Shown in pieces: positions 1 through 64,000 of a DNA stretch of 64,000 nucleotides. The stretch lies in NCBI RefSeq assembly GCF_056746865.1, contig NZ_CM163382.1, one strand, 5' to 3'. The notes below the pieces were generated by a model. The model saw only the letters and a list, made by a program, of their open reading frames with translations. It searched no databases and had not been told where the DNA came from. How positions within the stretch are numbered: the first letter of the stretch is position 1; the number at the start of each line of letters is the position of its first letter. Made by a program: the position numbers and the translations under genes.

Positions 1-12108: not shown

Positions 12109-12431
12109 TTTTTTGCACGCCCGTATTCAACGGCTTCTTTAAGGAGTTCATTTTCCATCGTTTTTTTGCCGAGCAGGCGCTGGAGTTCTTTAATCTGCTT
12201 CATGGCAGCAGCAAGTTCAGAGGCAGGAACGACCTGCTCTCCTGCGGCCACAGCAGTAAGACTTCCCTCCTGGTATTGCTTGCGCCAGAGAAATAACTGG
12301 CTGGCTGCCACACCGTGTTGCCGGGCAACAAGGGAGACCGTCATTCCCGGTTCAAAACTCTGCTGAACAATAGCGATCTTTTCCTGTGTAGTACGCCGTC
12401 TGCGTTTCTCCGGTCCTAAGACATCAATCAT
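12066..12431 (-). CDS. insC: IS2 OrfA (HTH protein)
   Basis: [25 protein letters not shown]...; 121 aa; overlaps insD as expected for the frameshift fusion. Confidence 0.9.
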
Positions 12432-12522
12432 CTGCTCTCCAATGACTAGTCTAAAAACTAGTATTAAGACTATCACTTATTTAAGTGATATTGGTTGTCT
12501 GGAGATTCAGGGGGCCAGTCTA

Positions 12523-13488
12523 ATTATAGGCACTTGCCATATGTAATATTGAGGTGTCAGGAGTTATTGCGATATAAGCATCTTTTATGATTGCTGCTGA
12601 ACGTTTAATCGAGGGTGATAAGGATAAACGGTAGACATTATTATAACAATCCACTAATACCCTGGCTTTATCTTCCCCTTTTGGTCCATGAACGATCACT
12701 ATTGGTATATCTGTTTCACTTTGAATTTTTGCTATTAGATTTTCTGCAATCGATAATGAAAATGTACGTTCCTGCGAGCTACCTTCTAAATTAAGCGCAA
12801 TGTAAGATCCTAACGATCGCATTTCCTCGCGCACCTCATCGAGTACATCCTCACTTAGTGGCAATTCATATATTGGCCTGACTGCTGGAAAACCCGCCTC
12901 ACGCATCATAAATGCCCATGTCATGGGTACAGGAGCCCGGAGATTCTGATCCATCCGGGACGCGTTCTTGCACAAAGGGGAGTAGCACTTCATGGTTAAA
13001 CCAACAACCTGAAAATTCGTTTTTGCTTTTAACTGACTGATAAATATCATCGTTTTCAGGTTCTTTTTACGCATCGCCTCTATACAAAGATCCGGCGTAC
13101 CGTATTGCTGTGTTATGTTCTTTGCTAAATCTTTTATTTCTTTTAATGTTGCGTGATCCTGCATAGTCATTGTGACTAATGTTAATTTAGTCTTTTCAAG
13201 TTTAAGTGCATTAAACACTTCTAAATTAATTGTCGACGTAACAATTAAAAGATGCTTAATTTTATGCAATTCAAGCGCCCGAATAACAGGAAAGATGGCC
13301 ATAGCATCGCCAATCTGGTCGGGAATATGGATAACAACAAACTCTGTTTTTTCAATATTAAAATTATAAGCTTTATAATCGTAGTAACTAAATGCAATAC
13401 GTCTCAACAATGATGCTAAAAACATACCTAACCTCGCCTCCCTACTGGTTATAATGCATTGCAGTCTATCAGACTCATCATGGCGCAA
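12523..13488 (-). pseudogene. yeeL: glycosyltransferase family 9 (heptosyltransferase-like) gene truncated at its 3' end by IS2
   Basis: ORF 12520..13488 runs into the IS2 end, which supplies the stop; remaining 3' codons continue in the same frame at 11037..11191. Confidence 0.7.
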
Positions 13489-13739
13489 TTTTGTGCATAT
13501 GCGGACTTTTATGTTTCATATCTCGAACCTGTGGGTCCTCTGCTTAATCCTTAAACAACACCAGCAACTCCTGCGCTTTCATCTTCCAGCGAATTTTTCA
13601 TGTTGCCGTTAATCGGCCATAAAATCATTTGCAGATGCGCTCTGTCGAGGTAGTCTCATAAGGTTCGTTTATAGATCGACGGCAATGTGAGTTACCTTTT
13701 CCATACTAATTATAAAAAGACAGTACAAACAGGATCATT

Positions 13740-15056
13740 ATGGACTCCACGCTCATCTCCACTCGTCCCGATGAAGGGACGCTTTCGTTAAGTCGCGCCC
13801 GACGAGCTGCGTTAGGCAGTTTCGCTGGTGCCGTCGTCGACTGGTATGATTTTTTACTCTATGGCATTACCGCCGCACTGGTGTTTAATCGCGAGTTTTT
13901 CCCGCAAGTAAGCCCGGCGATGGGAACGCTCGCCGCATTTGCCACCTTTGGCGTCGGATTCCTTTTCCGTCCGCTCGGCGGTGTCATTTTCGGTCACTTT
14001 GGCGACCGACTGGGACGTAAGCGCATGTTAATGCTGACCGTCTGGATGATGGGCATCGCGACAGCCTTGATTGGTATTCTTCCTTCCTTCTCGACCATTG
14101 GGTGGTGGGCACCTATTTTACTGGTGACGCTGCGTGCCATTCAGGGATTTGCCGTCGGCGGCGAATGGGGAGGCGCGGCGTTGCTTTCCGTTGAAAGTGC
14201 ACCGAAAAATAAAAAAGCCTTTTACAGTAGCGGTGTACAAGTTGGCTACGGTGTAGGTTTACTGCTTTCAACCGGACTGGTTTCATTGATCAGTATGATG
14301 ACGACTGACGAACAGTTTTTAAGCTGGGGCTGGCGCATTCCTTTCCTGTTTAGCATCGTACTGGTACTGGGAGCATTGTGGGTGCGCAATGGCATGGAGG
14401 AGTCCGCGGAATTTGAACAACAGCAACATTATCAAGCTGCCGCGAAAAAACGCATCCCGGTTATCGAAGCGCTGTTACGACATCCCGGTGCTTTCCTGAA
14501 GATTATTGCGCTACGACTGTGCGAATTGCTGACGATGTACATCGTTACTGCCTACGCACTTAATTATTCAACCCAGAATATGGGGTTACCGCGCGAACTT
14601 TTCCTCAATATTGGTTTGCTGGTAGGTGGATTAAGCTGCCTGACAATTCCCTGTTTTGCCTGGCTTGCCGATCGTTTTGGTCGCCGCAGGGTTTATATCA
14701 CAGGCGCGTTAATCGGAACGTTGAGCGCATTTCCTTTCTTTATGGCGCTTGAAGCACAATCTATTTTCTGGATAGTTTTCTTCTCCATAATGCTGGCAAA
14801 CATTGCGCATGACATGGTGGTGTGTGTGCAACAACCGATGTTTACCGAAATGTTTGGTGCCAGTTATCGCTATAGTGGCGTTGGAGTCGGTTATCAGGTT
14901 GCCAGTGTGGTTGGCGGTGGATTTACACCTTTTATTGCCGCTGCACTCATCACTTACTTTGCCGGGAACTGGCATAGCGTCGCCATTTATTTGCTGGCTG
15001 GATGCCTGATTTCCGCAATGACCGCTTTGTTGATGAAAGACAGTCAACGCGCTTGA
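13740..15056 (+). CDS. shiA: shikimate transporter (MFS)
   Basis: 438-aa 12-TM ORF with MFS sugar-transporter motifs (GxxxDRxGRR); synteny. Confidence 0.88.
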   Translation: MDSTLISTRPDEGTLSLSRARRAALGSFAGAVVDWYDFLLYGITAALVFNREFFPQVSPAMGTLAAFATFGVGFLFRPLGGVIFGHFGDRLGRKRMLMLTVWMMGIATALIGILPSFSTIGWWAPILLVTLRAIQGFAVGGEWGGAALLSVESAPKNKKAFYSSGVQVGYGVGLLLSTGLVSLISMMTTDEQFLSWGWRIPFLFSIVLVLGALWVRNGMEESAEFEQQQHYQAAAKKRIPVIEALLRHPGAFLKIIALRLCELLTMYIVTAYALNYSTQNMGLPRELFLNIGLLVGGLSCLTIPCFAWLADRFGRRRVYITGALIGTLSAFPFFMALEAQSIFWIVFFSIMLANIAHDMVVCVQQPMFTEMFGASYRYSGVGVGYQVASVVGGGFTPFIAAALITYFAGNWHSVAIYLLAGCLISAMTALLMKDSQRA

Positions 15057-15157
15057 TAGCCTGGCGAAGATCATCCGATCTTCGCCTTACACTTTTGTTT
15101 CACATTTCTGTGACATACTATCGGATGTGCGGTAATTGTATGGAACAGGAGACACAC

Positions 15158-16612
15158 ATGAATAATAAGGGCTCCGGTCTGACCCCAGCTCAGGCACTGG
15201 ATAAACTCGACGCGCTGTATGAGCAATCTGTAGTCGCATTACGCAACGCCATTGGCAACTATATTACAAGTGGCGAATTACCTGATGAAAACGCCCGCAA
15301 ACAAGGTCTTTTTGTCTATCCATCACTGACCGTAACCTGGGACGGTAGCACAACCAATCCCCCCAAAACGCGCGCATTTGGTCGCTTTACCCACGCAGGC
15401 AGCTACACCACCACGATTACTCGCCCTACTCTCTTTCGTTCGTATCTTAATGAACAACTTACGTTGCTGTATCAGGATTATGGTGCGCATATCTCAGTGC
15501 AACCCTCGCAGCATGAAATCCCTTATCCTTATGTCATCGATGGCTCTGAATTGACACTTGATCGCTCAATGAGCGCTGGGTTAACTCGCTACTTCCCGAC
15601 AACAGAACTGGCGCAAATTGGCGATGAAACTGCAGACGGCATTTATCATCCAACTGAATTCTCCCCGCTATCGCATTTTGATGCGCGCCGCGTCGATTTT
15701 TCCCTCGCACGGTTGCGCCATTATACCGGTACGCCAGTTGAACATTTTCAGCCGTTCGTCTTGTTTACCAACTACACACGTTATGTGGATGAATTCGTTC
15801 GTTGGGGATGCAGCCAGATCCTCGATCCTGATAGTCCCTACATTGCCCTTTCTTGTGCTGGCGGGAACTGGATCACCGCCGAAACCGAAGCGCCAGAAGA
15901 AGCCATTTCCGACCTTGCATGGAAAAAACATCAGATGCCAGCATGGCATTTAATTACCGCCGATGGTCAGGGTATTACTCTGGTGAATATTGGCGTGGGA
16001 CCATCCAATGCTAAAACCATCTGCGATCATCTGGCAGTGCTACGCCCGGATGTCTGGTTGATGATTGGTCACTGTGGCGGATTACGTGAAAGTCAGGCCA
16101 TTGGCGATTATGTACTTGCACACGCTTATTTACGCGATGACCACGTTCTTGATGCGGTTCTGCCGCCCGATATTCCTATTCCGAGCATTGCTGAAGTGCA
16201 ACGTGCGCTTTATGACGCCACCAAGCTGGTGAGTGGCAGGCCCGGTGAGGAAGTCAAACAGCGGCTACGTACAGGTACTGTGGTAACCACAGATGACAGG
16301 AACTGGGAATTACGTTACTCAGCTTCTGCACTTCGTTTTAACTTAAGCCGGGCCGTAGCAATTGATATGGAAAGTGCAACCATTGCCGCGCAAGGATATC
16401 GTTTCCGCGTGCCATACGGGACACTACTGTGTGTTTCAGATAAACCGTTGCATGGCGAGATTAAACTTCCCGGTCAGGCTAACCGTTTTTATGAAGGTGC
16501 TATTTCCGAACACCTGCAAATTGGCATTCGGGCGATCGATTTGCTGCGCGCAGAAGGCGACCGACTGCATTCGCGTAAATTACGAACCTTTAATGAGCCG
16601 CCGTTCCGATAA
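15158..16612 (+). CDS. amn: AMP nucleosidase
   Basis: ORF 15002..16612; start ATG 15158 (MNNKGSGLTPAQ) preceded by AGGAG; 484 aa. Confidence 0.9.
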   Translation: MNNKGSGLTPAQALDKLDALYEQSVVALRNAIGNYITSGELPDENARKQGLFVYPSLTVTWDGSTTNPPKTRAFGRFTHAGSYTTTITRPTLFRSYLNEQLTLLYQDYGAHISVQPSQHEIPYPYVIDGSELTLDRSMSAGLTRYFPTTELAQIGDETADGIYHPTEFSPLSHFDARRVDFSLARLRHYTGTPVEHFQPFVLFTNYTRYVDEFVRWGCSQILDPDSPYIALSCAGGNWITAETEAPEEAISDLAWKKHQMPAWHLITADGQGITLVNIGVGPSNAKTICDHLAVLRPDVWLMIGHCGGLRESQAIGDYVLAHAYLRDDHVLDAVLPPDIPIPSIAEVQRALYDATKLVSGRPGEEVKQRLRTGTVVTTDDRNWELRYSASALRFNLSRAVAIDMESATIAAQGYRFRVPYGTLLCVSDKPLHGEIKLPGQANRFYEGAISEHLQIGIRAIDLLRAEGDRLHSRKLRTFNEPPFR

Positions 16613-16954
16613 TAAGTTCTGAACCTTCTCATCAGAAATAGATGTGAAGGATTAAGTAAGACATCTGGCAAATAGCCTGCAATCAACGCGGGCTGTTTGC
16701 TTCCTTGGGCAGATGCGAGTTTCATTATCGTCTTAATGATTTCCGCATATTAAAAGCATGTATGCTTTCAAAATATAATTATAAAAAATCCCGCCAACAA
16801 CATTAGTTTTTATAAAACAAAATATAAGATTATGGCTTTAGAATATTTTTATTTCTAATAGACGAGATTTTTCCTGTTATGATATAATATGCTGATTTAA
16901 CACATGTTAACGATTTACCAGTAATGTAAATAAATTTTCGAGGAGATCATTCCA

Positions 16955-17671
16955 GTGGGACGTAAATGGGCCAATATTGTTGCTAAAAAAACGGCTAAAG
17001 ACGGTGCAACGTCTAAAATTTATGCAAAATTCGGTGTAGAAATCTATGCTGCTGCTAAACAAGGTGAACCCGATCCAGAATTAAACACATCTTTAAAATT
17101 CGTTATTGAACGTGCAAAGCAGGCACAAGTTCCAAAGCACGTTATTGATAAAGCAATTGATAAAGCCAAAGGCGGCGGAGATGAAACGTTCGTGCAGGGC
17201 CGTTATGAAGGCTTTGGTCCTAATGGCTCAATGATTATCGCCGAGACATTGACTTCAAATGTTAACCGTACGATTGCTAACGTTCGCACAATTTTCAATA
17301 AAAAAGGCGGCAATATCGGAGCGGCAGGTTCTGTCAGCTATATGTTTGACAATACGGGTGTGATTGTATTTAAAGGATCAGACCCTGACCATATTTTTGA
17401 AATTTTACTTGAAGCTGAAGTTGATGTTCGTGATGTGACTGAAGAAGAAGGTAACATTGCTATTTATACCGAACCTACTGACCTTCATAAAGGAATCGCG
17501 GCTCTAAAAGCAGCTGGAATCACTGAGTTCTCAACAACAGAATTAGAAATGATTGCGCAATCTGAAGTTGAGCTTTCCCCAGAAGATTTAGAAATCTTTG
17601 AAGGGCTTGTTGATGCCCTTGAAGATGACGACGATGTACAAAAAGTTTATCATAACGTCGCAAATCTCTAA
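16955..17671 (+). CDS. yeeN: YebC/PmpR-family transcriptional regulator
   Basis: 238-aa ORF with GTG start, [12 protein letters not shown]... typical of the YebC family. Confidence 0.85.
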
Positions 17672-17680
17672 TTATATTTT

Positions 17681-17715
17681 AAAGAAATCTGTCTTTACGG
17701 CAGATTTCTTTAATC
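17681..17715 (+). terminator. probable terminator after yeeN
   Basis: 11-bp perfect stem AAAGAAATCTG / CAGATTTCTTT with 9-nt loop, T-rich tail. Confidence 0.5.
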
Positions 17716-18123
17716 TCATATAACCCTTATAAAAAATATAATGTTCAACTCGTCATATTGATTATAAAAAATCCCCGTTCCCAGAGAAATAATATTTATT
17801 AAAATTCCAGTTCTTCTTTTTCTGATTACAGAAGGCAAAGTGGCAATTACGCATAGTTTCCCGATAAAGACGCGATAGCGACATCCCGCATAAGGCATTT
17901 TTCTCTTTATCTTTGTACGGTACTTCATGGAACAGAGTTTTTGACCTTGCGAATCGTGATGTCTGTTGGGGGGCAACTTGCTCACTGAAGCGTGAGACTC
18001 GATTAAGCGCACGAAACACAGAAATCAAAAAAACCGGTCACTTTTTTACAAGGTAACCGGGTAAAAATAATTTTTATTTTTTAACTGTTTTGAGACTCAT
18101 AGAGATGTCTCAAAACTAAAATT

Positions 18124-18199
18124 TGGCTCCTCTGACTGGACTCGAACCAGTGACATACGGATTAACAGTCCGCCGTTCTACCGACTGAACTACAGAGGA
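18124..18199 (-). tRNA. asnW: tRNA-Asn (GUU)
   Basis: reverse complement identical to asnT. Confidence 0.95.
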
Positions 18200-18299
18200 A
18201 TCGTGAGAACGAGGCGAATATTAGCGATGCCCACCCACAATGTCAAAGCCTGTTTTTTAAATTTGAAATCGTTTGCTGAAATAATCTGCATTTTGTCGT

Positions 18300-19943
18300 T
18301 TATTCCGACACAACTGGCTTTTTTTCACACTTTTGCGGCTCGGGTCGAGGGTATTTCCATAGCCAACGTCCAGTAACCATTCGCCAGTAAAACAGCACGG
18401 CCCGCACAGCCCAGTCGGCAAACATTCCCATCCAGACACCAACCACACCCCAGCCAAGCATGATTCCCAGCACATAACCGACTACAACCCGACAACCCCA
18501 CATGCTCAACATCGAAACCCACATGGCGTAACGGGCATCACGAGCACCTTTAAATCCAGCGGGTAGCACCCATGAGGCGGACCAAATAGGCATAAATAAA
18601 GCATTTAGCCAAATCAGAATCACAACGACATGTTTAACCTGTGGATCCTGGGTGTAAAACGATGCCATAACCCCGGCAAAGGGAGCCGTTAGCCAGGCGA
18701 TGGCCGTTAATCCAAGAGTGGAAAGCCAGAACACATGCCGCAACTGAATCTCTGCTTGCGCTATCTGCCCTACCCCCAACCTTCGGCCTGTAATGATCGT
18801 AGAAGCAGAGCCGAGCGCACTTCCGGGTAAGTTGATAAGAGCCGCAATTGAAAACGCGATAAAATTTCCGGCAATAACACTGGTCCCCATCCCGGCAACG
18901 AACATTTGGGTTAATAACCGACCACTGGTAAATAACACTGATTCGACACTCGCGGGAATACCAATCCCCATGACTTCCCAGATAATGCTAAAATTCAGCG
19001 GTTTAAAATAGCTCTTTAACGAAATCCTTAGCGCAGGATTAAAACCAATCGCCAGCACCCACAAAATTGCAACTGCGCCAATATAACGAGAAATGGTTAA
19101 ACCCAGCCCTGCCCCGACAAATCCCAGTCCCGGCCAGGAGAAAAGGCCGTAAATCAATATGCCGCTAATAATAATATTAAGAATATTCAGGCTACCGTTA
19201 ATCAATAGCGGTATTTTCGTATTCCCTGCACCACGAAGTGCCCCGCTACCAATAAGAGTGATGGCAGCTGCTGGATAACTGAGTACCGTCAGCTCCAGAT
19301 AAGTCAACGCCAGTGCTTTAACTTCTGTCGTGGCATCACCCGCGACGAAATCAATAATTTGTTCGCCAAAATGATGAATAAGCGTTGCCAACAGTACGGC
19401 AAACAACGTCATGATCACCAATGACTGCCGCGTCGCCACCCTCGCTCGTCGTCGATCCCGCTTACCGAGACTAAATGCCACAACGACAGTAGTACCAAGA
19501 TCGATAGCAGCAAAAAAAGCCATAATGACCATATTGAAGCTGTCCGCCAATCCCACGCCGGCCATCGCATCTTTTCCCAGCCAGCTGACCAGAAAAGTGC
19601 TCAGAACCCCCATCAACAGGACACAGGCATTCTCCATGAAGATAGGAACAGCAAGCGGGGTTATCTCGCGCCAGAACAACACTTTGTAGCTCTTGCGTTT
19701 AGCGTGCCAGCGAGTGCCGTGAACAACCTGGCGTAAAGCAGAGGAGATATTCAAAGCCGACCTTAATTGCAGAAAGTGAAACCACATTTCAAATAATGAG
19801 GGAGAATCAGCAAAGCTGCAAAGATTTTCGCCAACAAATTGTCTGCAAATGCAACAAACTGTTGATAGAAACGGCAAACAGTTGGGGAATTTAAAAATCG
19901 GGTTTGACAAAAGATTTTTCGCCGTTAAGATGTGCCTCAACAA
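18300..19943 (-). CDS. yeeO: MATE-family efflux transporter
   Basis: 547-aa polytopic membrane ORF; true start may lie downstream of the ORF start. Confidence 0.8.
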   Translation of the reverse strand: MLRHILTAKNLLSNPIFKFPNCLPFLSTVCCICRQFVGENLCSFADSPSLFEMWFHFLQLRSALNISSALRQVVHGTRWHAKRKSYKVLFWREITPLAVPIFMENACVLLMGVLSTFLVSWLGKDAMAGVGLADSFNMVIMAFFAAIDLGTTVVVAFSLGKRDRRRARVATRQSLVIMTLFAVLLATLIHHFGEQIIDFVAGDATTEVKALALTYLELTVLSYPAAAITLIGSGALRGAGNTKIPLLINGSLNILNIIISGILIYGLFSWPGLGFVGAGLGLTISRYIGAVAILWVLAIGFNPALRISLKSYFKPLNFSIIWEVMGIGIPASVESVLFTSGRLLTQMFVAGMGTSVIAGNFIAFSIAALINLPGSALGSASTIITGRRLGVGQIAQAEIQLRHVFWLSTLGLTAIAWLTAPFAGVMASFYTQDPQVKHVVVILIWLNALFMPIWSASWVLPAGFKGARDARYAMWVSMLSMWGCRVVVGYVLGIMLGWGVVGVWMGMFADWAVRAVLFYWRMVTGRWLWKYPRPEPQKCEKKPVVSE

Positions 19944-19947
19944 CGAT

Positions 19948-20023
19948 TCCTCTGTAGTTCAGTCGGTAGAACGGCGGACTGTTAATCCGTATGTCACTGG
20001 TTCGAGTCCAGTCAGAGGAGCCA
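19948..20023 (+). tRNA. asnU: tRNA-Asn (GUU)
   Basis: identical to asnT; hairpin plus T-run follows at about 20030..20056. Confidence 0.95.
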
Positions 20024-20060
20024 AATTCCTGAAAAGCCCGCTTTTATAGCGGGATTTTTG

Positions 20061-21011
20061 CTATATCTGATAATCAATTTCCTCTTCACTGCTTTCCATC
20101 ACCTGCCGCTTGATATCCTCAACTGACAGTCCTGCATTACAAAGTTCCAGAAAGCGCCAGACATAGTTACGCTGAAGTTGTCCTCGCTTCAGTCCCAACC
20201 AGACAGTATTAGCATCAAAAAGATGCCGCGTATCCAGGCGGATTAAATTCTCTTCCTCTTGTTCGCCACTGGATTGCTCGGCAACTAATCCGATCCCAAG
20301 CCCAAGAGCAACATAGGTTTTAATGACATCAGAATCCTGCGCACTTAATACAATATCTGCCAGCAAACCTTTGCGGGCAAATGCGTCATCAATACGTGAG
20401 CGCCCCGTAATCCCCTGTCGGTAAGTGATTAACGGCCACTTCGCTATTGATTCCAGCGTCAATGGTGAAATTTGCGTCAAGGGATGATCGTGTGGAACAA
20501 GCAAACTATGGTGCCAACGAAACCACGGGAAGGCGACGAGCTGCGGGTCATTACTCAAACGCTCGCTGGCGATACCAATATCAGCTTCGCCATTTTGCAA
20601 CAATGTCGCAATTTCCTGTGGCGTCCCCTGGATTAGCTCGAGCCGAACCTCCGGGAAAAGTTCGCGAAAAGCTTTAATGACCTCTGGCAAGCTATAACGT
20701 GCCTGAGTATGCGTCGTTGCAATAGTGAGAACGCCAGACGTATCGTTGGTAAACAGGTCTGCAAGCCGACGAACATTACTGGCTTCATTCAGAATACGTT
20801 CTGCAATGACCAGTAATGCTTTGCCCGGTTCAGTCATGCCCAGCAGTCGCTTACCTCGTCGAACAAATATTTCGATGCCAAGTTCATCCTCCAGTTCCCG
20901 AATATGACGGCTGACGCCTGACTGTGAGGTAAAAAGCATATTCGCAACCTCTGTCAGGTTGTAATCCTGACGTGCAGCCTCGCGGATTATCTTTAGTTGT
21001 TGGAAATTCAC
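20061..21011 (-). CDS. cbl: LysR-type regulator Cbl
   Basis: 316-aa ORF; N-terminal LysR HTH (MNFQQLKIIREAARQ...). Confidence 0.88.
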   Translation of the reverse strand: MNFQQLKIIREAARQDYNLTEVANMLFTSQSGVSRHIRELEDELGIEIFVRRGKRLLGMTEPGKALLVIAERILNEASNVRRLADLFTNDTSGVLTIATTHTQARYSLPEVIKAFRELFPEVRLELIQGTPQEIATLLQNGEADIGIASERLSNDPQLVAFPWFRWHHSLLVPHDHPLTQISPLTLESIAKWPLITYRQGITGRSRIDDAFARKGLLADIVLSAQDSDVIKTYVALGLGIGLVAEQSSGEQEEENLIRLDTRHLFDANTVWLGLKRGQLQRNYVWRFLELCNAGLSVEDIKRQVMESSEEEIDYQI

Positions 21012-21112
21012 GGTAAACTCCGGGCAGTTCAGATTTCCCGTTATTGTTAAAGTCTAATGCCCGGCATAACAAATAATAAAAACCCGCATCTTATTCCATC
21101 CCGATATAACAC

Positions 21113-22030
21113 TTAGCTCACCAATTGCCACTGCCTTTTTTCCATCACTGGAGAACTAATCACTGACATTAACAACTCTTTCACTGCCTGTGCCTGTGGC
21201 GATAAGTTCGCTCTGGCGGGTAAATTTAATGACAAAGAGAGACTCATGGAAGGAGTGGTAATGCGTGACATCCACCCATTTACTGCGCCACATAACGAAC
21301 GCGCGGCCGATTCGGGTAATACTGCAACGCCCATGCCGCTGGCAATCGCTGCGGTAAGCGTGGCAATAGACTCAATTTCACCAATAACTTTTGCCGTGAG
21401 TCGCCGTAGGGAAAAAGCCTCATCAACACGAAGTCTAATAGCACTGTAATCACTGGGGAGAAAGAGGTTCATTTGCGCAATAGCATTCACATCAACGCTT
21501 TGCCCCGGGCAATCTTGAGTTCCTACCAGAAAAAGATCTTCTTTCAGCAAAGCCTGACTGGATACACCAGCCACAGGGGAATGCTCATAAATCACCGCCA
21601 TATCGAGTTGGTGATTTATCAATTTTTCGTTAAGCACTGCACCACTATTTTCATGAAGATAGATAACGATCTCCGGAAATTCAGCGCGAACCGCCTGTAA
21701 TAAGGGCATGGTGATGGATGACGCAGCGGTTCCTGGTGCAAAGCCAATCGAGACTTGCCCCGATAATGCCTGACCAACGTTATGCACCGCCAGTTGGGCC
21801 TGTTCACACTGACGTAAAATGGCCCGCGCATGGGTATAGAGAATTTTTCCGGCGTCTGTTGGTGTAACGCCCCGCTTTGTACGGATCAAAAGTTGTTGAT
21901 TTAACTCACCTTCCAGTGTGGCAACCTGCTGGCTGAGCGCTGGTTGTGCGATATGCAATACTTCAGCAGCCTGGGTCAGGCTACCAATATCTACAATTTT
22001 TACGAAGTATTTCAGGCGTCTGAAGTTCAT
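21113..22030 (-). CDS. nac: nitrogen assimilation control protein (LysR family)
   Basis: ORF 21113..22060; start at MNFRRLKYFVKIVDIGSLTQAAE (ATG 22030); 305 aa. Confidence 0.88.
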   Translation of the reverse strand: MNFRRLKYFVKIVDIGSLTQAAEVLHIAQPALSQQVATLEGELNQQLLIRTKRGVTPTDAGKILYTHARAILRQCEQAQLAVHNVGQALSGQVSIGFAPGTAASSITMPLLQAVRAEFPEIVIYLHENSGAVLNEKLINHQLDMAVIYEHSPVAGVSSQALLKEDLFLVGTQDCPGQSVDVNAIAQMNLFLPSDYSAIRLRVDEAFSLRRLTAKVIGEIESIATLTAAIASGMGVAVLPESAARSLCGAVNGWMSRITTPSMSLSLSLNLPARANLSPQAQAVKELLMSVISSPVMEKRQWQLVS

Positions 22031-22366
22031 GTTGCCTCCGGTTTTTAAGAATCGGCCCAAGTGCCGCCATTACTTACAACCAGATTGCAAGATGCTTGCC
22101 AGTTTTATTTTGGTGTTGATGTACAAGCTAACCAACTGTCAAATAAGAGATTATGATAGATTCGTCATTGGCTCTTTTTATCTGCAGTCGCATTCACCTG
22201 CCCTATAAAAGGAGGGTATGCACCACGATGGTTCATTACCCAATAAGATTGAAAGCTCACCACTTTGTTGAAATTGGCAGCAAACAAACAAAAAAATGCA
22301 TTTCACCCTTTGACATCACCATGCACTGCCATTAATATGCGCCCCGTTCACACGATTCCTCTGTAG

Positions 22367-22442
22367 TTCAGTCGGTAGAACGGCGGACTGTTAATCCGTA
22401 TGTCACTGGTTCGAGTCCAGTCAGAGGAGCCAAATTCAAAAA
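22367..22442 (+). tRNA. asnV: tRNA-Asn (GUU)
   Basis: identical to asnT, including the 24 bp upstream (TAATATGCGCCCCGTTCACACGAT). Confidence 0.95.
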
Positions 22443-22449
22443 AGCCTGC

Positions 22450-22478
22450 TTTCGAGCAGGCTTTTTACTTTCTAATTA
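22450..22478. terminator. bidirectional terminator between asnV and ldtA
   Basis: AAAAGCCTGCT-TTCG-AGCAGGCTTTT hairpin with flanking T/A runs. Confidence 0.6.
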
Positions 22479-22487
22479 TCAACGCTC

Positions 22488-23420
22488 TTAAAACATCTGT
22501 CTTGAACCAGAACTAATTTGCACAGGCATTCCCGATCGACGTTGCAACGCAGCATTTGCGCGATTTACATCAACTTCTTGCCCGTTGATAAACGCCCGCA
22601 AAGATGGGGTTACCGGCAATGGCACTTTTCGGTCAGACTCATATTCTGCACGATTGCGCGACAGCGGCTCATGAACTTCCAGCCACTTTGAACCATCCGG
22701 TTCCGTTGTGTATTTCACTGGCTGATCAATAATTTGTACACGAGTGCCTACAGGAACATTATCAAACAGATATTTGATATCGTCATTACGCAGACGAATA
22801 CAGCCCTGACTTACACGGAGCCCAATACCAAAATTGGCATTGGTACCGTGGATGGCATACAACCTGCCAATATAAATCGCGTACAGCCCCATGGGGTTAT
22901 CGGGCCCCGCAGGAACAAATGCGGGCAAACTCTCCCCTCGTTTCGCATATTCGCGCCGGGTGTTCGGCGTTGGCGTCCAGGTTGGTGCTTCTTGTTTACG
23001 TTCAACGGTAGTCACCCAGTTACGCGGGGTTTCTCGCCCAGCCTGGCCGATACCAATAGGAAAGACTTCCACTGTATTACTGTCTGGCGGATAGTAATAA
23101 AGACGCATTTCAGCGACGTTAACCACAATCCCTTTACGAACAGTGGCGGGCAAAATCAGTTGCTGCGGAATGGTGAGTTGTGAGCCAGGCTTCGGCAAAA
23201 AAACATCAGCGCCCGGATTCGCTTCCAGCATATTACTTAACCCTTGCCCGTATTGTGCGGCAAAAGTCTCCAGCGGCTGAGTATTGTGATCAGGAACAGT
23301 TACAGTAAGCGACTGCCCCACTAAACGGCTACCCTCTGGAGGTAATGGATAAGTTACCGCCAGGCTATTTTGGCTGGCAAAAAGCAGAGCAAATGAGCAA
23401 AAAATATTTACACGACGCAT
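22488..23420 (-). CDS. ldtA: L,D-transpeptidase (YkuD domain)
   Basis: ORF 22488..23423; signal peptide [21 protein letters not shown]; catalytic region with GCIRL motif. Confidence 0.85.
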
Positions 23421-23484
23421 CATGTCCCTTTCCTAAGTCGCGAAAGCTATCCGTTAAGTATAGCTTTTATCAGACTTTTCGTTT

Positions 23485-24564
23485 TTAACTGTTCAAATCA
23501 GAAGTCGTATTCCCCGGTAGAACAATATTACTGGCAGCAAGTTCGCCCATGTTGTTATATATCGCACAGGCAGCTTCGATGATGGGCATCGCCAGAGCTG
23601 CGCCACTCCCCTCACCTAAACGCATCTCCATATTGAGATAAGGCTCCAGCCCCAAATGCGACAGCGCAATACGCGCCCCTTTTTCTGCCGACAGGTGAGA
23701 AGGAATGAGATACGGTTTGATTGCAGGAGACATCTGGCAGGCTGCGAGCGCGGCAGCATAAGAAAGAAATCCATCCAGCAACACGGGTAAACCGCAGGAA
23801 GCAGCGCCTAACATCACGCCAGCCATTCCGACCAAATCAAATCCACCCACTTTTGCCAGGACATCAACGCCATCCTGCGGATTTGGTTGATTCAACGTAA
23901 TCGCCCGGCGCACAACATCAATTTTATTAGCCAGTTTATCTGTCGGCAGGTTTGCGCCAATCCCAACCACTTCTTCAGGATCCCGGCCAGTGATTGTGCT
24001 GACTATTGCCGCTGCCGGTGTCGTGTTTGCCATCCCCAGTTCACCTACACCAAACAGCGTGACACCGTTTTTTGCCAGCTCCCGCGTATAACATATGACG
24101 TCCAAAAGCAACTTTTCAGCCTGACGGCGACTCATTGCCGGAGCTGAAGCAATATTGCCGCTACCTCGTGCGACACGCATGTTGATAAGCCCGGGGATAG
24201 GCTCAGCACTATCAATACCAACATCAACTACGTGGACGTTAGCGCCCGCTTGTGCTGCCAGCACACACACGCCGGTTGTTCCGCGGGTCATATTTTCAGC
24301 CTGAATGGCTGTCACTTCTTTTGGGGAAATAGCGACCCCTTCCTCCCAGACGCCGTGATCGGCACACATAACCAGTACCGCTTTTTTGCCCACATGCGGT
24401 ATGCCATTCAACCCCGGCATTCCCGCCAGTTGTATGGCAAGCGCCTCCAGCCTTCCCAGGCTACCAACAGGTTTGAGTAACCCGTCAATATGCCGTTGTG
24501 CACGCGACATAGCGGCAGGATCGATAGCAGGGATCGTATTCAGTAAATCGGCAAGTGTTTGCAT
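23485..24564 (-). CDS. cobT: nicotinate-nucleotide--dimethylbenzimidazole phosphoribosyltransferase
   Basis: 359-aa ORF; synteny with cobS/cobU. Confidence 0.88.
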
Positions 24565-24575
24565 GTCACGTCTCT

Positions 24576-25319
24576 TTATAGCAGTGCCAGCAGGAAGACC
24601 AGTTCACCAAGCTCTATAGCAGCTCCCAGCGTATCGCCGGTTTGCCCGCCCAGCGTACGTTTGAGAAGCTGACCGAGGATGAAAATCGCCACCATCGTCA
24701 CCACCATAGCAGCCACACCATGCATACCCGGCAATAATACGGCAGCAAAAATAGCGGCTAAGCCGAGTGTGACGCAGGTTTGTCGCCCATCAATTTTGCC
24801 AATGAACACATTGCCAAGCCCTTCTTCCCGCGCATAACGATGACGATACATCAATAATGCGGCAGTCCCGCGGCTGACCGCACATGCTGCCGCCAGCGAT
24901 GCAAGGATCGGTTCGCCACGCAGAGCCAACTCGCTTAATACCAGAATCTTTGCCAGTACAACAAAAATCAATGCCAGACCGCCATGGGTGCCTAAACGGC
25001 TATCACGCATGATTTCCAACATGCGATCGCGGCTACGTGCAGAAAATACGCCATCACAGGTATCGGCGAGGCCGTCCAGGTGGAATCCCCCGGTCATCAG
25101 CGCCAGCACAAGTACGCTAAACAGTGCCGCCAGTGGTACGCCACACCATGCCTGCAGCACCATGAAGACCAGCCCGCTAATCGCGCCAAGCAATAATCCA
25201 ATTAAAGGAAAAGTAATAATACCGCGAGAATAATGCTCGAAATCCAGTCCCTGGGACCAGCGACGCGGTACAGGCAGACGCGTAATAAATGAGAGCATCG
25301 CCCAAAATAATTTACTCAT
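24576..25319 (-). CDS. cobS: cobalamin 5'-phosphate synthase
   Basis: ORF 24576..25355; start at [11 protein letters not shown]; polytopic membrane protein; start overlaps cobU stop. Confidence 0.88.
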
Positions 25320-25861
25320 TTGATTTTTACTCCAATACCCGAAACCACCAGCCATACTTCATTTGCCGCAGCGGCCAACTGCTGATTTACCCGCCCGGCA
25401 ATATCACGAAAATGTCGTGCCAGACGACTCTCCGGCACAATCCCCATTCCCACTTCGTTAGTCACTAATACAACCTTTGCGGGGCAACGTTGGCAGGCAG
25501 CAATCAACGACTGAATCTCAGCATTAATCGCCTGTTCCATCGCCTGATAATCCCATTCATCAGGGTCTTTATCGCCGCCATAATCAAACAACAGATTAGT
25601 CACCATTGTGGTAACGCATTCCAGCAACACAACCTCATTCGGGTTAATGTCTGCATGAATTAATTCATCAAGATGTTGCCAGCGCTCCACTGTGCGCCAG
25701 TGCTCCGGGCGGCCTTGCCGATGATGTTCTATCCGTGCAGCCATCTCATCATCAAGGATTTGCGAGGTAGCGATATACAGAACCTGTGAAGAGTCCCCAA
25801 TAAGCGCCTCTGCGTGGCGACTCTTCCCGCTCCGTGCGCCCCCCGTCACCAAAATCATCAT
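25316..25861 (-). CDS. cobU: adenosylcobinamide kinase / adenosylcobinamide-phosphate guanylyltransferase
   Basis: 181-aa ORF with P-loop GGARSGKS. Confidence 0.9.
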
Positions 25862-27134
25862 ACCGACTCCTGATTCAAATGTATGATGGTATTCATTGAA
25901 CAGAACAATGGATCCCCCACCGTTGCTGACCGCAAAACATTTACGCGATTAATACTGCGCGTAATATAATTAAAAATCCAGCATTCTCAATCCATTACGA
26001 AATAAGATGGCATTACGGAATAGCCAGACTTTCTCGTGTTAACGTCCGACAAAATGTGTCATTGACAGCGGTTTCTGTGGATTGACACATTTCATTCAGA
26101 TAATGAATTAATGCTACTGCCGGACCAACCAGCAAACGGGCATTGTGTTCTGAAATCCAGGCTATTGATTCAACGTCAGCGACAGTTCTGCGCTGTAAAA
26201 GAACTTGTAAAACAACGCAATAGAATTATCCGGAATGGTGGCGACTATGCACTAGAACACCACAATTTCGCTCTCTCGGTAAGGCACTGTCACAGCATTC
26301 AACAGAATGTGACTTGCCAGATTTATTAGCGCCACCAGATGTTTAACCGGGTAACCACGACCCAGTCGGGGATATATTCCATCTTCTCGCTGACATCATC
26401 AAGAATAAAAAGGTTTATCACACTCAGAGCAACGTTCTTCAGCAGGCGGGATAATTCTTCAACATTTAAAAGATGTGTTATTAAAGGCATACAAACTGGA
26501 CGTATTGTATTTTCTTTTGGTGGTTGACCTAAGGTAGCAGTTTATCCTGATGCGCTGAGATTTCTGTAATATCTACGTCAACATTCTCCTCGAATAGAAA
26601 ATGCAGCCCCGGCAAGTGATTCACATTTTTTAACAAAACGTTGTTAGCGTGCCATTTTCAGAAGCTCTCCAAGAAAGCGAATTCTTTTCTCAAATTCTGC
26701 ATTCTCAGACACAGCTTTCTACTCCATGGCAATGGCCCAAATACGAAGTTGCTCAGGATCATTAGTGGTGCTGAGAAGTTAAATAACCATGCGGAGTACC
26801 ACTCGTCATCACGTATTTATATATCATGAAGCTATTGTTGTGTTTTGTACATCAGTAGATGTATTCTGATATACTCCTTTTGCTAGACATAACCTTTCAC
26901 CTGCTTGCAAAGCTTCTGTGTTCTGACATTGCCAAATTGTTGCAATTCTGTATCCAGCCTTCTTTCAGTCATAGCTTCGGGCCGCGATAAGACTCACTGA
27001 TCTGACCCTGATTCCTCTTGCAGACTTTATAGACCAATTAAAATGCAGTTTCTGCAGGTCAACGTCTGACCATCATTGTCATCACTCTGGCCATTAGAGT
27101 AACCTTCTGCATTCATCCTTTTGTAAAAAGTTTA

Positions 27135-27590
27135 TAGACTGGCCCCCTGAATCTCCAGACAACCAATATCACTTAAATAAGTGATAGTCCTGATACAAGT
27201 TTTTAGAGTAGTCATTAGTGAACAGATAATTGTTAACTTAGAACCAGTAAAATGCAAACGACGCACCACGCTGGGAAAATCGCTGCTATTCAGCAGAGTT
27301 TTGTACCGAGAATTGTGGCCAGCCACTTATTGCTCTCGCGTAAGCAGGTATCCCCATCGTTTACCAGTCCAGCACATCTTGTGGTCAGGCAGAAGAAGAG
27401 CAAACTGTTACTGGACTCACTGCATGCATGGTGGAGAAAAATGCCACGCTATCCAAAAATCCAGACTGGGAGAATGGTTCAGCTGTGTACTGAATCAGTG
27501 GGGCGCACTCTGTTATTACAGTGTTGACGGTCAGGCGGAGGCAGACATAATGCCGCGGAAAAAGCCCTTTGTGCCATCTGTCTCGGAAAT
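27135..27590 (+). mobile_element. IS2-group (IS3 family) left-end remnant
   Basis: first ~55 bp (TAGACTGGCCCCCTGAATCTCCAGACAACCAATATCACTTAAATAAGTGATAGTC) nearly identical to the IS2 end at 12468..12522, then a diverged OrfA-like reading frame. Confidence 0.55.
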
Positions 27591-27805
27591 AAAAACTTTA
27601 TGTTCTTCGGCGGCGAGCGCAGTGCACTGTTGTATGGGCTTATCGGCACTTGCCTTCTGAACGACATTGATCCGGAAGCGTATCTGCGCCATATCCTGAG
27701 CGTACTGCCGGAATAACCTTCCAACCGTATTGATGAACTCCTGCCATGGAACGTAGTTCTCACCAATAAATAAGCATCAATATGATTCTCCATTAACGCT
27801 TACCT
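27590..27805 (+). mobile_element. IS66-family right-end fragment (3' end of tnpC plus terminal repeat)
   Basis: encodes ...LLYGLIGTCLLNDIDPEAYLRHILSVLPE*PSNRIDELLPWNVVLTNK; ends in CGCTTAC (reverse of the GTAAGCG IS66 terminus). Confidence 0.55.
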
Positions 27806-27911
27806 TTTCTCAGGCTATTTTTGCTTTTTTTTGCTTTTCCCCGCCACTTTATGGTGATTATCACATCAATATACATCGATAGATATTAACGTAACTGAAG
27901 TGAGGTGAAGC

Positions 27912-29126
27912 ATGAAATTTGAACGCCATCATGAAATATTGAAACGACTCAGTAAATTCGGTTCTGTAAAAGTATCCGATCTGTCCAATAGCCTCAATGT
28001 AACGAAAGAAACTATTAGTTCAGATCTTAATGAACTTGCCAGGCTTGGCTATCTGACTCGATGTCATGGCGGTGCTTTTATCGTCCTAGACTCGCTTGAT
28101 ACTATTGCGAAAAATGAAATCGCTTATGCGCTTGAAAATTATGATACAGCCCAGGGAATAAAAAAAGGCCACTCAACTATGAAAAGTCAAGTATGCGTTA
28201 TTGGTTCGTTTAATGTTGATATCATCAGTTATTTGCCGAGGCTTCCCACTATCGGAGAATCGCTTCTGGCAAGTAATTTTATATTTTCACCGGGGGGAAA
28301 AGGCTGTAACCAGGCGCTGGCAGCAAGCTTTGCCGATACTGATGTTTATTTCATAACAAAAGTAGGTACAGATCACTTTAGTGATTATGCGATCAACTTT
28401 ATGAATTCGTCTAAGATTTATAAAAGTATAATTTATCAAACGAAAGAAACGCAAACCGGAACTGCCACGATCCTTGTTAATGAAGGTACTGGCGATAATG
28501 TTATTGCGATCTATCCCGGTGCCAACATGACAATGTCGTCCGATGAAATAACTATTCAGAAAGAAGCGATTATTAATTCTGATGTCATACTTCTGCAGCT
28601 CGAAACAAATTATACCGCTCTGCAACAAGCGATCACATTGGCGCAAAAAAACAGTATCCCGGTCATTATTAACCCGGCACCCTATAATGATATCGTCAAC
28701 GAACTTATTCAGGATGTTGATTATATCACCCCCAATGAAACAGAAGCTGGTTTACTGTCCGGCATAGACGTACACGATCTTGAATCAGCTAAACGAGCTG
28801 CAGAAGCTATCCACAATAAAGGGGTAAAAAACACGGTTATCACGCTCGGTAGCAAGGGCTCGCTCGCATTTGATGGCAAAAAATTCATTCATTCGCCAGC
28901 GTTTCCAGCGGTCGTTAAAAATACGGCAGGAGCCGGGGATGCGTTTAACGGCTCTCTGGCATCAGGACTTGCGAAAGGAAAATCACTGGAATCAGCACTG
29001 TGTTATGCCAGCGCCTTTGCATCCCTAGCGGTGGAGACAAGCAATGCTTCCGACATGCCTGAACATGAATCTGTGATACATCGAATTCAGAGTATACATT
29101 ATCAGCAAACTATTTTTACGCATTAA
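27912..29126 (+). CDS. DeoR-type HTH regulator fused to a PfkB-family carbohydrate kinase
   Basis: N-terminus SDLSNSLNVTKETISSDLNELARLGYLTRCHGGA (DeoR HTH); C-terminus with TPNETEAGLL and GAGDAFNG (PfkB signatures). Confidence 0.75.
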   Translation: MKFERHHEILKRLSKFGSVKVSDLSNSLNVTKETISSDLNELARLGYLTRCHGGAFIVLDSLDTIAKNEIAYALENYDTAQGIKKGHSTMKSQVCVIGSFNVDIISYLPRLPTIGESLLASNFIFSPGGKGCNQALAASFADTDVYFITKVGTDHFSDYAINFMNSSKIYKSIIYQTKETQTGTATILVNEGTGDNVIAIYPGANMTMSSDEITIQKEAIINSDVILLQLETNYTALQQAITLAQKNSIPVIINPAPYNDIVNELIQDVDYITPNETEAGLLSGIDVHDLESAKRAAEAIHNKGVKNTVITLGSKGSLAFDGKKFIHSPAFPAVVKNTAGAGDAFNGSLASGLAKGKSLESALCYASAFASLAVETSNASDMPEHESVIHRIQSIHYQQTIFTH

Positions 29127-29139
29127 GAAGGGACAGAGA

Positions 29140-29898
29140 ATGAATAACACCAAAAAATCACTAAAAGTGCTCTTTATTGGGGAATCCTGGCATATTCATA
29201 TGATTCATTCAAAAGGATATGACAGTTTTACCTCAAGTAAATATGAAGAAGGTGCGACCTGGTTACTCCAGTGTCTGAAAAATAGTCAGGTAGATGTCAC
29301 CTATATGCCAGCACATACGGTACAAATTGCCTTCCCTGAAGATGTGGCACAGTTAGAACAATATGATGCCATCGTTATTAGTGATATTGGTAGTAATACT
29401 TTCCTGCTACAAAATGATACTTTTTATCAGCTTCGCATAAAACCAAACGCTCTCGAACTGATTAAAGAATATGTGAATAACGGTGGTGGGTTATTGATGA
29501 TTGGCGGCTATCTCTCATTCATGGGAATTGAAGCAAAAGCCAATTATAAAAATACAGTTCTGGCTGATGTGCTCCCGGTTACGATGTTAGATGGTGACGA
29601 TCGTGTCGAAAAACCAGAGGGTGTTATTGCACAGCCATCACAACCTGAACATCCAGTTATTAAAGGGTTCTCTGAATATCCTTTTTTCCTAGGTTATAAC
29701 CGGGCGATCGCTAAAGAAAATGCTGAGGTGGTATTAACAATAAACAACGCTCCATTACTGGTCTTTGGTAACTATCACAACGGGAAAATAGCCTGCTTTA
29801 TGAGTGACTGTTCACCGCACTGGGGTACACAGCAGTTTATGTCCTGGCCGTTCTATACCGCGTTGTGGGTAAATATACTGACTCATATTGCAAGATAA
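29140..29898 (+). CDS. hypothetical protein, possibly class-I glutamine-amidotransferase-like (ThuA-like) fold
   Basis: 252-aa ORF 14 nt after the kinase stop; fold assignment is tentative, from memory only. Confidence 0.5.
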   Translation: MNNTKKSLKVLFIGESWHIHMIHSKGYDSFTSSKYEEGATWLLQCLKNSQVDVTYMPAHTVQIAFPEDVAQLEQYDAIVISDIGSNTFLLQNDTFYQLRIKPNALELIKEYVNNGGGLLMIGGYLSFMGIEAKANYKNTVLADVLPVTMLDGDDRVEKPEGVIAQPSQPEHPVIKGFSEYPFFLGYNRAIAKENAEVVLTINNAPLLVFGNYHNGKIACFMSDCSPHWGTQQFMSWPFYTALWVNILTHIAR

Positions 29899-29954
29899 TA
29901 ATAATAATGGGGTAACTCCAGTTACTCCATTTACTATAATAGAAGGATTGATGT

Positions 29955-30920
29955 ATGAAAAAGAATAAGTACTCAACTCCCTTATGGATGCTTGCCACGA
30001 TTCTTGCGGGTATGCTCTCCCCTATGCAATCAGCGGTGAATGGTCAATTAGGTCACTGGTTACAGGACGGTAATGCATGCGCAGTTATCTCCTTTGCCAG
30101 TGGTTTAGTCGTGATGTTTTTTATTATTATGGCGCGAAAAGAAACCCGGCAACAATTTGCGGCAATTCCTTCTCTGATTAAAAACCGAAAAGTTCCTCTC
30201 TGGAACTGGTTTGCCGGTCTCTGTGGAGCGATGGTGGTATTTTCTGAAGGCGCATCAGCCAGCGCACTCGGGGTCGCAACGTTTCAGACCGCACTGATCT
30301 CCGCGCTATTGCTGTCTGGTTTACTTTGCGATCGCTTTGGTATCGGTGTCGACGAGAAAAAATACTTTACCCCTTATCGCATCATCGGTGCATTATTTGC
30401 GGTTATTGCTACGATTTTTGTTGTGTCACCGCAGTGGCATTCTACCTCTTTCATTTTACTTGCCATTCTTCCGTTCTTAGCTGGTTTGCTTGCAGGATGG
30501 CAGCCCGCTGGAAATGCAAAAGTAGCTGAAGCTACGGGATCCATGCTGGTTTCAATCACCTGGAATTTCATCGTTGGATTTTGTGTTTTAGGCACAGCGC
30601 TAGCTATTCGTGTCGCATTAGGGCACGTCACTGTTCAATTACCAGATGTCTGGTGGATGTATCTTGGCGGCCCGCTTGGACTAATGTCTATCGGTTTAAT
30701 GGCCATTTTGGTCAGAGGTCTTGGGTTACTGATGCTGGGGGTTGCTTCAACGGCGGGCCAGTTACTGGGATCAGTATTGATTGACGTATTAATTCCATCG
30801 CTGGGCAATACCGTTTATCTGGTCACGATCATCGGAACACTGTTTGCACTGGTCGGTGCAATTGTTACCACTATTCCGGAATACAGAGCCTCGAAAACAA
30901 TGAAGAAAATGGAGGTATAA
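29955..30920 (+). CDS. DMT-superfamily membrane transporter (YdcZ/DUF606-like)
   Basis: 321-aa ORF, about 10 TM helices, internally duplicated halves. Confidence 0.6.
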   Translation: MKKNKYSTPLWMLATILAGMLSPMQSAVNGQLGHWLQDGNACAVISFASGLVVMFFIIMARKETRQQFAAIPSLIKNRKVPLWNWFAGLCGAMVVFSEGASASALGVATFQTALISALLLSGLLCDRFGIGVDEKKYFTPYRIIGALFAVIATIFVVSPQWHSTSFILLAILPFLAGLLAGWQPAGNAKVAEATGSMLVSITWNFIVGFCVLGTALAIRVALGHVTVQLPDVWWMYLGGPLGLMSIGLMAILVRGLGLLMLGVASTAGQLLGSVLIDVLIPSLGNTVYLVTIIGTLFALVGAIVTTIPEYRASKTMKKMEV

Positions 30921-30922
30921 TC

Positions 30923-31957
30923 ATGAAAGATTATCTACAAACTGTGACGGGCCCCGTCGCCCGTGAAGATATGGGGCTAACACTTCCTCATGAACATCTG
31001 TTCAACGATCTTTCCTCTGTTGTGGATGCTCCTTGCTATCCTTTTTCACAACGGCTTGTTGATAAAAAAGTCACGGCAGAAATCCAGTGGGCATTAAAAC
31101 ACGATCCTTATTGCTGCGCTGATAATATGGACCGCAAACCTATTGAAGATGTGATCTTCGAAATTAATAACTTTATCTCGCTCGGTGGTCGCACCATTGT
31201 TGATGCCACAGGGTCTGAGTCTATCGGACGAGATGCGCAGGCATTACGAGAAGTCGCATTAAAAACAGGTCTGAATATTGTTGCTTCCTCCGGTCCCTAC
31301 CTGGAAAAATTTGAAAGCCAGAGAATTCATAAAACGGTTGATGAACTGGCGACAACGATCGATAAAGAATTGAATCAAGGGATTGGCGATACGGATATTC
31401 GTGCCGGAATGATCGGTGAAATAGGTGTCTCACCGACATTTACCGAAGCCGAGCATAACAGCTTGCGGGCTGCCTCGCTGGCACAGATTAACAATCCTCA
31501 TGTGGCGATGAATATTCACATGCCGGGCTGGCTTCGTCGCGGTGATGAAGTACTCGACATTGTGTTAGGTGAAATGGGCGTCTCGCCAAATAAAGTCTCT
31601 CTCGCACACTCGGATCCGTCAGGAAAAGACGTGGCGTATCAGCGGAAAATGCTTGATAAAGGTGTCTGGCTGGAATTCGACATGATTGGCCTAGACATTA
31701 CCTTCCCGAAAGAGGGAATAGCGCCAGGGGTGCAGGAGACTGCCGATGCCGTCGCTCATCTCATTGAGTTGGGATACGCCGATCAGCTTGTTCTCAGCCA
31801 CGATGTCTTCCTTAAACAAATGTGGGCTAAAAATGGCGGTAATGGCTGGGGATTTGTTCCAGATGTTTTTCTGGCCTATCTGGCGGAGCGCGGCGTCGAT
31901 AAAACGATCCTCAAAAAACTCTGTATCGATAATCCCGGACGATTATTGACCGCATAA
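30923..31957 (+). CDS. phosphotriesterase-homology protein (amidohydrolase superfamily, Php-like)
   Basis: 344-aa ORF; metal-binding HEH at the N-terminus (LPHEHLF), later His/Asp ligands; start 3 nt after the transporter stop. Confidence 0.75.
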   Translation: MKDYLQTVTGPVAREDMGLTLPHEHLFNDLSSVVDAPCYPFSQRLVDKKVTAEIQWALKHDPYCCADNMDRKPIEDVIFEINNFISLGGRTIVDATGSESIGRDAQALREVALKTGLNIVASSGPYLEKFESQRIHKTVDELATTIDKELNQGIGDTDIRAGMIGEIGVSPTFTEAEHNSLRAASLAQINNPHVAMNIHMPGWLRRGDEVLDIVLGEMGVSPNKVSLAHSDPSGKDVAYQRKMLDKGVWLEFDMIGLDITFPKEGIAPGVQETADAVAHLIELGYADQLVLSHDVFLKQMWAKNGGNGWGFVPDVFLAYLAERGVDKTILKKLCIDNPGRLLTA

Positions 31958-31996
31958 AACCATTATCCCCCGGCACATTGCGCCGGGGGATGTCAA

Positions 31997-32335
31997 TTAA
32001 TACCCCGCCGTTAAATCATCCACCAAGCGCGAGTCGGATGCGCCGTACAACTCACCATCCGACCCAACCATAATGCTTTGCGTGCTGCCCATCGCCTCAT
32101 TCAGCGCCACTTTCTGACCTTTTGCTTCCAGCAGCTTGAGCGTATCCGGACTAAACCCTTTTCAACACGCAGCTCGTCCGGCAACCACTGATGGTGGAAA
32201 CGAGGCGCATTGGTCGCTTCGGCAACATTCATTCCACAATTGATGCTGTTCACCACCATTTGCGGCACGGTAGTGATGATCCAGCTACCGGTAACAAAGT
32301 GAGTACATAAAGGCCATACTGTCACGAACAGTGCA
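31997..32335 (-). pseudogene. ggt: gamma-glutamyltranspeptidase 3' fragment
   Basis: minus strand encodes ...TTVPQMVVNSINCGMNVAEATNAPRFHHQWLPDELRVEKG, then after a frameshift ...DSRLVDDLTAGY*. Confidence 0.7.
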
Positions 32336-32608
32336 AAAGTGGCTCTTCCTCAACCTAGGTGAAGATTTTCATGCCAGTGGACTCATTACCCTCCGCCTAA
32401 GTAGTTCAAGTCCGGCTCGACCATACATCTGGCGTATCAGCACCTTCAGGCGATTTACATGACCTTCGACAACACCAGTACTCCAGCGACTGCTGATTGC
32501 CTCACATATAGCCGCAGCATCAGCTTCCATCCCCGCAGCTACGCACCGAAGTTCTGCTGAGCCGCTTTCGTGGACCCGAGTGAACCAGCTGCTTAGCTGT
32601 GATTTATT

Positions 32609-33988
32609 TTAGGTTTTCAGAATACGGTAGAACTCGAGTACCAGTTGCTGCGCTATTTTCAACTCCGGTTCTTTTTCACACATCAGACTAATAAATCGGA
32701 AAGCATAATTTTCTTCACCCCTGATTATTCTCCAGGGCATCAACCAGCGGCTTACCCGTGACACTGAAGGAAGTCTTGCGGCAGTAGTAACCGGTGGGAT
32801 CCAGCCTTTATGCCATTTGGCAACAGCATCCCTGACGATGGTTTCACTGCCTGTAACCCCCCTGGCCACCATTTCCCGCCATATCCGGCCGGAGTTATAA
32901 TTACCACATTCTCGTTGCTCTTTTAACCACTCCCTCCATGGGTCCAGAAGCCCTCGCTTTGGAGGCCTGGTTGACATTTCAGGGAATGTTCCTGAACCCA
33001 CCCAGCGACTGACTGTCACTCGCGACAGGCCTGTAATACGGGATATTTCCCTGAAACTACATCCCTTGTTATGCAGGGCCATAACCTCTGTCCAACGCTG
33101 ATGCCGTTTTTTGCGGATGTGCTGTTTAAGGCGTTCCAGACGACGGAGCGATGCTACAGGCACAGATATTTCTGGCTCAGGTGATTTCTTCAGTGATAAC
33201 TCTCTGACAACAAGACGTATCAGAGGCATATGTCTGTACATCATTCGTTCAGGCTCATCACCAATATTTTTTAGCAGGTGCCATCGATCGGCCACCTGTC
33301 TGGCCTGAGGTGCACCTTCACGTGCTGCTGTCGCATAGACTCCACTGCGATCACGCGAGACAACCTGTATTTCCGGATATTTTCTGAACCAGGTCGCCAG
33401 CGTACGCTGATCACGGCCGGGAAGCAGGACGAGGGGACGGTGAGTATCAGGATTGACTATTAACATACCGCAGCAGTGGCCCCGATGCCACGCCCACTCA
33501 TCAATACCGACATGAGGCGCGCCTGACTGTTTCGTCTCCGGGGTATTGATAAGCCTGCGAAGAAGAGTATCAGCACTGCAACGGAGACCCACTGCCGTTG
33601 CAGCCCGTTTTCCAGCCTCACCTCCAGCTATTAATCCCAGTTGACGTTGTTAATTTTGTAACGCCTGTGAAGACTGCTGGTGTGAACTGGCGAAGGGAGC
33701 AAGCGACTCGGCAAAAATTTTACGTGAACAAGCCGGGTTACGGCAGTACCAGTGGCGGACGGAAAATACAAGCCATAGCGTCTGCCCTGAGCAGGGTAGA
33801 TGCTGTATCCGGCGCCGACGACAACTATGAACAGAGTCGCTACGCTTAAAGCATTCAGGACATTGTGCTGTTTTGCGTTTTCCGTGGAGATGGAGGGTTA
33901 TACCGTCAGAGCTAATAATTTGTCGACTGCATCGCCATCCGCAAGGTAACTGTAGAAGTGTCTTAAGAGAGTGCATTGCGTTGCCCAT
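32609..33988 (-). pseudogene. ISL3-family transposase, split by a frameshift
   Basis: ORF 33650..33988 has the zinc-ribbon N-terminus (LHLHGKRKTAQCPEC...HLPCSG...WYCRNPACSRKIFAE); ORF 32609..33592 has the DDE core (GIDEWAWHRGH...DRWHLLKN). Confidence 0.6.
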
Positions 33989-34271
33989 AACTTAAAACAG
34001 CTTAGATCCTTGTTCGCCAGAAAGTTTCATCCATTTTCTTCCACCCAGGTTGCGGAAGAACCACTTTTCATCCGTCGTTGACAGATGTGAAGTATGCGGG
34101 AGAAAAAGTGAATATCTAACTGTAATAACTCAGACCGGTACGAGTACTCGGGACGTCTACAATCATTCAGGGCAAAGTGCTAAAATTTCTCTATCCCGGG
34201 ATGCCCCTACCAACGCAGCACTCCCGGAGATATCATTACAGCTCTGCAACTGATTTCCGCGACTGAACCGC

Positions 34272-34679
34272 TCAGTTCCTATCCTTCCAGTTGCCCTCCT
34301 GCCCCCCCTCCCTGCTGTATACCCCGGTACCACAACTCGGGCAGCACTTTTCCCCCTCATAATTTTCGTCACACATCACACAAAACCACTTTCTCACCTT
34401 CACCGTATAATCCGGAACCGTCATACCCTGCAGATGCAAACGACGGGCCTCTTTCTCTGCCGGGTCAAGCCAGGTGCATCGCAGCAGGATTTTCTCAGCG
34501 ACAGTCATCTGGTCATGTTCAAACCACGGTGGTTGTCCGTCATTGCCCCGCTGAAGTGTTAACGGGCATCCACAGGACACACAGCACAAAACGTCCTGGC
34601 GGTTGTGCTTCGCTGCTTCTTTCGCCGTAACAAAATGGCCTTTGCTGTCATTCGCCATATAACAGTTCAGAATTCGCAT
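34272..34679 (-). CDS. Cys-rich hypothetical protein (paralog B of a tandem pair)
   Basis: 135 aa from ATG 34679 with AGGAGG RBS; same CxxC...PWFEH...CxxC layout; overlaps paralog A stop by 13 nt. Confidence 0.45.
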   Translation of the reverse strand: MRILNCYMANDSKGHFVTAKEAAKHNRQDVLCCVSCGCPLTLQRGNDGQPPWFEHDQMTVAEKILLRCTWLDPAEKEARRLHLQGMTVPDYTVKVRKWFCVMCDENYEGEKCCPSCGTGVYSREGGQEGNWKDRN

Positions 34680-35074
34680 ATTTCCTCCTGAGTTGTCCGG
34701 GGAATACTGAATCCTCCGGTCTGGCAGTGTGTGCAGTACCGCTCCCCATAATAATCGTGGTGACATTGTCTGCAGTGCCAGCTGGCTTTACGCACCACGG
34801 GTAAGGCATCCGGTACGAATTGCTGCAGACGTTTAATCAACTGTATTTCTCTGCGCTCCGGCCTGACATAAGGGCACTGTTGACCGTGCTCTGTCAGCCT
34901 GTCGTCAGTGTGTTCAAACCAGGGAAGTTCAGTGTCGTATTGCGGATGGTATCTGAGTGCACTGCCACACAAGTGGCAGGTGTAGTTAGCATAAGGTGCG
35001 GCCTGTGCAGTACGGGCGCCCGTCAGACGTCCGTTGCCATCAAGAGCGATAAAGGATTTTGCGTACATAGTCAT
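34667..35074 (-). CDS. Cys-rich hypothetical protein (paralog A of a tandem pair)
   Basis: 135 aa; CxxC...PWFEH...CxxC pattern; GAGGA RBS. Confidence 0.45.
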   Translation of the reverse strand: MTMYAKSFIALDGNGRLTGARTAQAAPYANYTCHLCGSALRYHPQYDTELPWFEHTDDRLTEHGQQCPYVRPERREIQLIKRLQQFVPDALPVVRKASWHCRQCHHDYYGERYCTHCQTGGFSIPRTTQEEICEF

Positions 35075-35327
35075 ATTCCTCAGCCGCCAGACGACACGCA
35101 GGCAACAGCCGTCCCGGTACGGGCAGCGTGGTCAGGGTGTGAATGGCGGTTCAGTTAAAATCTGGACTGGAGTTTGGGTAAAGCAGGCTGGTTGCTGTTA
35201 CAGCACTGTGGTTGTCACACAATGGAACACTGACGTAAAAAACAGTCAGTGGGCGAGTGGATACATCGTTGCCGCCAGACAACAACCCATACTTTTGGTT
35301 TGCCGGGTATTGGCGCGCCAGTCGTGC

Positions 35328-35897
35328 TCAACTCCGGCTACAGCCAAAATTGCGCTCACCGGTGCAGTGAGCTTTGGTATGTTCCTTCGCCAGATAGTCA
35401 GCACGTTCCAGCACCTGCTGAAAGCCAGTGTCATCATCGCGTTCCAGCCACACCGCCGGCCAGGCCGGGAAATGCACCAGCGTGGCATGGCACCCGACAT
35501 CCACTCCCAGGGCACTGCACCACGCCTGTTTAATCATCCCGGCCAGTGATCCCGGAGCACGGTAATCACCGGCACGACACCAGGTATCCCGGTTAACCAG
35601 CAGCATCAGGTGATAGTGTTTTTTACCTTTGCACTCCCCAAACTCCCGGGCCCAGACGTAATGCAGGGTTGTGGGATGCACGCGTTTACCTTCCCGATGC
35701 TTACGTTTCTGGTAAGCGTCGATTCGGGCTTTCAGGGCATTGATGAAGCGGGATATCACAGCTGCGTCCGTTGCTGCCGGTACATCCGGGAAACGCAGGT
35801 CAACCCGCAATGCCGTCAGGCGGGGATGAACATTCAGTGCGTGCCGCACCGTCTCACGAATACGTTGCTGCCAGAAGGGGTTGTATTTGTAGGTCAT
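35328..35897 (-). CDS. YagK/YfjJ-family (inovirus Gp2-like) protein
   Basis: ORF 35328..35933; likely start ATG 35897 (MTYKYNPFWQQRIRE) with GGAG RBS; family call from memory. Confidence 0.5.
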   Translation of the reverse strand: MTYKYNPFWQQRIRETVRHALNVHPRLTALRVDLRFPDVPAATDAAVISRFINALKARIDAYQKRKHREGKRVHPTTLHYVWAREFGECKGKKHYHLMLLVNRDTWCRAGDYRAPGSLAGMIKQAWCSALGVDVGCHATLVHFPAWPAVWLERDDDTGFQQVLERADYLAKEHTKAHCTGERNFGCSRS

Positions 35898-36093
35898 GGT
35901 TAAATCTCCGTATGGTTCATACGGAATAGCCACGTCGTAAAAAATGCGCAGAGTCCCTGAAGTGACCTCCGGCAGGACACTGTCTCAGGCACTCTGTGAT
36001 AACCCGAACGGTCGTCTCCGGACTGACGGTTGAATTTTCAGCGTTGTTTTTTTAATGTAAAAAACCGGTTACGGGTAAGGCTGTGAGGAGGGA

Positions 36094-36297
36094 GTGATGG
36101 TGATACGCAAAAAGAAGTGCAGGGACTGTGGAAACGCGATTACTCATAATACAGTGTGTTGCCCGTATTGTGGTTCTGTCGACCCCTTCGGCTATTACCG
36201 GAATACAGACCGTATCGTTACCATACTGCTGGCACTGATTATTGTGGTCCTGCTGACTACTGTCAGCGTCAGTGTGTATATACTGTGTAGCTGGTGA
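36094..36297 (+). CDS. small zinc-ribbon membrane protein (hypothetical)
   Basis: 67 aa; CRDCG...CCPYCG followed by one TM helix. Confidence 0.3.
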   Translation: MMVIRKKKCRDCGNAITHNTVCCPYCGSVDPFGYYRNTDRIVTILLALIIVVLLTTVSVSVYILCSW

Positions 36298-37423
36298 GAT
36301 AACGGTTCATGTATCCCCTGAGCTGACAGTGTACCGGGTATATTAAGCGTAACCGACAGGTTCTCCTTCATACCATATTAAATTTTTCCAGGTATTGCCG
36401 CTGCCTTATTTCGTCCCATACAGGAAAACTCGTCTGGGTTTCTGACAAATACGCGAAACTCACAGCCCCTCAATATCAACCACACGCTGTAAGCCGGTAA
36501 TACCTGAAAATCAGCCTATTACCGCCCGCGCCTCCGTTACCGAACGCTCAGGTGACCAGACTGAAGCCCAGCACGCACTCGTAAAATTTGCGGTCAGTTC
36601 CGTCAGTCAGTGGGCAACCGCAGAGTTACGGGCTTCCAGGTCCACAGGAGTGAGTCTATAACGCGTGTGGGAAATCATTTTTTCTGGCGTTGACAGAACG
36701 CCTTACGGGCTGCTACTTACCCGGTGTCCCGCAATACAGCCTTAGTGTTCCGTTATCGGGGATCCGGACGCACCGCAACAACCGGGGAAGTATTTCTGGT
36801 TAGAGCTGTGTCAAGAGGGATTTCTCAGCCCCTCACTCACCGGCTCAGTCTCAGGGCAGAAGCATTAATACACTCAGTTCATGTCTTATACAGGAATGGG
36901 CATAGGGGGAGCTGGCGTGTCACTGCTGATTTTACGCATCAGCGTTCATGTATCTGCACTCTGATACAGAATGCTTCACAGCGCTCTGTTACCGGAGAGA
37001 TTTACTCTCTTAGGTTATTCTGGCAAATCCTTTACGTTACTCTCTGATGACTTCTTATATTTATAATACCAATCAGACAACCTTATCCCATCGGTGATAT
37101 CAGTCTCCTGCTCGCCAGGAACGGGCTGACTCACTGTAACCACCTCCGAAAACAACTCTGCAATTATCAGAACGCCTGCTTCTCTCCCTGTCCTCACGAA
37201 AACTATCCCCTCTTTATCGCGCGTGCGTGCGGAAGCATCTTTTCGCAACCCCCCCCCCCGGGATTCCGCTACGGCTCTGCCATCGCAATCCCCCCGTTTA
37301 TCTCCGGACAGCCACATTCCCGATTATTTTTTACGTTTCTCCCCGGTTGTTATGCCGGTGAAGGTGGCGCGCTGTTTTCATGACCACACCGGCTGGTTTA
37401 ACAACATCCGGAGGAACATTCTC

Positions 37424-37630
37424 ATGGCTACCCCAGTTTCGCTGATGGATGACCAGATGGTCGACATGGCGTTTATCACTCAACTGACCGGCCTTACCGA
37501 TAAGTGGTTTGACAAACTCATCAAAGATGGGGGCTTTCCTGCGCCCATCAAAATGGGGCGCAGCTCCCGCTGGCTGAAAAGTGAAGTGGAAGCCTGGCTG
37601 CAGGCGCGTATTGCACAGTCCCGTCTGTAA
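37424..37630 (+). CDS. alpA: AlpA-family phage transcriptional regulator
   Basis: ORF 37223..37630; start ATG 37424 after GGAGG; 68 aa with MGRSSRWLKSEVEAWL. Confidence 0.75.
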   Translation: MATPVSLMDDQMVDMAFITQLTGLTDKWFDKLIKDGGFPAPIKMGRSSRWLKSEVEAWLQARIAQSRL

Positions 37631-37717
37631 TTTTTAACCACTAACCCTTCGCCCACAGCAGACGCAATCTCCGGCCTGCCGGCGGCGCTCTGCTGCCTGT
37701 TATCCCCCGTGAGGAAT

Positions 37718-38326
37718 ATGAAAATGAAACAACAGTATCAGACCCGTTACGAGCTGCTCCATGAAAACTACCAGAAATGGCTGACCGGCTTCACCCGGCA
37801 CGCCGTATCATGGGGCGTGTGTCATCCGAATATCTACTATTTCCATAATCTGACGCCCGGGTGGGTGTCATTCAATGGCGAAAAACCGGAGATTGCCATC
37901 GTTCCCCAGAGTCTGCACCGGCTGATTTATGGTCCGGACAAACGGAGCTCCCCGTCCCTGGATGATGATCTGGTGGTGAATTTATGCACCAGCGAACACC
38001 TGCTGGTTCATCATCCGATGCTGGAAGGGATCCTGCTGTCTGAATGTGAGCGCCTGAAGCAACATTCTCTGGCAAACAAACTGATCAGCCTCTTCCGTCA
38101 GTTTGGCGGCACGGAGTTACGTCTCAAACTGGTCTGGCTCTGCTGGCTTGACTTAATGACCGGAAACAGCCTTGACGACTGGACGAAAAACCTGAAACAC
38201 AAATCAGAAAAAGATCTGGAGCAATGGATCATTGCACGTCAGGGTCAGAGTGAACCACTGACAAATCTGATGGATCAGTACGTGCTTATGGCATACCGTA
38301 CATCGGTTGATGCCGCTCACAGTTGA
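37718..38326 (+). CDS. hypothetical protein
   Basis: ORF 37709..38326; ATG 37718 after GAGGA; no recognised domain. Confidence 0.45.
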   Translation: MKMKQQYQTRYELLHENYQKWLTGFTRHAVSWGVCHPNIYYFHNLTPGWVSFNGEKPEIAIVPQSLHRLIYGPDKRSSPSLDDDLVVNLCTSEHLLVHHPMLEGILLSECERLKQHSLANKLISLFRQFGGTELRLKLVWLCWLDLMTGNSLDDWTKNLKHKSEKDLEQWIIARQGQSEPLTNLMDQYVLMAYRTSVDAAHS

Positions 38327-39285
38327 TGTCTGAGAACCACAGGGCTGGCAGCAGAAAACCAGCCCTGTGGTAAAATACAGTAATAGCGGCGTACATCAGG
38401 CACGCCGCTCACTCGTCCACAGATCATATACGTCATTATACTGCGCGATAACGGAGGGCTTCAGCACCCGGTCATTTCTGAGCGGGTATGAATACCATTG
38501 ATGATGCGAAGCAGCCACGGGCAGAAACGTTCTTCACAACCAGGTGCCTCCATCTTCACTGCAGTCTGAATGTGCCGGCTTGTTATCCACCAGAAATGGT
38601 ATGCTCCGGTACATGCATACCCCGGAGACTATAAACGCACTGAATCATAGCCTCCCACCTCAGCAGGAGGCAGTCAGCTTTCAGGCGGAAAAACGTTGCA
38701 GTTAAAGATCGTGAGAATCGCTGTTTCGTTGCATAGCAACCCGAACAGTTGTAGTGAAACATTTTACCTGCATCAGCACATGGTCAGGCGCCGTCTGTAT
38801 GGCGTGGAATACTGATGTTTCGGCTGATGGCAAGCCTCATTCTCTGTGGAAACAGGGGCGCGCATTAGCTTCTCAACCAAGAGAGTGTCACAAAGACAAA
38901 TATTGCTGAAAATCGCATTCATCGTTCAGGCGTGAATGCCCGGAGACAAAAGCCGCTGTCCACACAGTCCCCCTCTGACCTGAACAAAAAGCATACACAC
39001 AACAGGCTCACCTGACCCCGAAAAACCATAACTTCAGCAATACCAGTGACACCAGCACGTTACCTCAGTGCCACATCTTCAGACCGCGATCAATCTGAAA
39101 TGTGACTATCGGGGCAATATCCCTGCTTTGTGGTACACGATAACCAGAAAACATCCCCTGAACCGCCAGCCAGAAAGACTGGCCACAAAAGGGGTAAGCT
39201 GAAATCGTTTATGGATTACATCGACATATGCCTGGCAGAGAATGGTAAGCGTGCAGTGAGAACCGTATTGACGAAGTGAAGCTGG

Positions 39286-40821
39286 TCAGGCGGGCAGAGT
39301 AACCCGCCACGGGAGCAGAGCACCCACCCGGTTCACAGGCCAGTCGGCGATGACATCAAGTACATGATGCAGATAGCGTTCCGGATCCACGCCGTTTAAT
39401 TTGCACGTCCCGATAAGACTGTACAGTGACGCACCGCGCTCACCACCATGATCCGAGCCGAAGAACAGCCAGTTTTTTCTCCCCAGACTGACCAGTCGTA
39501 GGGCGTTTTCGGCAATGTTATTATCCACCTCCACCCAGCCATCTTCTGCATAGCGGGTCAGCGCCGGCCACTGGTTCAGCGCATACCCGAACGCCTTCGC
39601 CAGTTCTGAGTGCCTTGAGAGGGTTTTCTGTTTCTCCCGCAGCCACCCCTCCAGTGACGCCAGCAGCGGCAGCACTTTTTGGTGCCGGACTGCCTGCCGT
39701 TCCTCTGCTCTTTTACCTCTGAGCTCCGACTCGATGGCATACAGCTCGCCGATCCGTTTCAGCGCCTCCTCCGTCAGGGCTGACGGGGTACGGACGTGAA
39801 CATCGTGGATTTTTCGGCGGGCATGGGCCCAGCACGCGGCTTCCTTTATATGGCCGTCGCGGTAGAGCTCGTTGAACCCGGCGTAGGCATCAGCCTGCAG
39901 TACGCCACTGAAGCCTGCAAGATGGGTCTGAGGGTGGATACCTTTTCTGTCCGGGCTGTAAGCGAACCACACTGCGGGGGCCAGCGCTGATCCGGCGTTG
40001 CGGTCGTCTCGAACGTACGTCCATAAGCGCCCGGTCTTCGTCTTCTTATTGCCCGGCAACAGCACCGGGACAGGCATATCGTCAGCATGGAGTTTGCCGT
40101 CGGTCAGGACATAGTGCTGAAGGGCTTCATCCAGCGGTGCCAGCAGACGACAACACGCATCCACCCAGCCCGACAGTACAGAACGACTCAACACTACACC
40201 CTGGCGGGCATAGATCTCCGACTGGCGATACAGCGGTATGTGCTCTGCATACTTTGAGGTCAGCACTCGGGCCAGCAGCCCCGGTCCGGCGATCCCCCGT
40301 TCGATGGGGCGCGAAGGAGCCGGGGCCTGAACGATGCGATCGCACCGACGGCAGGCATGCTTTTCACGGACTGTCCGGATAACCCGGAAGGCGCTGCGCA
40401 TCAGCTCCAGCTGTTCGGCGGCATCCTCACCCAGGTAACTCAGCGAACCACCGCACTCCGGGCAACACGGCTCAGTCGGCAGCAGCCGCTTCTCATCCCG
40501 TGGGAGTGACTCAGGGAACGGTTTGCGGGTGCGGGTCTGACGCAGCGGGCGCTGCACTGCCGGGTCATCCACCCGGCCGGTCAGCGTATCGCTTTCCTGC
40601 TGCAGCAGGTTCAGGTCAGCTTCCATTTGCGCGATACGGCGGGATACCTTTTCGGAACGACTGCCGAAGTTCATCCGGCGCAGCTTATCCAGTTGCGCCT
40701 GCAGATGGTCTATTTCGCGTTCCCGGTTGCTCAGCTTTTCCTGCAGGGCGTGGATCAACGCTTCCTGGTTCGGCCAGGCGCTGTTTCAGCAGAAGGATGT
40801 CGTCAGAAGAGGTGTCGTTCA
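39286..40821 (-). pseudogene. IS66 transposase TnpC with a frameshift in the first ~20 codons
   Basis: ATG 40821 encodes MNDTSSDDILLLKQRLAE, then one extra C shifts into the long ORF (QEALIHALQEKL...) at 40758..39286. Confidence 0.7.
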
Positions 40822-40871
40822 TAAGCCTGTATTTTACCAGGCTTATTCTGCGACAACCAGGATAAAGAGCG

Positions 40872-41219
40872 CTACAACATGGTCAGGGATGTCAGTAACC
40901 GCTTTGGCTGTCGCCAGTCGATACCTTCCATCAGCATCGCCAGTTGCGCCGGCGTCAGGAACACTTTGCCATCGCGGGCTGAGGGCCAGGCGAAGCGACC
41001 ACGTTCTAGTCGCTTTGTCAGCAGGCACAGACCATCGCCGGTGGACCAGAGCAGTTTTACCTGACTGCCGCTGCGTCCCCGGAAGATGAAGACGTGGCCG
41101 GACATCGGGTCATCTTTCAGCGCGGTCTGCACCTTTGCGGCGAGGCCATTGAAGCCGTTGCGCATATCGGTGATACCGGCAACCAGCCAGATTTTTGTGC
41201 CTGCGGGAAGATTTATCAT
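40872..41219 (-). CDS. IS66 accessory protein TnpB
   Basis: 115 aa, MINLPAGTKIWLVAGITDMRNGFNGL... Confidence 0.85.
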   Translation of the reverse strand: MINLPAGTKIWLVAGITDMRNGFNGLAAKVQTALKDDPMSGHVFIFRGRSGSQVKLLWSTGDGLCLLTKRLERGRFAWPSARDGKVFLTPAQLAMLMEGIDWRQPKRLLTSLTML

Positions 41220-41599
41220 ACAGGCCCCCGCATCAGTTCGCGCAGGACAGTGCTCATGAGTTCAGCAGAGGGATGAGTCAGTGTTATTTCTCCTCCCCGA
41301 CATTTTATGTGGCAGGTAGCGGGAGGAGAGCAGGATGGTAGTTCGAAGGTTGGGAGAGAAGAGCCCGCCTGAAGCTGCACGGGTATCAGGGCAGGAAGCG
41401 ACGATGAGTTTTTTCGGGGCCGACAGACCCGCCCTTCACGCTGCCAGAGCCTTATCCATTTAAAGAGCAGGTTATCATTGACGTCATGTTTCCGGGCCAG
41501 TGCGGCAATACTGCCTTCTTCTTCAAGAGCCAGCCTGACCAGTTCCATTTTGAATTCAGGGGAATAGTGTTTCCGGGGAAGTCTTTCTTTAGCGCGCAT
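41216..41599 (-). CDS. IS66 accessory protein TnpA
   Basis: 127-aa ORF whose stop overlaps the tnpB start. Confidence 0.7.
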   Translation of the reverse strand: MRAKERLPRKHYSPEFKMELVRLALEEEGSIAALARKHDVNDNLLFKWIRLWQREGRVCRPRKNSSSLPALIPVQLQAGSSLPTFELPSCSPPATCHIKCRGGEITLTHPSAELMSTVLRELMRGPV

Positions 41600-43154
41600 G
41601 AGGTGTCCACCTGCAAAATAAGTGGGTGCTTAAGTTACAGGATCCTGGATTCGGGACCAGACGGTACTCAGACGACGCTTACAGAGAATGTCCGGAATGA
41701 CGAGGTTATCTTTGCGGAGATTAAGGCAATGGTATACGGGCCGACGTTCCATGCCGCGTTACTACATTCAGCCCGGACGTAAAATGCGCCCGTCAAAAAG
41801 AACGGTTCGCTTCGAAACTCAGCCAGGATACCACCTCTCCGCCACACCCGGGAAGAAGTTGATATGGTGGTTGCCGGACAACAGCGCTCCTGGATTGACT
41901 GCTGCATCACTCAACCACGCTGAATATCAAAGGAGAGCGTTACCGGTTAAAAGAGAAACGTAAAGCTGTGGTGATGACCCAAAACGCAACGCCTGTCAGT
42001 GAGGATGAAATGGTGAAAAGCGGACAGCATCAGTAACGGAAGTATCTTAGCGGGTACGAAAATGGCAGGATCGTGACATTGACAGAATATCTCCTGATCA
42101 TCCTGAATGACTGCAGTTGCTGTAGAAAAGTAAGCTGTCTCCACCCACGGCACCACTTAACAGGCATTCCGTAACTTCCCCCAGACTTACTATGACGCAT
42201 TATCGGTGCACTGAAAACGGGAGAGTGCGCTTAAAACCGCAGACCGCATGCGGGTGTTACTGCATGACAGTCTGGCCGTATTGTGAGATGTCGGCAGGAA
42301 CCGATGTCCGCGCAGGGGGGAACTTCCTGCAGTACCTGACGCTTCAAATGGTATTAACCGTAGGGTGTTGTTGGTTCCGGATCGCGGAAATGGGAGCACA
42401 GGTCTGCTACGGGGTGTACCTCTGACAGTATATCCGGCTCGCTCATCTGACAGCCTCTCTCCCGGAAAAGACCAAAAATGAGATCGTCTCCTCAACAGCA
42501 GAGAAGAGGTCTTGACAGACAGGCTATATTGCATACGATTTATGAAGAAAAAGACAGCAAATATGGAGGTTATAGCGGAGAATACCCTACGAAATTCCTA
42601 TGAAAAACGATTGAAAAAAATATCAAATTCGATTCGTTTTTATATGCTTTTTGGGAGCGTGGCGATGACGAACTGTTGCATGTGCAGAGGAGAATGCACC
42701 CGGAAGCACCAGAATCATCCAGAAAGGCAGAACGATTACGCATCAAACCAGGAGACAGCAATATCAAGGTAATATACTGATTTAAAATGAATTTACAGCA
42801 ATACGTGAAAACATTTTTTACTTAAAGGAGACAGATGCGCTGAAGAGAGTGCAAGTATTTTTATATAAAAATGAGAAGTTTACGGGATGTATATCCGGCA
42901 CACTATGACCGGAGAATATCAGTCAAGCTTAAAAAGACAATAAATACAGTGAGTTAAATACACAGAGAAAACGTAGTATCAGAGGGTACATCTTACAACA
43001 GAGACTGAATTTCCGGTTTTTCATAACCGGCGCATTCCGGAAAGTGCAGGCGGCCCGGAGGTTTTCTGACGCCACTACCTGGTAGATTGTTCTGTACATC
43101 ATGTACGGAGGTTTTTGTTTGCTTTTTTAAAATCTGCAAATGTGAGAAAAGCAG

Positions 43155-44318
43155 GTGAGGTGTATTGTGGGAAAGGAACTGGATGATATCTGCACCAGCT
43201 GTCCGTATATCGATGCTGTAAAACGGCACAAACAACAGCTCGGTGCCATAGAGGAATATACACAGTGGTTAAAAAAAGAACCACGGGCATCTTATTTTTT
43301 TCTGTTCCAGCTGTATACCCGCATTCACAATACATTTTTCTCCCAAAAGCAACAACTCCCGTTCACTCCCGGTGGCACTCACTGCCCGGAACCTGATGTC
43401 ACCCTTCGGGACTTAACGCTTTCCCCTGGCTACCACAGTGATTATGCCCCTCAACCCATTCCGGAGATGGACAGTTCTGCTGTTGTTCCCCCAACTAATG
43501 AAAACACCTCGCCTCCGGAAGATACTCCCGACAACACTCCGGCCGGAGGCAATACCGGACAAGCGGAAAAGACCAGAAACGCAGGACTCACACCCATTCC
43601 TGAAAAACGTTCAGGAATGCCCCCGGAACATCTGCGGTTTGCCACGGGGTTTCCATCGCAACCGAAGATTGCCGGTCCCAGAGAAAAGCCGATGCGCACC
43701 GTGCATCCGGATAAAATCTACCGTGAAATTATATGGTTCTGCTCCAGTTACCTGCTGAAATCCGGACCAGAGGCTACGAGGACGATTATCAACTCAGTAT
43801 TCTCTGAATGGGCCAGCATAAACAATGATTACCCCTCCCCCTTTTCGTGGGTGGACAGCAGGGACAGTGAACAGTGTGACTGGTTATGGAACGCCATGCA
43901 GGTCCGGTGTGTGGGAACCCCGCTGAATCCCCTTACCCCGGAGCAGAAATACTGGTTTGCCTGCGCCACGTTTGATAACTGGGAGGGCTGGAATGAGCAA
44001 CAGGTACAGTTTTTACTGGAAAGTAATCCCAGACGGAACAGAGCGAAGTTTACGCAGGTCTCCTTCCAGGCCCCCAGGATTCAGCATAAAGCGATTCTTC
44101 TTGATGAGCTGAAAAGTGCCCGGGAGCAACAAAAAAGGCGTGATGAACGTGCTGATGGTTCCGTCCCTCTGAAACTGTCCGGAAAAATCCACAAACAGCT
44201 TGAAAGTATTGCCCGAAGTCGTGGTGTCCTCCCAAAAAAACTGCTGAATGAAATGATTGAGCAGGCGTACCATGATTTGGTGGCAACCAGGCAGAACAGC
44301 CAAATCGATTCCAGATAA
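43155..44318 (+). CDS. hypothetical protein with a Pro/Thr-rich central linker
   Basis: 387-aa ORF; start uncertain (GTG 43155 or 43167); no recognised domain. Confidence 0.5.
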   Translation: MRCIVGKELDDICTSCPYIDAVKRHKQQLGAIEEYTQWLKKEPRASYFFLFQLYTRIHNTFFSQKQQLPFTPGGTHCPEPDVTLRDLTLSPGYHSDYAPQPIPEMDSSAVVPPTNENTSPPEDTPDNTPAGGNTGQAEKTRNAGLTPIPEKRSGMPPEHLRFATGFPSQPKIAGPREKPMRTVHPDKIYREIIWFCSSYLLKSGPEATRTIINSVFSEWASINNDYPSPFSWVDSRDSEQCDWLWNAMQVRCVGTPLNPLTPEQKYWFACATFDNWEGWNEQQVQFLLESNPRRNRAKFTQVSFQAPRIQHKAILLDELKSAREQQKRRDERADGSVPLKLSGKIHKQLESIARSRGVLPKKLLNEMIEQAYHDLVATRQNSQIDSR

Positions 44319-44839
44319 TTTCAGACAGATATTATTTCCGTGAATCCCCCGCCACCTTTCCGGTGCGCGGGGTTTTGTCTTTTTTCACCGGGAATACATG
44401 TATGAATCCGTCTGATGCCATTGAGGCAATTGAAAAACCGCTCTCCTCCCTGCCTTACTCACTTTCCCGTCACATCCTGGAACATCTGCGCAAACTCACC
44501 AGTCACGAACCCGTGCCTGGCATTATGGGTAAAAGCGGGGCCGGTAAATCCTCACTCTGTAATGCGCTGTTTCAGGGGGAGGTCACCCCGGTCAGTGATG
44601 TTCACGCCGGCCCCCGGGAAGTGCAGCGCTTCCGTCTTGCAAAATGGCATCTGAATCGATCGCAGTTTGGCATTCGAATCGATCATGATTTGGCATCCAT
44701 CTCCGATCACAGTTTGGCATCACAATCGATCACGATTTGGCATGCTTCCGATCATTGATTGGCATCCTGCCAGTCACTCCGGGAATTAACTCTTTTCACC
44801 ACAGTCTCCATTGCCGTGTTTAAACCAGTGGAGACGTCA

Positions 44840-46405
44840 ATGTCCAGAAAGAGAAAATCCAGGAGCACTATGGAAACCTGTTTTAAGATTCTTCAGCTCA
44901 AGTTCGACAAGAAGCTGACTAACCGTTGTATCGGACTGACGTTACACATCAGCGCCTCAACCGTTTTTGAGGTTCTTGCCCGCTTCAAAGCCTCTTCTCT
45001 GTCATGGCCATTACCTGCTGATATATCCCATGACACGCTGGAGAAACTCATTTTTCCGCCCAAAGACACCTTTGCATCAGAGCTTGTAATGCCTGACATG
45101 TTGTACCTCGATACGGAAATGAGAAAACCAGGTGTGACGCGGCAACTGTTGTGGATGGAATACAAGGCACAGGCGGGTAACAAAGCGATGGGATACTCGC
45201 ACTTCTGCCGTTGCTACCGGGAGTGGAAAAAAACGCGACGTCTCTCCATGCGCCAGGAGCATCGTGCCGGCGAAAAGCTTTTTATCGACTTCTGTGGTCC
45301 TACGGTTCCTGTTATTAATCCGGACACCGGTGAGATACGCCGCGTGGCAATCTTCGTGGCCGTAATGGGGGCGTCCAACTATACCTACGTTGAAGCGTGC
45401 GAAGGTCAGGACATGATGTCATGGTTAAATGCCCACAGCCGTTGCCTGACCTTCCTGGGCGGCGTACCGAAGCTGCTCATCCCCGATAACCTCAGAAGCG
45501 CAGTGAAAAAGGCCGATCGATATGAGCCTGTCATCAACGACAGTTATCAGGCACTGGCTGAGCACTATGGCACGGTTATCATCCCGGCCCGACCACGCAA
45601 ACCTAAAGATAAACCAAAAGCAGAAAACGGCGTCCTCATCGTCGAACGATGGCTTCTTGCCCGCATCCGTAATGAAACCTTCCACACGCTCAGGGCGCTG
45701 AATGCGCGCCTTAGGGAGTTACTGACAGACATGAATAACCGGCCAATGAAGGGGTACGGCAATCAAACCCGTGCAGAACGCTTCCGCATACTGGATGCGC
45801 CAGCACTCTCTCCGCTGCCTCTGGCACCTTATGAATACACGGAATACAAAGCTGTGAAGGTTGGCCCTGACTACCACGTTGAATATGCCCGTCACTGGTA
45901 CTCCGTTCCACACGAACTGGTCGGTCAGCGTCTGTCACTGAAGGCGGGGCAGTCGGTGGTACAGCTCTGGCACAAGGGGCAGTGTGTGGCGCAACATCCG
46001 CGCAGCACACATGAATATAAACACACAACCAATCCGCTTCACATGCCAGAGCGCCACCGGCAGCACGGGACATGGACACCGGAACGCCTGATCGAGCAGG
46101 GAAAACGTACGGGCCCGTCCACAGGCCGGGTGGTTGAATCCATGCTGAAGGCAAAACCCCATCCGGAACTGGCTTATCGTGCAGTTCTGGGGCTGCTGGC
46201 ACTTCAGAAAAAATACGGCCCGGAACGGCTGGAAAAGGCCTGTTACGTTGCCCTGCACTATAACGCCCCTGACAGACGCTTTATCGACAATCTGCTGCGT
46301 CACCATCGGGAGAACCTGGAGCTTCCATTATCCCGCCAGGGCGAACAACATCCGGCATATGCTTCAGAGCATGAAAACCTGCGTGGTCCGGGCTACTACC
46401 ACTGA
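44840..46405 (+). CDS. istA: IS21-family transposase IstA
   Basis: ORF 44759..46405; start placed at MSRKRKS (44840), uncertain. Confidence 0.8.
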   Translation: MSRKRKSRSTMETCFKILQLKFDKKLTNRCIGLTLHISASTVFEVLARFKASSLSWPLPADISHDTLEKLIFPPKDTFASELVMPDMLYLDTEMRKPGVTRQLLWMEYKAQAGNKAMGYSHFCRCYREWKKTRRLSMRQEHRAGEKLFIDFCGPTVPVINPDTGEIRRVAIFVAVMGASNYTYVEACEGQDMMSWLNAHSRCLTFLGGVPKLLIPDNLRSAVKKADRYEPVINDSYQALAEHYGTVIIPARPRKPKDKPKAENGVLIVERWLLARIRNETFHTLRALNARLRELLTDMNNRPMKGYGNQTRAERFRILDAPALSPLPLAPYEYTEYKAVKVGPDYHVEYARHWYSVPHELVGQRLSLKAGQSVVQLWHKGQCVAQHPRSTHEYKHTTNPLHMPERHRQHGTWTPERLIEQGKRTGPSTGRVVESMLKAKPHPELAYRAVLGLLALQKKYGPERLEKACYVALHYNAPDRRFIDNLLRHHRENLELPLSRQGEQHPAYASEHENLRGPGYYH

Positions 46406-46421
46406 CAGAAGGAACAACAGT

Positions 46422-47177
46422 ATGAGTGATAACCTGTTAAACAAACTGACCCAACTGAAACTCCCGGCGATGGCCGGGAGCCTGATACGGCAGCGGGAAA
46501 CGCCTCAGACCTACGACGAACTGTCGTTCGAGGAAAGGCTGACGCTGCTGGTTGATGACGAGCTTCTGAGCAGGGAAAACAGCCGTGTGGCACGGTTGAG
46601 AAAAAATGCCGGCCTGAAATACCAGGCAACACCGGAAGGGCTGCGCTATCCGGCCTCAAGAGGTCTGCGGGCTGAACAGATGAGAGAACTGCTGAACGGC
46701 CACTACATAACCCACAGGAAAAACCTGCTGATAACCGGTCCGACAGGATGTGGCAAGAGCTGGATAGCCAATGCGCTGGGCGAACAGGCATGTCGACAGA
46801 AACACAGCGTCCGGTACTGTAGAACCGGGCGATTACTGGAACAACTGGCTCAGGGACGTGTTGATGGCAGCTGGCTGAAATATCTGAAACAGTTGCAAAA
46901 AATACAGGTTCTAATCCTGGACGATCTGGGGCTGGAACAGTTAAGTAACGCCCAGTGTAATGACCTTCTGGAGCTCATAGAGGATCGTTACGGACAAAGC
47001 AGCACGATAGTGGTAAGCCAGTTCCCGGTAGATAAATGGCATGGTCTGATGGAGAACCCAACAACAGCAGATGCCATCCTGGACAGACTGGTACATAACT
47101 CACACCGGGTGGTCCTTCAGGGAGAGTCACTGAGGAAAAATCCCCCGGTAGTGGAAAGCAGCGAAAAAACGCGTTAA
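46422..47177 (+). CDS. istB: IS21-family ATP-binding helper IstB
   Basis: start ATG 46422 (MSDNLLNKL); Walker A GPTGCGKS; DExx-like LILDDLG. Confidence 0.85.
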   Translation: MSDNLLNKLTQLKLPAMAGSLIRQRETPQTYDELSFEERLTLLVDDELLSRENSRVARLRKNAGLKYQATPEGLRYPASRGLRAEQMRELLNGHYITHRKNLLITGPTGCGKSWIANALGEQACRQKHSVRYCRTGRLLEQLAQGRVDGSWLKYLKQLQKIQVLILDDLGLEQLSNAQCNDLLELIEDRYGQSSTIVVSQFPVDKWHGLMENPTTADAILDRLVHNSHRVVLQGESLRKNPPVVESSEKTR

Positions 47178-48038
47178 AAAGCGGTAGAAAAAGTTAAGTT
47201 CCCGGTTGATCGAATGGATGCGAATCGCTGATCGGACTTCGATGCCAATCCGTGATCGAATAGAGCGGAATACGCATCCGTCTGAATGGCCATGGTCACA
47301 GCATGGTTATCACTGACCTGCCCGGGGTGGGCGAGAGCCGGGACAGGGATGCAGAGTATGAAGCCCTGTACCGTGACATTCTGCTCGAACTGGACCTGGT
47401 ACTGTGGCTGATTAAAGCCGATGACCGTGCCCTGTCTGTGGATGAGTATTTCTGGCGACACATCCTGCACCGGGGACATCAGCGGGTACTGTTTGTGGTG
47501 ATGCAGGCCGATAAAACGGAGCCCTGCCATGAATGGGATATGGCCGGTATTCAGCCTTCTCCCGCACAGGCACAGAACATTCGCGAAAAAACGGAGGCGG
47601 TATTCCGTCTGTTCCGGCCCGTACATCGGGTTGTTGCCGTATCGGCCCGCACCGGCTGGGAACTGGATACGCTGGTCAGTGCGCTCATGACAGCACTTCC
47701 CGACCATGCCGCCAGTCCCCTGATGACCCGCCTGCAGGACGAGCTGCGCACGGAGTCTGTCCGGTCTCAGGCCCGTGAACAGTTTACCGGTGCGGTGGAC
47801 CGGATATTTGACACGGCGGAGAGCGTCTGCATTGCCTCTGTTGCACGCACGGTTCTGCGCGCCGTCCGTGACTCGGTGGTCTCTGTTGCCCGCGCGGTAT
47901 GGAACTGGATTTTCTTCTGAACCCGGTGGTGATGTACCAGGCTGTTGTTACAGATTTTTAACTCCATGAAAACACTATGCAAACGCAGCCATACCCGGGT
48001 TGTCCCCTTGCGTTGTGTTTCTCAAGTTAATAGAATAC

Positions 48039-48080
48039 ATCGATCGTTACTATCATATCGATCGTTATAAACGATCGTTT
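48039..48080 (+). promoter_or_regulatory. three operator-like repeats with palindromic CGATCG cores upstream of the dynamin-like gene
   Basis: ATCGATCGTTA at 48039 and 48057, AACGATCGTTT at 48070; AGGAAGG RBS at 48124..48130. Confidence 0.45.
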
Positions 48081-48137
48081 GTAGTAAATGACCTCCTCCG
48101 TGGTTGTCATGAAAATGCGTCTTAGGAAGGTTAAATA

Positions 48138-50534
48138 ATGCACGAAAAGAACATCGCCCTGCTTTGTGATGAAGCCGACCGACTTTTGCAACTGAACATT
48201 AATCTGCTCCGGCAAATGGTTGAGGAGCCAGATGTGTTATCTGACAGTAAGAACGAAAACAGACTGCTTTTTGATAAACAGAAAGCACTGAAAAGAATTG
48301 AGGAGCTGGAGGGCGAACAAATCAAAACCGCCCGCAGGGAGATGGTGCTGGCTGTTGTCGGCACGATGAAAGCAGGCAAATCAACCACCATCAACGCCAT
48401 TGTGGGGCAGGAAATTCTGCCTAACCGTAACCGCCCCATGACCTCTGTACCGACGCTCATCCGCCACGTTCCCGGAAAAACTGAGCCGGTTCTCCATCTG
48501 GAACATATTCAGCCTGTCCGCAATTTATTAATCACACTGCAGGAAAAACTCGCCACCCCGGCAGGACAGCAGGTCGCACAGACCCTGCAGCAAACCGGGG
48601 ATACCCGCGAACTGCTGGATATTCTGACGGATGATGGCTGGCTCAAAAATGAATACCACGGGGAGGAGGAAATCTTTACCGGACTGGCATCGTTAAACGA
48701 TCTGGTTCGTCTTGCTGCGGCAATGGGGACTGAATTTCCTTTTGATGAATACGCAGAAGTGCAGAAACTGCCGGTGATCGACGTGGAATTCAGCCATCTG
48801 GTGGGGATGGATGCATGCCAGGGAACACTCACACTGCTGGATACCCCCGGCCCTAATGAGGCCGGACAACCGCAGATGGAAGTGATGATGCGGGATCAAC
48901 TGCAGAAAGCCTCTGCGGTTCTGGCTGTGATGGATTACACCCAGATGAACTCAAAAGCGGATGAAGACGTCCGTAAAGAGCTTAATGCCATTGCTGACGT
49001 ATCAGCCGGCCGCCTGTTTGTACTGGTCAATAAATTTGATGAGAAAGACCGCAATGGCGATGGGGCAGATGCCGTACGCCAGAAAGTTCCGGCAATGCTG
49101 AACAGCGATGTGCTGCCCGCCTCCCGCGTTTATCCCGGATCCTCACGCCAGGCATACCTGGCTAACCGTGCGCTTCATGAGTTACGGAAAAACGGAACCC
49201 TTCCTGTTGATGAAGCCTGGGTCGATGATTTTATCAGAGGTGCCTTCGGTTGCATGAAAAAAGAATACGTCTGTAAAGACAGTGAACTGGCAACTGAAGG
49301 GGCGACAGACCTGTGGGAAGGCTCACTTATCGATCAACTGATAACGGAAGTCATACAGAGCTCACATTCCAGAGCTGCGGCACTGGCGGTTGACTCTGCC
49401 GCCGCAAAACTGATGCAGAATGCAGAAAATATCAGTGAATACCTGTTGTTACGCCATCAGGGGCTACAGCAAAGCATTCAGTCACTGCAGTCGCATATCA
49501 CCAGCCTGCTTGCGGATATCCGGGAAATCGCGGACTGTCAGGAGCAGATGACCACTGATGTCAGAATGGCCATGGAGGAGATCGATACTAAAACCCGGGA
49601 ATTACTGACGGGGGTCTGCACCTCACTGGAAGAGGAGCTGAATGACTATTTCAGAAGCGGTAAACGCAAAGAACAGCAAATGCTGGAGGAAGAAGACGCA
49701 GAACAACGAAGGTCTCAGTCCGGATTATGGGGGAAAATTTCTCAATGGTCCGGTATCAACAACCAGGGCCGGGAGGATTACAGGAAACGAGATTTTGCCC
49801 CGGACAGCCCCGAAATAAAATTCAGTGATCGCAGGGAAGCCCTTGAACTGATGACGCAAATCGAATCGACCGTGACCAGCCTGCACCGTGAGGCTGAAGC
49901 ACAGTTCCGGCCTGAGCTGGAGAAAATCGTCAGCGGGATTGAAACAGGTTTTCGTGGCACGGCCCTGTACGCCACAGAAAACATTGCCGGTCGCATCAAT
50001 GCCCGCCTGGAGGATGAGGGCTTTACCGTAAAAATCAGTTTTCCGGCAGTCAGCCAGTTACAGACCCGGCTCGCGGTAAAAATAAATCTGAGTGCGCTTA
50101 TGGAGGAAAGAACGGAGACCGTCACCCGTCGCCGTCGGCAGAGTGGCGTATGGGGAACCGTTTGTCGATGGTTTGGCACCAGTGACCTGGGCTGGGAAAA
50201 CTATGACGAGGATGTGAGTCGCAGCGTGATCAATATCAACAAGGTCAGAGAGGAAGTTATGTCACTGACCCGGGCATATTTCGGGGAGCTGCAGGCATCC
50301 ATTGAGCAGGATATTAACCAGCCCGTCCGCCAGGAAATCGATGCCTTTTTCTGCGCATTCAGGGAGAAAGTTGAACAACTGCGTAACACGCTGATTCAGA
50401 GCTCTGAAGATCATAAACGCGATCAGCAGGCGCAGGAACGGCTTACCGGGCGACTTCAGGCATTAAATGAAAGGGTTCCTGAGCTCATTACTGACAGTAA
50501 GGCGCTGAGGGAAGAGCTGGAGACAATGCTGTGA
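48138..50534 (+). CDS. dynamin-like GTPase (bacterial dynamin-like protein)
   Basis: 798 aa; G1 GTMKAGKSTTINAIVG, G3 LLDTPGPNE, G4 VLVNKFD; long helical C-terminal half. Confidence 0.85.
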   Translation: MHEKNIALLCDEADRLLQLNINLLRQMVEEPDVLSDSKNENRLLFDKQKALKRIEELEGEQIKTARREMVLAVVGTMKAGKSTTINAIVGQEILPNRNRPMTSVPTLIRHVPGKTEPVLHLEHIQPVRNLLITLQEKLATPAGQQVAQTLQQTGDTRELLDILTDDGWLKNEYHGEEEIFTGLASLNDLVRLAAAMGTEFPFDEYAEVQKLPVIDVEFSHLVGMDACQGTLTLLDTPGPNEAGQPQMEVMMRDQLQKASAVLAVMDYTQMNSKADEDVRKELNAIADVSAGRLFVLVNKFDEKDRNGDGADAVRQKVPAMLNSDVLPASRVYPGSSRQAYLANRALHELRKNGTLPVDEAWVDDFIRGAFGCMKKEYVCKDSELATEGATDLWEGSLIDQLITEVIQSSHSRAAALAVDSAAAKLMQNAENISEYLLLRHQGLQQSIQSLQSHITSLLADIREIADCQEQMTTDVRMAMEEIDTKTRELLTGVCTSLEEELNDYFRSGKRKEQQMLEEEDAEQRRSQSGLWGKISQWSGINNQGREDYRKRDFAPDSPEIKFSDRREALELMTQIESTVTSLHREAEAQFRPELEKIVSGIETGFRGTALYATENIAGRINARLEDEGFTVKISFPAVSQLQTRLAVKINLSALMEERTETVTRRRRQSGVWGTVCRWFGTSDLGWENYDEDVSRSVININKVREEVMSLTRAYFGELQASIEQDINQPVRQEIDAFFCAFREKVEQLRNTLIQSSEDHKRDQQAQERLTGRLQALNERVPELITDSKALREELETML

Positions 50535-51436
50535 CTTCACCATTTATTCAACAAATTGCTGATAACCGGGTATGTCAGGTACTCACCTGTCTTCCTGAAA
50601 AATTTGTGGTTGATTTCGCAAACGGAATCGATGTTGCACAGGAGCATATCCGCACGGCCGGAGAGCGCACGTTCTTCCGGCGTTTAAAAGAGGGGCTGAC
50701 CGGCGAAGGCGCTGCACGGCAGAATGCCATCAATGCGTCGCTTGCACAGGGCGTTGAGGCGTCCCTGCGCTGGCTGACGGAGATGACAACGTCACTTGCC
50801 ACCACAAACTACGCGATTACCCGGGTAAACGACAGGGTCAGTTCACTGGTCAGTGATACAGCCAGGCTGGCGCATTATTCCGCAGATACGCGGGAGCAGT
50901 TACTCACCCTGGCCGATCAGGTTCACCATAAACTGAATCATCTTGAAGAAAAACTCCACCGTGTTGACCAGGTTCAGCGGGCGCAGTTACATCTTGAGCA
51001 GATATTCTCATGGTGGAGCGCCGGGCGATATGCGTCATTTTCCCCTGCCGGACGTTGTTATGTGGCACTTGAAGAGCTTCGCTGGGGCGCGTTTGGTGAT
51101 GTGATACGTCAGAGCGAAACAGGCCAGGTTAACCAGCTACTGGATATTCTCAGACATAAAGCATTAACGCAGATGGCACAGGAGAGTGGCGGTAGTGCAA
51201 CCGTGCGTCTGAACACTCTGGACTGGCTTGGTGGTCAGGGCCGGGAGCAGGCAGATAACGAGTGGCATGACGCGATTAACTGGCTGGGAGACTGGTGCAG
51301 TGAAGAGCAGCATCCGGTGATCTGGTCAACCACGCAGGCTGCAGAACACTTACCGGTTCGCATGCCTCGCCTCTGCTCTGCAGAACGCCTCTCTGAAAGT
51401 ATGGTCGATGAAATATTTCAGAAGGGGGCTGCATGA
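50531..51436 (+). CDS. hypothetical helical protein translationally coupled to the dynamin-like GTPase
   Basis: 301 aa; GTG start overlaps upstream TGA (GTGA at 50531..50534); no recognised motif. Confidence 0.65.
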   Translation: MTSPFIQQIADNRVCQVLTCLPEKFVVDFANGIDVAQEHIRTAGERTFFRRLKEGLTGEGAARQNAINASLAQGVEASLRWLTEMTTSLATTNYAITRVNDRVSSLVSDTARLAHYSADTREQLLTLADQVHHKLNHLEEKLHRVDQVQRAQLHLEQIFSWWSAGRYASFSPAGRCYVALEELRWGAFGDVIRQSETGQVNQLLDILRHKALTQMAQESGGSATVRLNTLDWLGGQGREQADNEWHDAINWLGDWCSEEQHPVIWSTTQAAEHLPVRMPRLCSAERLSESMVDEIFQKGAA

Positions 51437-52503
51437 GTACAGAAATGAAAACGGGGCTGGTGCTGTCCGGTGGCGGGGCGGTGGGCGCTTATCAGGCGGG
51501 AGTGGTTAAGGCACTGGCAGAGTGTGGTACACAGATCAGCATGGTTTCAGGGGCCAGCATTGGCGCATTCAATGGTGCCATTATCGCGGCCTCTCCCGAT
51601 CTGTCAGAAGCTGCCGTACGCCTGGAGGCGCTCTGGGATCATCTGGGGAATAATCAGGTGCTGTCGGTAAACAGATTGGTTTACTTTTCATTGCTGAAAA
51701 AATTGTTCCAGGCAATGAACCTCTGCCAGATCCCCGGACGTGCAGGAGCACTGCTTACGACGCTTCTTCGCCATATATCGACAATCAACGGGTTTGACAA
51801 TCTGATGGCTCAGCCGTTGTTGTCAGATGAGCCCCTGACAGCGCTGATGGATCATTATCTTGATACTGATGCTCTGGCAGACGGGCTACCGCTGTATGTG
51901 TCGCTGTACCCCACAGAAGGGGGCATGCAGGATATTATTGACTGCATTCGTGCTGAACTGGGTGTCGGAACCACGAAAAACGCCGTTTTTCAGCATATCC
52001 AGAGCCTGCCCCGCGGACAGCAGAAAGAGGCTCTGCTTGCGTCAGCCGCGCTGCCCCTGCTGTTCCGTCCCCGTGAGGTTCAGGGGACAATGTTCGGTGA
52101 TGGTGGTATGGGAGGATGGCGAAATATGCAGGGAAATACCCCTGTGACGCCTCTGGTCGATGCCGGATGCAATATGGTGATTGTGACGCATCTGAGTGAG
52201 GGTTCTTTATGGGATCGCCAGGCTTTTCCGGACACCACAATCCTTGAGATCCGTCCCCGGAAAAGGCTGAAATATGCAGGTGATGGTGGCAACAGCGGCG
52301 GTCTGCTCAGTTTTACATCGGCACATACCGACGCCTGGCGTCAGCAGGGCTATGAAGACACGATGCTGGCGATGGAGCATATCCGGAAACCGCTGGCAGC
52401 ACGTCAGGCACTGACCCGGTCAGAGGCGGTATTGCAGAAAAGCCTGGATATAACGGAAGAGGCAGATTTGGCACTGAGAAACGCGATGGCCCGGATTAAA
52501 TAA
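51433..52503 (+). CDS. patatin-like phospholipase
   Basis: 356 aa; GGGAVGAYQAG oxyanion motif, GASIGA (GxSxG) nucleophile, DGG catalytic Asp; ATGA overlap with the upstream gene. Confidence 0.85.
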   Translation: MSTEMKTGLVLSGGGAVGAYQAGVVKALAECGTQISMVSGASIGAFNGAIIAASPDLSEAAVRLEALWDHLGNNQVLSVNRLVYFSLLKKLFQAMNLCQIPGRAGALLTTLLRHISTINGFDNLMAQPLLSDEPLTALMDHYLDTDALADGLPLYVSLYPTEGGMQDIIDCIRAELGVGTTKNAVFQHIQSLPRGQQKEALLASAALPLLFRPREVQGTMFGDGGMGGWRNMQGNTPVTPLVDAGCNMVIVTHLSEGSLWDRQAFPDTTILEIRPRKRLKYAGDGGNSGGLLSFTSAHTDAWRQQGYEDTMLAMEHIRKPLAARQALTRSEAVLQKSLDITEEADLALRNAMARIK

Positions 52504-52833
52504 AGACGCCCCAAAGAAACGCCACCGCCTGTGGTGGTGTTTTTCCTGTCTGGTGTTATTGAAAATATTTTCATATATATATTACCTGAGAGAAAGTTTT
52601 ACCCCTCACCTGTCAATTCACTCACTGGAAATTTAATTATGAAATTACCTGTAAAGTTATTAATGAGCCTTATATCTCTGGTCAGCGTTATTGCACGTGC
52701 CGGGGAATATAAAAATTACAGCCGGGATGAAATAAAATACTGGCGATATACATCATACAAGGGGGGGAAACTTCCGGAAGGTTTCACTGATGAGAAATTT
52801 TCCAGCGCCATTTACAACGGAAGAATATTTACA

Positions 52834-53322
52834 ATGAAACGTTTACATACCCTTATGTTATTTCTGGCGGTTCTGTTCACGGGCTTTAACTTTAACGCAG
52901 AAGCGGCTACCGTAAAACAAGCTCTTAGTTGTAACCCGGAAGCCTGGGCTGAACAACCTGGAGCGTGTCCATCAACGTACGAGTTGTACGAAGGTGACGC
53001 TACCTACAAAGCCGCTATCGACAAAGCATTAAAACCGGTCGGACTGAGCGGCATGTTCGGTAAAGGCGGCTATATGGATGGCCCTGGTGGAGGTATCACG
53101 CCAGTAAACATTAACGGTACAGTCTGGTTCCAGGGCGACGGTTGCAAAGCCAATACCTGCGGCTGGGACTTTATCGTAACACTCTATAACCCAAAAACCC
53201 ATGAAGTTGTTGGCTACCGTTACTTTGGTTTAGATGACCCGGCCTACCTGGTTTGGTTCGGTGAAATTGGCGTGCATGAATTCGCGTATCTGGTGAAAAA
53301 CTACGTAGCTGCGGTTAACTAA
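52834..53322 (+). CDS. periplasmic protein, possibly Ivy-like (lysozyme-inhibitor family)
   Basis: signal peptide MKRLHTLMLFLAVLFTGFNFNAEA; GCKANTCGWDF resembles the Ivy CKPHDCG loop; same frame stays open upstream to 52531. Confidence 0.45.
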   Translation: MKRLHTLMLFLAVLFTGFNFNAEAATVKQALSCNPEAWAEQPGACPSTYELYEGDATYKAAIDKALKPVGLSGMFGKGGYMDGPGGGITPVNINGTVWFQGDGCKANTCGWDFIVTLYNPKTHEVVGYRYFGLDDPAYLVWFGEIGVHEFAYLVKNYVAAVN

Positions 53323-53337
53323 TTTAAGGAGTCTATC

Positions 53338-53748
53338 ATGAAAACTTTTATCAAAACTTTACTCGTTGCTGTAACTATTCTGTTCTCTGTCTTCGCTACT
53401 GCGAAACAAGTAAAACTGCCAAATAACATCAAATACGTTAATACTACAGAAGCGTTTTCCTGTACCGAAATTGACGGTATGAATTGCCAGACAAAGAATC
53501 AGTTCAACTATAAAGATAACAGCTATGTTTTCGTGCTTGAACGTGGTGGTGCCTGGTGCTACGACTACACTGTCTCGGTAGTTAACCTGAAAACCGGGAA
53601 AGCACAAATGATTGAATACGGGGACAATCAACTGTGCTCAGGTAGCAACAAACCGTTCTTCGAAATCAAAAATGGCGTACCGACGGTAGGAGTCATCGAC
53701 ACATCCGGAAAACCTGTCGTTGTAGCCCAGGACAAACTTAAAATCTAA
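53338..53748 (+). CDS. small exported hypothetical protein
   Basis: 136 aa with N-terminal signal peptide and four Cys. Confidence 0.55.
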   Translation: MKTFIKTLLVAVTILFSVFATAKQVKLPNNIKYVNTTEAFSCTEIDGMNCQTKNQFNYKDNSYVFVLERGGAWCYDYTVSVVNLKTGKAQMIEYGDNQLCSGSNKPFFEIKNGVPTVGVIDTSGKPVVVAQDKLKI

Positions 53749-53968
53749 GGAGTAAACCATGCGTTTCTCTGCACATTATTAATATCAAAGGTAAATACAG
53801 CCCCAGCCATTGTTACCGGAAAGCCGCTTAATGCGTGGCTCGCCAGTGAAAGGCCTCTCAGACAATAAACCTTATTCATTTCACCCGTCAGGCCGCGTCT
53901 TCTCCGGGAGACGCGGCTTTTTTCATTTATTGCACCAGTAAATCTTAACCACCGATAAGGAGCAAAGT

Positions 53969-64000: not shown

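Follow-up and report, generated by a model that had tools for sequence, protein, structure and literature searches.

Results

A coupled operon of three genes

The window analysed here is a 64,000-nucleotide stretch of NZ_CM163382.1 (GCF_056746865.1). It contains three overlapping genes, hereafter the triad, that encode a dynamin-like GTPase, a helical partner and a patatin-like phospholipase (Table 1). The ORF list and the sequence itself bear out the coordinates, starts and overlaps given for positions 48138-52503 in the original prediction: the stop of gene 1 and the start of gene 2 overlap by 4 nt (GTGA, 50531-50534), and the stop of gene 2 and the start of gene 3 share an ATGA (51433-51436). 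Such 4-nt overlaps at both junctions support the translational coupling that had been proposed. Shine-Dalgarno-like sequences lie upstream of all three starts, and an identical copy in RefSeq has the same three CDS annotated. The three genes are genuine, are coupled in translation and keep their catalytic motifs intact; together they almost certainly form a functional module.

Table 1. Features of the operon and its borders, in positions of the window
Feature	Position	Strand	Basis
Region homologous to the agn43 (flu/cah) Dam/OxyR phase-variation switch	48026..48085	+	Alignment to flu and cah
Gene 1, RdcA/CrfC-like dynamin-like GTPase, 798 aa, ATG start	48138..50534	+	ORF list, Pfam, motifs, model
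Gene 2, YjcZ/RdcB-family all-helical partner protein, 301 aa, GTG start	50531..51436	+	ORF list, Pfam, AF2
Gene 3, patatin-like phospholipase with conserved C-terminal extension, 356 aa, ATG start	51433..52503	+	ORF list, Pfam, motifs
Terminator-like hairpin followed by a T-run, closing the operon	about 52520..52547	+	Consensus scan only

Assignment of the three proteins

Profile searches uphold the two enzymatic assignments, gene 1 matching Pfam Dynamin_N (E 1.6e-17, model positions 1-167 of 168) and gene 3 matching Pfam Patatin (E 7.4e-24). The GTPase signature previously read in gene 1 is present and conserved among 25 orthologues, with G1 as GTMKAGKS (K81), G2 as Thr102, G3 as DTPGPNE and G4 as NKFD. 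This large GTPase domain (residues ~68-350) is followed by a long helical stalk with a conserved basic, Trp-rich beta-hairpin at its predicted tip (~655-699), and the fold of the model resembles those of SynDLP, mitofusin and IniA, membrane-fusing members of the dynamin superfamily; in both its domain and its overall fold, gene 1 has the features of that superfamily. We found no hydrophobic paddle or transmembrane segment in gene 1, where the top 19-residue Kyte-Doolittle mean is 1.16. Judging from the model, the tip could be a candidate membrane contact.

Gene 2 is helical, as had been noted, its AF2 model being all-alpha (pLDDT 86, pTM 0.87) with no specific relative among solved structures. 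The accompanying statement that it has no recognisable motif did not hold: it is a clear member of Pfam YjcZ (PF13990; E 4.7e-70, 271 of 272 model positions), a small family with 327 representatives among 1.84 billion proteins.

In gene 3, all the patatin hallmarks that had been listed were found, namely the Gly-rich oxyanion loop (G13-G14-G15), the GxSxG serine (G-A-S42-I-G) and the aspartate of DGG (D223), and they are invariant across 16 orthologues of 46-64% identity. The GGGxxG loop reads GGGAVGAY, with Val where Arg or Lys is usual. By sequence, the patatins of known structure nearest to gene 3 are PlpD, VipD and ExoU.

An agn43-type region upstream of gene 1

New in the present analysis is that the region upstream of gene 1 is, by sequence homology, related to the agn43 Dam/OxyR switch, including its three GATC sites (48042, 48060 and 48073). 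All three are aligned among the window, K-12 flu and O157 cah, and the region (48026-48085) aligns with flu (43/61 identities) and cah (46/61) as well as these do with each other (46/61). A conserved -10-like hexamer, TAGAAT, lies at ~48030-48035, the start of the K-12 flu leader (IsrC) aligns with 48042, and the GATC sites fall in a flu-homologous, putatively OxyR-binding region just 3' of the predicted promoter. The cluster of three CGATCG is unique in the window, and 100 shuffles produced no such cluster. Copies in E. coli and E. albertii preserve the region, and 1978 of the 5426 complete E. coli genomes have it joined to gene 1. There are also differences: the sites are spaced by 18 and 13 nt in the window and by 19 and 13 nt in cah; the switch precedes the triad here and an autotransporter gene in flu and cah; and flu has a long leader 3' of the GATC sites, whereas the window has ~60 nt up to the ATG. 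From these alignments we infer putative OxyR binding and phase switching at the triad promoter.

Distribution and genomic context

The triad gene order is found in ~45% of complete E. coli genomes (2442/5426), O157:H7, O104:H4 and ST131 among them. Other Proteobacteria with this order are Pectobacterium, Pseudomonas and Vibrio vulnificus, and it recurs in metagenomes. In GTDB species, the triad is present at 23 of the 80 nearest patatin loci, and 27 non-redundant triad loci were collected overall; those from GTDB include Cyanobacteria, Bacilli (Firmicutes), one member of the Campylobacteraceae and one of the Bacteroidia. The co-occurrence that the original prediction had called for is thus borne out in E. 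coli and in several phyla. In Cyanobacteria, Bacilli and Bacteroidia the contexts are unrelated to the E. coli islands and lack Ag43. Among 2.9 million viral contigs there was a single match, at an edge; the triad is not phage-borne.

The operon had been placed in the cargo slot of a CP4-44-like island. The location stands, since the triad sits in the CP4-44 locus between cobUST and yeeA/sbmC/his, but the slot is not hypervariable: with its presence in 45% of genomes, the triad is a regular component of this island family, with a YeeP-like GTPase gene (with or without Ag43/Cah) on one side and a DUF932/antirestriction/RadC/CbtA module on the other. In E. coli it follows Ag43/Cah or has an agn43-type switch upstream, and in O157 the interval from cah to gene 1 showed no terminator-like signal. 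Its nearness to Ag43/Cah and the shared switch fit a surface or biofilm lifestyle as well as they fit defence, a point against the latter reading.

Defence genes are recurrent neighbours, as judged by inspection of about 35 loci. BREX brxL/pglZ, BrxR and McrB adjoin the triad at three separate loci outside E. coli, type I restriction-modification adjoins it in E. coli ZH177, and EcoKI and Druantia occur in its context in strain MP1 (PMC12922286). McrBC with a type I methylase S subunit lies beside one YjcZ-patatin locus and EcoRV restriction-modification beside another. WYL regulators are present at 9 of the 27 triad loci, immediately upstream in several. Across phyla, the triad genes stay together and lie on islands that hold many defence genes.

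The stop-start overlap of genes 2 and 3 is preserved at all loci checked, and all six YjcZ representatives that were sampled beyond the RdcB clade (25-36% identity) have an overlapping patatin gene as the next gene. At one locus (P0204, L090), a JukA domain (PADLOC E 8e-74) is fused to the YjcZ domain and an overlapping patatin gene follows, with no dynamin. The YjcZ-patatin pair would thus be an invariant core with a variable upstream partner, either a dynamin, two dynamins or a JukA sensor domain.

Discussion

The genomic context suggests a role in defence, probably through abortive infection, and we slightly favor the view that the triad is a defence system. Our best reading, with a probability of about 0.5, is a GTPase-gated lipase for abortive infection whose expression is phase-variable. 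A soluble RdcA-like GTPase (gene 1) and an RdcB-like partner (gene 2) would control the patatin lipase (gene 3). Gene 2 would be the adaptor that binds the lipase, because the YjcZ-patatin pair is invariant while the upstream partner varies. Gene 1 would act as the sensor or switch by analogy with K-12, where nucleotide-free RdcA/RdcB binds and activates a membrane target and GTP inhibits; a drop in GTP, or a membrane or protein cue induced by the phage, would release or activate the lipase. The GTP sensing in this scheme would be carried over from a paralogue of 33% identity. Once active, the lipase would hydrolyse inner-membrane phospholipids, and the infected cell would halt growth or die ahead of phage release, as in the abortive infection mediated by CBASS CapV. 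In the window the most likely start of transcription is the agn43-type promoter. With its three GATC sites, expression would be subject to phase variation (Dam versus OxyR), so that an armed and potentially costly system would be found in only part of the population. A bolder proposal takes the triad for a new immune class, in which the GTPase/YjcZ pair reads the GTP pool or a phage cue and unleashes the lipase, Ag43-type phase variation provides bet-hedging, and RdcA/RdcB are domesticated, lipase-less descendants; taken as a whole, we consider it doubtful.

Other functions deserve consideration. Gene 1 could bind damaged or curved membranes, as DynA of B. subtilis does, while the lipase remodels lipids locally, for instance by supplying lysolipids for fusion or fission, and the cell would then be protected or its lysis delayed rather than be killed. 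The resemblance of gene 1 to membrane-fusing dynamins, its basic Trp-rich tip and the precedent of DynA-type protection at the population level (cited in PMC12922286) agree with such a role in maintenance or repair. We nevertheless find it unlikely, given that RdcA, the nearest relative that has been characterised, is described as a soluble protein acting via protein-protein contact, that gene 1 has neither paddle nor transmembrane segment, that patatin effectors on defence islands are usually executioners, and that the JukA-YjcZ-patatin variant dispenses with the dynamin entirely. RdcA/RdcB, the sole characterised relatives, regulate c-di-GMP and biofilm rather than immunity, and the island copy could likewise tune c-di-GMP, biofilm or the cell surface alongside phase-variable Ag43, with the lipase as a lipid-modifying output. 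The full-length paralogy of genes 1 and 2, the position behind Ag43/Cah or its type of switch and the terminator-free interval in O157 are all consistent with this signalling role. It is quite improbable in view of the triads in unrelated, Ag43-free contexts in three other lineages, of the defence genes and WYL regulators that surround the triad elsewhere, and of RdcAB forming a small nested clade, syntenic with yjdM and devoid of the lipase.

The triad could also be cargo for addiction, competition or virulence, the lipase being a toxin that genes 1 and 2 restrain, in the manner of a toxin-antitoxin island stabiliser, or one used on other cells. The islands already hold CbtA/CbeA toxin-antitoxin genes, two secreted toxins, ExoU and VipD, are among the patatins of known structure nearest to gene 3, and truncated patatin alleles are numerous in E. 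coli (262-aa and 254-aa forms, for example, with hundreds of member sequences), which points to a cost. Still, signal peptides are lacking in all three proteins, no secretion system adjoins the operon, and the operon is conserved in free-living cyanobacteria, all of which make this very unlikely; toxin-antitoxin behaviour can, moreover, coexist with defence by abortive infection.

Nearly half of the sequenced E. coli, and several phyla, carry the triad without an assigned function. Should it serve in defence, as the GTPase-gated lipase reading has it, its sensor-effector logic, with a dynamin-like GTPase and an adaptor gating a lipase, has not yet been described, and it would provide a mechanistic link from bacterial dynamins to immunity. 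The YjcZ-patatin core with its swappable partners offers a handle on what the sensors detect, and the agn43-type switch suggests a candidate defence system that is phase-variable jointly with a major adhesin.

Comparison with known systems

The three-gene architecture had not been recognised as a named system, and this stands, the PADLOC models (2023) yielding no system matched by the triad and weak partial matches only. It had not gone unnoticed, though: a transcriptome paper (PMC12922286, 2026) considers these operons a putative dynamin defence system. In the supplement of DefensePredictor (2026), E. coli alleles of 794 aa and 798 aa named 'dynamin family protein' are labelled 'Predicted novel defense gene', with 6.7-7.7 each in the first score column and, in one row, a linked coordinate where the gene 3 end of a 4366-nt triad is expected. 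There is no sign in DefensePredictor that the triad was tested, because 'dynamin' is absent from its main text and from the supplementary file with DS-numbered systems.

The nearest known defence protein to these alleles in the DefensePredictor table is LeoBC or LeoB of Eleos ('Dynamins', LeoA plus LeoBC). Like the triad, Eleos has dynamin-superfamily GTPases on defence islands, yet it contains neither a YjcZ protein nor a lipase. In PADLOC, LeoBC matches gene 1 marginally (E 8.6e-5, 19.8 bits, over ~60 residues that surround the P-loop, with no stretch passing alone) and LeoA has no match, so that we reject Eleos as the identity of the triad. CBASS CapV and gene 3 share a patatin fold, a Ser-Asp dyad and a predicted membrane-phospholipid target, and each is encoded beside a sensor on defence islands, the sensor being putative in the triad. 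Gene 3 is nonetheless not a CapV-type effector: it scores 18.3 bits against NCBIfam CBASS_lipase (cut-off 200) and 14-20 bits against the PADLOC phospholipase effector models, and neither a cyclase (CD-NTase) among the neighbours in the window or the identical RefSeq copy nor a nucleotide-binding domain was found. CapV is controlled by a cyclic nucleotide, whereas the triad lipase would be controlled by protein partners. A conceptual precedent for a GTPase allosterically activating a patatin phospholipase is VipD of Legionella, a secreted lipase effector activated by binding the host small GTPase Rab5; its likeness to gene 3 is limited to the N-terminal catalytic motifs. The Juk preprint describes JukA, a jumbo-phage sensor, combined with varied effectors and fused to patatin, GTPase or coiled-coil domains.

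The closest comparison remains RdcA-RdcB of K-12. The likeness of genes 1 and 2 to crfC(yjdA)-yjcZ, now rdcA-rdcB, had been put forward before and proved correct, with full-length identities of 33% (E 9e-121) and 30% (E 2e-37). The residues studied in RdcA, K82 and T103, correspond to K81 and T102 of gene 1, and in both operons the genes overlap, with the YjcZ-family gene immediately 3' of the GTPase gene. Gene 1 is however a paralogue and not an orthologue, scoring 556 bits against the RdcA/CrfC equivalog NF007368 (NCBIfam, cut-off 1146). Neither is the operon the two-gene system of the yjdM-proP core locus: it lies on the mobile CP4-44 island and has a third, coupled patatin gene, whereas K-12 rdcAB is followed by proP and true rdcAB orthologues adjoin yjdM without a patatin. 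The known target of RdcAB is DgcE (MASE1). RdcAB orthologues are a small clade nested in the family, and RdcAB appears to be a lipase-less offshoot of the triad family; RdcA and RdcB, which regulate this master diguanylate cyclase, would then probably derive from a mobile lipase system.

The operon and its products

The three-gene operon put forward in the original prediction is borne out by the open reading frames, by the stop/start overlaps that can be read in the window sequence (GTGA between genes 1 and 2, ATGA between genes 2 and 3), and by the RefSeq annotation of a 100%-identical copy, where the three CDS are called 'dynamin family protein', 'diguanylate cyclase regulator RdcB family protein' and 'patatin-like phospholipase family protein'. 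A purine-rich ribosome-binding site lies ahead of all three starts, and a terminator-like hairpin is found 3' of gene 3. Profile searches uphold the GTPase of gene 1 (Pfam Dynamin_N, 1.6e-17) and the patatin of gene 3 (Pfam Patatin, 7.4e-24). Gene 2 had been described as lacking any recognisable motif, which proved wrong: it matches Pfam YjcZ at 4.7e-70. The likeness of genes 1 and 2 to the crfC(yjdA)-yjcZ pair, pointed out at that stage, holds at 33% identity to K-12 RdcA (YjdA/CrfC) across 744 residues and 30% to RdcB. The suspicion that the triad matched no named system also stood, PADLOC and NCBIfam giving for all three proteins only sub-threshold matches, to LeoBC, ZorA, CapV, RssA and VpdC.

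Coordinates of the operon and neighbouring features in the window
Feature	Position	Strand	Description
Gene 1	48138-50534	+	798 aa, ORF
Gene 2	50531-51436	+	301 aa, GTG start, ORF
Gene 3	51433-52503	+	356 aa, ORF
CGATCG cluster	48041-48077		three sites
GATC sites upstream of gene 1	48042, 48060, 48073		
YeeP-like gene	44363-47920		split by IS21-family element
IS21-family element	44638-47272		~2.6 kb
istA-like ORF	44759-46405		in IS21-family element
istB-like ORF	end at 47177		in IS21-family element
Small downstream ORFs	52639-53322, 53338-53748		lower GC
ORF upstream of YeeP-like gene	43155-44318		387 aa, RefSeq hypothetical
Part of metabolic cluster	27135-31123		~4 kb

Gene 1 matches the NCBIfam CrfC model over its full length with 556 bits, under the equivalog cut-off of 1146, and no transmembrane segment was found in its protein. 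Its K81 and T102 are the counterparts of K82 and T103 of RdcA, in which K82A is active and T103D inactive (PMC6510439). The predicted stalk tip bears a beta-hairpin with a conserved basic, Trp-rich motif (TVTRxRRxSGxWGxxCxWFxTxDWGWExY) that RdcA keeps in part. A PDB sequence search with gene 1 matched only the P-loop of BDLP, and a homologue search returned near-identical E. coli alleles only, adding no diversity. The predicted model of gene 2 is all-alpha and confident (pLDDT 86, pTM 0.87); no specific structural relative of it was found, and its PDB sequence search gave coiled-coil noise only (coronavirus spike HR1, designed coils). The YjcZ family is small, with 327 representative clusters in 1.84 billion proteins, and its alignment is too diverse to serve as a collection query. 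Orthologues of gene 3 at 46-64% identity share an invariant Gly-rich loop, Ser42 (GASIG) and Asp223 (DGG), and they also conserve a C-terminal extension of about 120 residues. Truncated patatin alleles of 233-262 aa are common in E. coli (the protein matches P0017, P0019, P0023 and P0026, with hundreds of member sequences each); they cover 64-74% of the gene 3 protein at 94-100% identity, some are misnamed 'ferredoxin reductase', and they suggest recurrent inactivation of the lipase in this species.

A YjcZ-patatin core with exchangeable partners

The 4.4-kb operon is present, in the same gene order and at 93-100% identity, in 2442 of the 5426 complete E. coli genomes, nearly always on the chromosome and in as many as five copies per genome. 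The co-occurrence of the three genes extends to other taxa, since the dynamin-YjcZ-patatin order is also found in Pectobacterium, Vibrio vulnificus, Pseudomonas fluorescens and one metagenome. A wider survey of the 80 closest patatin loci in GTDB species representatives recovered triads in E. albertii, Budvicia and Serratia, in Aquaspirillum, Yanghanlia, Oceanospirillaceae, Amphritea, Methylococcales, four Pseudomonas, Acinetobacter and Moraxella, and in three cyanobacteria, Cytobacillus, Paenibacillus, one member of the Campylobacteraceae and one of the Bacteroidia. Exceptions among the close patatins are some broken loci and one clade of Synergistaceae enzymes, and more distant patatins are found without genes 1 and 2. 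The Synergistaceae patatins, which are the nearest relatives to occur without these two genes, are shorter, at about 320 aa, and lie in unrelated contexts; they do not speak against the linkage.

The upstream partner varies while the YjcZ-patatin pair persists, which makes the pair the invariant core of the module. Six YjcZ representatives, 25-36% identical to gene 2, were sampled from beyond the RdcB clade, and in all six the YjcZ stop is overlapped by the start of a patatin gene that follows. The usual upstream partner is one dynamin. Two Acinetobacter triads (loci L018, 1930-3522, and L044, 2137-3609) carry an extra short dynamin paralogue of 491-531 aa between a WYL regulator and gene 1, that of L018 matching the CrfC model at 2e-122, and a metagenomic locus (L124, 4739-7069) has a second dynamin, of 776 aa, downstream of the patatin; such second copies recall the paired dynamins DLP1/DLP2 and LeoB/LeoC. 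In Acinetobacter sp. KCTC 92772 (L020, 3852-8089), the YjcZ-patatin pair is preceded not by a dynamin but by an unrelated 413-aa protein with no match in NCBIfam or PADLOC, and a WYL regulator lies on the other side of this protein. At another locus, adjoining parE/parC on a 1.4-Mb contig (L090, 6001-8630), there is no dynamin: a 532-aa protein (P0204) fuses JukA (DUF3944; PADLOC, 8e-74) to YjcZ and is followed by an overlapping patatin gene. According to the Juk preprint, JukA senses jumbo phages and occurs, as a fusion or in combination, with a Ras-like GTPase, a patatin and a coiled-coil domain. Through the P0204 fusion the YjcZ-patatin pair is tied to a known sensor of jumbo phages.

Relation to RdcAB

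RdcA is a soluble dynamin-like GTPase that binds RdcB (Pfiffer et al., 2019, PMC6510439). When free of nucleotide it binds the DgcE MASE1 domain and activates it, and GTP is inhibitory (PMC6510439). A midpoint-rooted neighbour-joining tree of the YjcZ family, built without support values, places K-12 RdcB in a small clade (seven representatives). The sister group of this clade is made up of the enterobacterial triad sequences, and the clade lies inside the wider family. The two members of this clade that we checked adjoin yjdM, as does the K-12 pair; one has no patatin downstream of YjcZ, and the contig of the other stops right after YjcZ. The parsimonious reading is that RdcAB is likely an offshoot of the triad that is fixed in the chromosome and has no lipase.

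A predicted agn43-type switch 5' of the operon

Three CGATCG sites lie in the 218 nt ahead of gene 1; the cluster is unique in the window, and none is expected by chance. In alignment, this region matches the regulatory region of flu (agn43) of K-12 at 43/61 positions and that of cah of O157 at 46/61, while flu and cah match each other at 46/61. The alignment retains each of the three GATC sites as well as a TAGAAT -10-like hexamer, and position 48042 aligns with the start annotated for IsrC, the flu leader RNA. In agn43, the GATC sites overlap an OxyR site, resulting in heritable ON/OFF phase variation (PMC3764049). In 1978/5426 genomes gene 1 is preceded by this upstream region. In O157:H7 (L120, 4890-5001) and APEC BEN5202 (L117), the triad starts 110 nt past the Cah/Ag43 stop; in a simple scan this spacer showed neither promoter-like nor terminator-like signals, so that adhesin and triad may be co-transcribed. 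In either arrangement, with Ag43/Cah ahead of it or without, the triad thus lies downstream of a predicted agn43-type switch. From this homology, the operon would be subject to phase variation of the agn43 type.

In the literature on dynamins, patatins and defence, we found the operon mentioned only in two papers, both from 2026. A transcriptome of strain MP1 labels it a putative dynamin defence system, and reports that regulation of these operons does not follow the lytic-lysogenic decision (PMC12922286). If the MP1 promoter is phase-variable, this could instead be explained by clonal ON/OFF bias, a pitfall described for Ag43 (PMC3764049). In the DefensePredictor supplement (Science 2026, PMC13092281), 'dynamin family protein' alleles from E. 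coli (794 and 798 aa) are labelled 'Predicted novel defense gene', each with 6.7-7.7 in the first score column, and one row has a linked coordinate where the gene-3 end of a 4366-nt triad is expected. The word 'dynamin' was not found in its main text or in the supplementary file with DS-numbered systems (PMC13092281).

Genomic neighbourhood

The window covers the CP4-44 locus, flanked by cobUST and yeeA/sbmC/his. In this E. coli island family the position of the triad is fixed, the order being YeeP-like GTPase, optional Ag43/Cah, triad, variable small ORFs, DUF932, antirestriction, RadC, DUF987 and CbeA/CbtA. The YeeP-like GTPase was rejected as a partner of the triad: it is an island backbone gene, IS-broken in the window, and only 4 of the 149 proteins that flank the triad in 27 non-redundant loci have MMR_HSR1. 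In NZ_CP091773, where the locus is otherwise identical, the same gene carries IS100 instead, at another place; at this locus the replicon also lacks about 4 kb of the window, part of a metabolic cluster (PfkB kinase, phosphotriesterase-related protein, DMT transporter, glutamine amidotransferase) that adjoins an ISL3 element. The 387-aa ORF upstream of the YeeP-like gene matches no family in NCBIfam or PADLOC.

Two small ORFs with signal-peptide-like N-termini, right after the operon, also match no family in these collections. They occur, IS-disrupted, in an ST131 copy. Neither the O157 copy nor the BEN5202 copy has them, nor do other taxa, and they were rejected as components on this ground; they may correspond to the two additional genes in the 'five-gene cluster' reported as up-regulated in MP1.

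In other loci, defence genes are frequent neighbours: BREX brxL/pglZ, BrxR, McrB, McrBC with a type I methylase S subunit, EcoRV restriction-modification and, in E. coli ZH177, type I restriction-modification. WYL (9) and WCX (6) top the Pfam census of the 149 flanking proteins, and a WYL gene lies directly upstream of the operon in several loci. A ~700-aa two-AAA-domain ATPase is paired with a WYL/WCX regulator beside the triad in L008 (9681-12980) and L125 (1-2677), and a similar one lies near a BrxR-type WYL regulator in L007 (1-807); it may form with its regulator a separate, co-localised system. Among 2.9 million viral contigs the triad is all but missing, so it is not a phage gene set.

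A proposed sensor-adaptor-effector module

The best-supported reading is that the triad is a sensor-adaptor-effector module. In such a module gene 1 would supply the switch, perhaps by sensing GTP or phage, and gene 2 would contact the lipase and tether or regulate it, a role that fits the invariance and translational coupling of the YjcZ-patatin pair. Once activated, the gene 3 lipase would attack membrane phospholipids, and the death of the cell would abort infection. The same enzyme and GTPase could instead serve in membrane repair or in delaying lysis; the homology to RdcAB and the proximity of Ag43 leave room for RdcAB-like signalling tied to this adhesin; and the lipase could also be the toxin of an addiction or competition system.

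Under the sensor-adaptor-effector reading or any of these, the triad is a real, widespread and conserved module, with intact genes, conserved motifs, linkage, a shared context and homology to RdcAB. As a defence system it is a candidate, flagged earlier by others and still unnamed. To this our analysis adds a core pair, YjcZ and patatin, whose sensors are exchangeable and include JukA, the likely origin of RdcAB from the triad, a recurrent WYL regulator, and a predicted agn43-type phase-variation switch 5' of the operon. The triad is best filed as a joining of known kinds: a bacterial dynamin-like GTPase, a patatin effector and an Ag43-type switch.

Follow-up and report, generated by a model that had tools for sequence, protein, structure and literature searches.

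Ivy proteins (E. coli YkfE, P. aeruginosa PA3902; PF08816; PDB 1GPQ, 1XS0, 1UUZ, 4PS6) are among the closest known counterparts of the protein analysed here, and Ivy has been reported to inhibit lytic transglycosylases besides lysozyme (Clarke et al. 2010, cited in PMC3660660). An Ivy-like fold was described for Hypo_04657 of E. coli O121, whose AlphaFold model was superposed on 1XS0 and whose knockdown by CRISPRi was reported to raise the efficiency of plating of T7 (10.1101/2024.04.20.590424). Hypo_04657 carries the same CKANTC loop as our protein and evidently belongs to the same family and allele type; the Ivy-like fold and the T7 knockdown effect were thus already described in this 2024 preprint. 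There, the 227-aa annotation was taken at face value, its two N-terminal hydrophobic helices were read as a transmembrane 'domain', and the origin of the N-terminal extension as a relic of another gene was not recognised. The effect of the gene was also not separated from that of the genes downstream and, because CRISPRi is polar, the phenotype could stem from ORF2 or genes further downstream. In a Kapi1 lysogen (E. coli MP1), a paralogue was among the five most induced genes, together with those for a dynamin, an RdcB-like protein and a patatin (PMC12922286). We identified these five genes via the RefSeq record, assuming that the GenBank and RefSeq locus-tag numbers correspond.

Here we examined this family at a locus on an E. 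coli genomic island in a 64,000-nucleotide stretch of contig NZ_CM163382.1 (hereafter the window). The window protein shares with Ivy the predicted fold, a C-x4-C loop in the corresponding position of the alignment and the lysine that follows the first loop cysteine; like Ivy, it would reach the periplasm by a Sec signal peptide. It differs from Ivy in that identity is only 16-20%, no direct Pfam match is obtained, and about 25 additional N-terminal residues contain another conserved pair of cysteines; unlike ivy, its gene is borne by mobile islands and shows strong polymorphism. Our preferred reading, to which we assign a probability of roughly 60%, is that the locus is an eroded array of secreted-protein genes encoding a diverged Ivy protein that starts at ATG 52834, and that the extension in front of it is the relic of a neighbouring gene, joined on by a deletion.

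Layout and distribution of the locus

An open frame runs from 52531 to 53322, within which an ATG at 52639 opens a 227-aa protein and an in-frame ATG at 52834 a 162-aa protein; the 136-aa ORF2 lies 3' of it and starts 15 nt after its stop codon (Table 1). RefSeq/PGAP annotates the two as WP_000775500.1 (52639-53322) and WP_000846713.1 (53338-53748), both labelled hypothetical proteins. Signal peptides were called by simple rules (basic n-region, hydrophobic core, A-x-A site). Both N-terminal segments of the 227-aa ORF combine a basic n-region, a hydrophobic core of 12-13 residues and an A-x-A site: the putative Sec signal peptide after ATG 52639 reads MKLPVKLLMSLISLVSVIARA and would be cut before GEY, and that after ATG 52834 reads MKRLHTLMLFLAVLFTGFNFNAEA and would be cut before ATV. 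The latter, with Lys2 and Arg3 in the n-region, a 13-residue core and cleavage between AEA and AT, would span residues 1-24 of the precursor and leave a mature protein of about 138 aa. The predicted signal peptide of ORF2 is MKTFIKTLLVAVTILFSVFATA, cut before KQ. The first-pass annotation had described a gene starting at 52834, in a frame open from 52639 that holds two signal-like segments, followed by a second exported protein of 136 aa; we found these ORFs and segments as claimed, and export of both proteins is consistent with their sequences.

At least 80% of the region 52480-53330 is present in 1,889 of 5,426 complete E. coli genomes, about a third, and carriers of the gene pair include O157:H7 and Nissle 1917. 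Given this spread and the low pN/pS between alleles of the Ivy-like part and ORF2 (0.06-0.34, a range that also covers the patatin gene), the locus is no chance ORF. The hairpin behind the patatin gene may partly separate the transcripts, as judged by its consensus match; RNA-seq of the paralogous cluster suggests co-induction across this point.

Table 1 Features of the Ivy-like/ORF2 locus, in window coordinates.
Feature	Coordinates	Strand	Basis or remark
Terminator-like hairpin with T-run	52523..52549	+	Directly 3' of the patatin stop codon; consensus match only
In-frame extension, relic of the first ~62 codons of gene A	52639..52826	+	Aligned to intact gene A
Ivy-like gene, 162-aa precursor	52834..53322	+	Unfused paralogues of 160-161 aa begin at the same ATG
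Loop codons C-K-A-N-T-C, predicted to be disulfide-closed; counterpart of the Ivy inhibitory loop CKPHDC	53143..53160	+	Profile alignment to 1GPQ/1XS0/4PS6
ORF2, 136-aa exported protein, predicted cleavage between ATA and KQ	53338..53748	+	Strong Shine-Dalgarno
Mini-ORF of seven codons (MRFSAHY, stop), perfect Shine-Dalgarno 5'	53759..53782	+	Truncated start of gene D
Strong terminator-like hairpin, 13-bp stem	53890..53929	+	Ends the two-gene unit ahead of the DUF932 gene

A transitive link to Ivy and a predicted Ivy fold

Neither the Ivy-like protein nor ORF2 gave a significant match in Pfam, NCBIfam or PADLOC, and phmmer against PDB sequences returned nothing significant for the Ivy-like protein. 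The NCBIfam Ivy model (NF007443) scored the window protein at E = 0.19 and the paralogue P0014 at 3.9e-4, both far below the cut-off. A family profile built from E. coli sequences only reached PDB Ivy at no better than E~1; its match to a mannanase (0.018) was judged spurious. A phmmer search of 1.8 billion representatives returned relatives of 25-38% identity (E = 3e-16 to 1e-4), which NCBI labels 'Ivy family c-type lysozyme inhibitor' and which pass the Pfam Ivy threshold (PF08816) in nine of nine cases. Moreover, tblastn linked the Ivy-like protein directly to an Ivy-family gene on a Klebsiella plasmid (E = 8e-11), and a combined family profile matched 1GPQ and 1XS0 at E = 1e-9 and 4PS6 and 1UUZ at 1e-7, with the loops aligned. 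Since the protein has no Pfam match of its own and the E. coli-only profile remains at E~1, the link to Ivy is transitive, and it supports membership of the Ivy superfamily indirectly.

The AlphaFold2 model (pLDDT 87.3, pTM 0.78) predicts the Ivy fold, a central antiparallel sheet with flanking helices. In a Foldseek search against PDB, the best eight matches were Ivy chains (E = 1e-4 to 1.6e-2, probability 1.00; target-normalised TM 0.63-0.72), and these were the only significant ones, the next having E > 1. The resemblance to Ivy proposed in the first-pass annotation is thereby supported, if indirectly.

The nearest relatives outside E. coli are the above Ivy-family proteins of 25-38% identity, 150-316 aa in length, from Salmonella, Pectobacterium, Klebsiella plasmids and Chromobacteriaceae (for example WP_240776469.1, WP_342414257.1 and WP_228706714.1). 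They share the N-terminal cysteine pair with the window protein, in whose mature form Cys33 and Cys45 are invariant. Those from Enterobacterales occupy the same island slot, 5' of DUF905/DUF932, anti-restriction, RadC and CbeA/CbtA genes. With regard to a phage origin of the gene, tblastn found nothing in 50,697 phage records, and the viral structures of BFVD contained no Ivy-fold protein.

The loop varies between alleles and, in the window allele, lacks the Ivy histidine

The loop comprises Cys104-KANT-Cys109. Both cysteines are invariant across the family and align on the CKPHDC cysteines of 1GPQ, 1XS0 and 4PS6. It had initially been described as Cys-x5-Cys; GCKANTCG, however, has four residues between the cysteines, which is the spacing of CKPHDC. 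Twelve E. coli alleles show five loop variants (CKANTC, CKANAC, CKSNAC, CKSDAC and CKAHAC), of which only CKAHAC keeps the histidine and none has the Pro or Asp at its Ivy position. The window allele carries Asn in place of the histidine and Thr in place of Asp. It hence lacks the CKPHDC motif, whose active-site-inserting histidine marks Ivy orthologues proper; most of the relatives outside E. coli, in contrast, have a histidine-containing C-[EKQ]-x-H-N-C loop.

These features bear on the idea that the protein is a true inhibitor of animal lysozyme, an additional island-borne Ivy copy serving colonisation or virulence. The predicted fold and the loop position would suit such a role, as would the conserved loop lysine, the histidine of the CKAHAC paralogues and the wide occurrence among E. 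coli from the gut and pathogenic E. coli, O157:H7 and Nissle 1917 among them. We nevertheless regard it as unlikely: the window allele has neither the histidine nor the Asp, E. coli already possesses ivy on its chromosome, mobile islands carry the gene alongside anti-restriction and toxin-antitoxin modules, also in plant-associated Pectobacterium, and it is lysogeny, not host cues, that induces the paralogue. Because CKANTC has no histidine, and because the loop and the strand running into it differ among alleles, vertebrate c-type lysozyme is probably not the target; a variable enzyme from phages, other mobile elements or competitors is more likely.

The N-terminal extension evolves like a pseudogene

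The extension aligns over its whole length with gene A, a gene for a 180-aa exported protein that is intact in paralogous islands (L007:5098-5640 and L010:2001-2543), and corresponds to the gene A signal peptide plus about 41 residues. BLAST limits assign window positions 52766-52820 to gene A and 52827 onward to the leader of the Ivy gene, which places the deletion junction between 52820 and 52827. The alignments indicate that a deletion joined the extension in frame to the Ivy-like gene, taking with it the rest of gene A, including its stop codon, and a second small gene. The suggestion that the extension may be a small gene that had lost its stop is therefore close but inexact, since what remains is the first third of the 180-aa gene A.

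The extension has a pN/pS of 1.6. It is separated from allele L016 by 12 nonsynonymous and 2 synonymous changes, besides a nonsense codon, and from other fused alleles by 2-7 nonsynonymous and 0-1 synonymous changes. The difference from the Ivy-like gene is significant (Fisher's exact test, p = 0.004). In L016, codon 35 has changed from TGG to TGA and an Arg interrupts the hydrophobic core, yet both genes that follow, Ivy-like and ORF2, are undamaged. The extension is thus in neutral decay. As a gene A remnant that evolves in this manner and carries a stop in one E. coli allele, it probably makes the annotated 227-aa protein a chimera. Its frame is still open in nearly all alleles sampled, and it is near-identical among fused alleles while the part downstream has a pS of 0.13-0.5, which indicates a recombination mosaic; the purifying selection on the Ivy domain may predate the fusion.

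Could the 227-aa ORF be a real product from 52639 that loses its first signal peptide by cleavage, with the second hydrophobic segment holding the Ivy domain at the inner membrane as an anchor or tether, or else leaving it cytoplasmic? This form is the one annotated by PGAP and modelled in the preprint, and its frame is open in the window and in L002, L003, L012 and L013. The Ivy-like gene's own Shine-Dalgarno sequence has been deleted and the two candidate starts are equally weak (-3.3 and -3.5 kcal/mol), so that Shine-Dalgarno strength does not separate them. Against such a product stand the pseudogene-like substitutions and the L016 nonsense codon upstream of intact genes. The second segment, with its 12-13-residue core and a 19-residue insertion energy sum of +3.7 kcal/mol, resembles a signal peptide and not a transmembrane segment, and a stop-transfer orientation would leave a two-disulfide domain in the cytoplasm. 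In addition, the unfused relatives, which start at the internal ATG, are all predicted to be simple secreted proteins. We consider a functional 227-aa product improbable and prefer translation from ATG 52834.

ORF2 and the eroded array

ORF2 has four invariant cysteines and a predicted all-beta fold, and matches phrog_8968, a family of unknown function (E = 2.6e-45). Searches of known-function families (Pfam, NCBIfam, PADLOC, fold search) detected no relative, the fold search yielding only generic beta-meander and propeller fragments. PliC/MliC, PliI and PliG, periplasmic lysozyme inhibitors of Gram-negative bacteria that are small and either exported or lipid-anchored, and hence candidates, showed no sequence or fold similarity to ORF2. 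The first-pass proposal that ORF2, too, might be a lysozyme inhibitor thus found no backing in sequence or fold likeness to any lysozyme-inhibitor family. As the cysteine spacing looked alike, we also compared ORF2 with the C-terminal domain of the 314-aa Ivy-like proteins of Salmonella and Pectobacterium, which gave no relationship (BLASTP E >= 2, hhalign probability 0.6%).

This additional domain of the 314-316-aa forms instead resembles gene D, a third exported-protein gene (129 aa in intact arrays; L017:3920-4309), the start of which persists behind ORF2 as a mini-ORF; the assignment is based on the alignment of window positions 52827-53780 with L017:2994-3942. BLASTP similarities of gene D to ORF2 (E = 0.2) and to gene C (E = 1.2) were not significant. 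The array holds several unrelated small proteins, predicted to be periplasmic and strongly diversified between alleles, whose genes are cassette-like, each with its own Shine-Dalgarno sequence.

Such an array, together with the contact-dependent inhibition loci on the MP1 island, would also fit an orphan immunity-type protein directed against competitors' peptidoglycan-glycosidase toxins (type VI effectors or lysozyme-like bacteriocins), with ORF2 and the other array members as further immunity proteins. None of the examined loci has a cognate toxin gene close by, however, and no PADLOC, Pfam or NCBIfam match points to immunity families, so we give this explanation little credence. Alternatively, the Ivy-like/ORF2 pair might be decaying cargo without present function, in which the Ivy-like gene lost its ribosome-binding site in the deletion and owes its persistence solely to the youth of the island and its spread by recombination. 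Remnants of gene A, gene D and DUF905 fill the region, both starts of the Ivy-like ORF have weak Shine-Dalgarno sequences, and disrupted copies are common (L012 contains an internal stop, L004 and L005 have IS insertions, and 364 sequences form a truncated 213-aa cluster). Yet about 1,900 complete genomes hold an intact copy, both genes of the pair combine the low pN/pS given above with invariant cysteines, a knockdown phenotype has been reported and the paralogue is strongly expressed in lysogens, all of which makes an absence of function very unlikely.

The first-pass annotation had also placed the two proteins beside the dynamin-patatin operon. Co-induction of the paralogue in E. coli MP1 speaks for a link; on the other hand, the relatives in Salmonella, Pectobacterium and Klebsiella occupy the same island slot without this operon, none of the nearest relatives outside E. 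coli lies next to it, and the link is therefore not obligatory. The dynamin and patatin neighbours did not qualify as a known defence system, the PADLOC matches being sub-threshold (LeoBC 8.6e-5; CBASS-type phospholipase 1e-4).

Discussion

Under the preferred reading, the locus would be what is left of an array of genes for small secreted proteins, the cargo of CP4-57/CP4-44-type integrative islands of Enterobacterales. The 195-nt extension, which is no part of the working protein, would have become fused to the first gene when about 0.7-0.9 kb were deleted, and that gene's own ribosome-binding site would have been lost in the same event. The first gene would encode a diverged member of the Ivy superfamily, most likely translated from ATG 52834, exported by its own Sec signal peptide and cut after AEA. 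In the periplasm, the protein would then adopt the Ivy fold, with one more disulfide near the N-terminus and a C-x4-C loop that protrudes and is closed by a disulfide. If this loop acts as that of Ivy does, it may block the active-site cleft of an enzyme that cleaves peptidoglycan, such as a lysozyme or a lytic transglycosylase, and periplasmic inhibition of such an enzyme is the most likely function. ORF2 would be an independent periplasmic protein of all-beta fold, probably with two disulfides.

More tentatively, and with low confidence, the Ivy-like protein might act as a periplasmic factor against phages or other mobile elements, perhaps in concert with the array's further small secreted proteins. 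It might block the peptidoglycan-cleaving enzymes by which phages enter cells (lytic transglycosylases of the virion, for instance T7 gp16) or leave them (endolysins). The hypervariable loop would then record an arms race, and in E. coli the protein would be part of the five-gene unit induced by lysogeny, acting jointly with its dynamin-like GTPase and patatin phospholipase to delay or prevent lysis.

For annotation, the pipeline appears to take the 227-aa chimera as the full-length standard, with the result that intact 160-aa paralogues are marked as N-terminally truncated pseudogenes. Studies of structure or function that use the 227-aa form, like that of the preprint, would include an irrelevant hydrophobic tail. 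This gene pair occurs in about one in three complete E. coli genomes and is annotated as 'hypothetical' throughout. Recognition of the first protein as Ivy-type provides a concrete and cheap hypothesis, namely that it inhibits a muramidase or a lytic transglycosylase, which might be an enzyme of a phage; the T7 knockdown phenotype already points in this direction. If the anti-phage reading is true, the family would represent a layer of defence that operates in the periplasm instead of on nucleic acids.

Genomic setting of the Ivy-like gene

The Ivy-like gene and ORF2, which encodes a 136-aa exported protein, lie within a CP4-44/CP4-57-type integrative island, in a region that E. coli 4/2-1 and many further strains carry in identical form on their chromosomes. 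The frame open from 52639, the internal ATG at 52834 and the second exported ORF, all recorded in the first-pass annotation, agree with the ORF coordinates; PGAP labels both the 227-aa and the 136-aa proteins hypothetical. Genes for DUF932, anti-restriction, YeeS (RadC/JAB), YeeT and CbeA/CbtA follow 3' of ORF2. The dynamin/RdcB-like/patatin operon was not recognised as a defence system by PADLOC. In the window its RdcB/YjcZ-like gene is whole: it begins with a GTG that overlaps the dynamin stop, and its end overlaps the patatin start. The gene differs at seven positions in strain 4/2-1, otherwise near-identical, where the annotation records an internal stop and calls it a pseudogene. Since Salmonella, Pectobacterium and one Klebsiella plasmid carry the Ivy-like gene at the same position in this island backbone with no dynamin or patatin genes, it belongs to the island and not specifically to the dynamin-patatin operon.

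Features of the window (plain coordinates) and of comparison loci from other genomes (L numbers)
Feature	Coordinates	Remarks
Dynamin-family gene	48138-50534	
RdcB/YjcZ-like gene	50531-51436	
Patatin-like phospholipase gene	51433-52503	
Ivy-like ORF	52639-53322	ATG 52639, 227 aa; in-frame ATG 52834, 162 aa
ORF2	53338-53748	136 aa
Gene A, intact	L007:5098-5640; L010:2001-2543; MP1 SID94_RS19705	180 aa
Intact Ivy-like paralogues flagged by PGAP	L010:2980-3468; L011:3235-3723; L022:9484-9972	L022, E. coli MP1 SID94_RS19700
312-316-aa Ivy-like proteins	L014:7001-7945; L015:3795-4745; L019:5998-6936	Salmonella; Pectobacterium; Klebsiella plasmid
MP1 five-gene cluster	L022:9484-15355	NZ_CP139039.1 4061483-4067354

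Relationship to Ivy

A Pfam scan of the Ivy-like protein gave no match, the NCBIfam Ivy model reached only E=0.19, and a profile built from E. coli alleles alone matched the Ivy structures at E of about 1. When 1.8 billion representatives were searched exhaustively with phmmer, the relatives found were 25-38% identical (E=3e-16 to 1e-4); NCBI names them 'Ivy family c-type lysozyme inhibitor', and all nine relatives tested passed the Pfam Ivy gathering threshold; an 'Ivy family' gene on Klebsiella plasmids was also matched directly by tblastn (E=8e-11). When the combined family was used as a profile, it retrieved the Ivy structures of E. coli (1GPQ and 1XS0; E=1e-9) and of P. aeruginosa (4PS6 and 1UUZ; E near 1e-7), and both loop cysteines aligned with those of CKPHDC. 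Ivy chains were the only PDB matches of the template-free AlphaFold2 model (pLDDT 87, pTM 0.78), with probability 1.00 and target-normalised TM 0.63-0.72; every other hit had E>1. Judging from these profiles and the predicted structure, the protein is Ivy-like in fold and superfamily, as first proposed, through a transitive sequence link. The loop had been described as Cys-x5-Cys; GCKANTCG is in fact C-x4-C, the spacing of Ivy's CKPHDC.

Unlike Ivy, the subfamily has about 25 extra N-terminal residues and a second conserved cysteine pair (Cys33/Cys45), and in the window allele the loop histidine of Ivy and most relatives is missing. Twelve E. coli alleles show the loop variants CKANTC, CKANAC, CKSNAC, CKSDAC and CKAHAC, and few parts of the mature protein vary as much as the strand running into the loop. 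The gene does not appear to be phage-borne: tblastn found no match in 50,697 phage records, and no Ivy-fold protein was found among BFVD viral structures. In different strains, insertions of IS21 (ISEc12), IS1A and IS3 truncate or abut it (L004:2660-3004; L005:2788-3587; L003:1732-2522), and a 213-aa truncated form is common (cluster P0004, 364 sequences).

The upstream extension as a relic of gene A

By simple rules, both hydrophobic segments of the long ORF, like the ORF2 N-terminus, have a basic n-region, a 12-13-residue core and an A-x-A site, so the two signal-like segments previously noted would both have Sec signal-peptide anatomy. Summed over 19 residues, their insertion energies come to +3.7 and +5.2 kcal/mol; such positive values make them signal-like rather than transmembrane-like. 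The upstream extension had been suggested as possibly a small gene that lost its stop codon. A separate-gene origin holds, and the mechanism is instead a deletion that left the front end of gene A. In paralogous islands an intact gene A, encoding a 180-aa exported protein, lies 3' of the patatin gene at the same distance, and the whole extension aligns with its first ~62 residues. Next there comes gene C, of 128-130 aa and intact in L017, or what remains of it, and then the Ivy-like gene; a Shine-Dalgarno sequence of its own serves the latter, and a stop codon lies six codons before its ATG. In the window, gene A homology ends at 52820 and Ivy-gene leader homology begins at 52827 (BLAST). This boundary and the paralogous gene order point to a deletion of gene A codons ~63-180, gene C and the native ribosome-binding site, which by chance left the frames of the gene A start and the Ivy-like gene joined. 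The 'second signal peptide' is thus explained as a deletion relic.

The extension evolves like a pseudogene. Fused alleles differ in it by 2-7 nonsynonymous and 0-1 synonymous changes. Against the more distant allele of E. coli O146 (L016, GCA_018098325.1) there are 12 and 2 (pN/pS 1.6), whereas the same pair gives 0.23 for the Ivy-like gene, 0.34 for ORF2 and 0.16 for the patatin gene, all three under purifying selection (Fisher's exact test, extension versus Ivy-like gene substitutions, p=0.004). L016 shares the fusion junction, and in its extension (2806-3000) codon 35 has changed from TGG to TGA and Ser16, in the hydrophobic core, to Arg; its Ivy-like gene and ORF2 are intact. The L016 patatin gene, elsewhere in our analysis called intact in this pair, is split into two ORFs (1600-2505 and 2530-2670). 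Fused alleles have almost the same extension, whereas pS in the genes 3' of it is 0.13-0.5. Such a pattern is a recombination mosaic, and hence part of the selection on the Ivy domain may be older than the fusion.

Shine-Dalgarno pairing, -8.8 kcal/mol for gene A, is weakened to -3.3 in the window lineage; that of the internal ATG is weak too (-3.5). We favour the internal ATG as the start probably in use, because every unfused relative starts there, because L016 keeps the Ivy-like gene intact without an open extension, and because a product from 52639 would retain another hydrophobic segment that cannot be cleaved, and the disulfide-bonded domain might end up in the wrong compartment. RefSeq/PGAP marks intact 160-aa paralogues as pseudogenes ('incomplete; missing N-terminus'), apparently because it measures them against the chimeric 227-aa ORF as if that were the full-length form.

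ORF2 and the array of secreted-protein genes

ORF2 starts 15 nt past the Ivy-like stop codon with a strong Shine-Dalgarno sequence (-8.7 kcal/mol), and its product has four invariant cysteines and a predicted signal peptide. Its occurrence is limited to E. coli and near relatives, at 63-100% identity. Although suggested as a possible lysozyme inhibitor, it is not recognisable as one; its sole family match is phrog_8968, whose annotation gives no function, and it remains an orphan. L007- and MP1-type islands have the Ivy-like gene without ORF2, so the pairing is not obligatory. Similar ~18-nt stretches containing TAAGGAGT...ATG flank ORF2 (53323-53340, 53744-53761), and in islands lacking it the sequence 3' of the Ivy-like stop is homologous to window sequence 3' of ORF2, which suggests cassette gain or loss at Shine-Dalgarno-containing repeats.

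One Enterobacter plasmid and two further assemblies carry the array intact, in the order YfjT-like (153 aa), gene C (130), Ivy-like (160), ORF2 (136), gene D (129) and further genes; translations of these five, inspected by eye, appear to have signal-peptide-like N-termini. In the window, a seven-codon ORF with a perfect Shine-Dalgarno sequence (53759-53782, MRFSAHY and a stop) is the truncated start of gene D, a predicted exported-protein gene 3' of ORF2 in intact arrays (L017:3920-4309). Window 53827-53868 encodes LNAWLASERPLRQ and a stop, the 3' tail of a DUF905 gene; L010 (3570-3806) and one Klebsiella plasmid have this gene intact. The remnant is a further deletion scar. The C-terminal Cys-rich domain of the 312-316-aa Ivy-like proteins is weakly similar to gene D (BLASTP 8e-4; phrog_5248 at 3e-4), and may represent a domain fusion linking the Ivy-like and gene D functions.

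Possible function

Ivy-likeness was already reported in a 2024 preprint (10.1101/2024.04.20.590424) for E. coli O121 'Hypo_04657' (loop CKANTC), whose knockdown by CRISPRi, which is polar, reportedly improves T7 plaquing; its authors modelled the chimeric form. The present analysis adds the chimeric nature of the annotated 227-aa ORF, how the array and its synteny are laid out, and how the loop varies from allele to allele. In Kapi1 lysogens of E. coli MP1, the five-gene cluster SID94_19700-19720 comprises the most induced genes (RNA-seq, PMC12922286). That study treats only its dynamin, RdcB-like and patatin genes; in the RefSeq record the cluster also includes gene A and an Ivy-like paralogue. 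Bacterial lytic transglycosylases are also reported to be inhibited by Ivy (Clarke et al. 2010, as cited in PMC3660660). On the best reading, by analogy with Ivy, the Ivy-like protein would be a periplasmic inhibitor of a peptidoglycan-cleaving enzyme, with a target that would not be c-type lysozyme and would vary between alleles; enzymes of phages or other mobile elements would be the most interesting candidates.
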